Shown: in pieces, positions 1 through 64,000 of the stretch
Layout of the letters: each line of letters opens with the position of its first letter
How positions within the stretch are numbered: the stretch's first letter is position 1
DNA from: Catajapyx aquilonaris
Lineage: Eukaryota
Length of the DNA stretch: 64,000 nucleotides
Reading direction: 5' to 3'
Assembly: GCA_000934665.2 (NCBI GenBank)
Contig: JYFJ02001307.1
Coordinates: 1-64,000 of the forward strand
Notes under the pieces: model-generated
What the model was told of the DNA's origin: nothing
The model's database searches: none
What the model saw: only the letters and a program-made list of their open reading frames with translations
Translations under genes and position numbers: made by a program

Positions 1-1256
1 CATGCTCCAATAAATGTCTGGTCAAAGTAATTTCTTGCCTCCTCTCCATCTGATTCATTCTTGAATCCAACAAATCCAAAGTGACGAAATACTCCTGCAG
101 AGGTGTACTTTAGCTGGACATCTGTCACTTCACCTTTAATGCCAAAATGGCTCCGCAATCGATCTGCAGTCACCTGTAAAGTAATTTTGAAAGGTCCTTA
201 TTGTTGCTACCAGAGTCCTACACCTAAAGACATGGACAAAAACGTCTATCGACACATACATGATCACCTATGTAAGTGATTAATGTGGAAGAGGATGGAA
301 TGCAAAGTGTTGGCGGTATTCTAAAGTCTGGTGTTCATAACATTTCATAACTCAGCACAACACAGCTTAACCCATTCTAGCTACAGTAGGTGAATCCCAC
401 AGTCAGCTCAGATTTGCACAATGGAAATGCTGCAAATTAATGTCTAACTACACTGGATCCACAGGAGGCATGAAAATAATTATAAATTATGCATGTCTGC
501 ATTTGCCAATTAGGATGTTCATCATGCAGTCCCCATTGGACTGCAAATTGGAGTGTAGGCTGCATTTAAAAGTTGTGGACAGAACATTCTTGTCCTAAAT
601 TCTGTTGCCAAATCAGATGACTAGCAGCCAACGATGTCAGCCACATTACTCAAAAAATGCAGTCAACATGGTAAGTCCACATCAGCCAGATTGTCCACAG
701 TGTCAAGAAGTCCTTGTGTACAATGCGTATACTTTAATGGCACAAACTGCTACTTGAGCATGGGATGCTGCATGAGCTATAGTGAAGAGGTGAGTTTTCC
801 TCAAGGCGAATCTATTCTTGATTGTGTGGGAGGAAGCAGGGTGCATGAAATCAAATTTCTGCCAGGAAATAGAATGCAAGGTGGGAAGCTGGTGTATATG
901 CAAGTTCCAGATCTGCACCCCCAGTATGTTGGTCTAAGAGCAATGCATTAGCATTAGATGACACACGAGGCTTGTAACCCTCGTGTCCCATCATCATGAT
1001 TACAACAAACAACGGGAAGTGAGCCCAATCACTGAGCACCCAATGACTAACCCCCTGTGAGGTGTTGTTTCTTGCGGCACATGCATCACCCGCATCACGT
1101 GCGTTTTCCGTCCCTCATTGCCCACTTCAGAGGTCCGTGACTGGGTGCGTGTGAGGAAGTCTGACCGACTTCACCCGACCCTGCCCCATTCACTCCCCGT
1201 CAGGACAGCGACTAACTCACATTGTTTGGCAGGTTCTTCACTATAAGCCTGGACAT
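1..1256 (-). CDS. RBM19: RNA-binding protein 19 (Mrd1 homolog), first two coding exons; gene continues beyond the left edge
   Basis: Exon 1256-1221 encodes MSRLIVKNLPNN followed by donor gtgagt. Acceptor tttacag then exon 173-<1 encodes VTADRLRSHFGIKGEVTDVQLKYTSAGVFRHFGFVGFKNESDGEEARNYFDQTFIGA, an RRM with RNP1-like RHFGFVGF. Matches the characteristic RBM19/Mrd1 N-terminus. Confidence 0.93.
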
Positions 1257-1668
1257 CCTGGAGTCCTCCCTCGGGTGACGGAGCAGCTCAAAACCCCACT
1301 CAAAAGGTCGGGGAAAGGTGCTCAGACCACGTTTTCAGAGGACCAGACGCCATCTTCACTCCAGACAGTGTTGCCACATCGCTCTCGCCAAATAGTATGT
1401 AGTAGCTTGTTCAATAGCAGCTTACTAAATAACATGCTTATTTTCGGTCTTTTACTTTACTACGCCTATTTTATCAGTACGTAGATCAGTTTTATTAGGA
1501 AAACTACTTTTCATGTCAAATAATTAAATATTGTACTTATTTATTCGCGCATTTAGTAACGAATGTAGCTAGTTGCGATAACGTATATTTGAAGCAGCTG
1601 CGTTGCGTCAGCCCCGCAGAGTTGCCAAAGTGCCATTGTCACGAGAAGAATTTCTTTTTAAATCCAAG
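1257..1668. promoter_or_regulatory. Putative bidirectional promoter and 5' UTRs of RBM19 and SNAP29
   Basis: Divergent start codons at 1256 (-) and 1669 (+) are separated by only 412 bp. Confidence 0.7.
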
Positions 1669-4266
1669 ATGGCGTCAGGTTGGAACAGGTCTCCTCAGCT
1701 GGAGGCTAAGTCCGCTGCTGGAAAGATCAAGAACCCTTTCTACGAGGAGGAGGATGAGGAGGTGGACGATGCGGCCTTCCTCAGCCACCCCAAGACGGGA
1801 AGCGCCGGGTATATGCTGCCAGGGTATCTGCCCACCCACTCCCACCAGTCTCCTGCAGCCTCCAACTACCGCCCCCCTCAGCCGCAGCAGCAGGACCCAA
1901 TGCAGCAGCTGCTCCATAAGAAGAGGCAGATCGAGGAGAGGACCCTGCAGTCCAGCTCACGGTCCCTTGGCCTGCTGCATGAGTCGGAGCAGATTGGCAT
2001 TGCCACTGCCGAAGTATGACACTTGGAAATAATATTGTGCTTGCATTTCATTGCCACTCTCAACCTCTTGCATGATGACCTGCTGGATACGTGCATGTTT
2101 CTCAGTAATTGCTCTGCTCTTCAGGAGCTGCACAAGCAACGGGAGCAGCTGGAGAACACAGAACGCAGGCTGGATGACATCAACAATTCGCTCAGGACCA
2201 GCGAGCGCCACATACAAAACATAAAGGTATTATTTGTGGCATAGACATTTCAGAAAATTAGGACCACTTGTCCCTTGGTGACACAATGTGTAGGCAAGTC
2301 CTTGCTCACTCCATATATTTTGATCACAGCATGCTTGGGCCCATCAAGTAATATGCGTCCATGACTTGCCTCATTTTTTTAAAAACCCAGACAGGTTGTG
2401 TACTCAGTCATAGGCGGGTGGCATGGTAGTCTGTGCTACTGGCTAGCCAAGCGGGAGGTCTGGGGTTCAAATCCCATCACCTCTGCTTGGTCAGGTCATT
2501 TTCCGCTTTTCACCCGACATGTCCAGGCAGATTTGCACTCCCTTCTCTGCCCAGGGCCAAGAGAAAAAGTTTGGTGTTTAGGAGGGTCTGCAATGACTAG
2601 AAACTGCATGAGAGAGCCCTCCCTTGGGAACCTCCCCTCCCCCACATGCCCATGGACCAGGGCGTTGCGATGAAACAGTATGTAAAATTGCAAAATAAAT
2701 AAAGGTCCATGTAGGGCTAATACCTCGAAAGAGGTCCGCACTACCCATTATTATTATTATTACTTGGTCATAGGCAATGGCTGTTAAAGATAAAGTTTCT
2801 TCCTAATTGCTTGAAACAAAGTATGTGTTCCTAGTACACTCTTGGTACGCTGACTCACTGCAAGTGCCCTGATCAGTCGTACTGACCAGTATGGATGTGG
2901 GTGGTGTTTCTTTCCCACCTCCTGGAATGCAACACATTGTTTAGGCACATGTTGAAAGTGTCATTGAAACATGTCAAGTTCTAAATCTACATTTTCACCA
3001 GGATGCCATGATATACAGCTCATGTTTGTAGCATTGTTCACCAATCAGAATTTCCTTGGGTGGCTAGGAGAGAAACTTGTGGAATTTTTATTGGGGAGTG
3101 TCACTTTGCACATGTTGGCCATGTTTTGAGATTCTTACTTGACATTAACAGTTCAGTGTTTTTGCAAGTCAATAGACCAATTTGCAAACATTAATCAGTA
3201 TTGTGTAAGTAATCCAGATAATATCTAAACATTAATATTATTATGGCTAATTAAGTTTGGCTGAACTCAATTATATTTGGTATATTCTCCTAGTCTTTCT
3301 GAAATCTTCCAGACTGCACTGAACAAATTAGGGTGATGTTGCTGTATTAACAAATGTCGTGATGCCAAATTCTTCCTTTCACAGAGTGTGTTCAGCAGCA
3401 TCCGTAACTACTTTGGTGGTAAAAACCAATCTGGCACGGGTAATTCTGCTTCATCTGCCACCGCAACATCAAGGCTGCCAGAAGAGGAGGACTGGTCGGG
3501 TTCAGGTGGTGGCATCTCCTCCGCTACTGCTGGACCCCCTCCGTCGGATCCCAACAGGCACCCTGCTATGCGTATACGGGGATTAGACGGTCTGGACGAT
3601 GCAGATCATAATGATTTCTCTCGGCAGGTTGACTTGCAGTTGGAACAGAATCTCGGTAGGTGAAATCCGGCTCATTATGATTTGTAATTAAACGAGATCA
3701 GACGGCATTGCCTTCCCAATAATTCTGTCCTAAAAGGAGAAGCTTGTGCACACAGGAAAACTTACCCAAGCCTTTAGATGCCTCTTTTGTGATCCATCAT
3801 CTCATGACTTCATGCCTTTCACAACTTCACCAGAATGTACTTACTTTCCCTCTGGGTGATAAATGAGTCGCTTTGGGGTAGAGATAGCCTCAGGCAGAAT
3901 CAGTGGGAGGACAGCTTTTTTGCCATTAAATATTTCAATCTTGAATTTCACTTAAATTTTGCTACAAATTATACTTTGAAACCACTGAAATTAATTCCAG
4001 GAAGAATCTTTGTTAAAAATGTCAGCATTAAGTATTACCCATTTGGGTAGCATTTCTGCCTCAGCATGGTTATGAAAACAATGACATTTTGCATTTCAGA
4101 TGACATGTCCGGTGCCATATCACGGCTGAAGGGATTGGGAATGGGTCTGGGCCAGGAGATTGACGAGCACAATGAAATGCTGGAACGCCTCAACATCAAG
4201 TCGGATAATGCAGACATTAGGATTAACAGGCAGACTCGCGATATGAATCAGATCCTCAAGAAGTAG
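1669..4266 (+). CDS. SNAP29: Synaptosomal-associated protein 29 (Qbc-SNARE), ~294 aa
   Basis: Exons 1669-2013, 2125-2226, 3385-3655, 4100-4266 with GT-AG introns and consistent phase. N-terminal NPF motif (KNPFYEEED); SNARE motif 1 (ESEQIGIATAEELHKQREQL..HIQNIKSVFSSIRNYF); SNARE motif 2 (LEQNLDDMSGAISRLKGLGMGLGQEIDEHNEML..NQILKK). AATAAA at 4416-4421. Confidence 0.95.
2412..2762 (+). mobile_element. tRNA-derived SINE (copy A) in SNAP29 intron 2
   Basis: tRNA-like head with B-box GGTTCAAATCC (2464-2474). Head and body align by eye to the minus-strand copy at 60640-60985. Ends in stem-loop ACCTC-GAAA-GAGGT (2722-2735) and an (ATT)n tail. Confidence 0.75.
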
Positions 4267-4871
4267 TAGGTACTTTCACTTCAATTTGTATCAAAGATGT
4301 TTAGTCCATTATTGTTGGGGAGATACGCAATAATCATTCCCTGGTACAGGTCCCTGGAAACTTTTGCATGTTTTTTCCTATACACATTGTGATATTATAT
4401 TTGTAATATATGATAAATAAACAGGATCAACTAAGGTTGGAAATTCATATCAGCGAGCTAGTGTTGTTTTTATTTGTATCATCATTGTTGGGGGGGTGAC
4501 ATCAGGAACGATGGGGAAATGGAAAATATAAGAGGCCCATATTATTCTTTCCCGATCAAATAAATAAGAAAAATTAACCTACACATTGATGGTGACTATA
4601 ATTTGGAGTACGACACAGCGAAAAAGGCGACTATTATTGCAGCTATTATGCAAAGATGCGAAGATATCTAAGCCCTGAAGAGAGATTGGGAGTCGAGAAA
4701 GTGTAGAAAAGTGAGCAATGGTATTAGTAGAAGACAGTTTTAGAAAGTGGGGTAAAAGGAAAGGCACATGACTAAACAAAATGATAGGAAAATAGAGTCT
4801 ATCCATATGTGTATAGCTAACTTGTCTATCTATTGATGTTGGGGAGGTCTGGAAAAGGGGGTTAAGTTAGT

Positions 4872-7800
4872 TCACACATTGGCAAGTTGGTGCCACTGTT
4901 GGTGCTTCTGGTCTATGAGATGGATGACATTGTTCCAGTGCTGTAGACGCTGGCCTTTGGAACCGACACCCAGCTGAAGTCCCCCTGTGAGAATGAAGTC
5001 AGAACGTTACACATGTGACACCTGGAGAAATGTAGCAGCAAGCCAACGTCGACTGGAAAACACACCAATGTAGTCGTTGCTCTTGCCCAAGTCCTTGTCC
5101 CAGACAGCAATGTCCAGCGTCTGGTTTGAGAGGTCAGCGAGGGCGGTGTCGAAAAAGAAATCTTCGTGGAACTCCGGGTTCAGGTTTTTCCACTTGACTG
5201 ACGTCTTGAACCGCCTCTGGTGTGGGTCGGGTTTCAGCTGTCTGTTTGTTTGAGGGTTCAGAGGAGCAACAGTGAGAGGGTGGTGCAAGTGAGGGTCGTC
5301 AAAGACACACAGGATCAGTTATAATCTCTGCCCACATAGTCACCAACGCCACACATACGCTTTTTATCAGATGGACGTTACCAGCTTTGATATTGAAATA
5401 AAACTGGTGGGGAGTGTGGAAAACAAGAGAAGGGTCATTCTTTTCATTCCATTTTAATCTGGAAAAAAAACGACGAAGAGAAAGAGAGTTGGCATTCCCA
5501 AGCAACCTCTTGTCAGTTTTAGACCATTTGCGATGTCGTCATGCATGATGATATGGAAGGTGGAGACTGGAGAGCAAAGAAGCAAAGAAGCAAACATCGC
5601 ATCAACCAAGCCAAGGGCCAGAAAAAGGTGGCAAGAAAGCAAAGAGTTGAAGGGAGCGACAATGATGTGGTTTTCTAAAAAAGGACTTACACTTTGACAT
5701 ATGGGTCAGAGAATCCGTTGAGGTCCATTGCAGGCAGCCCAGAACACTTCTCAATCCCAACAATGAGGGCTGATCGGCGAGTACAGTAGGTCAGGGACAG
5801 GAGAATTTTTCCCCTGCTGGTTGTCCCTGGGTCTGCCCCTTGGCCGCCCTTGGTGAGGCGACCCTTAATAGAACCCCTCCTACTGCTTCCTCCCACCTCT
5901 GATGGTGATGGATCCACGGGCAGCTGATGGAGCCACACAATGGAACCCAACAATAAAGCCTGACACCAAAAGCCAAACCACAACAGATGGGGGCAGCCAC
6001 CAAAGCCAAAGTAAATGGCAAATAGAGCAGGACAACATTGTTGGTAGTAGCAGGGGAGCAGCGCATATAACAAAATTGGCCTGCCAACTCCCCAAATACT
6101 CCGAACCTGTCCCAAATGTCTTCGCAATGTTTCCATGTACTGTACCTATAAACCTATGTTATCATTACAGACAAAGCTACTCACTGATTGCTGTCGCTCC
6201 AAGTAGACACTGAAGAACTTGGTCAACTGCATCTTGAGCCGGCTGAGTGGAATCCTTGTCTCTCCAAGGAAGTCCTGCCCGTACTTGTCGTCATCTACAA
6301 ATGAAATAGCATAGTAATGCATGGCTTGTAATTCTCTTTAAAAATCACTGACCCAGCACGACAATTTGGAGGACTCTTGTAGCGAGGTCAGATTCTGTCA
6401 GTCCGGAAAATGCGAGTGTCTCGTTGAACTCAGGGTTGACCGTCTTATGCATTGTCTTAGTCTTCAAGCTCATCACCTGCCAGTTACAATATTATGAACA
6501 TAATGTCTCAACAGTTCACATTATTTCCAGTGACTGACCCAGTAGTGTGATTAACATATAAATTACACTAACAGAAATTACCTTGCTATTTACTCCATCA
6601 GTAGGAAGAAGCGTCAACTTGCAAAATGGATCACTCAACCCATTGTTATCCATAGCTCTAAGACCCTGTTGCAGAAATAAAATAGTGTAACAGTTATAAG
6701 CACTATGCCATTGTTGGGCTTACCTTTGCCCTGTGCAGAGTGCAGTGCAAAGTCTGTGTGGTAGTATTGTACAAGAGTGAAAATTCCAGCAAGCCCCATC
6801 CATCTTCCGGGGATACCCGACCACTTCCCCCATTGTGGTTGGCCATTGCGCCTTCGTGGTGGTTGTGGTAGGTGCCTGACGAAGGGGTCGGGGAAGGTGC
6901 CATGGGAGACAGCGAAGGGGCCAAGGGCGAGGAAGATGAAGGGGCGGGCGAGGGGCCGAGGGAGGCCGGCGAAGGGGAGCGCAGGCCCCGAGGAGACACG
7001 CAGTACCACCCGTCAGTCTCAGAGGAACCGGTACGCCTCAGTTGAGCCGGATCGAATGATGACCCTCGAGAGAACGATGGCCGCCGGGACATCCCAGGGT
7101 CACTCCCCTCAGAGAAACTCCATTCTCGAGAGTATCCTACGGTGTAAAGAAGTTGAACTCCATCAACTGTTTCCATTTTGATGTTGAGGTGGGTCAAACT
7201 TACGTCTCCCAACGGTCAGGTAGCGGTCAGATTCGTCATGCTGTGGCCATGTGGCGTTGGCTCCTCCAGATTCCTCCGAGTAGTCAAGTCGACTACTGCT
7301 TGCTGCTTTCACACTAAATGGATTAAACAAACATAATAATTAGGCTGTTCACATGTTAAACACACAGAAATGGCCCCAACGAAGGTCACTCTTCATCCTG
7401 AAAGTCACCTAACCAGAACAACTTGCACCACATATTGCAGCCCTAGGCAGGGGTAGAAAGTTCTGGCATGGAGGATCGTTACATAAGTACAGACCCCCTC
7501 TCTTTGAAGTAAACAACATGCCCTTTTGCGTCTACACAACTGAATCGAAATGTTCCATCCTCTGCCAGCCTGTCACACCACCCCACGATGCATGACCAAA
7601 ATCCCTTTTCAGTTCCACGAGTCGGGTAGAAAATTTGGGCAAACATGGTTTAACACGGTTAAAGTGATGAAAGCGGGTCAATCATCCGTGAGATCTGGTT
7701 ACGCCATGGTAACTGATCTAATTGGATGGGATGTAGATTAACCCTCAGGCTGGAAAATGATGAATCTCACCTGAATTGCCTCATCTCTCCTTCGTCCTGC

Positions 7801-10800
7801 GAGGAGTCATCCTTCTTGCTCCGTATCTTTATCCTCCTGGTCAGCTCATCCTCCGAGCTGTCCTCCTCATCGTCATGGTCAGTGCTCCCTTTCGACGACT
7901 TTCCACTACTGCTACCACCTGAAATCACCTGGTGTTAACGCATTCTGCCTATTCAATACAGATGTTCAATCGACATTCTGAGTGTCTAAGCAGGGTACAA
8001 TCTGCCTGCATTACCCGCTTGGGAACCCCTACTCAAAACCGGTTACAAAATTGGATGGAAAATGGCCGCATCGGGACCAGTCCAGGCCTGATTAGCCTGG
8101 AGGCACGAACTAATCCGAAGCTGAACATGCAGATATATCCAAACCTTGCTTTTGGGCCCATTGGGTGAAACTGCGTTGGAGTCCTGGTCGTGGTGACCTG
8201 GTTCCAGGGATGTACCTGGATGCATATTTGCTCTGGACCGGAGCCTTCTTCTCAGGAAGAACATATTTTGGCAGACCCTATAGAAAATGGTGAATCAAGA
8301 GCTTCTTTTCATTCCGGTACATTCAGTCGTTCTCCGCATTGGATTTCGATATTCAAGCACATACACATGTAAAAGGCTAACGTTTACACAAAGAGATGGA
8401 TGCTCACCTTGAAAAACCAAGCTCCAGATTTTTTCCACATTTCCCTAGTTTCGGCGCAGATTTTGCAAAGAGAAATGGTCTCCTTCTGGGACGAACCCGT
8501 CTCTATCACGCATTTTTGGCACACAGCCTTGAACCAGGGAATACAAAATTTAATGCAAACTTATGCAGTGTTATGAGAGACAACATTGTCGTACCCTTTT
8601 GCAGTCATGGCATAGGAGAGGGGTGCCGGATAACACCCGGAAGGTGTCCCCGCACAAAATACACTGGTTGTTGCCATTTCCCAGGACATGCTTCTTCATA
8701 TTTTCTAGACGATCCACCAGGCGGCTGCAAACGATGCACAATATAATTTGGTGGCACACTGTAATCATGTTCAAAGAAGATTGGGATGCATCGATATGGA
8801 AAAGTGAGATTCATATATATAGGAACCGCCTTCGAGGCTGAATCTTTCCAATCCATTTTTTAGGCGCATATTCCTTCTGACTTCATTAGGATTTGTATGG
8901 CGTCTTGATGGGATTGCCTGAGACTCACCCGATCCTTTCCTGCTCTGTGACTTCCAGCATTTCTGCCCTCTTGATCACGCCTAAGATGGCCTCTTGCTCC
9001 GTCTCGTTCAAAGGAGCTGGTTGCTTGAAGCTGTTCAGTCGATGAGTTTTCACCGACCAACCAGACTGAAGTCTGTAATGAAGGATCATGAGAGTGCAGG
9101 TCATATAGGTCGCGTGATTAAAGCCATGAGCTAGCTTATTTGGGTATAAGAGACTGCAGCCAATCGCATCACGTTAAGAACACCCGCACAATTTGCTGAA
9201 TTAACAGCCCCATTTGTGAGCACTGTTGGGTCAACAAAAATACGACCATAGCTTCCGGGTCTCTAAATTTTCCAATGCGATTCCCCTAAAACCGCAACCC
9301 AGTGTTCGGCGCAAAAACCGGGCTCGAAAAACCCAACGGTTAGATATTATCATGCGGTGTTGAGCCTAATGTTCTCTCCTGGTATGTATGAAGACAAAAG
9401 GATGCAGGGTGCCATTTGAGGCCAAATGGGGTTGGACCTAGATGGGAGCCAAACGAGTACCTTCATGCATATTATGAAAATCTCATTTCCGCTACTCCCG
9501 ATTTATTTTTTAAACAAGGTTCCATTCACTAATGCATTACAGTTCCCGCTAAAACCACCGCCATTGTTTTTTTCCCCCCGAGCCCGTGCATCATTAATTG
9601 TTCAATGCATGCATTTAATTGCTATTCAAATTATCTTCCGCCAAAGGTAATCCGTTACAGTTAAAACTGAACTTGCCACGAAATAATCCAGTTACCTCCT
9701 AAGCACCCTCCAAAATTCCTGCAATAGTTACTCCTACTCCTAATTCACTCATACTTCCGCTCCGCTACTTTCCAACAATGTTAAGTGATGATTAGCCCCA
9801 ACCCCTAGGCTATATCCACGCAAAAAATTACGCCTTCCCCTCTTAAAAACACTACATTAAATAATGATCGAGTTATGCCCTCCTGCTTCATATTTAATGT
9901 GTGCCCTAGTTATTCCCTTCTGTAGTGGTTTACAGCCAGTGGGAAGTGAATAAGTAATCATTGAGCGAGAGGCAAGTTTCCTCTAGTCAACACTGTTTGA
10001 CTCTATATGACGCCAAAAAAGGCGTAGAGTGTCTCATTAGCATTAGACTCGTTTCAGCCGGGTCAGCTAACATTGTGCACCTCCAAACCAAAATACACAC
10101 TTTTGAAATCAGAGGAGTGGTGTATACAAAAGGGGGTCAACCCATCATCATCTCGGAGGATGGAAATGCAGTCAGGAGGGTTAATAACGTCTGCAATAAA
10201 GGGAAAGCGCGGCAAATAATTCAAAGGCATTGCATTGCTCCTGCAGTGTCAGTGAAGCTTGAAAATAATAAAATTTTGATTGGAGTGCTGGGGTTCCCAG
10301 GACATGAAGTATTCATGCTGAATGTACTCGGGCGCCTCGTCAAGTCGTAATCAAAGCATCCTTTGCCTCTCGCTACATACACATGTATTTACCTATAGTT
10401 TCTCAACTGGCAGCAAATGAAACCTAACACTTCACTACCAGCTTTATTGGATTCTTATCCGGTCTCTCGTTTGATACTGGCATATATTTCACTGCAGCGG
10501 GAGGTTATATCGATTCAGTGTTACTCGATTTCTTTTTTAGAGCAAGTACGTTCAGGCTTTAAAAACACGACAATGTCACTTTATCAGTGGGTTATTACGG
10601 CAGTTTATGCGAGGCCAGGGTGGTATTGCTCATTTCGAAATAATTGTCTCCTCGTGTCCAATCGTGGGTGCGAAACAATCCCGGACACTTGTGCAGTTCC
10701 CATGATCCCGAACTAGGTGTGCACAGCAGCACTTTGCGGCCACGCGATTGACAAGGGCTGTAAATTGGACATCATAAATATGCGGTCCATTTGCATGTAT

Positions 10801-12762
10801 CGTTCCACAACGATTGCACAACCGACAGGCACAAATGGCATCTAACACGTAGAAATTACTCCCATAATTCAACCATACGGTATGAACCAATATCGCCTCA
10901 CTATCGGCCAAGACAGCGTCCGCAACATTTCGGCACAAAATTTTCCGCTAAGCTTCAGAAGCCCTTCAAACGCCTAAAAGAACACACCCTATTGTCTCGA
11001 GGCTGATGTTCAATTTAGAACTGAATGGCACAGCCGGGCGTAGCATTGTAAACGGGACCCCCCCTTATTGACACACCTCCCGAGAATTTCAAGTCTCGAA
11101 AATCCGCTTTGTCATCGGGCATAGTTTCCCAGAGAAGATGACGAAACCAAATGCTCCAGTGGGGAGGAGATGGGCCAACTAACTCTTCAGTCCTCCATTC
11201 TATTCAATAGGGACGGGGTAATCTCCTTCCTTCCTGCAGCTGCAATTTCTCTGTTCGGCAAACAAAAAGGTAGGCCTATAATATTCTAGTACTCCCAGAT
11301 CTGTATTGATAGCCAGGGATGGAATTGATGGCATCAAAGGAGAGCCATTAGCGGCATCATTGCATTCAGAGGACTTTCATCCCAGCTTTGAAAGAGATTC
11401 AAAGCATTATCACATCAGTTCGTTTGCTGTTTTTGGGGAGGTTGAAAAAATCAAGCTTAGCGATGTGCACAGGTTAAGACACTTTTCATCTTAGCCATTT
11501 AAAAAAAACTATTAGCCTGTCACCAAAAGTGAAAAATCCATATAAATCCTACCTGCAAATTTCAGCATTTATAGGCTATAAGCATCGCACCAACCATGAT
11601 TAACTTTTAGCTTTTACCCCCCACACTGCACGCGCTTTGCAAACACCCGCAGTTTGATCTGCCTAATAAGTTAATTAGACCGCCACGTTTTGCCTGGACC
11701 TCCCTTGGCCAAACCAAATCAGAGTCTAGCAATATATCCTCCCCATACGTCCACCTGACAAACGTGCTACACATAAACAACTCACATGGCTAAGATTTAC
11801 TACATATAGTCCTCCCAACGGATTAAGTTTGAGCACACTGTATGCATGAAGAATAGCGATATCCGATAGTGCTCTAACGGATCCATCTTCGGTTCTCCGA
11901 CTATCGATAGACGTACGAGAGCACGTCGTAGTAGTCCTTTTTTTTCTATCGAACCCGATTGGTCCATGTCAACTAGACCGACACGCGAAGAGCCTCTTGT
12001 AATAAGAGATCATCTTCCCTATACCATTGGTCGATATCTCTCGTTCTATACATTCAACGAGTGAATCAAACACAAAGAGTGGGAAAAGGTGAAATGAAAA
12101 GCAAGTCCCGTGGGATGGCGAACCGAGGACCAATCTCGGGTTCTTTCTGTGCAGAGACGTTTCCATGAATGCCAATAAGCCTGGAATAAAACCAGTTGCA
12201 GCGTGGATTGGAGGGGTTAAAATGTGTTAACCAATTTGTCCTGGGGTTAACCCAATGTGACTGATACCCTTTGGCGATGACCATTAAAAGTACAAGTATA
12301 CAGGCACAATAAAAAGCAATGTAGAAATACTATAGTTAACCAAATTGAGCAGTTCCCTCCAAAAAAGTTCATTGAAAAACCGTTGAAGCTTGCTTCTTGA
12401 AAAAAGTCGATCCCCCCCCCCCCCAAAAAAAAAAAACTTGCCGAGTAGCTAATATAACATCCAGCAACAAAAAAGTTCAGGGATGATAGACGGACGTGAA
12501 GAGGGAAGTACTGTAAACGTGAATTCCAGGTAGAGTTTCGCCCAGAAAAACGAGAAAAGAGATCGAAAGAACCCCCTCTAAAAAGGGGGGGAATTCGCCA
12601 GGAAACAAGGTCTCCTTGATTAGGACCCCTGACTCGTACATTGGGATCGTAACTTTAACTTTAGTCGCACAAATGACACAAGGGTGATACTTACTTAGCC
12701 CTGAGTGCCAGCTGGCGATCGTTGGGGCAAACCCATTCATCCTTACTGTCGCCGAAATCCAT
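4872..12762 (-). CDS. RPH3A: Rabphilin (Rab3/Rab27 effector; Rab-binding Zn-finger domain plus tandem C2A/C2B), ~701 aa
   Basis: 14 in-phase GT-AG exons: 12762-12695, 9072-8929, 8724-8595, 8527-8408, 8277-8145, 7918-7771, 7313-7204, 7136-6724, 6665-6582, 6476-6353, 6294-6185, 5923-5691, 5241-5066, 4984-4872. Motifs: [21 protein letters not shown], 8-Cys finger, [16 protein letters not shown]2A ([24 protein letters not shown]), C2B ([25 protein letters not shown]). An acceptor AG ending at 12767, just before the ATG, implies an upstream non-coding exon. Confidence 0.95.
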
Positions 12763-13124
12763 GTCTCTGAAAAGAAAAGACAGAACCATCAGAAAAGGAG
12801 GACATCCACATTTGTCAGCCCCTTTTGTACTCAGAAATATTCCCACCCCGCTTATAATTACCCCGTTCTCTTAAGAAGTTCATCACAATTCATTTCATTA
12901 TCTCGCAACCACACTCCGTTGCTTTACCCAAATGTGGTTAATTCAGATTTATTGTACAACTCCGCTAATTATAAAGCATAAGCACCTGCTGAACTTCTGT
13001 AGAATGCACTGCACTTTAATGTTTACATACGTTTACTCAGCGTTTGGGAAATGAACTCTGGCCCTGCTATCACACTGTCCAGTCTATCGCTCATTACCGA
13101 TGCGCAATTACAAAGGTTAAAACA

Positions 13125-13153
13125 CCCCCCCCCCCCCCCNCCCCCCCCCCCCC
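13125..13153. repeat. Poly-C tract containing an ambiguous base (N at 13140)
   Basis: About 29-nt C homopolymer with one N; its length is probably unreliable in the assembly. Confidence 0.9.
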
Positions 13154-13844
13154 ATTCACACTAGGTGTGCTAATGTCGAATTTCGCGACTTTGTCATACG
13201 CATGTTTGTGAAGCTAGGACGTGACGATGCGACAGCGTAAAAAATCAAGCCTGGCATTTGTTTTCATTCATTACCGGAACAGGACGTGCCAATTCCATTC
13301 ACGCTTGGCCAATTATTTGCTCGACATCGAAAATACTGGCCCTGAACCCAAAGGCGCCCATCATATTTAAAAATTATTACGTAGCCTACCATTTCAAGAC
13401 ATTTAGGTGTCTAGCAACCCATGGCCGAGTACTGCACGAGCCCATTAATATCAAATCATAATGCACGTGTGCATGTCTCCATCGCTTTTGAAAGCAACGC
13501 GTCTACCTTATTGATCGCAGGTATGCAAACGAGGCGGGCGCAAGGCCTGGCCAGCATCATTAACAGGAGACGATACGGCTTTGACATGCACCCACATCAA
13601 AACCCAGCAAAGCGAGCACAGCACGCCATCGACGATTCGCCTCTTGCACCTGCCTACGCCACATCAGATATAAACCGTAGCCATATTAAAGCCGCCTGGA
13701 AAATATTAGTTCTTTGCCGGATCATTAAGCAAGACTGCACGTGCCAGAGTCGGACTCTGGTGACTGATGACACCCTATATCTTTGCATTAAAGCTAAATG
13801 GCACGTTCCTGCAATCAGCACGGGGAGACCCAGTATGCGCGGGT

Positions 13845-13902
13845 GTTGACGGCCGTTGACGACCGTTGACGACCGTTGACGAACGTTGACGGCCGTTAAC
13901 GG
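13845..13902. repeat. Tandem repeat, 10-bp unit GTTGACG(G/A)CC, ~6 copies
   Basis: gttgacggcc gttgacgacc gttgacgacc gttgacgaac gttgacggcc gttaacgg. Confidence 0.9.
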
Positions 13903-16900
13903 TTATTTATACAGATGGTTCCGCTTAGGTGATCACAGCCACTGCTGAAAAAGAAAACTTCTGACATTTTGGAACCTGTTTCTACCTGGATAGCACAAAT
14001 TTGAATTAAAAAATTATTGGCCTAATTATTGCATAAAGCTGTTCTCGCATTCGCCAATAGCTGGGGGGATTACGCGAGTAAATACACCCGTATTGACGCA
14101 ACACATGCTGAAGGGAATTTCCCAAGCCTCCAGAGGAGTTTGCGGCATGTGCGATGGGAATGTAGTAGTAGGCACTGGAAATTCTGAATTCAGTGGAGTC
14201 AGCCATTCAAATTTCCTGGCCCTTGCTTTATCTGGCAGCCTGAGGAAGTACCCACCTTCCTTCCTGCCAAAGTCCCTTTTGTTCCCTTCGCAAAAGCCAA
14301 AGACCCTCCCAACTCCAAAAGCTCTGTAAAGCCCCAAATTTACGCCCGACCCTACCACTAATAAATTACTACACGCATTCTCACAACTAATTATGGGACT
14401 TAGGCGTAAACATCCGTTGGGATTTGTGCCTTATTAAATCTTGGAAGTGCTCAACAATTTTTTTTATTATTACCCTCAAACTGTTCTGGAAAAGTGCAAA
14501 TATTTTCTGGAATCCTTAGGGAAGGTGTAAAACTTTAGTTGGCTCTTGGGAATATGGGGGGGGGGGGGGTTGTTCTGGCAAATACTCGGTGGTGCAGGTG
14601 TTGGCCTCAGGCGCCACCTCAATTATGTAAATTGCAGGTCTCACTCTGATCCGCGGCTCTTGTTTTATGAATGTGAGTCGTGAGGTGAAAGGACCTCTTT
14701 CGAATTTCCTTCAAAGGTAGTCTCCTGCTCGTCTCGCGACACACGTGCTTCCCTTAATAAATTATGTGCCGGAATTATACCCAGAATTAACAAGGTGATA
14801 AGGTGAAGGGCGTCCGATTGTCAATAGGTGGTCGATGTCTACCATAATTGGTCGCTAGATGGCGGGACGAATCTGGCGCCATCTCTTGTCAACAGCCCGC
14901 ATGAGACGCAGTCGTGAGACTAAAATTTGTCAGAATTCTGCGGAAAAAAAGGTTTAATCACTCTCTGCTGACGTGAAATCCGACCCTATGAGAGCACGCA
15001 TGTAAAACACAAGTACAAAGGCTTAAACTTTTGATGGCCCCAAGCCATTTAAACTCGGCACGAGTTCGCTGAGCCTGATGGAACTGAAACGTCAAGTAGA
15101 AGGATCCAGAGTAGTTGTGGCCAGAGCTTTTAAGCTTAGAGCTTCCATACACCTGCAGACACCCAGGTATATGCATACATGCAAGAGGCTAGGACCGATC
15201 ACATGAATGTGTTTCAGAATCAAACCCACTCGCCTTGAATTCATTTTGCAAAAAACAAAATCTAGGTCAGGGTCTGGATATTTCCATACATACTGCATAT
15301 ATCAGGCTACAGACATCAAGCGCTTGTTTGCAATTTCTCAAACGTGATGGAAACCCAGTCTAGGATATAACAGGCGCAGACTGACAGCGATTTCAGCAGG
15401 AACAGCGCAACAGGTTAATGCAATGGGAGGCCCATCATGGAGGCCACGGGCTAATAGGATCAGGTTCGCATTTGGCCTATTGTTCATAATCCTCTCTCGC
15501 AAAACATGCTAATTAAATTGCCACTTATACCGACCTGGCCTTACAAAAGGTCTAGTGCTCCTCTTTTCAAACTTGGAACCCTGTCTGACGGTCGCCATAT
15601 TAATTAGAATAAAGTGTAGCAAAATTCACCCCCCACAAAATATCACAGAAACATCAACAGCGCCACAGGGTGACCCTGATGGAACAAAATGTTTGTGTTT
15701 CCCAGTTCTTCTTAAATACTGTATGCCATCCTCCACATAGATGGCCCGCGTATGACAAATTGGCGCAGCCTGCAGGATAATTGTGATTAACTTTTCCTCC
15801 GCATGCCATCTATGCCCCTCCACATATGAGGGTAATTTGAGGTGTACTGTAATAATTACAGTACACTATGTTTATACAGCTACACTCGTGTCACTTCATG
15901 CAAATCTCATACACAGTCCTAAACTCGCCAAATTCACTAGCTAGTAGCTAATTCAGCATTAATAATATATTCTACATAAATTTACACACCGTGCGATTTT
16001 ACTGCCTGCAAAAATACCGCTTTAAAGTCACTGACGTCACCAGCATCACATTTGATGCATGATTCGCCTGCTTGTGACTTCCTATACCAAAAGATGGCTT
16101 CCGTCGCAGGCAATAAAACTGTTTCGCATGAAAGGACCTTTATGCATCGCTACAACTTATAATGAATTTCCAACGTTCTCGAAAGTCATGCCCGAGTTGG
16201 TATATCCGCCTAAAGTGAATCGCCTGTTGAGTGGACAGCCTGCGAACCTCCCACGAGAAGATCAAACCCACCTAGGATGGAAACTGCTTCATCAATTCAG
16301 TACCGCACATCCTCTCATCAACTTTCAATGAATTGATACAGGACCTCACACGACGCTATTAAACTTTAGTGCACGGTACAAGAACACACAGAACCTAGCA
16401 AATATTTCTCTAGCAAAACTGCCATCTTGCCACGAGTTCAGCAAGGAAAACACAAGGAGTCTTGAAAGCACACACTTCTAGAGGAAATGAGCGTGATAAG
16501 AGCCAGCGCCTGATGAAGTATGGGCACGGTAGCAGAAGAAAAAAAAATACAGGAACGGAAAAGAAAACAGCGACATCGACCCTCCGAAAGGTGGGGGTTA
16601 ATAGAGAACCCGGTTTCGCCCCCTTACGATGAAAACTAAATTTAGGCCCCATCCTGGCAACATGTTCCCTTCGCCTTTTTTTTTTGAAAAACTGCTCCAC
16701 TTTTGGCCATCACGGGAAGGAAGAGCAAATTGGTAGCAAACGGAGGATATTGGGAGACAGGGCACTTTGTCTGCCACGGGAGCTTTCATTTAAGCTCGCT
16801 AATGGAGCACGGAATTAGGCTACGGCATCCTGCTTCCTGCTTCCTTTCCTTTATTTCATTTCCATGTACAAAGACCACCGGACTTGTCTCCTAAAGTGTA

Positions 16901-19368
16901 TACCCGGGCCTCATGAGCTTGGTCCTGGTCCGCCATCACAGGTTACTGTTCCTGAATTTTTGTTTAATTTGTTAAATATGTTTACTGAGCAAATGAACTA
17001 CAAATCTATAGTTAGACGTGATTAATGCCTAATTCAAACTCAAATTAAATTAATTGCACTTTATAATCCAGATCATATGCATCCTGCCCCCTGCTAGGCG
17101 GCAACCATTCCAGCTTGGTCCCCACCTCTTGGTTGTCGGGCTTTCAAACTCAAGTCCTCGTGTTTGTCAAGGCTCTCTCCAGAAACTTGCAGCTTTAATT
17201 ACATTTACCCATGGCGGCTTTCTCAGAGGTCTAGGGCCTTTACAGAAGCATGTATTTTCTAGGACCATATTGCTCTGCTTTTCAAGCCCACGCTCCTGAA
17301 ATTTCTATCCCTCTCGCCCTTTCCTCGTTCTTTCTACCCCTACCATTTTTGCCGGATTTATCGACAGGTTGGGTTGGAACCGACACATTCTTTAATAGAG
17401 CGTAGGCCGTGAAAAACGCCCCCGTGGGTTGACATTTTCACCCAGTCATAACAACTTCGGCTGTTCCTTTTTCTATTAAAGCTCCTCATACATGGCCGCG
17501 TTTTGTGCAAAAAAAAAAAAAAGTGCTGAAAGTTGGTCACAATGTAACACCAACTGAATATCGCTTTTGTTGCCAAACCTGGTGAATCCTTCGACTCTCT
17601 GTTCTGATCCCACCAAAATTCAAAGTCGAAATCCCCCCTAGGCTTTCCAACTGATTCTTGCATAATTCCATTTGCAAGTCTGGGGATGAAATTTGGCGCT
17701 GAAGGAACCCTCTAAATGGGTTGGCCGAATTAAAAAGTAATTAAGCATGGCAAAATGTTTTAATTCGCTGCTGAAGAACCTATAAGGGCGCAGGGTTGTA
17801 AAAACGACCATCTTATGGTTATATTTTCCATTTGCAGTAGGAAAGTGATGAATCAGAAATATTATCGTAATAAACATGAACGATCTTATAGAATCCCGAT
17901 TGTTTCACTTCAGTAATTATATACATCAGTGTTCGATTCTGGATTAATAGCTCTTTAACTAATTACGCTCCGCATACATGATGGATAACTGGCAGCGAGG
18001 GATAGTAAGCTCCCTATCGTTCAACGAAACAATCAATCAATCACAGGCGACCTTCCTCGATTCCAGCCTATTGGAACCGTGGCACGTCGATTGCCATGAC
18101 ATTTCGCATATCATTGTTTGTCCGCCACAGGCTTTTCAAATGCAGCAGAAATAATCCGGGCCGCATTCACCATCCGCAACAACTAATAATAAGTACCCAG
18201 AGCTGGTATTATTACCTCCTCAATCGGAGGGGAAAAGCCTATAGGGATCCCCAAAAAATTTTGCCATGCATTATTCAACCCATGCTGAAAGCTCCAGGAT
18301 ATTCATGCAAAATACATGTCAAAACGTCCTATTTGAATGCAATTTCTGTTTGATACGTTTCCGTGTTCTTCGCATCGGTTGAGAGCTGTAGGGTGGGGCA
18401 AAATGTTGCGCGCGCGGGTTGTTCTCAAAGTCAGTACCGTTTACGCAATGAAAGAATATGCAAGGGGAAACCGGTACAGATCGATCACCCACAAAGTGCG
18501 GAATTAGTTTGTTGCGCAGGGACATAAACTGGAGGTACTGGTTAAGGACAAGCCAGAAAACGCGTCTTGACTCTCCTGCCATTCCTGGTTATATGTTTGG
18601 GGAGAGCCATTCGCCGGATTCTGAGGAAGAAAATTCGCCCGGATTCTGAGGAAGGAAAGTTGCAACCAACAGGAAATCCCAAAAGAAAATTGGATCCGGA
18701 AAAGCTAATTCCACGCTGGCGTAAGGAAACACAAATACTCTACCTGATTAAAATTCAGCCCCGCGCATTTTGAGCCCCGGGGCAGACTTCTTCGTTCAAA
18801 CCACTTACTTCCACTCATGCCCCGGGTCTCCTGTTTGCCAACAAGTGGTTTTTCCTACACTTATATTTCCGCATAAAAATATTATGGCAGTTTCACAAGG
18901 ACGAGGGGGACCATTACTAGAACCCCCTTTTTGTGCGCTCCAGTGCAAACTGAAAAGCACATTAAACGATTCGATTTCTGAGAACATTTCCTACACTTGC
19001 AATGCTAGGTATGTACTCTCTGGTATGTTATATACAGACTGAGGAAAAGTGATTTACAGGATGTCAGCCACTTTTGGCCATTAAAGCAGCCACTGGCCTG
19101 TTGATCGCAATCTACAGCACACGGAGTCTCTTAATGGCCAAGCAGAAGCTAAAGTATCAGCAATAACGGCTTCTAAAGTAACTAACAAAATGGCGCCCCC
19201 AGAAAGAGTCCATCATTCCAGGCTTAACGGTCGGATCCGTCTGGTCCAACAATTGCAAAAATAATCGACAATCATTGTAACTAGCATTGTGTCTAATACC
19301 ATGAAACAAACGGATTTATGCAGTTACTAAACCTATAAGCAAAGCATGAGCCAAGACTGACTGTACGG

Positions 19369-19523
19369 ATTTGTGACTTTGTGATTTTCATTTGTGACTT
19401 TGTGATTTATCGTGACTCTGTGATTTTTTTCTGTGACTGTGTGATTTTCTTTTGCGACTGTGTGATTTTCTTTTGTGACTTTGTGATTTTCTTTTGTGAC
19501 TGTGATTTTTTGTGATTTGTGAC
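19369..19523. repeat. Minisatellite, ~21-bp unit TTGTGACT(T/G)TGTGATTTTCTT, ~7 copies
   Basis: Directly visible tandem array; it produces the repetitive ORFs in all three minus frames (KENHKVT, SQSHKRK, KITQSQK). Confidence 0.9.
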
Positions 19524-22500
19524 GCCATCCCACAGTGGAGGGGGGGGGGTATTGTGAATGCTCCTATAGAAGCGCATGGGTGTATACATAACAACAATTC
19601 TCTTGTCCAACCGTTTCAGGTCGGAGATAACTTGTCGTGGTTTTACAGCCACTGAATATGGAAATAAAATTACATCTTCAATTCTTTTCGCCCATTCGGC
19701 CAGAGAAAAGATGAAAAGCTGGTCCTTCTGGGTTTGAGACCCAGAAAGAATGGCGAGGGAGGAAAATGTTTCCGCAGAAGAAAAGGACGTCATGGGAATA
19801 TCTATCGGGGAGTGGGGGTATAAGGTGGAGGTATCGACCATTTTGTGGCGGAGGCAGCTGGGAAAGAACTTCATCTACTCGACATATACGTATAATCCGG
19901 TTGAGAAAACGCCACCCACTGGAATTCGTGCTTGCTGCAATCCGCGGTCAAAAATTCCCTCACCAACGCTCCCAATAACGATTTCCACTTTATTTGCTGC
20001 TAAATCTAGCGCTTGTTCAATGTCTCAGAAACGAAACGTTTCCGCACTGATTCCCAGTCCAGGCTCAAAAATGCGTTCCTTCGACCCCGAATTTTTCTTC
20101 GATCACTGTGTCGATGTTCCTAAATATATTTTACCTCTTTAAGAATACCTCAATATCAAACTTGCAATGTGATCTGATGCTATAATCTGAAAATTATGCA
20201 CAATTGCTAATGTCAATTCCATATGCAAATTATTCAAAACTGTGGCACTTTTACGAACCCAACTGAAAAGAAAACATGCATATTTTCCAGCCAAACTCTT
20301 GAATTATGTATTGCCCATTCTTCACTGCCAATTGTGCAGCATTAGATTTCGCGAGTGACGGGTTTTGACTAACATCCAAGCACGTTTCTCTTCAAAAGTT
20401 CGCCACAAAGCATATTACTCCTGGGAAAAATTCTCCCACATTTTCCACGAACCTTGCATCTCTTATGTCAAAAAATGCAGCTGCAACCGGCAGTAAACAC
20501 CATTCTGAATAAGTGCTACACAGCTTATGCATTTCCTTCAACCCTCGCAATACCCACAAGAAAATGTACCATCCTGTATAAATATTGATTCATCAAAGTG
20601 GGCTGCTCCGCTGAAATCTGCACTGTATATCAGAGTGCGATTTTCCTCTACAGTAAAAAACCAAAATGAAAACCACTTTCTTCTAACAGCCACCTTAGCC
20701 CCCTCTAAAAGTCCTCCACCTCTTTACCCAGCACTATAGTAAGTAACTGTTAGTGAGCAAAGTACCTGTTGCACTACCAGGGAAAGCAGACATTGATTTA
20801 CTCAGCAAACTGTGACACGACCTGAACCATCCAAAAAAAGGCTCGCAACATGAAAATCTTTCAACAACCAGACCAAATGAAGTTGTTGTCATTCACCTCG
20901 TCATCATGTTGAAACTGTCCGCAGTGACGTCAGAGACTGTTGAGGCGGCAGTGTTGCATGGTTTCATGAATCGAGTTCCTCTCTTGGTGGTCCACATTGA
21001 TCGCCACGAGGCCAAAGCAGACTCTCATATACCCTGCCTTTCCCCCCACCTCCTACCTTGAAAGTCTGCAGATTACTTTAATCACCTGGTCGTTTCGCTG
21101 AATTTTCACCATGAGAAACACTACACAACAAGAAGCAATCTATATTATTTGAACAAGTGTTATTGGCTATCCCGCACACCCAATGATTGGCAGTGTACCC
21201 AATAAAATTTCAAGTAATTCCCTGGCTGGAACTAGTTGACTCAACAAGTTGTTGATGCCACGAGTAATAATAGAGCATCACATCTGGGCATTAGATGGCC
21301 TATATACAAGCCCAGTAGCCTGGTACAGCTGGTCCGATTACAAAAGTCGGGTCATAATCGATGGGAAATGAAGCGGATACATGTCCGCAGCAAGCATGCA
21401 AGGCTGCTACCACTCTAAATAGAGCACAATGTATATAGTTTGGTAAAATATCTGGGCTAGACTTATAACTAGTGCGCCTTCCACACACCAATTACAGGAT
21501 GACCCCAAAGCCCATGCCCTGATGAGCACGGTCGTAAACTCCCTAATTACCATAATCGAATAGCATGTTGCGGCCGTGTATCATCAACAGGTTGCTACTG
21601 TAATAATTTCAGTGTGTTTTCCCCCTTTAATTATGAATTTGCAATGTTTCTCTGTTCGGCATGCACGTGCATTGTATGTCCATTGGGCATCCCTGTATAA
21701 TCCATCCTCCGATTTCAATTCGCAGAAACTGGCATTTCTTATGCAAATACAGCAAAATGACTCCCTAATTCCGCAAATTTCGCCCGAGACTCCTTTGCAT
21801 TTGCATTCAGGTTCCAGCTCCATACTCGACTCTCCTCCAACAATAATGAAATCTGAAGAGCCCAATAAAGTCTCTCTTTAAAAAAAAAAATACATCTATC
21901 CTCTCTTTACAGTGTCTCCATCCTTGAGATGAGACCAAATCTTGTTTTCCAAGAGGTAGCAGGTGCTCACTAGCACGGGTCGAAATAGGTTTCGTATAGC
22001 ACAGGTATAGCACTATCTAATTACAACACCCCCATACCTTCTTTGTGTCTGTTTTTTTTTGTTGTTTTTTTGTTTGTTTTTTTGTGGGGGGGTATTGTAA
22101 CGTGCCTTACCTGTGCAACTGTAGGTGGCTACCCTGCCATTGATTATTCCAGTAGCTTCCTACACAAATTGGCCAGAGCAGTCCGGACACGTCCCAACCA
22201 ACCAAGTACACTCGTTCTGACACAAAGAGGGAGGAATATCTTAGTGGCGAATTTAAATCTGGATTCGGTCGTCCGCAAATGTTCCGGTGGAGTTTCAGGA
22301 GCTATACGATAATAGCTACCCACTTGACGTGGGTAAAACGGTATAATTATTGAGGTTCAACAAACTTGCTAAAACTTCTTTTTTTTCAATTTTAGGAGCC
22401 ATTCCGGTGGATAACTTCGTTTTGAAGAGGGCAAGGGTTTCGCCATTTTGGATTTTTTCTTCTCCAGTGGCCCTCGTGACATTAGTGGAACCATGGTTTC

Positions 22501-25500
22501 GATTCCAAATTCAAGCTGGCGAGGAAACATTATTTCCCCGAGTGCCTCAAATTGAGTTCCAATCCCATAGCAATATTAAGCAGATTTGGGATTTGGGGCG
22601 GAAGGCATCACGGTTGCCACATTTTGTTCCGATATCCCCATTTTTTTGGAGAAAAAACCCAACAGTGATGCGATGGAGCACAACATGCTGATAGATGGCA
22701 GCACGGTTTGCGATGGGTGCGGCCGTGCTGCCATCTACCGCCAGTCACCACATGACCAGATTTTTTCACTTTTTGCACCATTGCGAATCAGATTATCGCG
22801 ACCGTGCTCGCATAACAGTCAGGTTTTGACATCCAAATGCCATGTCCTCTGTGTACACGCACAAAAGCGTGAAGTCCACAGGAAAATCAACTTCCCGAGG
22901 GACTTTTGTTGTTTATTCCCCCACAGCGTTTTTCCCGGGGCCGACTCATATCGCGGCAAAAAGCATGACGTCAAAAGAAGGGACAAATTGCTGGTGTGAT
23001 TTCGAAAATTATGCATATATAGGGCCCCAGTTGCGCGCGGGATTGCACGCCAATTCTGTGCAGAAATAACCTAGGGACACAATGAGCTCGTATTTCTTCA
23101 AAACATTTGGTTGCAATACAGGAAGAAGTACAATAATATTGCACTTCAACGCAAATATTTTTCTAACGATTAGAAAAATATTTGCGTTGAATTTACTCAT
23201 AGCAAACAAAAAGCTGAGCACTACTTCACTATAGGGGGAAACTATAGCTGTGGACGTCCTCAACAGGACGCTACAAGTGGTTTGGAGAGTCCCTCGAAAA
23301 TGGTGTCCGTTGCTCATGGAGATTGTGTAATCACTCAAGTCTGCCTATTCACCGGCACAACATAAACGAAAATTTAAAGTGTGTCCTGCTTCCATCGTCA
23401 CAACTGCATGCACTACAATAAAAACTCGTGCATATTGGCACAAAATATTTACCCAGATATAGTGATAGATATAGTTAATTTTCGACAATTATTGGATACT
23501 GCGCAAATGCTCTAGCGAAGTTCATCTCACTTTCTGACCTACTTCTATAAATGGTTCGAAATGAAAATGAAATACTGTATGCATACAGATAAAAAAATCA
23601 TGCACAAAAAAAGGTGGAACTCTACGGAGAAAGTGAATATAACGAGGTCAGATATTAATGTGCAGTTGGTAACTCCTTCGTTCCCCTTTAAAAATGAACG
23701 ACTCCGATATTTCCCTGAATATTTCTTTCGTTGGTTGTGTAATGTATTTGTGATACAACGATTATATAAAACAGGTAAAACGTGATGTGTATTCTGTACT
23801 CACATTTTTAAAGTACGGAAAGCGTAGTATAGTCTCGTACGTTCTTCGCGCTCATTCTTTGGATCGAGACTCTTAGAAAACACTGTAGCCTACATAAAAA
23901 TGCAGTATTCAAAGTAATGTACTGTATGTATGGGCCATATAAGTACATATCTTTAATAAGGCCGCACGAAATGGAACATGGGCCTTCATCATCAAATTTA
24001 AATAAATACACTATTAAACATAATTATCCGATCACTTTTTTGCAATATGAAACATTACTCGCTCCAAAAATTTGTGAAAAGAGCCGTTACCCTCTGGCTG
24101 CAGTGTCACAGTTTGTCTTGCACGGCTGAAACTTTTCACAATAGAAAACTGCCAAACAGCATGTTTGCCTATGGCGCTGCTGTTATTCCCGCACGCCTCA
24201 GCAGTATACGGTTCACCAGGCATTCGCAAATAAGGATTACCAATCCACTACCTTTTCCACACAATTATTTATACCTGTCATTAAAAGTGATGAAATCAAT
24301 TATTATTGTAACTGCAGTGCCGTCAATGACGTCAATGTTACACACCTGAAGTTTTCAGATACATAAGATATACATAAGATACTGTATACTTGTAGTATAT
24401 GGAATGATACTGTACATTCAATAATTATTATAACTAGAGTTATATCACGCAGTAATGACCAAAACATACGAGCAATTAATCAATTCTGTTAAATGCAGTG
24501 TACATGACAGTGTTCCGGCCGGATACGTTCAAATACTTATCATAATTATAACTAGACTGTATATCCGCAATTTGTATAGAGTAATAGTAGACATGACTGA
24601 TGCACACCAGTTTAATAGTTATTAGGGTATAAACTACAGTTTGGTCTCATCCCACTTAAGTTCATACGCAGACATAATACATAAAATGTAGGGCAAAAGG
24701 AGAATCCGTATAATAAATCACAAATGCGATTAGAAAACGCCATGTCGATATCAGCATCCCTTAATGGCCTCATGAAAAGCTCCTATCGCCCTGCAACATG
24801 TACAGTGAATCCATCTATAGTATTACACTGCACTAACAACAACACGGTACCGGCGACGTTAACACTAACATGCCCGGGTTATCTTACGGATAATAGGCTA
24901 TAGCTAATGGTTCTCTATATAGGGAGAACGCCATTATTCTTAGAGGATCATGAATAAAGACGGTATAGGTGTTCTTTGATCTACATTGTCTCATCAGATG
25001 CATATCATGTTTTATCTAGGAAAATGTCGAACATCTTCCTAAATAAAACGATACGAACTCTACCTACATGAACCACGTAACTAAAAATTCATCCCCCGAT
25101 GTGACATGTTTTAATCAATATGGCGTTTTAATCTGCAGGTAAAAGTTGTGCAACTGACGTGACAAAATTATCTCCGTGCACTGAAATTACAGCTATTCAA
25201 CCGCAATTGACGCAAACGAGTCATGTCCAAAAAGTTTGTCCTTTGACTTCAGAAGAGACACATGTAATGGAGTGAAATTTCATCAAATGAAAGCTCACCT
25301 GTGAGAACCGACTGCACACTGTAATATGCGTTGTACAGAAGAGGACGGTACAAATCGATTACGAACATAAAAAGGTCTCTCTCTGCTTTATATCACCTAC
25401 CCAGCCAGGCTGACTAAAAGCCGTTTCTGTACTTTACGGTGCAAAATGAATTCAAAATAGCTTAAACTACATGTTTTAATGCACTACCCAACTAATACAA

Positions 25501-27939
25501 CTTGTTCAAATAATGTCAAGGACCACTGGAATGAACGCCACTCATAGAATATAGTTCGCGGTTTTCCAAAACCGGATTTCCATGTCAGAAGATGTATTTC
25601 TTGCATTACAACTGTTTAATTACACGGGTAATATATCTTATGCCAATAGTCTGTGTCCTTACTCAGTGCCCATCAAACTGGGGGGAAAAAAGTATAGCGT
25701 ATTCAAGGTCGTTTACGCTAGTAAATATGGCAATCACAACCGCGTTACTGTCAGAAGATATAATTAATGTACCGGTTGAATAATAAAACGTCAGTGAGCG
25801 AGGCTTAATTCCGAATCGATTAATCATGGGCGGGGGTAAATTTCCAAAGCAAAGCCTGGGAGAGAAGACTCAAGTTTTTGCAAAGCACTTCTCTCTGTCA
25901 TTCATCGGGATGGGAGAAAAAGAGGACGTAATACCGGTTTTAATTCTGGGCATGCATAATGTCAACCTCAAAGATCCGCATCTAAACAATAGTAAAGAAG
26001 ATGTTCAGATCTGATCAAAATTGGGTTATTTTCATATCAGTAATATGTGTATCGATAGTGTCGTTATCAGGTTGTTACCCTTCAACATATGACGACATTA
26101 TGTTCTTCCAGATGTCAGGTGTACGTTCTAACATGATCGTTTCGCACATTTACGAGTATGCCCATTTTTCCAATAGCTAACAGTCAATTAATGCAAATGT
26201 CGTTCACATAATTACCGTAACGAATAATAAGGGCTGTCAGATATTTCCATGGGGGGTATACTAGTAAAAAAATAGTCGATATCCATAGAGCGTGTAGTGC
26301 ATAAATATCGCATTCACTTTTCTCTCTGCGTGCTAACTGGAACTGGCAACGTCAATGGCTAATCTCAACACTGCAACACTAGCATAAATTGCCCTCGAAA
26401 AAATTATCACTTTAATCGACAAAATTAGCTGTTACATGACTCAATTCTCAACACAGCTAACTATACTTCAATTTCAATTTTCCTATCATATTATGTTAAT
26501 ACAGCGCGAATATGCACCCACAATGATACATTGTTATTTCTACAAGGTAGTCTGGAATAAAGAGCACAAAATACCTCGGTATATGTACTAAGCAATAACT
26601 AAGTAAATTGAAACCGTCAGTTGAGACTTATAGCTCGTAATGAAAATAAGGTGAGCGAGTGATATGCATACAAAAAGGATGGGTTGGTATCAACCCCATT
26701 TCAAGTGATGCCTCAATAGAAACGAGGCTGCCGAGGAAGATGAATTATTTATTGGCAAGTAGTTCAAGGCACCTGCAGACACTCAGAGTCTCTTCATATT
26801 TCCACAAGGCGTCAAAAGTAACACTTGTTGTTGCTCACTATTGTAGTTAGCACTACCTTACTTGCAACAAAGATTTACTATATTCTTATCTTCCACATCC
26901 GTTTGGTGCAGTGATGCTACTTAAAAAATATACCTCTTCCAAAAAAATTTAAGTAACACTCACCGGTTGAATATTAAATTTTAAATGCCCCGAGCATTTG
27001 GCGGATTTATTACGAAAGGAGGTAATTTAACATAGTGAGTGTCGGGTCTAAATTTTTAACAGCTATCGTTTGCGTCACCCTTGTAACCATTACCGCAACC
27101 AATACAACTGTATAGACCATACCTATTTGTTGTTGGCACGCTGTGACACCACCAAGTTGTGCAGTGATGGAAGCTCAAAATTTCCATGATACAAAAGCAT
27201 AATATTTACTTGTCGCTAATTGCATTTACCCTAATTTTATTTACATGTTACGTGAATTCAGCTCATTACTATTTGTCACGCTGTTGTCACCCTTTACTAT
27301 ATAACTGCGCAGACTTTTGTGGCATCATTAATACAGTATGGTGTATGAATTCCACGAAAGCATCAAGTGCTGCACAACTCCTCCTGATTGCCATCAATCA
27401 TATCCTCTTGCTGCGGTACTTCACACATAAATCAATAACCTCTAACAAATATCCGGCATAGTTTCGTTAATTTTGCAAGATTCAGTTCCCAAACTCCGCC
27501 CACATGTATATTTTAACAATATTAGCTTGATTGAACAATACCATCAGTATCCTCAATAATTAAGATACCGGTAATTCTCTCTCCGTAAATTACTCCTAAG
27601 ATTACAGTATAGGTAAACTACCTAGACCCCTCAGGGAATGACAAAATCAAGGTAAGAGGTTTTCCCAAAGCGACACCACTCCAATCACCAGTTTAGCATT
27701 CTGTCTGCTGCATTCATGAAGTTCTCTAATCGAGCTGAATCCACCACTCAAGAAATCTAGACTTGCTTTACTTAAACCAGGTGATTGCAAAACTATGCTA
27801 GTTCAGAAGTGTCTATTAAATAATGGTGGCCAAGTTGCAGCAGATGCTTTCTAGGGTGCTGCACGACTCACTGGAGAATGATCGTTAGTGTAAGATGTGT
27901 GCGAAGGTCTGGAAGGGTCGCCCCAGAAAGGAGAATTGC

Positions 27940-28180
27940 TTGGATGGTTCCTTCCATGTCGTTATCTCGACCCTTATGGAGCTAATGACCCGACCCCTTC
28001 CAACTAAGAATTCCTTCTCTGGGGCAATATTGTGACAGGAATTTAGGAAATACCAACTAACGGTGGTCCAGAAACTCCGCAGATAACGCCAAACTTGCTG
28101 GGTAATATTCATAATATGAAGAGAATGTGATGATGGACTGGGACCAATTGCTTGTTGAAAAATTATGAACACATTCACTT
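27940..28180 (+). pseudogene. Possible highly degraded Tc1/mariner transposase C-terminal remnant
   Basis: One plus frame reads DPTPSN*EFLLWGNI...QITPNLLGNIHNM...CLLKNYEHI, loosely like the DLTPxDFFLWG...ITPEML...C...G.H.E region. Multiple stops; weak resemblance. Confidence 0.25.
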
Positions 28181-30538
28181 TCCATGGTCCAGCGGATGTC
28201 TGGAAGCGGAGGCGGTATCCCAATATAGCCTACATGCAGGACGTGAGATCAATGCGAATCAATTGGCTAGAGACACGAGTCTCTTCTTCCTCATGCATTG
28301 CCCAGAGTTGCAACCAAAGGGAAAGGTTTCCTTCCCACCGCTTCTCTGTGATCCTCGAGTAATGTGCTTTGCTACGTCTTGCACTGTCCTCATCTATTAT
28401 TTTCCACTTCCATGAATCATAGACAACCTACACCTTGTTCGCTCCGGGGTGCACACGTCAAGCATGGAGTATATGCCTGGATTGACCGTGGTCAAATCGT
28501 AAAATTCGTTGGTTGACGTCATGCAGTGAAGTATCGGACAGAGATGGCGACACTGATGTCCCACCCACAGCAGTGTCGCCATCTTTGCTCGTAATGTGCA
28601 CACTTTAATCTAACAAACAAGTTGCAGTAGAAGAGAGCGCCTGTTATTCTTTATATATACTGTGAGTAATGAGATCTCTGCTGCAAGGTTTCCAATTAAG
28701 AGTGATTGAATGAAGGTCTGGGGCCGATCAGCTACGGTAACTGTACAATATTCGTCCCTTGGCTCGTTATAAATGGAAGGGAATCGAAGCCACACAACTG
28801 CTGACGACTTTTTGTGTCCTAATGGGCAACTTGAGAAGGCAACACTTGTTAGACACCTTGAATATCACTAAACTGCTAATCTCAACATGCTTAAAAATTA
28901 CATATAAATTGTCAGCAAGCACGTCATTCAAAATGCAGAACAATATGAATCATACCCACGTGAATGTGTAATGCAACATTACTCCGAGACACACAACCCG
29001 TGATTTGATTTCCATCACACTCCATGTCCTTCCTATCTGTTCAGATAGTGTACGTCACACCCGGATGTTGGGTCATATTCTGTCCTTCCCAACATGTGGA
29101 GTACCAGACAAGCACAACTTGGCTAAGTTGACTCTGCCTCGCAATCGATCACGTCACTGACAAGCCGAGTGTAGCATGTTGTATGCGTGCTTGTCCCTGT
29201 GTTTGTTTAGTAACCTAATATTCCATGTCACAGAAGCAAAGTGCATGAACCTTACTAATCAATGTTAGGCGGCTGACCTTGCAAACATACGTGGTCACTG
29301 GTCACCTGTTAATATTACAGTTCATAATGTCACCAGAGACAATAGTCAAATGTCGCACTGTGATTAATAGTAATTAACTGAGTAACGAGGCTACAGAGGC
29401 CAAATTGCACCCTCGGATAAAATGACCCCAGCAGTTTGAAACATTACGACACACCCTGGCATTACACTGCCCGGTCCAATATTCTGGTCTGGTCATATCT
29501 GAACAACCGTTTCCACGCACTCCATTATGGACTACATGCGGCACTGACATTTATGCCTTTCTGAATAAGTTATGGCCACGCATAACCTGGAAATCCCACA
29601 CTTTATGAGGTGGCTAATTACCCGAAGGATCTGTTCTCAGTGTTAATGTCAGTCGTGGTGCAGACTACTGACTTTTGTAATACTTTTAAATATTAGCATC
29701 ATCTTGCAGGCCATACCCTATTTACAAAATACCTGCGAAGGTGCATTCAGCTAATATCCATCAAAATGACAGGTCATCCTGATATGAATCTTTATAGCCC
29801 TGGGGTCAACACCATCGACCCTTAAGCTGGATGATCTCTCTAGCAAACATAGCAGAAACAGAAATGTCGGTGTGATATAACTTCAACACTGACCCTCAAA
29901 CTGGTTAATTAGACAGCTAATTCAGTTGCTTCCGAATTAACCGGGGCTGTACACATTACCAACTGTAGCTGCTGGAGCGTACAATCTGCATATGCCGGAA
30001 CTGTCAGCATCCGGAATTAATCAAGCTGACCACGTACTTCGATCCGGCCAGGACACAACTGCTTTAGTATTCCTTAATCAGTTCAAGTGATTCAGCAGCA
30101 TACATCAGTAATCAATGGATAGTTTGTCAAAAAGTTCGACATTAACCAAACAAGCAAGTAGTAACAATCCATAGCAGTGTAAACAATTAAAGCACATAAT
30201 TGCGACTCAACCCGTAAGGATTCTACGCGCTTGCTCTATGGGCCAGCCAATGCATTTTTGACAGTGAAACTCTGCTTAAAGTCGCAATTTCTACAGGTTA
30301 CGTTAAACTTCAACAGTTGTGGTTCATATTCGTCCTAGACAAAAACATATGCTGGTATCGGTTTTTTCAGAAAGAAAACAAAATGAAATCATTACCTTTC
30401 GTAAACAGCTTTTTGAGCTTTATAAGGCCTATCCAATTACACACCACTGTACGGGTCTAACCGATAGTCTCTCCACTAGTTTCGACTAATGAAATCTGAC
30501 ATACGGTTTACATCTTAGTTATGTCGCGTCACTAGTTA

Positions 30539-31710
30539 CACTATGCAACACGATATTTGTCCATGGAAATTCATCGTCATATTCGTGTTCCTTAGGTCAC
30601 AAGTAACTCATAATGGGAATTCATTTTGTCTTTGATTTGTTTTTGACCTCGGGGCAGTCAACAAACCAAAGTCCTCAATATATAGCAGTTTTTCCCAATC
30701 AGGTGGGCCTAAAGGTTGCTATAGACCAGCTCGTATTTTTCCGAAAATAATCACAGCTGTACACACCTATGCCGTAACACTGCACACCAAGTTTGAGCCA
30801 ACTTACGAAATACCGTGGGGAGGGAAAAAATCGCGAAATTTTGAAAATGGGTCCTTTGTTGGATTTTTTTTTCGGTTATTGGAAGTGGTCAAAACCCAAT
30901 CAACATGTACAATTGTACATCAAATGAAAGAGAAACGCGAGTAGAATGAGCCTATGGAATTTGGTTTTCTCGAAAATCAGAAAAAAACATGTGTGGTATT
31001 TCATCAGTCACATGTCCAAGAATTTGGCTCCATTAAAAGTAATGGTAATTCGGCAATCAATTCTATTAATATCTCGCGAACCATGCGTGACCCAGGGTTG
31101 AAACTGAACGTATTGAATCTTGTTGAGTCACAACTCCCGTCACTAAATATGGTCGCTCTTATTCAAATGCATCACTAATTGTTGGGGTCTAAACACTTGG
31201 ACATGTTACTGAGCATGTGATCGATGGAATGCCATACATGTTTTTCTGGCTACATTTGAGAGAAAAACAAATTCCATAGGCGCATTCCACTCGCGTATCT
31301 CTTTCATTTGATGTATATTTTGTAATTTTGATAGGGTTTTGACCATTTCCAATAACCAAAAAAATTTATCCAAAAAAGGCCATATTTTCAAAATTTCGCT
31401 ATTTTCCTCCTCCCCATGGTATTTCGCAATTAGGGTGAAACTTGATTTGCAGTGTTGTGGCTTAGGTGTGTACAGCTCTGATTATTTTCAGACAAATCCG
31501 AGAAGGTCTATAGCAACATTTAGGCCCACTTGATCGGGAAAAAACTGCTATAAAACTTATAGTTGATGACTTTGGTTGAAGACTGCCCCGAGGTCAAAAA
31601 CAAACCACAGAAAAAATGAATGCCCATCATGAGTTACTAGTGACCTAAGGAACACGAATATGACGATGAATTTCCATGGACAGAAAAAAGTCGAATTTTG
31701 TTGCATAGTG
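30539..31710. mobile_element. Non-autonomous foldback DNA transposon with CAC...GTG termini (Chapaev/CMC- or Transib-like)
   Basis: Starts CACTATGCAACA and ends TGTTGCATAGTG. Imperfect inverted arms ~30539-31020 and ~31196-31710 around a ~175-bp spacer. Flanks TTA / ATA may be a mutated 3-bp TSD. Confidence 0.8.
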
Positions 31711-33379
31711 ATATCAGTTTCAATGTTCAACTCTGGCGGCCTTCAATTTATAAGTTAGTGATAAGTTAACTGTAATGCCACCAGTACCATGCGGGTATTG
31801 TCCTTCAGGAAAAGAATGTCGAATGATCTGTGCTTCTCATTATAGCACAATGTCAGTCCATGGTCCTAATGGCAATTTCACACACTGTATATATACCGAG
31901 TGATGCGGTATATGGCAATGAGTACTGCATTACAGATGCGCCCTACATGTTAACAATAAGCGCGGATTTAATGAAACCATAACAGGGGTGATAACCCGCA
32001 CATAATACGATGGCACCATTATAACTATTGTCACCGGATTGAACTGCTGTAAATGCACAGCAATATCGTCGCATATTGACTGCTCGTAATTTGAAGTCCA
32101 AATCAACCCACTATTGCCGATGTTCTCATGTTAATTAGCTAATTGCTACTCGCAAAACACATGCGTTTTAAGCCTAAACAGGGAAGATTTCGACAATTTC
32201 AGCAAAAAAATAGTCCATAACTGAATTCGGGTATAGTCAACTACAAAAGGACCGTGAATCTCGGCCTACCTCCCCCTCTGCCAATTCCAAGTAGACGCGA
32301 CCTTTATACAACAACAAAGCCAGTCCTGCACTGGGAAACCGCGATAACAACCAGACACGACACTTGACGCGATAAGTTCACACAATGTACCAGGTAATCT
32401 GTCAACCTAGGACAAAAAAAATTCGCGCAACATGTGTAAGCTCTCACCCTGCGTTGAGAAGTGCTCAGGGAGTCTTCTTCAGCAGTGTTGAGTGTTGGCA
32501 TGCCCGACCCATCTGGACACGTGTCTGGTCATGTCCCCACGGATCACCCTCATCACTGTCCCTGGTCGTCGGCATCAAAGACCGGGGAGTCTAACTGTTG
32601 CGCTTGTCCCCGGTAATATTATCATGGGTGGGTGGGTATGGCTGGATATTATATCAAGTGTGCGGCTGTCGCTCCCCACCCCCCTGGGCCGCTCTCTCAC
32701 CCGCTACTGCTCTGCCCTGCCCCCGTCCATATCGCGCCCGCACCTGCACACGTGACACCCTGCGCGGTACCCACATCAAACTTCCTTCCGCCAACTCAAT
32801 GCCTCCAAACATCCACCTGCCATCTAACTGCAGTTCGCACAAACTGGCACCGGCGCCATCTCACACTCTGCCTTACAAGTTACATTCTACAGTATGCAGG
32901 GGACTGTATATACCCCCGTCTCGCAAAGCGAGTTGACATAATTATATATATGGACACTTTCAGATCAACCATACCGCACAGCTGGTAGTGGGAGGAAATG
33001 AAAAGTGGACCGTGGTTACCTCTACCACATTCAGTCTTTATTCTGTTGTTTCATATCGCACCTTTTGTTACCAACATTCTTGTCAAGCACCAGTGAGATT
33101 CTGGTGTCTCATTATCCAAGCATTACATAAATAACAATAAAAAACACTCATCAAAAAATTGGAAACAAAGGTATACAAAATGTATTGACATAACACTATC
33201 CTTTACATCCACCACCAAGATTCTACATGTTTTACTTTATTGAGATCAAAAATCACTTGCTCTACTGCCATTGAAGTGGTGTCCGTCACTTAACAGGTAA
33301 TGCTAAAACCGACAAGGAATTTATCCATAAGCTGCTCCACAGCCGTATTTAAAATTTTCTGTGTTATTTTGTAGTATAA

Positions 33380-33505
33380 GGGCCTGTTTCATCGAGCTTG
33401 GTATATGATAAAACCAGGGTTCTTTCGGAAAATCCCTACATATTTGTATGGATTTTCCTAAAGAAACCTGGTTTTATCATATACCAAGCTCAGTGAAACC
33501 AGCCC
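33380..33505. mobile_element. PIF/Harbinger (Tourist-like) MITE, 126-bp near-palindrome
   Basis: TAA|GGGCCTGTTTCA...TGAAACCAGCCC|TAA. Arms GAGCTTGGTATATGATAAAACCAGG and CCTGGTTTTATCATATACCAAGCTC are perfect complements. Confidence 0.85.
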
Positions 33506-35218
33506 TAAGTGCGCCAGATATCTCCAATATTTTAAAACCACCAAACAGGGTATTCCATGAATGGTGATCACTTTAACTTAGAGGATATTTCTTCTCAAGT
33601 TGTTACTTTATTTTGTATCTTGTTGTCTCCCGACCCAGGTGTCCCACTACATATAAACTGCTATATTCAACTGCATGGAAATAACTGGGAAGCTGGATTG
33701 GGGTGGAACAAGCTGCACAAAAATAACCACTACAGGCAATTATTAGTGATAACTACGAATGACCCTGTTACTTGGAACACCCTGCAGTTCCAGATCAATA
33801 ATTGTAAATTCTGAAACTTCCATTTTGACATCAGCACTCGAGTGTATCGTCAAATTTTATTCGAAGAAATTCCCTGGGGGTTGAGTCACCATACTGTACT
33901 CCCTTGACATGAAATGACCTTTTGATGATATTCTCAAATGAATACTATACAGGTGATCAATATATGTTTTTAACATACATCACATGTTCAATTTTCTGAC
34001 ATATGAGACATTCTGGATGCGCAATGTCTTAGAAAATTTAATGCAGACCTTTATCTGTTGAAGTATCATGGACCTCTTTGCATCACATTGGTGCTCCCAG
34101 GCCTGCAAATTTTAGCAGGTCTAACAATCTGAAGAGACGCTCCCTCGTTCACTTTTATTTCTCCTCCCTCAGGACTTGTGGGCATATGAAACATTTCTGC
34201 CAACACACACCCCTCCCCCCATGCTATCTCCACCTTGTCTTGGTGGGACGGCTTGTGTTTCTCCTGTGACCCCAAAGAGCTATGCCGATGGTGGCTTCGT
34301 CTACTGGCAGGGTCTCCCAAGCAAGACAAGACTTTGGGGCAGGAGGCAGACAGATACGGTACCAGTCTTTCCTATCTTCTTTTTTCTCTTCCTTTCTCTC
34401 TCCATCTGTCATACCTTTGTACCTTCTGATAGCCAGATAACAGTAGTTTCTTTGGCTCCTTCCTAATAAAACCAAATAAAACCAAACCAAACCATTTCTG
34501 CCAATCTGGATGTGAGTTAAATGATAAAACAAAAGGTATGGTATATAAACACAACTCTGAATAGTTTGGTCTTGCACACTTCACATGTCACTGATGCAGT
34601 CCACAAATAAAACACACATACTATTACCATAATTTTGTGTAGGTAATTCAGACATATTGTCTGCTTTAAAAAACTCTCATCTTGTGTCATATGCACCCAT
34701 GCAGCCTGCAGGCAACAGTTTTACTTTAGCAAAAAACTTGCTGCATTTTTGCATCATTCCTTAGGTCAGTTATTCAAAACTTTGGGTTGTAACCCAAACC
34801 AGAGTCATGTGGAAGGTCCTTAGGCTTAGGATTACAGGAAGATCCTGGGAGATAAATATAAATGATGGCATCCGTATACATTTGTTTGTTAAAATAATAG
34901 TCAACATCTACCATAATCTGGAAATCCTTATGGTACAGTACAGTATTATGGTTTACCATATTGTGAAAAGATTGTGCCTAAGATCATGACGAAAAAGTTC
35001 AGCAAGTGCTCCCTGGGTCAAGCATAATCATGTCCTTCTTGAAAAACATGTCATTGAAGCTTTTAGTTTCCTGCTCAGCCTAGGAAGCAATGGATCACCA
35101 ATTCAACAGCACTACACAAATACCCAATTCATAGTTTTCCGCACACCCTTCCCATACATCTGGGAGCTAACCTCCACATAAAAGCACCAAAATACATTTA
35201 AAAACCTACACCTCTATA

Positions 35219-36541
35219 TTAGGGCGAATCAAATGAAATTAATGAAACCCGTTCGTGGTGTTTGGAGAGGATACTACTGAACGCAGAGACTTGAAACGTC
35301 TACCACAGCAAGACAGTACCAATACTTCTAAATGCACAGGTAAGAGTCTTCGCACTCATAATGCGCCGGCCCCCACAGCCAATCCAAGATGGTGTGAGCC
35401 CTGTTGAGTGGGATCAGCGCGTTGTTATTCAATTTCTGACGATTGCGGGCAATAGACCCATGGAAATCCGTCGGAGGATGCTTACAGTGTATGGTGCCAG
35501 TTTTGTAGCAAAGGCAACTGTCATGGAGTTGTGCCAGTGTTGAAGATGTTCCAGTGACAATCACATGCGCAACTCCTTCTGCTTTACAGTCAGGCACTTG
35601 GCTACACCTGCGAGCTAATCTTGCGGTACTCCAGGTGGTAATGCACAATTGTGAATACTGTACCATAACTAAGGCTGACTACTCCATTCAAATAAGATCG
35701 ATGCACCCACACGATCCTCACATATCAGCTTATCCACACGTGCAATGATGGCATGTGTGATTGCAGGCCTCGCCTGTCCTGGTCAGGGAAGGTAGGCCGT
35801 GGATTGTCTGCTATCTCGGAGTCGCCAACGTGTAATGTTCCAACCTAACCAACCACTCCAAGATGGTTGCCTTTTTTCCACGAAACTGGCACCATACACG
35901 TAAGCATCCACCTATGGATTTCCGTGGGTCTACTGTCCTCGGCCATCAGAAATTAAATAACAATGCACTGATCCTGCTTGCGCATGCTCAACAGGATGCA
36001 TGCCATCTTGGATTTACTGTGACGGCAGGTGCAGTATATGCACATGCAGATGCTTACAATACATTTAAAACAGGGGTGGGCAACTACTGCCCACGAAGAC
36101 AATTTGTGTGGCCTGAGCAAAAATTTAGGTATTCCTGAAAATGTTGAACAATTAAAATTGCAAAATTTTATGCCGGTGCCTTTCTTTGTAATTCTTTTAA
36201 ATCCACAAAAAAAAAATCTTTATTTATACAAGCCATTTTCATTGATATATTTAGCTAATTCTATCGGTTTTCAGAGAATTTAATAATTTATGCAATTAAT
36301 GGAAGTTCATTTAAAACGATGGATGTATAATAATTGTAAACTTTTTAATAAGTTGATATTTCTTTTGTTAGATGCGGCCCGTCAATTTTTAAAAAATCTC
36401 TATGCGGCCCAAAAAGTTTGTCCACCCCTGATTTAGAAGGTATTGGTACTGTCTTGCTGTGGTAGAAGTTTCAAGTCCCTGCATTCAGTAGTATTCTCTC
36501 CAGATGCCACGAATGGGTTTCATTATTCTGATTCACCGTCG
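35219..36541. mobile_element. Mariner-derived foldback element (two inverted 5' ends), interrupted by a hAT MITE
   Basis: TA flanks at 35217-35218 and 36542-36543. Left arm 35219-~35510 is the reverse complement of ~35880-36070 plus 36431-36541. The arm encodes DQRVVIQFLTIAGNRPMEIRRRMLTVYGASFVAKATVMELC, resembling the mariner transposase N-terminal HTH. Confidence 0.8.
36071..36430. mobile_element. hAT (Charlie/Buster-like) non-autonomous element
   Basis: TIRs CAGGGGTGGGCAACT / AGTTTGTCCACCCCTG; 8-bp TSD ATTTAAAA (36063-36070) / ATTTAGAA (36431-36438) with central TA; subterminal GCGGCCC motifs. Confidence 0.88.
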
Positions 36542-36566
36542 TAGGCAGCATATTACTTTAAAAGGT

Positions 36567-39500
36567 TCAATGTCCCCCCTTCTTACTGGGACTTCTCTTC
36601 TTCCTACTTTTTGCCCCTCTTGTTACAACCTCCCCTGCCTCCTCTCCTTTCCGCAATGCTTCCAGGTTTTTCAACACTTGCTCCATAGTCTTCTTACCTC
36701 CCTTGGCAGTACTTCCACCTGGCTCCTGTTCTCCTTCTTGCTCAGCCCCCTGTTCCATCATTTCCTCCTTAACCACAGTCACAATAATGTCACTAGCTCT
36801 TGGATCACCTGGCGCTAAGAAATGTGCCTTCCAGATGTGTCGCCTGGCATAGCGTACTTCTGAGTAGACTTTCCCACACATGCTGCACTGTACTGGGTTG
36901 GGTGGTGTCCTCTTAGGTTTGGAGCGTGGGGCTGCCCCTGGAGCACCCTCCTCTCGTTCCCCATGGGCGACGTACATGTGCCTGCGCAGGCTCCTCTCAG
37001 TGGTGAAGGTATGCTCACACTGCGAGCATGTGGCAGTGGGCCCCTGGGTGTGAGTCTGGCGGTGCTCCTTCATGGCAAAGCTATTTGTAAATGCTTTCCC
37101 ACACAAGTCACACAGGACCAGGTCCTCTCCTGTGTGTTTTCGGATGTGGTACTTCAGTTTCTGCAAATAATTCATGGATAACATTTTGAACATTCTTTCA
37201 GAATATTTGCACATATCGTAGTACTGTATGTATCACTCCATTGAGATCCTTTTAAATGAACAAGCTAAATTTCACATTCAAGTACGGAACTTCTCAGACA
37301 TATTTTGGTTTTGGGCTTCAGTTTTATAAAACTGACGACTAACATTCAGAAAACATTTTGACCATAATTAGCTTTGAAAATCATTGAGACAATGTACCTG
37401 TTTCTTTGAAAAGGTCTGTCCACAATAAGGGCAGCTGCAGACTTCCTCCCTAGTGTGGACTCGTATATGCGAGTTGCAAGCCCCCTTGTCCGAGAATCGT
37501 TTATCGCAGTGTGTGCACTGGTAAGGCTTCTCTCCTGTATGAATGCGCACATGTCGGACCAGGTTGGACCTTTGCACAAATTCCTTAGGGCAGTGTGGGC
37601 ACTTGTGGCGTGGACCAACATGGATCAGCAGGTGCTCATTGTAGCTATCTCTCCTCTTTAAAAGAAAAAAAAACAAAAAAGCACATCAGTATTCTCCCAC
37701 AGTTAAGAAATCTACAACATAACTAACAATTACAACTTATAAATTTTCATATACAGTTAAACTTCTATAAGTCAAACTTCCCTAAGTCGAAGTTCTCTAT
37801 AAGTCGAAGAAAACTATGAGCTTGGTTGGTCACAATGTAAAATAATAGGAAATAAACTTCCCTAACTCGAATTTCTATAACTTGAAGTTCTCCATAACTC
37901 GAAGTGCAGGCAGTGCCTTACGATGGGATATTAATGTATTTTCAGTCTCCCTAAGTCGATATTCATGTTGGCGAGTATGGAAAATTATCTCATTTCCCAG
38001 CCGAAGGGTCGGGAGTAGGGCACATGTACAGAAAGGCTCAATTTCCTGATTTCCGTCTACCAGCCGTACCGAAAGTAGTGTTTGACTCGATTGTGACAAT
38101 TGAATCCTTGAATCTAAGTAGGCAAATGTCCATAACGGAGATTTTTTTTACAACAAAACAACAAGGAACATTGTAAATGTGATAGCGACAGTAATTTTTA
38201 AGTATTGAACACCTTTTGTCACTGGATATAAAGGTAGGCTTCCTTATAGAGTTCTGTGCTTAAAAAAAACCAAACTTCTCTAACTCGAATCTTCTACAAC
38301 TCGAAGTTTTTTCCCGGTCCCATGGTCATTCGACTTATAGAATTTTTACTGTATTAACAGCAGCTTTTCAGTTTTTAGCATGAATTCAAAAGTTGAAACT
38401 CGAAAATATAAATCCACCTTGTTACACCTGAAGTAGGAGTAAAACACTCACAGTGAACTCCTTCCCGCAAAACTGACAGGTGGACTTCCCAGATCCAGTG
38501 TGCAGTTGCCTGTGTCCATACATTCCCGATTTAGAAGCAAATCCTTTCCCACAATCGCTGCATCGGTAAGGGTCTTGCCCAACATGGTCAGTGGTGTAAT
38601 GGGTCTTACGTTCATTCTTGCTGGGAAATCGCATGGGGCACAGGCGACACCCAAAACCTGGGTGGTGATTTTGGGGAGAGGAAGGTGGGGATGAATCTGA
38701 ATGGGGTGAAGATGGAGGGGAGGGTGGAGAAGGTGGTGAATCTGGGGGCTGGGGTACAGAGACTGGCATCGAATCATGTTGACTATCAGTTGTGGCAGGT
38801 TGAGGTTGAGTAGTGGTAGTCAGGGTAGACGGGGGAGTTGCATGGATTGTATGGCGACGGTGACGATGGACATGGCAGGCCCTGCGGGAGGGGAAGCCCC
38901 GCCCACATATGCGGCAACGGAACGCACCACCCTGTAATTAGTAAGCATATTTTTGTAGTGCACATGTCAATAACTGTGTGATGTGTAAACTTACAAAGTG
39001 ACGGTGCACACGCCTCAAATGTCTATCCAGAAGCACCCTGGTTTTGAGTAGTAGCCCACATTCACAACATCTCCACAGGAATGAATTGGTGTGGCGTGAT
39101 GATGCATGCTGGTGCATTTCATGCAATGTTGGCAGCACCGTTAGGCAAGACTTGCACTTGAATGCAACCCCAGTCACACCTTCACTCCCATGAAGAGATG
39201 CTAGATGCAAGTCGAGGCACACTTTCGACAGAAAGAATGCTGATGGACAATGTGGGCACCTTAGAAAGTCGGACATACAGTCTTGGTGAGCAGCTAGAGC
39301 ATGTCGCTCACATTCTTCTCTCTCCCAGAACAGGTTCGGGCAAAAACGACACTTAAATCCAAGCTCCTCGCATATATGTGTCTCCTCGTGTTCAGTGACA
39401 ACATGAGATCGCATATCATTACGCCGATCCATGCGCACTAGGCAGAAAGGGCAGCTAAATCCCAGATTTTGAGAATGGATGCGAGTTAAGTGGTCCCGAA

Positions 39501-41028
39501 GTTGACCTGGATGTCCAAACTGACGTTTGCAGTGGGAACAGCTCACAGGAAGAGGTCTACGAGGAAATTCATGAGTTTCTAGGTGTGTCAAGAGCGAATG
39601 GGTGTCTGAGATGGTCTCTGCACACAGTTCGCAACAAAGTGGATCAGGCTCTACATCTGATTCAGAGGCAGCAACACACTCAATTGAGTTGGGATTAAGC
39701 TCTGGCTCAAACTCTGCCTCGCTTTGCACTCCAGGTTTATTCTCCTCATCACAAGAAGACCACTCATGAACTTCAACCTCCACTTTGACAGGCAAAGGAT
39801 CTGGTTCACTCTCAGCTGAGAATGAGGCCCACAATTGGCGGCATTGGCCTGAAGACATCCATCGAAGGGCACAGCTGACAGTCAGGTTATGTGCCTGCAC
39901 CAAATGCAAAAATGCTGCCTGTGAAACACCTGCACCTCTAAAATCATGTCCGCATAGCCCACATAACAAATGGTGCTCTTCATCAGTGGCTGCCTCAGTA
40001 AGAACTGCCACTCCAAGGTATGCTCCTGAGTCTGTCCCTTGGCCCAATTGTGAGTCCAAAGAATGAGCGTCACTAACATGAGTCTGGACCTCCTCGGCTG
40101 ATATTTGGACGCCACACCACCCACATTCTTGAGCTCCGTGACACTTCAATGAGTGGTCAGCCAATTCTTCTTCTGATGTAAAATCCATCTGGCAGCATGT
40201 GTGGAGTTCATGTTCAGAGGCATGGAAGTCCAGAGATTCTTGTGTTGGAAAAGTAACATCACACTGATGGCAGTACCAGTGTCCTTCGCACAAGACTGCA
40301 TGTGTCTTTTCAGTTGCTTCATCAGTGTATGCTTGATAACAAACATGGCAGCATTCAGCTTCATCTTTCACCCCATTCAAGGAAATCTCTCCAGCACAGA
40401 GTGCCATCAAAGGAGAGCCTTTTGGTATAAGTGTTGCCAAGTGTCCCAGTGTCACTCGGTGATGCTCTAACAAGTGCTGAAATATATTACCCGAGCTACA
40501 CACATTTTGACAGAGTCTGCACCTCAGATTCCCATTTTCTTCTGTCACTACACTACCGACACAAAATTTCATATCATTTGTCACAGAATTTGAATTTTCA
40601 TTAGTTTGTGCGACCTTTCCACCTGTCACTTCCCTTCCTGCATTCAAGTCTGCCGATAAAGTTCCTGTAAAAATTCGATGAAAGGCAGTGACATGGTCCT
40701 CTTCTAACTGGTCGACATGGCAGTATGTGCAGACACTAGTTCCATCACAGCCATCCGCATGGGACTGGTAGTCTGACACGCTGTGGAAGGCAACGGCACA
40801 TTTGGCACAGTGGGGCAAGGAGTGTGACAGGACGGCGTGCAGGAAGGCCATGTCCCTGCTGGGCAGGACTCGCGTGCAGGCAGTGCAGACCAAGGGCAGC
40901 TCTGCCCCTTGCTCCTCCTCCGTCCCTCCCTGCTCCACACCCAAGTAGGCAGACAGGGCTGCAGTGTACGGGATGCCATTCTCAGGTGGGGCCCGCCCGT
41001 TGTCGCTGGGACCCGGGGGCTCCTCCAT
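36567..41028 (-). CDS. Multi-C2H2 zinc-finger protein, ~1121 aa
   Basis: Exons 41028-38995, 38931-38452, 37655-37398, 37160-36567, all phase-0 GT-AG. Many dispersed CxxC...HxxxH(xH) fingers N-terminally, a Pro/Ser-rich linker, and a C-terminal tandem array with an HTGEKPY linker. Start at MEEPPG is inferred. Confidence 0.9.
37754..38351. mobile_element. Tc1/mariner-pogo (Tigger-like) MITE in zinc-finger intron 2
   Basis: TA|CAGTTAAACTTCTATAAGTC...TTCGACTTATAGAATTTTTACTG|TA, with repeated internal (C)TA(T)AA(G/C)TCGAA submotifs near both ends. Confidence 0.85.
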
Positions 41029-41346
41029 CCTCCAACCCGCAAAGGACCCACAGCCTGTTCGGCACTCCAATGAACACAAATTAGGGAAAGGAAAATCCCT
41101 GCCCCGAAAAAAGATAAAAAAAATGGCGGACAGGTACCGTTCGGTTGGCCGTCTTGTCAATAGAAAGAAAAAAAATAACGGAACGAATTCTAATTTCATG
41201 AAAAATGTAAACACTAGCCAAAAACCGCTTCAAATTCTCAGTCGTGTCCTACAGAGGGGATTAATTCATAATTTGTGACTTGTCAGTTCCCGGCCAAAGT
41301 GGAACATCAATCCGCCAGCGTCACGAGTTGGCATCAGCTGCGATCA
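41029..41346. promoter_or_regulatory. Putative bidirectional promoter and 5' UTRs of the zinc-finger gene and NDUFS8
   Basis: Divergent ATGs ~320 bp apart; YY1/Pho-like AAAATGGCGG at ~41120-41129. Confidence 0.65.
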
Positions 41347-41349
41347 ATG

Positions 41350-43838
<2,489 letters not shown>

Positions 43839-44721
43839 ATGAATCACTAGTCCAAAGAGTAGCAAAATTCTTCCTGTATAGATCGAGCGTTAAATAAAAC
43901 GGTTACAATAATTATTACTATATAATTATATTCATTTTTTAAATACCTGTAAAGTAACTCAATAATATTGCTGTATAGCACATTGAAAACCATGTATCCC
44001 ACAGTTTCAACAGAACGGACTAGTCACACAAAAGTGGCGCTTTGATATGCAATGTGAATGAAACCCACCCACACAAAATATAATCATCAGTGATCATTAT
44101 AAACCCAGCTTGGAACAAGTACAGAGCAGTGCAAAAAAAATTTGTGACAAGTACATGACTTCATGACAGCTACATTACTTCACTCAGGTCTGGTGACACT
44201 ACAGCAAGAAAACATTTTTCAGCATGAAAACAGCTGGAAAAAATTTGTTATTCATTGTTGATAACAATAAAGAATTATCTGTCTGCAGTGAAACCAGACC
44301 TAAGCTAAACACAATCACTGCAACATATCTTTTGATTCTAGTCTGACCCATGTTTTTCTTCTTCGCCAGCGACTGGGGCAGAGTTATGCTACTTTAAAAA
44401 GTCTAGTTACTAACTCACTTCTAAGAGTGAAGCTAGAGCCTGCTAGACTGCACTCAAAAGGGAATGCATGCCATCAGGAGTCCTTCCCCTCCACTACCCA
44501 ACAATAAACAACAATACACTTACCAGTCAAATAAATAAACAAAAAATACACCTGTTATAAAGGAGCATTGCTTTGAGCCTCGCAAAAGTCATCCTTTCCA
44601 AAATGACTAAATGACTTTTACTTCTTTTTTGGCCGTTTTGGAATATACATTGCCTAAGCTCAAGTCATTGTACCACGGTTTTGTATTCCCTTCTCTTAAA
44701 GATTAAAATGTAGCAAGGTCA

Positions 44722-47700
44722 TCAGTCACTGCTCAATTTGACCTTTGCTCTCTTCCTCCTGCGCTCTTCCCTGGAGAGACGTTTGTGGTAGCTCTGGGCC
44801 AATGAGTTGACAATTGAGACCACAAAGTACGCTATCATTAGGACCACCACCTTTTCAAAAATGGCAGCCAGTAAGCTTCCCTCCTGTAAAGAAGAACAAT
44901 TGAACACATTACAAATCAGCCTGAAGGAACTAGGGGCAAATGAAACCATCATTTATACCACGCGCTTCAAAATTGAGCTTTCATTAATTTTGGTGCAAAT
45001 ATTGCATGTACTCACCTCCATGCATTCATCTTCAATTTTAGCAAGGAATTACATGCATGTAACAGTCGGTTATATACTAGATATGCCAATTACCTTATCA
45101 ATTGTTTTGCATCATGTGCGTAACTATCTAGTGCCATGCCCAGATGCCAGTTATGGTCAAGACAAAATTGTAAGGCAATGCAGAGCCTTCATCCTATCAA
45201 CATCCCACTACCCATCCCAAACACCTTTGCGGGAGAAATCTAATCAGCCAGGAGACTTTCCTGTGTGATGCGCAAATTTATAGGCACATGCACCTTGCAT
45301 TTATGGCTCACCAACTATGCCTGAAACACTGTTATTGCCCTAATAAATCTCATTTGGGCTTTTGTATGGGTGAGATTGACTATGGGTTTCATGTGCTTCT
45401 AATTTTGGCTTGGCTATGCAATAGTATCCTTTAAGAGGGCCGGGTACCTGGCGACCGCGCCACTTTTCAGGCAAAGCGATGAGAAAAACGGGTGCGGATT
45501 CATTGTCTTCGTTCGACATATCCTCGCTCCTATGGGAGGTACGGACATGCGGTTTTTTGCGTTGCACGGAGGGATGACCGGCGCTGCCTCCGGTCTTGGT
45601 CCGGTCCGGATCGGCCCACAAACACCGCATCTGGGATGGGAAACGCATTTGCCACAGGGGCGTCGAGCCGGAGGACGAAATTCAAAAAAGGAGCTTGTAG
45701 GTCCACAGGCCCACTGTCTATGTTTCTGCTGACGATTTTTGGGTGCGCCGGGATTGTTTTTGTGGACGTGAGGCTGCACGAAACGAGACCCTAAGGACAC
45801 AGACACAGCGAACAGAACGAGAGAAGAACAGAGCGGCAACACGGCGCCCGTTGCCCCCCAACTCCCACCCTCAGAGTAGGGAATACAGGCTGGTTGCCAA
45901 GGACGGGGGTGTGGGTGGGACGGGGTGTGGGTGGGACGGGGTGGGAGTGGGGGGGCAACGGGCGCCGTGTTGCCGCTCTATTCTTCCCTCGTTCTGTCCG
46001 CATGTGTCTGTGTCCTTAGGGTCTCGTTTCGTGCAGCCTCACGTCCACAAAAACAGTCCCGGCGCACCCAAAAATCGTCAGCAGAGACACAGACAGTGGG
46101 CCTGTGGACCTACAAGCTCCTTTTTTGAATTTCGTCCTCCGGCTCGACGCCCCTGTGGCAAATGCGTTTCCCATCCCAGATGCGGTGTTTGTGGGCCGAT
46201 CCGGACCGGACCAAGACCGGAGGCAGCGCCGGTCATCCCTCCGTGCAACGCAAAAAACCGCATGTCCGTACCTCCCATAGGAGCGAGGATATGTCGAACG
46301 AAGACGATGAATCCGCACCCGTTTTTCTCCTCGCTTTGCCTGAAAAGTGGCGCGGTCGCCAGGTACCCGGCCCTCTTAATAAGAATATTTCCAAGTGGTC
46401 TTACAGAAGGAATGGGTGCTCCAGACTTCCGATGAAGTTTGGCCTTCTGCTCCTGCAGGAACTGCCTGAATGGGGCCTGCAATCGATGGCCCACAAGAGG
46501 CAGCCGCGCCAGGGCAGCCAAGAGCTTTTCCAACAATGTCTCACTGAAGGCAATGATGACACACAGCTTCTGTAGGTGCATCTTGACCACTGCTTTCCCA
46601 ACCAATGTTGCCCCAAAGAAGGTCCAAAATGGAATCAGGAAATGACCACATGTTATTCCAGCCAAGTCAAACAGTGGATTTGGGATCTGGAAAAGAAAAT
46701 AACAATTTATACCTTATTCCGTACTCCTCAAGTTAATTCTCTTAAAAGTCAGGTGTATATCCTTACCGATGCACAAAGCATAATTCCCATGAACCCAACT
46801 CGCTCCACCAGGCGCTCTATGCTCAGTTTGGCCTGGTCAAGCCAAGTCTGGAAAATATTCAATGCTACCATGAAGTTTCACAAGTGACTGTACACACACC
46901 TCCTGCCTGACCTCAAAATGTGCCCTCTTCAATACTTTTCAGGGTTTGACAGTAGACAACCAACCAACCAAGAGCAGAAAAATAATTATCTAAAACTACT
47001 TTATTGGCATCAGAAGTGTACCAGGTAGAAACCTGGATTGTTTTGAGATTTTCATGCATTTAACATTAAATTAGACAATTGTCATTAAAATATAACCTGA
47101 TTTTTGATTCTTGGCTTGCTCAACATTTCAAAGAACTTCTTTGAAATTTACTAGCCTTCATCTAACATGTGGCAGCTCATTACAACCCTGAAATTACTTC
47201 AAAGTTACTCTGCATTTCACATGGTTCAATAATCCTGGCAACCTCAGCTAAAACATGAGCACAAGCAGACACACACCATGTCCTCTGGCTTCTCCTTTTT
47301 CCGCTGAAGCTCCTCAAACTCCCTGAGCTCCTCATCCTCTGATTCTTCATCTTCTGGTGCTTCCTCATAATCACCCCCACCTTCTGCTGCTCTGGTCTTT
47401 TTTACAACAGCTCCACCACCAGCACCTGACAGTCTGGCTGCCCTGGCCATAAAATAGGGTGGAAGTTCTCCAAGGGCAGTTCCTGCACCCCACATGAAGG
47501 CCTCCACCCTCACCTTAGCCATTATCGTCCAAAGTGACACTAATGCTGGATTTGCTGCCGTCTCTGGACACAATATCTCATTTGGATATGGTGGCTCAGG
47601 GAAATCAAGAGACCCACATTCATAAGCAGCCATGGTCACAGAGGCAATATGTGGGCCTAGGTACAGCAGGAAGGTATGTAATCCTGTGCCCAACCCAACT

Positions 47701-50700
47701 GAAGATAGGATCCCAAGGCCAACCCAGTAAGCCCACCACATCACACGCTCCTGTGCTGTTGCGATCAGCTTCTGGTGTGGGCCAGGGGTGCCATATGCTA
47801 TGGCCACTAGTGCAGCTGTCACCAGGAATGTAGCCACGGCCTTACGGTGGGTTAAGAGGCTGCGCCCATGGGAACGGAGATCAAGGACAAGTTCACGGGC
47901 AAAGTAGTGCAAAGTGGTTAGAGGCCTGCGCCAGAGGACTATAGATTCTCGGGTCTTCTGCTCCAACTGACGCTCCTGCAGGCGCTCCTGCAGGGCTGAG
48001 GAAGAACTGCCTGCACCATTGGCCTGCAGAAGGGGTGAACCGAAAGTGGAAGGCTGCTGCCTCCGCTTCACCTTGCCACTGTCACCACTACTCATCTCCA
48101 CCACTGCTGATCCACTTCGAAGGCTCTTCTCTAGTCTCTCCACCTGCAATAAGTCAAAATTTAAATACTGTCCCCATTGTACTGCATCCCACAAAGGCAA
48201 TCCATCTCAGTCTAAGAGAACATTTTTGCCAAAGTTTTGAATTGCCTTAACATGATCGTGATAGGGCTCACCCTATACGCCAGGCCACATGCAACCCTCC
48301 CCGCTACATGGGTTCCCTGGTACACAGGATGAACCCCCATCACCAGCACATTAATGCATTTTAATCAAAACTTAATGAACGACTATTTCCACAATGAAGT
48401 TAATATTACCACTGCAGTGATTTTGTCTGAGGAAATTACTAGAAGCCTTAACCTGAAAGAAGTGTGCCTTTGGCATCATCCTGTATATTCTACCAGAAGA
48501 ATATGAAGCACCTGAGGTTCAGCAATCTGTGACATTATCATGACATTTCCAAAGGGGAGGATGGAACTACAGTATATTAGTTCTCAAAGGTCTCCCAACA
48601 CTCCCACGTGCAAGTTGCAAAAGAGCTATGAATTTCCCAACTCACTCTGAGTGCCAGCATTTAATAGTCTGATGACAAATTGAATTCAGATGTCACACTG
48701 AAGCAATCCTCCTAAATGAAGGAATGTCTTACAAATTTAATTCTCAAATAAATTATTAATGTAATGACATATTGGGAGAATTATCACATGACCCAAAAAT
48801 TAAACCAGTTACAGGCATTGGCTTTACCAAGAGAATTCACTTTAGGCTGCCGTTCTCTTCTGCTATGACTTCCAGGAAAAAGGAAATGCATTCTGATGAC
48901 CAGGGCGACAATCAATAAACTCATCAATATGCCCTGACATGAACAAGTTCATCACAATATCAAAGCAAAATAAAAAAATTCTACATGCAACTTATCATGG
49001 TACAGTACAGGCAAAATGATACTTCCAGCACAGAACAATACATCAACAGCACAAAATAAAATAATGTAAACCAGAAAAACGAAACAAAATTGCAGAAAAA
49101 TTGCAAATAGAACTGCATCCCAAGTGTCTTAAAATCCAGCATACAAGATATTTACGCAATAAAAAGGTGTCTTGAATTGAGGCACTCGGAGGAAAAACGG
49201 CACATCCCAACCAACCTCCGATTTTGAGATTGTAGTGCTTTTGTACTCTCCTGCCATCTACCTTTCATGTTTGAAGTCCCAAATGAATTGGGATATGCCA
49301 AAGCTCACACATTCCACTTGTAAAATTGGTCCGCAATGGAAAATCCTATTCTCTTGCAACACAAAAGCTGTTTATCTCAAAATGAACTCCAGTTGGGATA
49401 TGCCGTTTTTCCTCTGAGCACCTCAATTATGCCCTACGTCCTGTTAAAGACAGATAATTTGTTTCCTGAAGTAAAACAGAGTTCTCACTTGGTTACTTGG
49501 TTGCATTCTACAATCGAAATAACCCTTTATAGGTTTGCCTCAGAAAGGACTTTTGTCTTAGCAAACATGGACTAAAAGTCTAACATCTGACCTGGTAATA
49601 TTCACGATGAGTCTACTTATTCTATCATGTACCAATCAATATATGACCTGCAAATTGTTCCAGTACACGTGTCTGTACCTGAAATCAAGATCTACTGATT
49701 AGCTCAAACTCCAGGTTCAAACACTTTTGTTATCAAAAATTCCATATTTCTTTATTAATCCCAGATAACTATAATTGCCAGTCCCATGTCTTCAAGACTA
49801 CCCTTGTACTCACACTCCTATGAAATCATATAAACTGATTACTCATGCTACATGCACACAAAAAGTGCTTAATCCTAGAAGATAATGCACGCTCCCTGCA
49901 CCAGGTTCAAAGCAATGCATCACCCCCAGCAAGCCAGGTGAGTAGTTTACAACACAAGCATCCTTAGTAAACAGAGCGCAGTCTAAAGTCCATGCCGGGA
50001 CCTGAACAGTACAAGTTCCGCTTATCATCCTTGAGTCCTATCTTGGAGATGGCAAAACAAGAGTTGCATAATGTGGCTGCTTTCATCATGTTCCTTTGCC
50101 CTACAGGCCAAAGGGAGCAACTAATTACCCTTAGGCTCTGTGAAAATAGCATTTTAAAGGTGCCTTTGGTTACCTGCCAAACATGTATACAATGTTGGCC
50201 AACTCAAATAATTCCCACCCACACAAAAATGTCTGGACTTTGTCACTTGCTTACCAGCTCAAAGAACAAAGGCACGTGGCTCAACCATGTACAGTTAAAT
50301 GCTCATAGAAAGACCCTCCTACACATTACTCCATGAATTTTGCCATATATATTACAAGAACAATAAATATGAGGCAATAAAAAAGGCACTACAGCCTTGA
50401 AATGGCCCTTCCAGCTGCCAACTACATACTCTAATCCTGCATAACTAAACCTAACAAAAATAAACTTGTTGCCTGGGCATACATCTATGCAGGAAATGTT
50501 CCTGATGATTATTATTCCCTGTGTATGTGGCCTTGGTCTCAATCACCTTAAACTTGCCAATCTTGTTGACTGCCATTTTTCCAACTCACATTAGTCTCAG
50601 GAAGCCAGTCCACCTCAACCACAGCTGACAAACCACTTGTGCTTGTCACTGCCATCCCCAACCTCAATATGATTCTGACACGCTTTCTTGACTTTCACTT

Positions 50701-51186
50701 TTGCTTCCCAGCAAGAATGTGCTGCTCTTCCTCTGCTTATAAACACTCTGCTTCCCAGATAAGCACAAAAAGGTAAAAAATGTTGCTGCAGCGCATGTGT
50801 GTCATCTAGGAACTATGACCGGACTTTGATGCTTTCAATCATCTACGAATTAGCTCTTTGGAACACGGCCATCATTCGCAATCAACCAATGACCTCAATT
50901 TTTCCCCCTTTCCTCAGGTCAATATGTGAGGAAGCAGCTGACTGACTACTGCAGCACAAAAAATGATAAAATTTCAACAATCATGCAACAGTGGAAATAA
51001 GCCAGAAAGCAGTGCAAAGGCAACGAATTTGGATACCAAGGCAGCCTTTTTGCCCTTGACTGGAAGTTGCCGCCGCCGCAGTTCTTCCCTCAGGCGATCA
51101 CATGTCAGGAGGGCTAGTGCCTTCAGGTCCAGCTCCTCTTCTGCCCCTTGCTTTGCAGCTGCTCCGCTACTTCCTTTTCTACGCAT
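44722..51186 (-). CDS. VMP1: Vacuole membrane protein 1 (VTT/DedA-domain ER scramblase), with a candidate N-terminal SAP-domain exon (~513 aa; ~447 aa from ATG 48095)
   Basis: Exons 51186-51037 (SAP, inferred), 48143-47277, 46847-46767, 46686-46405, 44883-44722, all phase 0. Hallmarks [82 protein letters not shown]. The VMP1 identity is firm; inclusion of the SAP exon is less certain. Confidence 0.93.
45435..46375. mobile_element. Young foldback transposon with ~435-bp TIRs, GAG...CTC termini and TTAA TSD (Sola3-like; Kolobok possible) in the last VMP1 intron
   Basis: TTAA|GAGGGCCGGGTACCTGG...CCAGGTACCCGGCCCTC|TTAA (TSDs 45431-45434 and 46376-46379). Arms are nearly identical, as shown by mirrored ORFs on both strands. 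Short G-rich centre. Confidence 0.92.
49179..49424. mobile_element. Small MITE with GAG...CTC termini and 4-bp AATT TSD (Sola-like) in a VMP1 intron
   Basis: AATT|GAGGCACTCGGAGGAAAAACGGCACATCCCAAC...GTTGGGATATGCCGTTTTTCCTCTGAGCACCTC|AATT; ~33-bp imperfect TIRs. Confidence 0.8.
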
Positions 51187-53104
51187 CTTGATGCTTTCTA
51201 TTCCATCTCTGCTTCACTACCCTCTAATTTTAGTAAGCTGGGAGGAAAACCACAATGGACATTTTAACAATGGTTCCACTTTCTCCACTTCCAACATCTG
51301 CTGCAGCAAATGATATTATGTGCTGATCAATACACAGTACCACAAACTACACTACCACATATATGCAATCAAAAGGAATTATGTAAATATTATGCTTAAC
51401 ATATGATACAACTATACAACAAAAGAAAACCATGTCATCAACATTATTCATCCCGATGTTTTCGCTCTGTGGGGTAGTCAGCGATGAAGAATGAGATGAG
51501 ATTTAACCCCAATTATTATCTAAAAATGACAGGCATTCATTGAATACAAATAAAGGTTTAAACAGTCTGAATACTCCAAAATAATACTCCAAAATAACAT
51601 AACCTACCGCCAAATATGCTCATGTAATATGGCTCACAACCCTACTAGGTCAGTACCCTGCATGACACTATTGACACATAGCTTGAATTTTCTTATTTTT
51701 AAATGAAAGCATGTGTTCATCTCTCATCCAAATCTCTCAAACTGACAAAGCGTGTCACATAAATAAATACCTAATCAGCCATATATGGACAACCTTCAGC
51801 TCTTGGCAACTGCTTGTCCCTAAACACCATGCACATGCACATTATTTATGGTTAGTTTTAGACTATATCTTACCATGCAATTTGAGTGGGCCTGTGGACA
51901 AAAAAAAATATACCACAACAATTTCAAGCTCTATAATTATATTCCACTCCTGCAATTTCTGACCGATGCAGTTCCCGACTCTTACGTTACGGTCGCGTCA
52001 CATGACTGATGTGTTAGAAATGACACTCCACTAATTACAGCTAATACGACTCCTTTGTGAGAAATGTTACAGGAAATAATACTGTCAACTGCCACTATGC
52101 TTATAAAAAGAAAGGAAGCATAGGCCTATAAATGCAAGCCAACCTTTAAAAAGCTCGTTACTCTGAAATGCTCTGGCATTTTCGACCATTAGAGAGAGGA
52201 TTTGGATTAGTGTTCAGCCTGCTTTGTTCTTCCTATATTATCTCCAGGAAATGAAGACAAAAAAAATGCAACATTGTCTGTAATGAGAGAAACTGACAAA
52301 TGTAGTTTATACACTACTAGAAATATACAGCCCATCCTGCACATATCTGTGAATTTGTATTAGGTTTCCAGTGAAAGCACTGGTTGGTAAAAATAATAGT
52401 GGATCAATACTGTCATTCAAACCTGGGGTGCCAGGTTAGAATGTGTTGATCCGTGCATAAGATCTATCGTAAACGAATATAATTAGGTCAGGTAGTAGGA
52501 TAGTGAAAGTTGGGTTAGGGTAGGTTATGAACCAGACAGGTTTGATTAGTTTTACAGGTTCACCCGGTACCACCAGCACACTAACAGTAAGTAGGTAAGA
52601 ATATAATGGAGTATCATATGCCAGGACTGTAGCATCAATGGATAATGTTTCATTCATCACACATTTCATCATGCCCAAGATCCATTGCTATTGATCAGCA
52701 CTCCACAAAACTGCTACACCCAAAACAACATTCACTACACCATCTTCAATTATTATTTCAATTTGTTTTTACTCCCTGATTATGATCCTGCTTTACTCTC
52801 GAGAGTCAGAAACAGATATTGAACATACATACATACTTGAACTTACATTATCACATATAGGAATAAGATCCTACCTAGAAGTTCAGTAAATGCAAGTGAA
52901 TTCCTGTAACATAACTATGCACCAGGACTATTATTTACTGACAAAAAAAGGTTTACCTCTATTTCCCCTATGGCTTATGCAATATGAGATGTACATTGCA
53001 AAAAATGAGTCTTGTAACCTACATTCTTAATACCAGGAAATTCTACGTACCACTTATAATGCAACATACATACACCCAATATCAACTGGTCATCAGCGAT
53101 TCTA

Positions 53105-53362
53105 CAGTAGAACCCCGTTTACCCAACCTCGGATTGTCCGACTCCTCGGTATATCCAACCATACAGCACCAGCAATAAATATGTTTTCTCATTAAATATG
53201 GTAATGTTCTATGCATGTTTTGTGTTGCCTTAGTTAAATTGCAAATAGAGCACAATAGTGTATGTAAAAGATAATAAATACTTCCTTATTTCTTACAAAA
53301 CCATAATATTGTACCGTAATATTTCATTATTATACGGGTGACGGATAATCGGGGTTCCACTG
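53105..53362. mobile_element. Tigger/pogo-like MITE
   Basis: TA|CAGTAGAACCCCGTTTACCC...GGATAATCGGGGTTCCACTG|TA. Confidence 0.82.
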
Positions 53363-53922
53363 TACCGGTACCTAAATATTCTCAACAAACCTTGCGTAAC
53401 ATTAGAAAATGTAACCACACTGAAATCACATTTTTCATTAAATGAAAACCTGCCACATATGAACCCCGATACTACACTCCAGTCGTGCTCCAGTATCAGA
53501 AATGGACTTTGAGTCATTTACCTGAAGAATAAATATCCCTCCAATCTACACCCATGCGAATCACCTGTTCTTCCCGGACTAGTCCCCCAGCAAAGCAGGC
53601 GGCTGGAAACCCAAAGGCCCGGTTTCCTAGAAATCGAGGGGCCGGATCTGTGCCAAATACACGTGTGTGCTTTCCTCCTCCTCTAATCACACCGCATCGT
53701 TCTCTTTTTTTTTCCACCCCCGACCTCCCTCTCCCACACCTCCCGTTCCCCTTTCTCCTTGTTGATGGGACTCCGCCTCCGTGAGCAGCCGTGACTGGAC
53801 GAAACATAGTTGCACAATCGAGAGACACGCGACCGAAACAATACAAATATCAGTCCACCTCCTCCCGCCAATCCCTCCGGATTTGACTCCCTCCCGGATG
53901 ATCTGCAGGTCGGGTTTCTTAC

Positions 53923-54358
53923 CGGCCAAGCGGCGTCCTTCCCGGCAGTAAGACACGAACAGAACGAGCACAGAAGCCGGACGACGAATCCGAATAATCA
54001 CCTCCACGCCGCCATCTTTAATTAGCCTTCCGCCCGCCCTCCCCCCTCCTCCTCTCCTCCTTGCCCACTGCTTCAAAGGAGGCCGCCAGAAGGCACCACC
54101 GTCGCCTCGTAATAGCTACTAACACTCGCGGCGATTGGATGACGTAACGGCTACTTCATAATCTCACAAATGGGCGGGAATGGAAATATCTAGTTCAGCC
54201 GCGATGCTACATTCTGGTCGTCCGAATTCCAAGATGGCAGCTTCCACGACGGATGTTTTCTTCCGTAATTTTAAGGCAGCAGACGACAGTTTTAGTTTTA
54301 GGGACTGGAGCATACGGGCTTGATTTGGAAAAGGCAGAGATTGTGTCGCCAGGGACGT
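53923..54358. promoter_or_regulatory. Putative VMP1 non-coding first exon and bidirectional promoter shared with the VPS9-domain gene
   Basis: GC-rich island. Minus-strand donor CCG|gtaaga (exon ends 53923). YY1-like AAGATGGCGGCG on the minus strand (~54007-54018) and CAAGATGGCAGC on the plus strand (~54230-54241). Confidence 0.55.
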
Positions 54359-57300
54359 ATGGACCGTTTGCATCCTGGATTCATTACCTCCAGATACAAT
54401 ATCATACGAGGAGTTTGTGGGTAGGTCGCCTAAGAGGACGTTCATGGCCTTAGAATAGTGGTACGTTCCTTACATTGACACGAACTTGCTGAACTCTTAA
54501 GAGTTGCAAGGTTTAAATGAGATGGGTACTTATTTCCAACTGTTCCAAAGTTTGAGAGGCATGTTGAGAGGTGACACGTGGATGTTAAATCTGGAAAATA
54601 CCTACTAGCTACTACACACCTGAATATCTGGAAACAGGAGCTAATAAATTGGGCTCCTGCTCGAAATTACTTCCATTCAACGTAGGATGAATAGGAACTC
54701 CTGATTTTTTGTTAGAGAAACTTTGACATACACAGAATGAAATATTGTCATGACAGACTGACAGTAACAGGTGTAGCCAGGGATAAGGTATTATGCTAGG
54801 GAGGGATTTTAATCTTTCAAATCAAGCAACTTTCAGAGTCTAAAGCCCGCTCCACACTGGCTGAATTTCTCCGATGGGGATATTTCTGGACGAGAAATTC
54901 AGCCAGTGTGGAGCGCGTCTCCGATCCAGTTTGTGACGTCATCATGCGAATTTTAAATTTCAGTCGATTTTCCATTTTCTCCAACGGAGTCGGGCAGGAT
55001 TTTTCCATATGAGAAACTCAGCCAATGTAGAGCGGGCTTAATAGCTCATGAACTATGCATCTTTCCATTTAACATTAAAATTGGATTATTTCTAATTTTT
55101 TGCCATAATATTACATTAATCTGCAACATTCAAACCTTGTTGATGTACTGTAGTTAATATCTCGTAATTTATTTAACATTGTACAACTAATAAACTGATT
55201 AATTATTAACAGTCAGAATTTGAATAAACCTCATTTTGACCATTGTTGAGGCTTAAAAAACAGTTTTTGGGACAGATACAAATATGGATGGGTTATTTTG
55301 AAAGCACATAACACTAGCTTTCAGAATATGTCATAATTATTGGCTTGTGTATCAACTTGGGGGGAAGGGAGGGCCTTTTACTGGAAGGCATGTTTCCACA
55401 TGGCTAGGGCCTGCAGAGGTGGTGTCGTTCTACCACCCCATTGGCACCTTTGGGACGGCACTGAGGGTGTTTAAGCCATCTTTCGCTGATACTGTTTGCA
55501 GTGATCGTCACATGTATTTGAGAGTTTGTCTAATTGAACTCTCTTCATTCACCCTCTCCAAAACAATTGCATTTTTGAGTAAAGCTTCATGCTTCTACCC
55601 AGTAACATATATCTGCCAAAATGATTCCTTAAACACTCATTGTTAGATTTCAGTATCATGCCTCATAATCTTTTGTTGCAATGTTATTAGATGTCAAGTA
55701 CCTGATTACAGAAGAGCAGCACAGAGAAGGCAGCCTGCACATCAACAGAGCCAGCAATACCCATTATTGTAGTTTAAAAGCTCCCTCACCAGGTAACACC
55801 ACAAATACAATTTAATGGCATTCAACATCATCCGAAATTACCACCATTTTCTCTTCTGATGCTTAAGCAATCTGTAACTATGCAAAAATCTGATGAATTA
55901 GAAGAGGAGGAATTTGAGAAAAGGTGGCACCCACATCGCAACATAACTTCTAGACAAGAGTAAGTCACAAAAAAATTGCCAAATCTGCTGTCACAATTTG
56001 TCCTTTTAGGAATGTGCCCTATAAACATGTATAATAACACCTGTGGTGTGCCTTGCAGTGCAGCAGAATTCCTCAACATGTTCCCAGTGCACATCAACTT
56101 GTTGGTAGATTTAGAAGCAGATATATGTAGTGCCCGTACAGAACATCCACTTGAATCCGACTGCCTGGAAAAATCACGAAGCTACATCCGCAGACTGATA
56201 CGTGATCACTGGTCACGATTTTTGTTGGCTCACCCTGAAAGCTACCGTCAAGATAGCAATTTCCAGACCCTCCTTGCAGCTGCAATAGAAACGTAAGTCC
56301 ACAGAGATTCTCTATGCTGCCTGTCCCAAGGTTGTATTACAGTCCGGAAAAAGATCCAGGAGACAATTACAAAGGGCATAACTTGATACTATGCAGTTGG
56401 TTTTCACAGCACTTGCATACACACTTTGAATGAAACGTTGGTCTAGAATTCTAGATGCTCCCCAACACACCTTGCCATTATTAGAGCTGTTTGTATGAAT
56501 TGAAATTTAGGGATATTTGATGTAAACATCATCTGAAATTCTTCTTTACTAATTTGTTACATCTAGTCCATAAATAAACCACTGATAGACTTCATAATGA
56601 ATTAACAACAATGTAAATGTAATCATCTTACTTGCAGCTATGTAGTGGCATCCCTTCATGACTGCATCTTCGCTGCCATCTGCAACCACCATAAGAATAT
56701 TGACCAAGAGATCCTAGAGCGCAGCATGGATGAGTCAGCCCTGGGATGCCTGTCACTTCCTGACTGGCTACTATGGATCCCAGTCCCATCTGCTGTTGTT
56801 GAACTTGCCACCCTGGATTCTCGATGCAGCCCTGCTGACAAGGCAACATGCATGGCAGCAGCCATTGACTTAGTACAAGCGGAGGTGAAGGGAGCCATAG
56901 CCGACGCCTGGAGTCTGCAGGAAGGCAATGGGACAGCACAAGAGCTACCCCTGAGCCTGAATAGCGAGAGGTTGCGGGCCCTTCTAGTCCTCCTCCTGTG
57001 TAAGGCTCATCCACACCGACTTGCATCAAGCCTTTACTACTGCCAAATGATGCAATGGGCTGCTCCAACCAGCCACCAGGAGGCTCTGTGGCTAATGCAG
57101 CAAGCTGTTCAAGACCTGCTCACGAGATCCAGAAGAGCCCGGGAACCTCCAGCTGCAGATGAGGATGCAAACCGGCTGGGCTTAAAGCGAGAGCTCAGCC
57201 TGGAGGAGGTGATGCGAGTCACAGAGCAGGTTGAACTCAAGTTTGGGCGGCACTCATCTCAACAGCTAGATCAGAGGGAAGGAGAGCTGAGTCCACCAAC

Positions 57301-57700
57301 CCCTTCGGACTGCCGGATGCGGAGGTTGGCATCCCTGCTGGAGGCTTCATCGTCTGAAGTAGACCTACATGATCGGTCCAGGTACTGGTCGCAGCAAGCA
57401 GAGGATGCCAGGAGAGAAGCACAGCTCAAGCGGAGGTCAATGCCCAACATCAGGTAAGAATTAGGATAATTTTGACTGGCCATTTTAAACAGATGACCAT
57501 TGGCTGCCTCAGATGGCCAAAGCAGAGTAATGTGTGTGGCATGTGGTAGTTTACACTGAAATAACCACTAGCACTTTCCATCAGCCCCAAACAAAATTTT
57601 TACAAGCCACTCCCTCATTAATCTGTATACAGTAAACTTATAATAAAAGTTTTGTCTTTCCAGGGACCTGTTGGGATGCTTCAAGAATGATGCCTGCTAA
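54359..57700 (+). CDS. Divergent VPS9-domain protein (ANKRD27/Varp VPS9-like, no ankyrin repeats)
   Basis: Well-supported exons 56010-56292, 56638-57453, 57664-57700. Plausible but uncertain in-phase upstream exons 54359-54420, 55325-55578, 55691-55792. Sequence AAIETYVVASLHDCIF...AVVELATLDSRCSPADKATCM...LNSERLRALLVLLLCK...LASSLYY resembles the helical bundle plus VPS9 region of Varp. Confidence 0.65.
54844..55038. mobile_element. PIF/Harbinger-like MITE with an internal hairpin
   Basis: TAA|AGCCCGCTCCACACTGGCTGAATTTCTC...GAGAAACTCAGCCAATGTAGAGCGGGCT|TAA. An extra internal inverted copy of the TIR lies at ~54892-54915. Confidence 0.83.
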
Positions 57701-57817
57701 TAATAATTCCGTCCAATCATTGTAATATACACTCAGGGTTCAACATTATCAGTATTTTTGCACAATATTTGTTAATTTATATTAGAACACAATGAATGTG
57801 AACACATGGAAAAAGCC

Positions 57818-59982
57818 TTAGAATATGCTGTTGAGTACTGGGTCATCCTCCCTCGCTGCCTTCCTTGCCCAGAATCTGTCTTTTGCAGCTTCCAACGCAT
57901 CACCAACAGTCCTCTTTGCCCAGACATTCCTCCTAGGTTCCTTAATTTCCTTCACCTCCTCTGCCTTATCTACTTTAACTTCAATTTTAACCTCCACCTC
58001 ACTTGTACTAGCCTGTCTTTTGGGGCTCTTGCTTGGTGGCAAAGTCTCTTCTTCACCCTCACTGTCGGAGTCATGTCTCCTCTTTTTTGCATCATCCCCC
58101 TCTTCCTCCTCGCTGGCCGCCACTACTTCCTCTTCTTCTGATTCAGAAGAGGATTCTCTCTTCCTGTATTGCCTCATCCTATGAGCAGCTTTCCTCGCTG
58201 CTTCAACACCTCCTTCACTCTCCTCTTCCTTGGCCTCTTTGCTCTCTTCTTCCTCCTCCTTCTCAACTTTAACTTCAACTGGATCCTCTGCTGCAGAAGT
58301 ACCAGATGCAGTTGGTTTTGTCACTTCTTCACCCATGGTCTGCCTGCAAGAATGATGCGCACATTAATTTCTAGTAGTAAGGCCTGAAAAGCATGTAATT
58401 GCAGTACATATCATTTCATTTACAATAATCATGTCAAGGTAAGGAGGCATTGAAAACAGGTGCATCATATGTGTACTGGCCTGAAAATGTGCCTATAAAA
58501 TCCCGCAAGATCCTTCTGCTTGGAAACATCCAGGATGGCCTCCACCTCCGCCTGCTTCTTTTCTTCCTCAGCCATCTGCTGGAACTCCTCCATCTTCTTG
58601 CGATACGCAGTGGTGACAAATGCTTCCTTATCATCAAACTCATCTCCCTCTTTCTCACGTTCCTTCTGCATCTTGCGCTCTGTGCGCCACTCCTGCTCAC
58701 GCTTCCTCACAGCCGCTGCTGCCAGAATTGACTCTATGTACTTTGGCTGCACGTAGGTATGAACAAAAGTAATACATTAAGATCAATAATATCATACACC
58801 AAAATAATAAATTGCAAAGATGCTACTAATAACCACATGTAAAATACAAGTAGGCTGTAGAAAAATGTTTGCAAAACGCAGATGCCAACATACACATATT
58901 ATGTGTGTACCTAAGCAGTGTGACAGAGTTGCCCTTTCGCAAGTGATTGAAAAACTGCACTCTTGACACCCATTCTGACACCTCTTTCTCATGAGGCTAC
59001 CATGGCAGCGCAGCCAAGGCAGCACCTCCAGGTCTTTGCATTGCTGCAAGCATAGCCTCTCACATGTCGTGGTGGCCGCCTCCTTGGTTACACTGCCAGA
59101 ACGCTGCCAGAAGTACTAGTGGCAGCCAGTGTTTTCATTGAATCATATGAAGCCTTTCATACAGGATGCGACTTTTGTGCTGCCAGACGTGCATTTTGGG
59201 ACTATAGCTCGGCTGGCAGCATGCCCGTGGTGGCAAACAAATCTGAAGCATGTGGCCAGAGCAAAGCGCTTCATTTATGCTGTGGTGCTGCCAAGGTGGC
59301 CTCATGTGAAAGAGACCTACCACTGAGAAAGTGGCCATCTCCCTGCTCCAGCCATGGTAGGTGCAATACCAGACACTGGTTTTTAACCCCACATAATAGG
59401 CTGGACCCCGCTGCCCGGCCCATCAAGAAATGGTCAACAGACTCCTCACCTTCTTTTCCTGTGTGTCCTTCTTTTTGTGGGCATCCCTCCTGCTCTCTTG
59501 CATCTCATCATAGATCTCATCATACTGATATACACTTGGATCTTCTGCCAGAGCCTTCTTCATGGCCTGCTTTGCTTGCCGTTGTTGCAAGCTCTGGTGA
59601 GTGCTCTTCTGCAATATGAAACAAAAAATTCATCCTGGGAATCAAACTCCGGACCTCGGAGCTGGAAGGATGTGGTTACTACCCACTACAGAACTCCCTT
59701 ATGAAACTGGTGTGCTTCCGAAGGGATTACCTTGAGCGACTGCTTGACCCAGTCCTCCGAGGTGGGTCCCCCTTCGTCCGAGTCGCTGTCATTCCCGAAC
59801 ACGGACACCTGCTTCGGCTTGCTTGGTGCGGCCGGTGCCGAGCCCTTCTTCGGCAAGTGGACCAGTCCGTACCTGTACATCGGGGAGACAGACATTATTA
59901 AATGCTACAAACAGATCTGGGATGACTCCGGACAGAATTTCCTCCGGAACGGTTTTCAGACGTACTGCTTTTCCGACGCCAT
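57818..59982 (-). CDS. NSRP1: Nuclear speckle splicing regulatory protein 1 (CCDC55), ~369 aa
   Basis: Exons 59982-59966, 59872-59731, 59608-59450, 58746-58481, 58343-57818. Motifs MASEKQYGL, KALAEDPSVYQYDEIYDEM, PKYIESIL, ERKMQKEREKEGDEFDDKEAFVTTAYRKK, LDVSKQKDLAGFYRH and C-terminal KRTVGDALEAAKDRF. Confidence 0.93.
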
Positions 59983-60639
59983 TTTAGGTGCTGCTGGCAA
60001 CACTGGGTTCATCCGTGTCTTCATCTTGCAATCAAGTTTTCTTCAAGTTAAAAATTTGCAACATTTAAACTACTAGGACTTTAAATGTTCATCATTATGG
60101 TCGTAATGGATGTTATTTAAAACTTACAGAATCACGGCAGAGTAGCCAACGCAAAAGGCGCCTAAATTGAACTTATTTATGAAGTGACTTGTTAAAATGT
60201 AAGGAGGAGGAGGAGGGAGAATGATCAGGAGGGGGCTTATCCCTGCCTGGAGTGACTGACAGGTCCAGAGTTATTGTATCAGCTGCAAGTGTCATCAAAG
60301 GACATTTTTTAAGATGCATCCCAGCTTATACGACCATTCATGCAATACACAAGTTTGGTTTCAAACTTTCAATCATGGTTCCAATTGAATTTTTCATTTT
60401 TCATTTTCACTCCGATCCAGGTGCCCAATTTATTATTCCTAGGTGGTGGAATATAACTCATAACCTGCTCATAACAGGTCACCTGGATCATAGCACAACA
60501 AACTACTTTTTTTTTTGAAAATGACAGCTTCCAACAATTTCCTATAACTAAAGCAACCCGCACATTGGCACACCCTGTAGCCTACATGTTCTTCTGATTG
60601 AAGTAGAAACTCTCCATTTCAGATACAAAATGCAGATTA

Positions 60640-60985
60640 TTGTTGTTGTTGTTGGTGGATTTATTTTTTTTTTTTATATATTATTATTATTAATTATATA
60701 TTTTTATTTTTATTATTTTTTAGCTACCCCGTGATAGAGCTCGTGGCTCTATGCCTCTTAGGGGGGGAAGGGGAAGTTCCCAAGGGAGGGTGCAGTGCGA
60801 TAGCCACTTCTGACATTCTTTAACACCAGGCCTTTTCTCCTGGCCCCGAGCAAAGAAGGGCTCTGGCATGTCGGGAGAAAAGCGGAAAAAGACCCGGCCA
60901 AGCAGAGGTGACGGGGACGGGATTTGAACCGCGGCATCCCGCTTGGCTGGCCAGCGGCGTAACCGCTACACCACCATGCCGCCCC
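60640..60985 (-). mobile_element. tRNA(Gly)-like SINE (copy B)
   Basis: Minus-strand head GCATGGTGGTGTAGCGG...CAGCCAAGCGGGATGCCGCGGTTCAAATCCC with A and B boxes. Body shared with 2412-2640. A-rich/(TAA)/(CAA) tail. Imperfect TSD TACAAAATGCAG (60624-60635) / TACAAAAAGCAG (60989-61000). Confidence 0.85.
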
Positions 60986-61625
60986 AACTACAAAAAGCAG
61001 TTAGTGCAATCATAAATGACAGAAAACCTGTTTATACGAGTACATGGGTGAATACAAGATCCAATATATGTTAATACGTCTTTGGTGGTTTTCTCCAGTC
61101 GTTTCCATTCACACAATGTATTCCATGCCACTGCAGATAAACTAGAGTCCCAGTGGAATAAAATAATAAGCAAAGTGTAGGGTGGGACTACTTCAAAAAG
61201 TAGAAATAGACTGCTCTTTCTATGTATGTCAGTTTGAGTTTCTGTGGTGAAGATTCAGAATTTAAATAGTGAATTACTTTTTGATGTACCCTCGTATATA
61301 GTTTCTTTTCAACAGCACTATTGTGAACATTACGTGTGATAGTGTCAACAGATTTTAAGACTTTTACATGTAACATAGCATGTAGGAAGAGCCTGGAATT
61401 CAACTCATGGAACTGAATCTGATGTATTAATGAGGTATTCCTGGCCAATGTAGATCACATGCAGGAGTATTCTACCAGTAAAAATTAAAATTTAGCTACA
61501 TCAGAGAATGGTCAAGCATGTTTATTAATTTGCACACATAATACAGTCACAGAAAATAAAACTGGCAAGTGGAATGTCATGAAAAAGTGTAAACATGAAA
61601 ATACTGTACAAAAAGGAAGAATTAA

Positions 61626-64000
61626 TTACTCCCTGCACCACCCTCCACCCCTCCGCCTCTCTTTGGTCCCTCCTCCTTCTGCATTCCCAAACCGAATCTT
61701 CCTTCCCCCACTAGCCACTTGCTGATTGAGCAGTGATGACGATGCTGCGCTCAAATCAGAAGCTACAGACAGGGTGTCCTGTGAGATGCTGTCCAATTCC
61801 TGCGCAACTGAGCCACTGAAGCTAAATTCTCCATCAGCTTCATCCTCAACTCTTAAAGATACTCTGTCCAAACTGCTATTGTCAGTCGACTCGCTTGGAG
61901 CAGCAACTGACTCCATGCTGACAGCTATTCCTGGAGTCTGTTCCTGCACAGTCTGCTCTCCATCACTGGCAGTGCTGATAGAGCAGAAGCTGAGGCCATC
62001 CTCATCCTTGAGTGCTTCTCTCCCTACCAGTTTAACAATGGTTGGCTCCCCGCCAATGGTGGCCCCAACATACACTGACCCCGGAACATCTGCTGCTCCT
62101 AAGTACTTGCACCGTGGTAAGTCCAGGATTGCAGGGGGAGTTGTATCACTATCCTTTATGAATGCCTTGGGTGTCACCCGAATGACCTCTGCTGAATCAG
62201 AGTGGAAGACGAATAGGTATGGCTGCTCAAAAGCTGTGGATCAAGAAGAGTTTCATAAATTGTTTTGCCCTTTGCCATTAAATGCGTGTATCAAAATTTA
62301 GATCCCATCTGCATGAACAGAAATATTGCGTGAGGCAGCAAATCTTGTTAGCACCCTGATGGGGAGGACAGAGACATCGAAAGAGATGGAGTTGCCTGAG
62401 GAGATTGCAAGTTTGGTTCTTCAGATGGACTAAAATTATGAAGGTTCAAAATACCATCTTGATGCAGGGTAGTCCACAAGATTTCAGCTGCTACCGATTT
62501 GACTTATATTATGAACACAGGGTATTACCTAATCTCAAATGTAAGGACCATTTGTAAAAATTGTTTATTCTAAAAATAAAAATGTCATGGCCACGATCTT
62601 TAACTACCACTTCACAGAACCAACACTACATCAATATAATTTTGAGATTCAGCACGATATTCTGCAAGATTATATCAAACCCTCTTGCTACCAACCCTAT
62701 TCCTTCATCTGTTGGTCATTCGTTAGGTTCTCACCTGGCAGAAATTTTTAAAGCCACGAAACATGTGAAGGTCATTATACCCCCTGCCTGAACTATAGCC
62801 CTATGTGGATGCTCAATGGCATTCCACTAGAATGGTTGAAGAAGGACATACAAGAGTGCCTAACCACATGGTGCTAGACATCATCTTCCTCAATATGGTG
62901 GCTGTTAATAATTGGGAGTTACTTTTTGTTTTTTTTGTTTTTTTTGTTGTTTTTTTACGTTACCCCGTGCTAGGGCCATGGGCCCTTTTAGGGGGGTGGA
63001 TTACCACCATCTCCTTCAATTTTCAACTTTTTCTTCTAACTCCGGTGCAAGGAAGAAAGGACATGGGGAAAGGATAGGGATTTTTGGGGAGGGAACATGG
63101 GTGCAAGGTGCACGTCTGAATAACGGGTCATGTGCTGTTCCCCAGGAGGTTAGGTTGCCAGACACCTCCTTGGTGCAGGTCAGAGACCCTCCCGACGCAG
63201 GTGAAAGGATAGTTCCCCAGGCGGGGATCGAACCTGGGGCCTTTCACTCAGCAAGCCGTGACGTTACCATCACGGCCACCACACCTCCCCAATTGGGAGT
63301 TACTTTTTATGATTATATGGCCTAAAGGTCCCAACTTTTGATCCGGTAATATATGAAACAGACTGTAATGATAATTGTTTACTGACCAAACTGTTTGGGT
63401 GGCCTTTTCCATCCAACCTCTTTCTCCCTAGTTCTGCTTCCATAAGCATCCACAAAGAGTCCAACTGCACTGAAGCATATCAGCAGCTCTTCTGGGCCAA
63501 TGCGTACCACAGCCATTGGGCAACCTAACATGGGTGAATATGGTGGGAGGAAGGGAATCAGGGAGGAGTCAGAGGGGTCAAGAAAGTCTTCTATTGTGAT
63601 TGACTCTGTGGTTAGGTCCAGTTCCAGTAGTCGATTACTGGATGCCAAAAGAGAACCCCTCCCGGTGAGAAGCACACAAGTGCAGGGCTCTCCTCTCGGA
63701 GTGGAGAAGGAGCGCCCAATGGTATAGTTGCCAAACTCTGGGTCCCAACGAAGGAGGCTGGAATGATACAAAGCATTGCTACTTATTCAGATTGTGGTCA
63801 TTTCAACAAAGGTAAGGGTTGGGAACTTACCATAGCTTGCTGGGAGTAGCCACACATAAGTGATCTCCTCCAGCATCAAAAGTGACACACTGGGAAAGCC
63901 CATCCACTCGCTGGACTTCCACAGCTGGCTTGGAGCACCTCTGTGCTTGTGCTGATGCAATTAAAGTCACCAGACCTGTTTGTACTAGTAAGCCATCCAC
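61626..64000 (-). CDS. CIT: 3' end of a citron Rho-interacting kinase-like gene (CNH domain and tail); continues beyond the right edge
   Basis: In-phase exons >64000-63831, 63757-63387, 62233-61626. IEDFLDPSDSSL...EELLICFSAVGLFVDAYGSRTREKEVGWKRPPKQFAFEQPYLFVFH...LDLPRCKYLG resembles the citron CNH domain. Minus-strand AATAAA at 61526-61521. Citron versus other CNH kinases was judged from recalled sequence. Confidence 0.75.
62928..63290 (-). mobile_element. tRNA-derived SINE (copy C) with a perfect 18-bp TSD, in the last citron intron
   Basis: TSD AATTGGGAGTTACTTTTT at 62910-62927 and 63291-63308. A-box TGGCCGTGATGG, B-box GGTTCGATCCC, A/CAA-rich tail. Confidence 0.92.

Follow-up and report, generated by a model that had tools for sequence, protein, structure and literature searches.

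The window, by which we mean the whole 64 kb stretch of Catajapyx aquilonaris DNA that was analysed, carries on its minus strand a VMP1 gene with five coding exons, the first of which encodes most of a SAP domain. From upstream to downstream, the parts of the locus are:

53300..54500, minus strand: CpG island by base composition, likely the VMP1 promoter region
53923..54060, minus strand: candidate non-coding first exon, 5' coordinate approximate, with donor ccg/gtaaga after 53923 (sequence reading)
ATG at 54015, minus strand: 5-codon uORF inside the candidate non-coding exon 53923..54060
51187..51237, minus strand: putative 5' leader of the SAP exon, after acceptor ttttcctcccag, whose cag is 51240-51238
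ATG 51206 to TAG 51198, minus strand: minimal uORF in this leader
51037..51186, minus strand: coding part of the SAP exon, 50 codons, residues 24-50 matching SAP profile positions 2-28
48144..51036, minus strand: predicted phase-0 intron splitting the SAP domain, 2893 nt, with donor GTATCCAA and a U12-like core
47277..48143, minus strand: large VMP1 exon, 289 codons
48093..48095, minus strand: in-frame ATG, predicted start of a 447-aa isoform without SAP
46767..46847, minus strand: VMP1 exon 3, 27 codons, phase 0 at both ends (tblastn and splice sites)
46405..46686, minus strand: VMP1 exon 4, core of the VTT domain, 94 codons (tblastn and splice sites)
44722..44883, minus strand: last VMP1 coding exon, with the stop codon (tblastn and splice sites)

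Every boundary between the coding exons is GT-AG and every phase is 0, giving a single open frame of 513 aa. The large exon, 47277..48143, opens with eight codons for the rest of SAP helix 2; after these come a linker bearing a KVKRR patch, then the membrane core of VMP1 and an acidic insert. It matches VMP1 relatives at E 2.8e-80 or below. The closest full-length matches of the five-exon model are arthropod proteins; it is 55% identical to P0024 (Ischnura X1) over 495 aa and 50% identical to P0042 (Pycnogonum) over 500 aa, in an alignment that starts at residue 2. Through the SAP domain, the joined model aligns without gaps with 16 relatives. Domain searches of the body of the protein were less telling: the Pfam VTT domain (PF09335) scored 19.3 bits on exon 4 alone, under its cut-off of 33.9, and bona fide relatives score just 25-35; exon 2 alone had no Pfam matches, and NCBIfam gave none.

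A SAP domain split between two exons

The original prediction placed a coding exon upstream of VMP1, and the sequence bears this out. The exon opens at ATG 51186-51184, with an in-frame TGA 30 nt upstream at 51216-51214, and encodes 50 residues ending in KKAAL, followed directly by gtatcc, with the donor after 51037. The acceptor ttattgcag stands before 48143, where the frame starts with VERLEKSL and continues into VMP1. In an hmmscan of the exon peptide, Pfam SAP (PF02037) scored 29.3 bits (E 6.4e-7; gathering cut-off 23.9 bits) over profile positions 2-28 of 37. Up to E 10, the peptide matched SAP and no other family, neither LEM nor HeH.

Joining the two exons raises the score. Against a profile made with the SAP segments of 26 SAP-VMP1 relatives, exon 1 alone scored 25.9 bits, reading through into the intron gave 28.1, and the spliced join reached 41.3, a gain of 15 bits. 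When phase-0 joins were made to each of the 674 AG dinucleotides within 10 kb downstream of the donor, acceptor 48143 ranked first with 41.4 bits, against 35.5 for the next best and a mean of 26.1 (SD 1.4). By this profile, only the splice gives the SAP motif in full, with its second helix (...L[IV]xRL), exactly as had been predicted, and the rank of 1 in 674, together with the E value of the exon alone, agrees with the earlier judgement that such a completion is unlikely by chance. The Leu of helix 1, the Gly of the loop and the Arg of helix 2 are invariant in 27 relatives, and all three are in the joined peptide; the window has Q in the turn where most SAP domains have the G of R-G-L. The spliced product would be a SAP-VMP1 protein in which both halves form one SAP domain, and the splice 51037^48143 is probably used in Catajapyx aquilonaris.

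For the helix-extended loop-helix fold, an AlphaFold2 model of the homologue P0024 was examined. Residues 41-70 have pLDDT 81-85, with a helix at 45-54, a loop and a second helix at 63-75, in a model that is poor overall (27 sequences; mean pLDDT 55.1, pTM 0.33; residues 1-34 and 76-116 below 50).

Distribution of the SAP-VMP1 architecture

It had been suggested that the SAP-VMP1 combination could be lineage-specific, which is not supported; nor is it absent from databases. Among 120 listed VMP1 relatives, 26 have precomputed PF02037 plus VMP1 domains, and hmmscan verified the combination in 26 of the 26, at 25.5-56.8 bits and at the same position in the orthologues. The 26 belong to cnidarians, molluscs, arthropods and one annelid, and several already bear a title such as 'SAP domain-containing protein' or 'vacuole membrane protein 1 isoform X1'. 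The prediction had itself foreseen that wide existing annotation would remove the novelty and leave the structure, which is what we find. PF02037 was found in none of the 36 named vertebrate entries among the 120; the relatives surveyed include no deuterostome invertebrate (echinoderms, hemichordates, amphioxus), either with or without SAP. Contigs of 1.7-2.4 kb carry full-length SAP-VMP1 in a single ORF, such as 540 aa on 1657 nt, and these are probably spliced transcripts.

Profile searches with 12 SAP-VMP1 N-termini extended the set slightly. Against longer proteins there were 13 matches among 8000 candidates, of which Porites lutea and one cluster were new. Against 1.84 billion representatives there were 8330 matches at E up to 0.001; the best 150 of these were mostly proteins with several SAP repeats, and five among those 150 were single matches reaching the end of the profile (P0041, P0173, P0124, P0209, P0210). 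The names of three among the five add Mya arenaria and Oryctes borbonicus. We found no paper in the open literature that mentions a SAP domain on VMP1. SAP-VMP1 is thus annotated in databases yet seemingly unstudied, and the window holds a real and ordinary member.

Annotated invertebrate counterparts include Ischnura elegans X1 (P0024), Tribolium castaneum X1 (P0054), Pycnogonum litorale (P0042), Owenia fusiformis (P0041), Aplysia californica X2 (P0118) and Acropora cervicornis (P0034). They share with the window a basic leader at the N-terminus, the SAP domain, a linker that varies, the VMP1 core and a junction at one and the same place inside SAP, and they have SAP-less partner isoforms in the same or sister species. 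The window differs from them in that identity is only 50-55%, in its few introns, and in a long acidic insert that follows its ARAARLSG motif; its SAP turn starts with RQ, whereas that of most relatives starts with RG. Vertebrate VMP1/TMEM49 is homologous in its membrane core, with 48-66% identity where the sequences align; the named entries lack PF02037 and are about 400 aa long.

Two possible isoforms and a conserved junction

The long form would comprise 513 aa from ATG 51186. From its first coding exon would come SAP helix 1, the loop and the beginning of helix 2; a phase-0 splice to 48143 would add what is left of helix 2, with the invariant Arg. About 65 residues with predicted disorder would then bridge SAP and the VMP1 membrane core. 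Were the SAP exon skipped, the in-frame ATG at 48095 would yield a protein of 447 aa without SAP, in agreement with the original prediction. Exon skipping or use of this internal Met is a plausible source of a short form.

SAP-less arthropod isoforms have other N-termini, which join the shared sequence exactly at [LIV][QK]RL, the junction point of the window. Isoform pairs diverging at [LIV]xRL occur in seven arthropod groups, including thrips, beetles, cockroach, katydid, horseshoe crab and spider, and the window junction, ...AAL / VERL, is the same exon boundary inside SAP. Beetle isoforms begin at the Met equivalent to 48095 (P0078 compared with P0054). Both the architecture and the intron position are therefore conserved and, because the SAP-less isoforms switch at the same point in SAP, the position of the intron and the two-isoform design are old.

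Base composition bears on where transcription may begin. The CpG observed/expected ratio is 0.84-1.10 at 53300..54500, compared with 0.0-0.5 in the gene body and 0.59 in the whole window, and within this island the strong donor ccg/gtaaga closes a possible non-coding exon at 53923. Near the leader of the SAP exon the ratio is 0.30-0.40, that is, there is no CpG island; because of this, the SAP exon is likelier to be internal than to have a separate promoter, an alternative that we rejected, weakly, on the same ground. Probably the SAP exon is a cassette, in a transcript that begins at the CpG island near 54 kb.

Alternative explanations

Taking these data together, we give a probability of roughly 0.8 to the reading that the locus is an invertebrate VMP1 gene able to encode a long SAP form and a short form, jointly with the view that this design, with its intron at the exact SAP position, is older than the split between cnidarians and bilaterians and is missing from the vertebrate entries examined. 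The SAP exon might instead be a constitutive first coding exon, so that only the long protein is made and ATG 48095 is a mere internal methionine. Both the acceptor at 51238 and the 53923 exon are no more than predictions, and some species have only a SAP-bearing entry among the listed relatives; relatives nevertheless show both kinds of isoform, including starts at the equivalent internal Met (P0078, P0087), and a weak or unusual donor suits regulated use. We regard a constitutive exon as unlikely, although deserving of real weight.

A harsher view is that the exon is a decaying relic, or part of another transcript never joined to VMP1 here. Its donor is non-canonical for U2, and the 50-aa peptide, searched against longer proteins, has no close relative (195 candidates, none at E up to 10). 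Against this, the frame is intact, with an ATG and an upstream stop, the SAP score is over the Pfam cut-off, and the sole domain-completing acceptor in 10 kb belongs to VMP1. Similarity to the Pycnogonum and Ischnura long isoforms begins at residue 2-17, implying that the leader before SAP is conserved too. A relic is thus very unlikely. As for a chance resemblance to SAP, the peptide is short, with 27 aligned residues in exon 1, but even when the E value is multiplied by the estimated 10^3 or so exon-sized frames in 64 kb it stays below 1e-3, and the domain lies at the same position in 26 orthologues; this idea is effectively refuted already.

The intron that splits the domain

The donor TTG/GTATCC is a poor U2-type site. 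The consensus of U12-type 5' splice sites is (A/G)TATCCTT at +1 to +8 (PMC3291851), and the window donor, GTATCCAA, agrees with it at 6 of 8 positions; GTATCC occurs just 15 times on both strands of the whole 64 kb. For the branch site we used the U12-type consensus TCCTTAACT, 12-15 nt before the 3' splice site. The best match, ATTTTGACT, is weak, at 5 of 9 positions, with its candidate branch A at -11, where a TTTTGAC motif puts it 11 nt before acceptor 48143. A search of the literature found no link between VMP1 and a U12-type intron. We therefore treat the U12-like donor of the SAP-splitting intron as a lead only.

Possible function of the SAP form

VMP1 is an ER scramblase needed to form autophagosomes, lipid droplets and lipoproteins, and it is intensively studied. 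That work has been done almost entirely in systems without SAP, and many invertebrate VMP1 genes are annotated with the SAP form too. The N-terminus of VMP1 faces the cytosol, and for this reason a SAP domain there would be able to reach nucleic acid. On its flexible linker it would let a subset of VMP1 hold DNA or chromatin at the nuclear envelope, or RNA at the ER, and VMP1-dependent membrane remodelling would be localised there. Phospholipid scramblase activity in the ER is known for mammalian VMP1 (PMC8077175).

The profile of SAP-VMP1 N-termini matches solved soluble SAP proteins at E 7e-9 to 3e-6, and Tho1 (1h1j, 4uzw, 2wqg), Hcc-1/SARNP (2do1), E1B-AP5 (1zrj), MKL1 (2kvu) and Ku70 (1jjr) have the same helix-loop-helix motif of about 35 residues. 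The closest solved sequences, those of Tho1 (1h1j, 4uzw), E1B-AP5 (1zrj), MKL1, Hcc-1 and Ku70, are nucleic-acid-binding SAP domains. These proteins are soluble, whereas the SAP domain of the window would be tethered to a multi-pass ER membrane protein. Tethering of nucleic acid is the likeliest function that we can propose for the long form, though it is more likely wrong than right. In some proteins a SAP domain also makes contacts with other proteins, and this one might be a protein-interaction or regulatory module with no nucleic-acid binding, which could recruit a partner to the ER, for example, or autoinhibit VMP1. The Q that replaces the usual G in the R-G-L turn would fit such a role; the nearest solved sequences, as DNA/RNA-binding domains, and the retention of the invariant SAP residues across four phyla speak against it. 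We consider a protein module possible but doubtful.

In layout there is a likeness to the HeH/LEM proteins Heh1/Src1, Heh2 and MAN1 (PMC4810098, PMC4695851), which have an N-terminal helix-extension-helix nucleic-acid-binding module, a basic patch, a disordered linker and membrane spans. Their membrane part shows no homology to that of SAP-VMP1 in this comparison, and the linker of the window, at about 65 residues, is shorter than theirs. Inner-membrane residence is established for these three proteins, whereas SAP-VMP1 is likened to them by layout alone and is not a LEM/HeH member. VMP1 is not known to have a nuclear-envelope role; in those VMP1 papers with the phrase 'inner nuclear membrane' that were examined, it occurs solely in reference lists.

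The boldest combination of these ideas would be that the long isoform has persisted from the ancestor of cnidarians and bilaterians, with the same intron splitting the domain, and was dropped in vertebrates; that, at the nuclear envelope or ER, it tethers the VMP1 scramblase to chromatin or RNA, for instance in envelope reassembly, nucleophagy or RNA-granule turnover; and that its output is gated by a slow U12-type (minor-spliceosome) intron. Taken jointly, this is improbable and is offered as speculation. If the long isoform did link a scramblase to chromatin or RNA, it would be a new kind of contact between membrane and nucleic acid, and Tribolium, Aplysia and corals are tractable carriers of SAP-VMP1. 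For the window itself the gain is modest: a correct five-exon model, whose upstream coding exon is easy to overlook, and a conserved intron that splits a domain.

Predicted completion of a SAP domain by splicing

This locus has the capacity to specify a SAP domain that a linker connects to a VMP1 core. When the sequence was re-read at each site, all coordinates of the original prediction were correct. A 50-codon minus-strand frame, preceded by an in-frame TGA (51216-51214), runs from ATG 51186 to a peptide ending ...KKAAL, followed by gtatcc; the acceptor ttattgcag at 48143 is in the same phase, starts VERLEKSL and continues into VMP1-like sequence, with a second in-frame ATG at 48095, also on the minus strand. 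A five-exon model was built by tblastn with four relatives, after which splice sites were read in the sequence.

Coding exons of the VMP1 gene model (tblastn plus splice sites)
51186-51037, minus: coding exon 1 (SAP)
48143-47277, minus: coding exon 2
46847-46767, minus: coding exon 3
46686-46405, minus: coding exon 4
44883-44722, minus: coding exon 5, with stop

The introns are GT-AG and phase 0 throughout, and a single open frame spans the five exons, giving 513 aa, or 447 aa from ATG 48095. This model, a useful outcome in itself, matches arthropod long VMP1 isoforms end to end: identity is 55% over 495 aa with P0024 (Ischnura elegans isoform X1), 53% over 496 aa with P0047 (Schistocerca X1) and 50% over 500 aa with P0042 (Pycnogonum litorale VMP1), the last alignment beginning at residue 2. 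Named proteins among its best matches are arthropod without exception, so the source is probably an arthropod that lacks close database relatives; the best matches of exon 2 are only 47-66% identical among those listed. A Gly-rich, acidic insert (47290-47420, minus) follows the conserved VMP1 motif ARAARLSG and is far longer than in aligned relatives.

The exon-1 peptide alone passes the Pfam SAP cut-off of 23.9 bits (29.3 bits at E 6.4e-7, spanning positions 2-28 of the 37 in the profile); exon 2 alone gave no match in the Pfam scan. Four peptides, the spliced join among them, were scored with a custom profile that took as input the SAP region of each of 26 SAP-VMP1 relatives.

Scores against the custom SAP-VMP1 profile
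Exon 1 only: 25.9 bits
Read-through into intron: 28.1 bits
Exon 2 only: 2.7 bits
Spliced join, exon 1 + exon 2: 41.3 bits

As a control, exon 1 was joined in phase 0 to every AG within the following 10 kb, 674 sites in all. The acceptor at 48143 ranked first of the 674 (41.4 bits, the second-best site reaching 35.5), against a mean of 26.1, an SD of 1.4 and a 99th percentile of 31.3 bits. The invariant helix-2 Arg is encoded on the exon-2 side of the junction, so the SAP domain is incomplete unless spliced. The predicted completion of the domain across the splice is upheld.

SAP-VMP1 proteins and their isoforms in other animals

A protein search with exon 2 returned 2597 proteins at E <= 0.001, of which the 120 listed formed the comparison set. 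PF02037 and VMP1 families occurred together in 26 of these best 120 of 2597, and hmmscan placed an N-terminal SAP above cut-off in every one (25.5-56.8 bits). Organism names accompany 18 of the 26; the named holders are 11 insects, a sea spider, four gastropods, an annelid (Owenia) and the cnidarians Xenia and Acropora. When protein clusters were looked up, the list grew by Porites, Dendronephthya and Paramuricea, together with a bivalve (Mya) and a beetle (Oryctes). SAP was found in none of 36 named vertebrate entries among the exon-2 matches listed. Several public entries are already named 'SAP domain-containing protein' or 'isoform X1', and the suggestion that the fusion is lineage-specific fails on this public annotation, which covers at least four phyla; SAP-VMP1 is not a newly discovered architecture. 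In the open literature searched we found no paper on a SAP-domain VMP1/Tango5. The gene is another SAP-VMP1, known from annotation yet unstudied, and the biology of its long isoform is testable.

SAP-less isoforms with unrelated N-termini occur in Thrips, Tenebrio, Coccinella, Periplaneta, Anabrus, Tachypleus and Argiope, and in all seven genera they join the common sequence exactly at [LIV][QK]RL, the start of exon 2 here. Zophobas X2 and Agrilus X3 have their start Met just past this motif, like ATG 48095. That isoforms switch at this point of SAP, or start just past it, shows that both the position of the SAP-splitting intron and the two-isoform design are conserved. The SAP-linker-VMP1 design is ancient and maintained. 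Eight SAP-VMP1 proteins are encoded on contigs that measure 1.7-4.4 kb, and the 540-aa members of one cluster sit on contigs of 1.66-2.4 kb; uninterrupted frames on such short contigs point to spliced transcripts in other species.

The joined N-terminus aligns without gaps to the SAP of 16 relatives, and shares with arthropod relatives a basic leader before SAP (MxxKK/RR) and a basic patch, [VL]KR[KR], after it. The patch lies 15-25 residues past SAP in arthropod VMP1s (P0025, P0046, P0047 and P0054, the last from Tribolium castaneum) and reads KVKRR here (48050-48075, minus). Leader and patch alike resemble nuclear-localisation-type motifs; exon 2 encodes the patch, which is therefore common to both isoforms. 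A search with the 50-codon exon-1 peptide found no close relatives, and matches of two wider N-terminal profile searches were dominated by other SAP proteins.

Structure and possible function of the N-terminus

An AlphaFold2 model of P0024 (27-sequence input) was poor overall (mean pLDDT 55.1, pTM 0.33) and confident only at residues 41-70 (pLDDT 81-85), with a helix at 45-54, a loop and a helix at 63-75; residues 1-34 and 76-116 fell below 50. The prediction is consistent with a SAP module that folds and is attached to a flexible linker. The N-terminal profile matched nine solved sequences at E <= 0.01, each over the SAP segment: three Tho1 entries, E1B-AP5, MKL1, Hcc-1, Ku70, a plant DNA-binding protein and SF3B2.

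The VMP1 N-terminus is cytosolic. The mechanism we prefer, at a probability of roughly 0.3, is that the long isoform would hold part of the VMP1 pool on nucleic acid, be it nuclear-envelope chromatin or RNA at the ER, and would so concentrate its membrane-remodelling activity there. VMP1 is an established ER scramblase (PMC8077175). About equally likely, the SAP domain serves protein interaction. HeH/LEM inner-nuclear-membrane proteins (PMC4810098, PMC4695851) have a similar layout, but the protein encoded here is not a member, because the domain scan found SAP only.

Possible promoter region and the SAP-splitting intron

CpG o/e is 0.0-0.5 in the VMP1 gene body and 0.84-1.10 in an island at 53300-54500, inside which a strong donor, ccg/gtaaga, closes a candidate upstream non-coding exon at 53923. 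The CpG o/e scan revealed no island at the SAP exon, which is preceded by a good acceptor, ttttcctcccag, at 51240-51238 (minus). On the simplest reading of these signals, the SAP exon would be a cassette exon (51237-51037). Both isoforms are probably produced in this organism.

The island lies between VMP1 and a plus-strand ORF with a weak, below-cut-off VPS9-domain match at 56606-57457 (25.5 bits), and is possibly a divergent promoter common to both. CCAAT-like and TTACGTCA motifs occur near 54130-54150. The putative 5' leader carries a 5-codon uORF (54015-53998, minus) in the candidate first exon, and a uORF ATG-GAA-TAG (51206-51198, minus) lies in the SAP exon, 20 nt upstream of the main ATG.

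The SAP-exon donor, GTATCCAA (intron start, 51031-51036, minus), is poor for the major (U2) spliceosome, has a U12-like core and agrees at 6 of 8 positions with the U12-type 5' splice-site consensus (A/G)TATCCTT given in PMC3291851. Across the two strands of the window, GTATCC is present at only 15 places. At the 3' end of the intron (48144-48165, minus) the best candidate branch site, ATTTTGACT, is a weak match (5/9 positions), with TTTTGAC placing the A 11 nt upstream of the acceptor. We put the chance that this intron is U12-type at about one in three; a minor intron may gate the long isoform. PMC3291851 mentions neither VMP1 nor Tango5, and a search of the open literature found no paper on VMP1 and U12-type introns.

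Intron 4 and neighbouring genes

A near-perfect inverted repeat (45431-46379) begins 26 nt past the exon-4 donor, within intron 4. Its outer arms (45431-45807 and 46003-46379; 377 nt) are 99% complementary and enclose inner arms at 45808-45870 and 45939-46001. The repeat is CpG-rich (o/e about 1.1) in contrast to the CpG-poor gene body around it, and its ORF has no Pfam match. It may represent a foldback element, or else an artefact of the assembly. An NDUFS8-like 4Fe-4S subunit gene (41660-43838, plus; exons include 41660-42064 and 43463-43675) is convergent with VMP1, and a large multi-C2H2 zinc-finger gene (36567-41229, minus) is a further neighbour.
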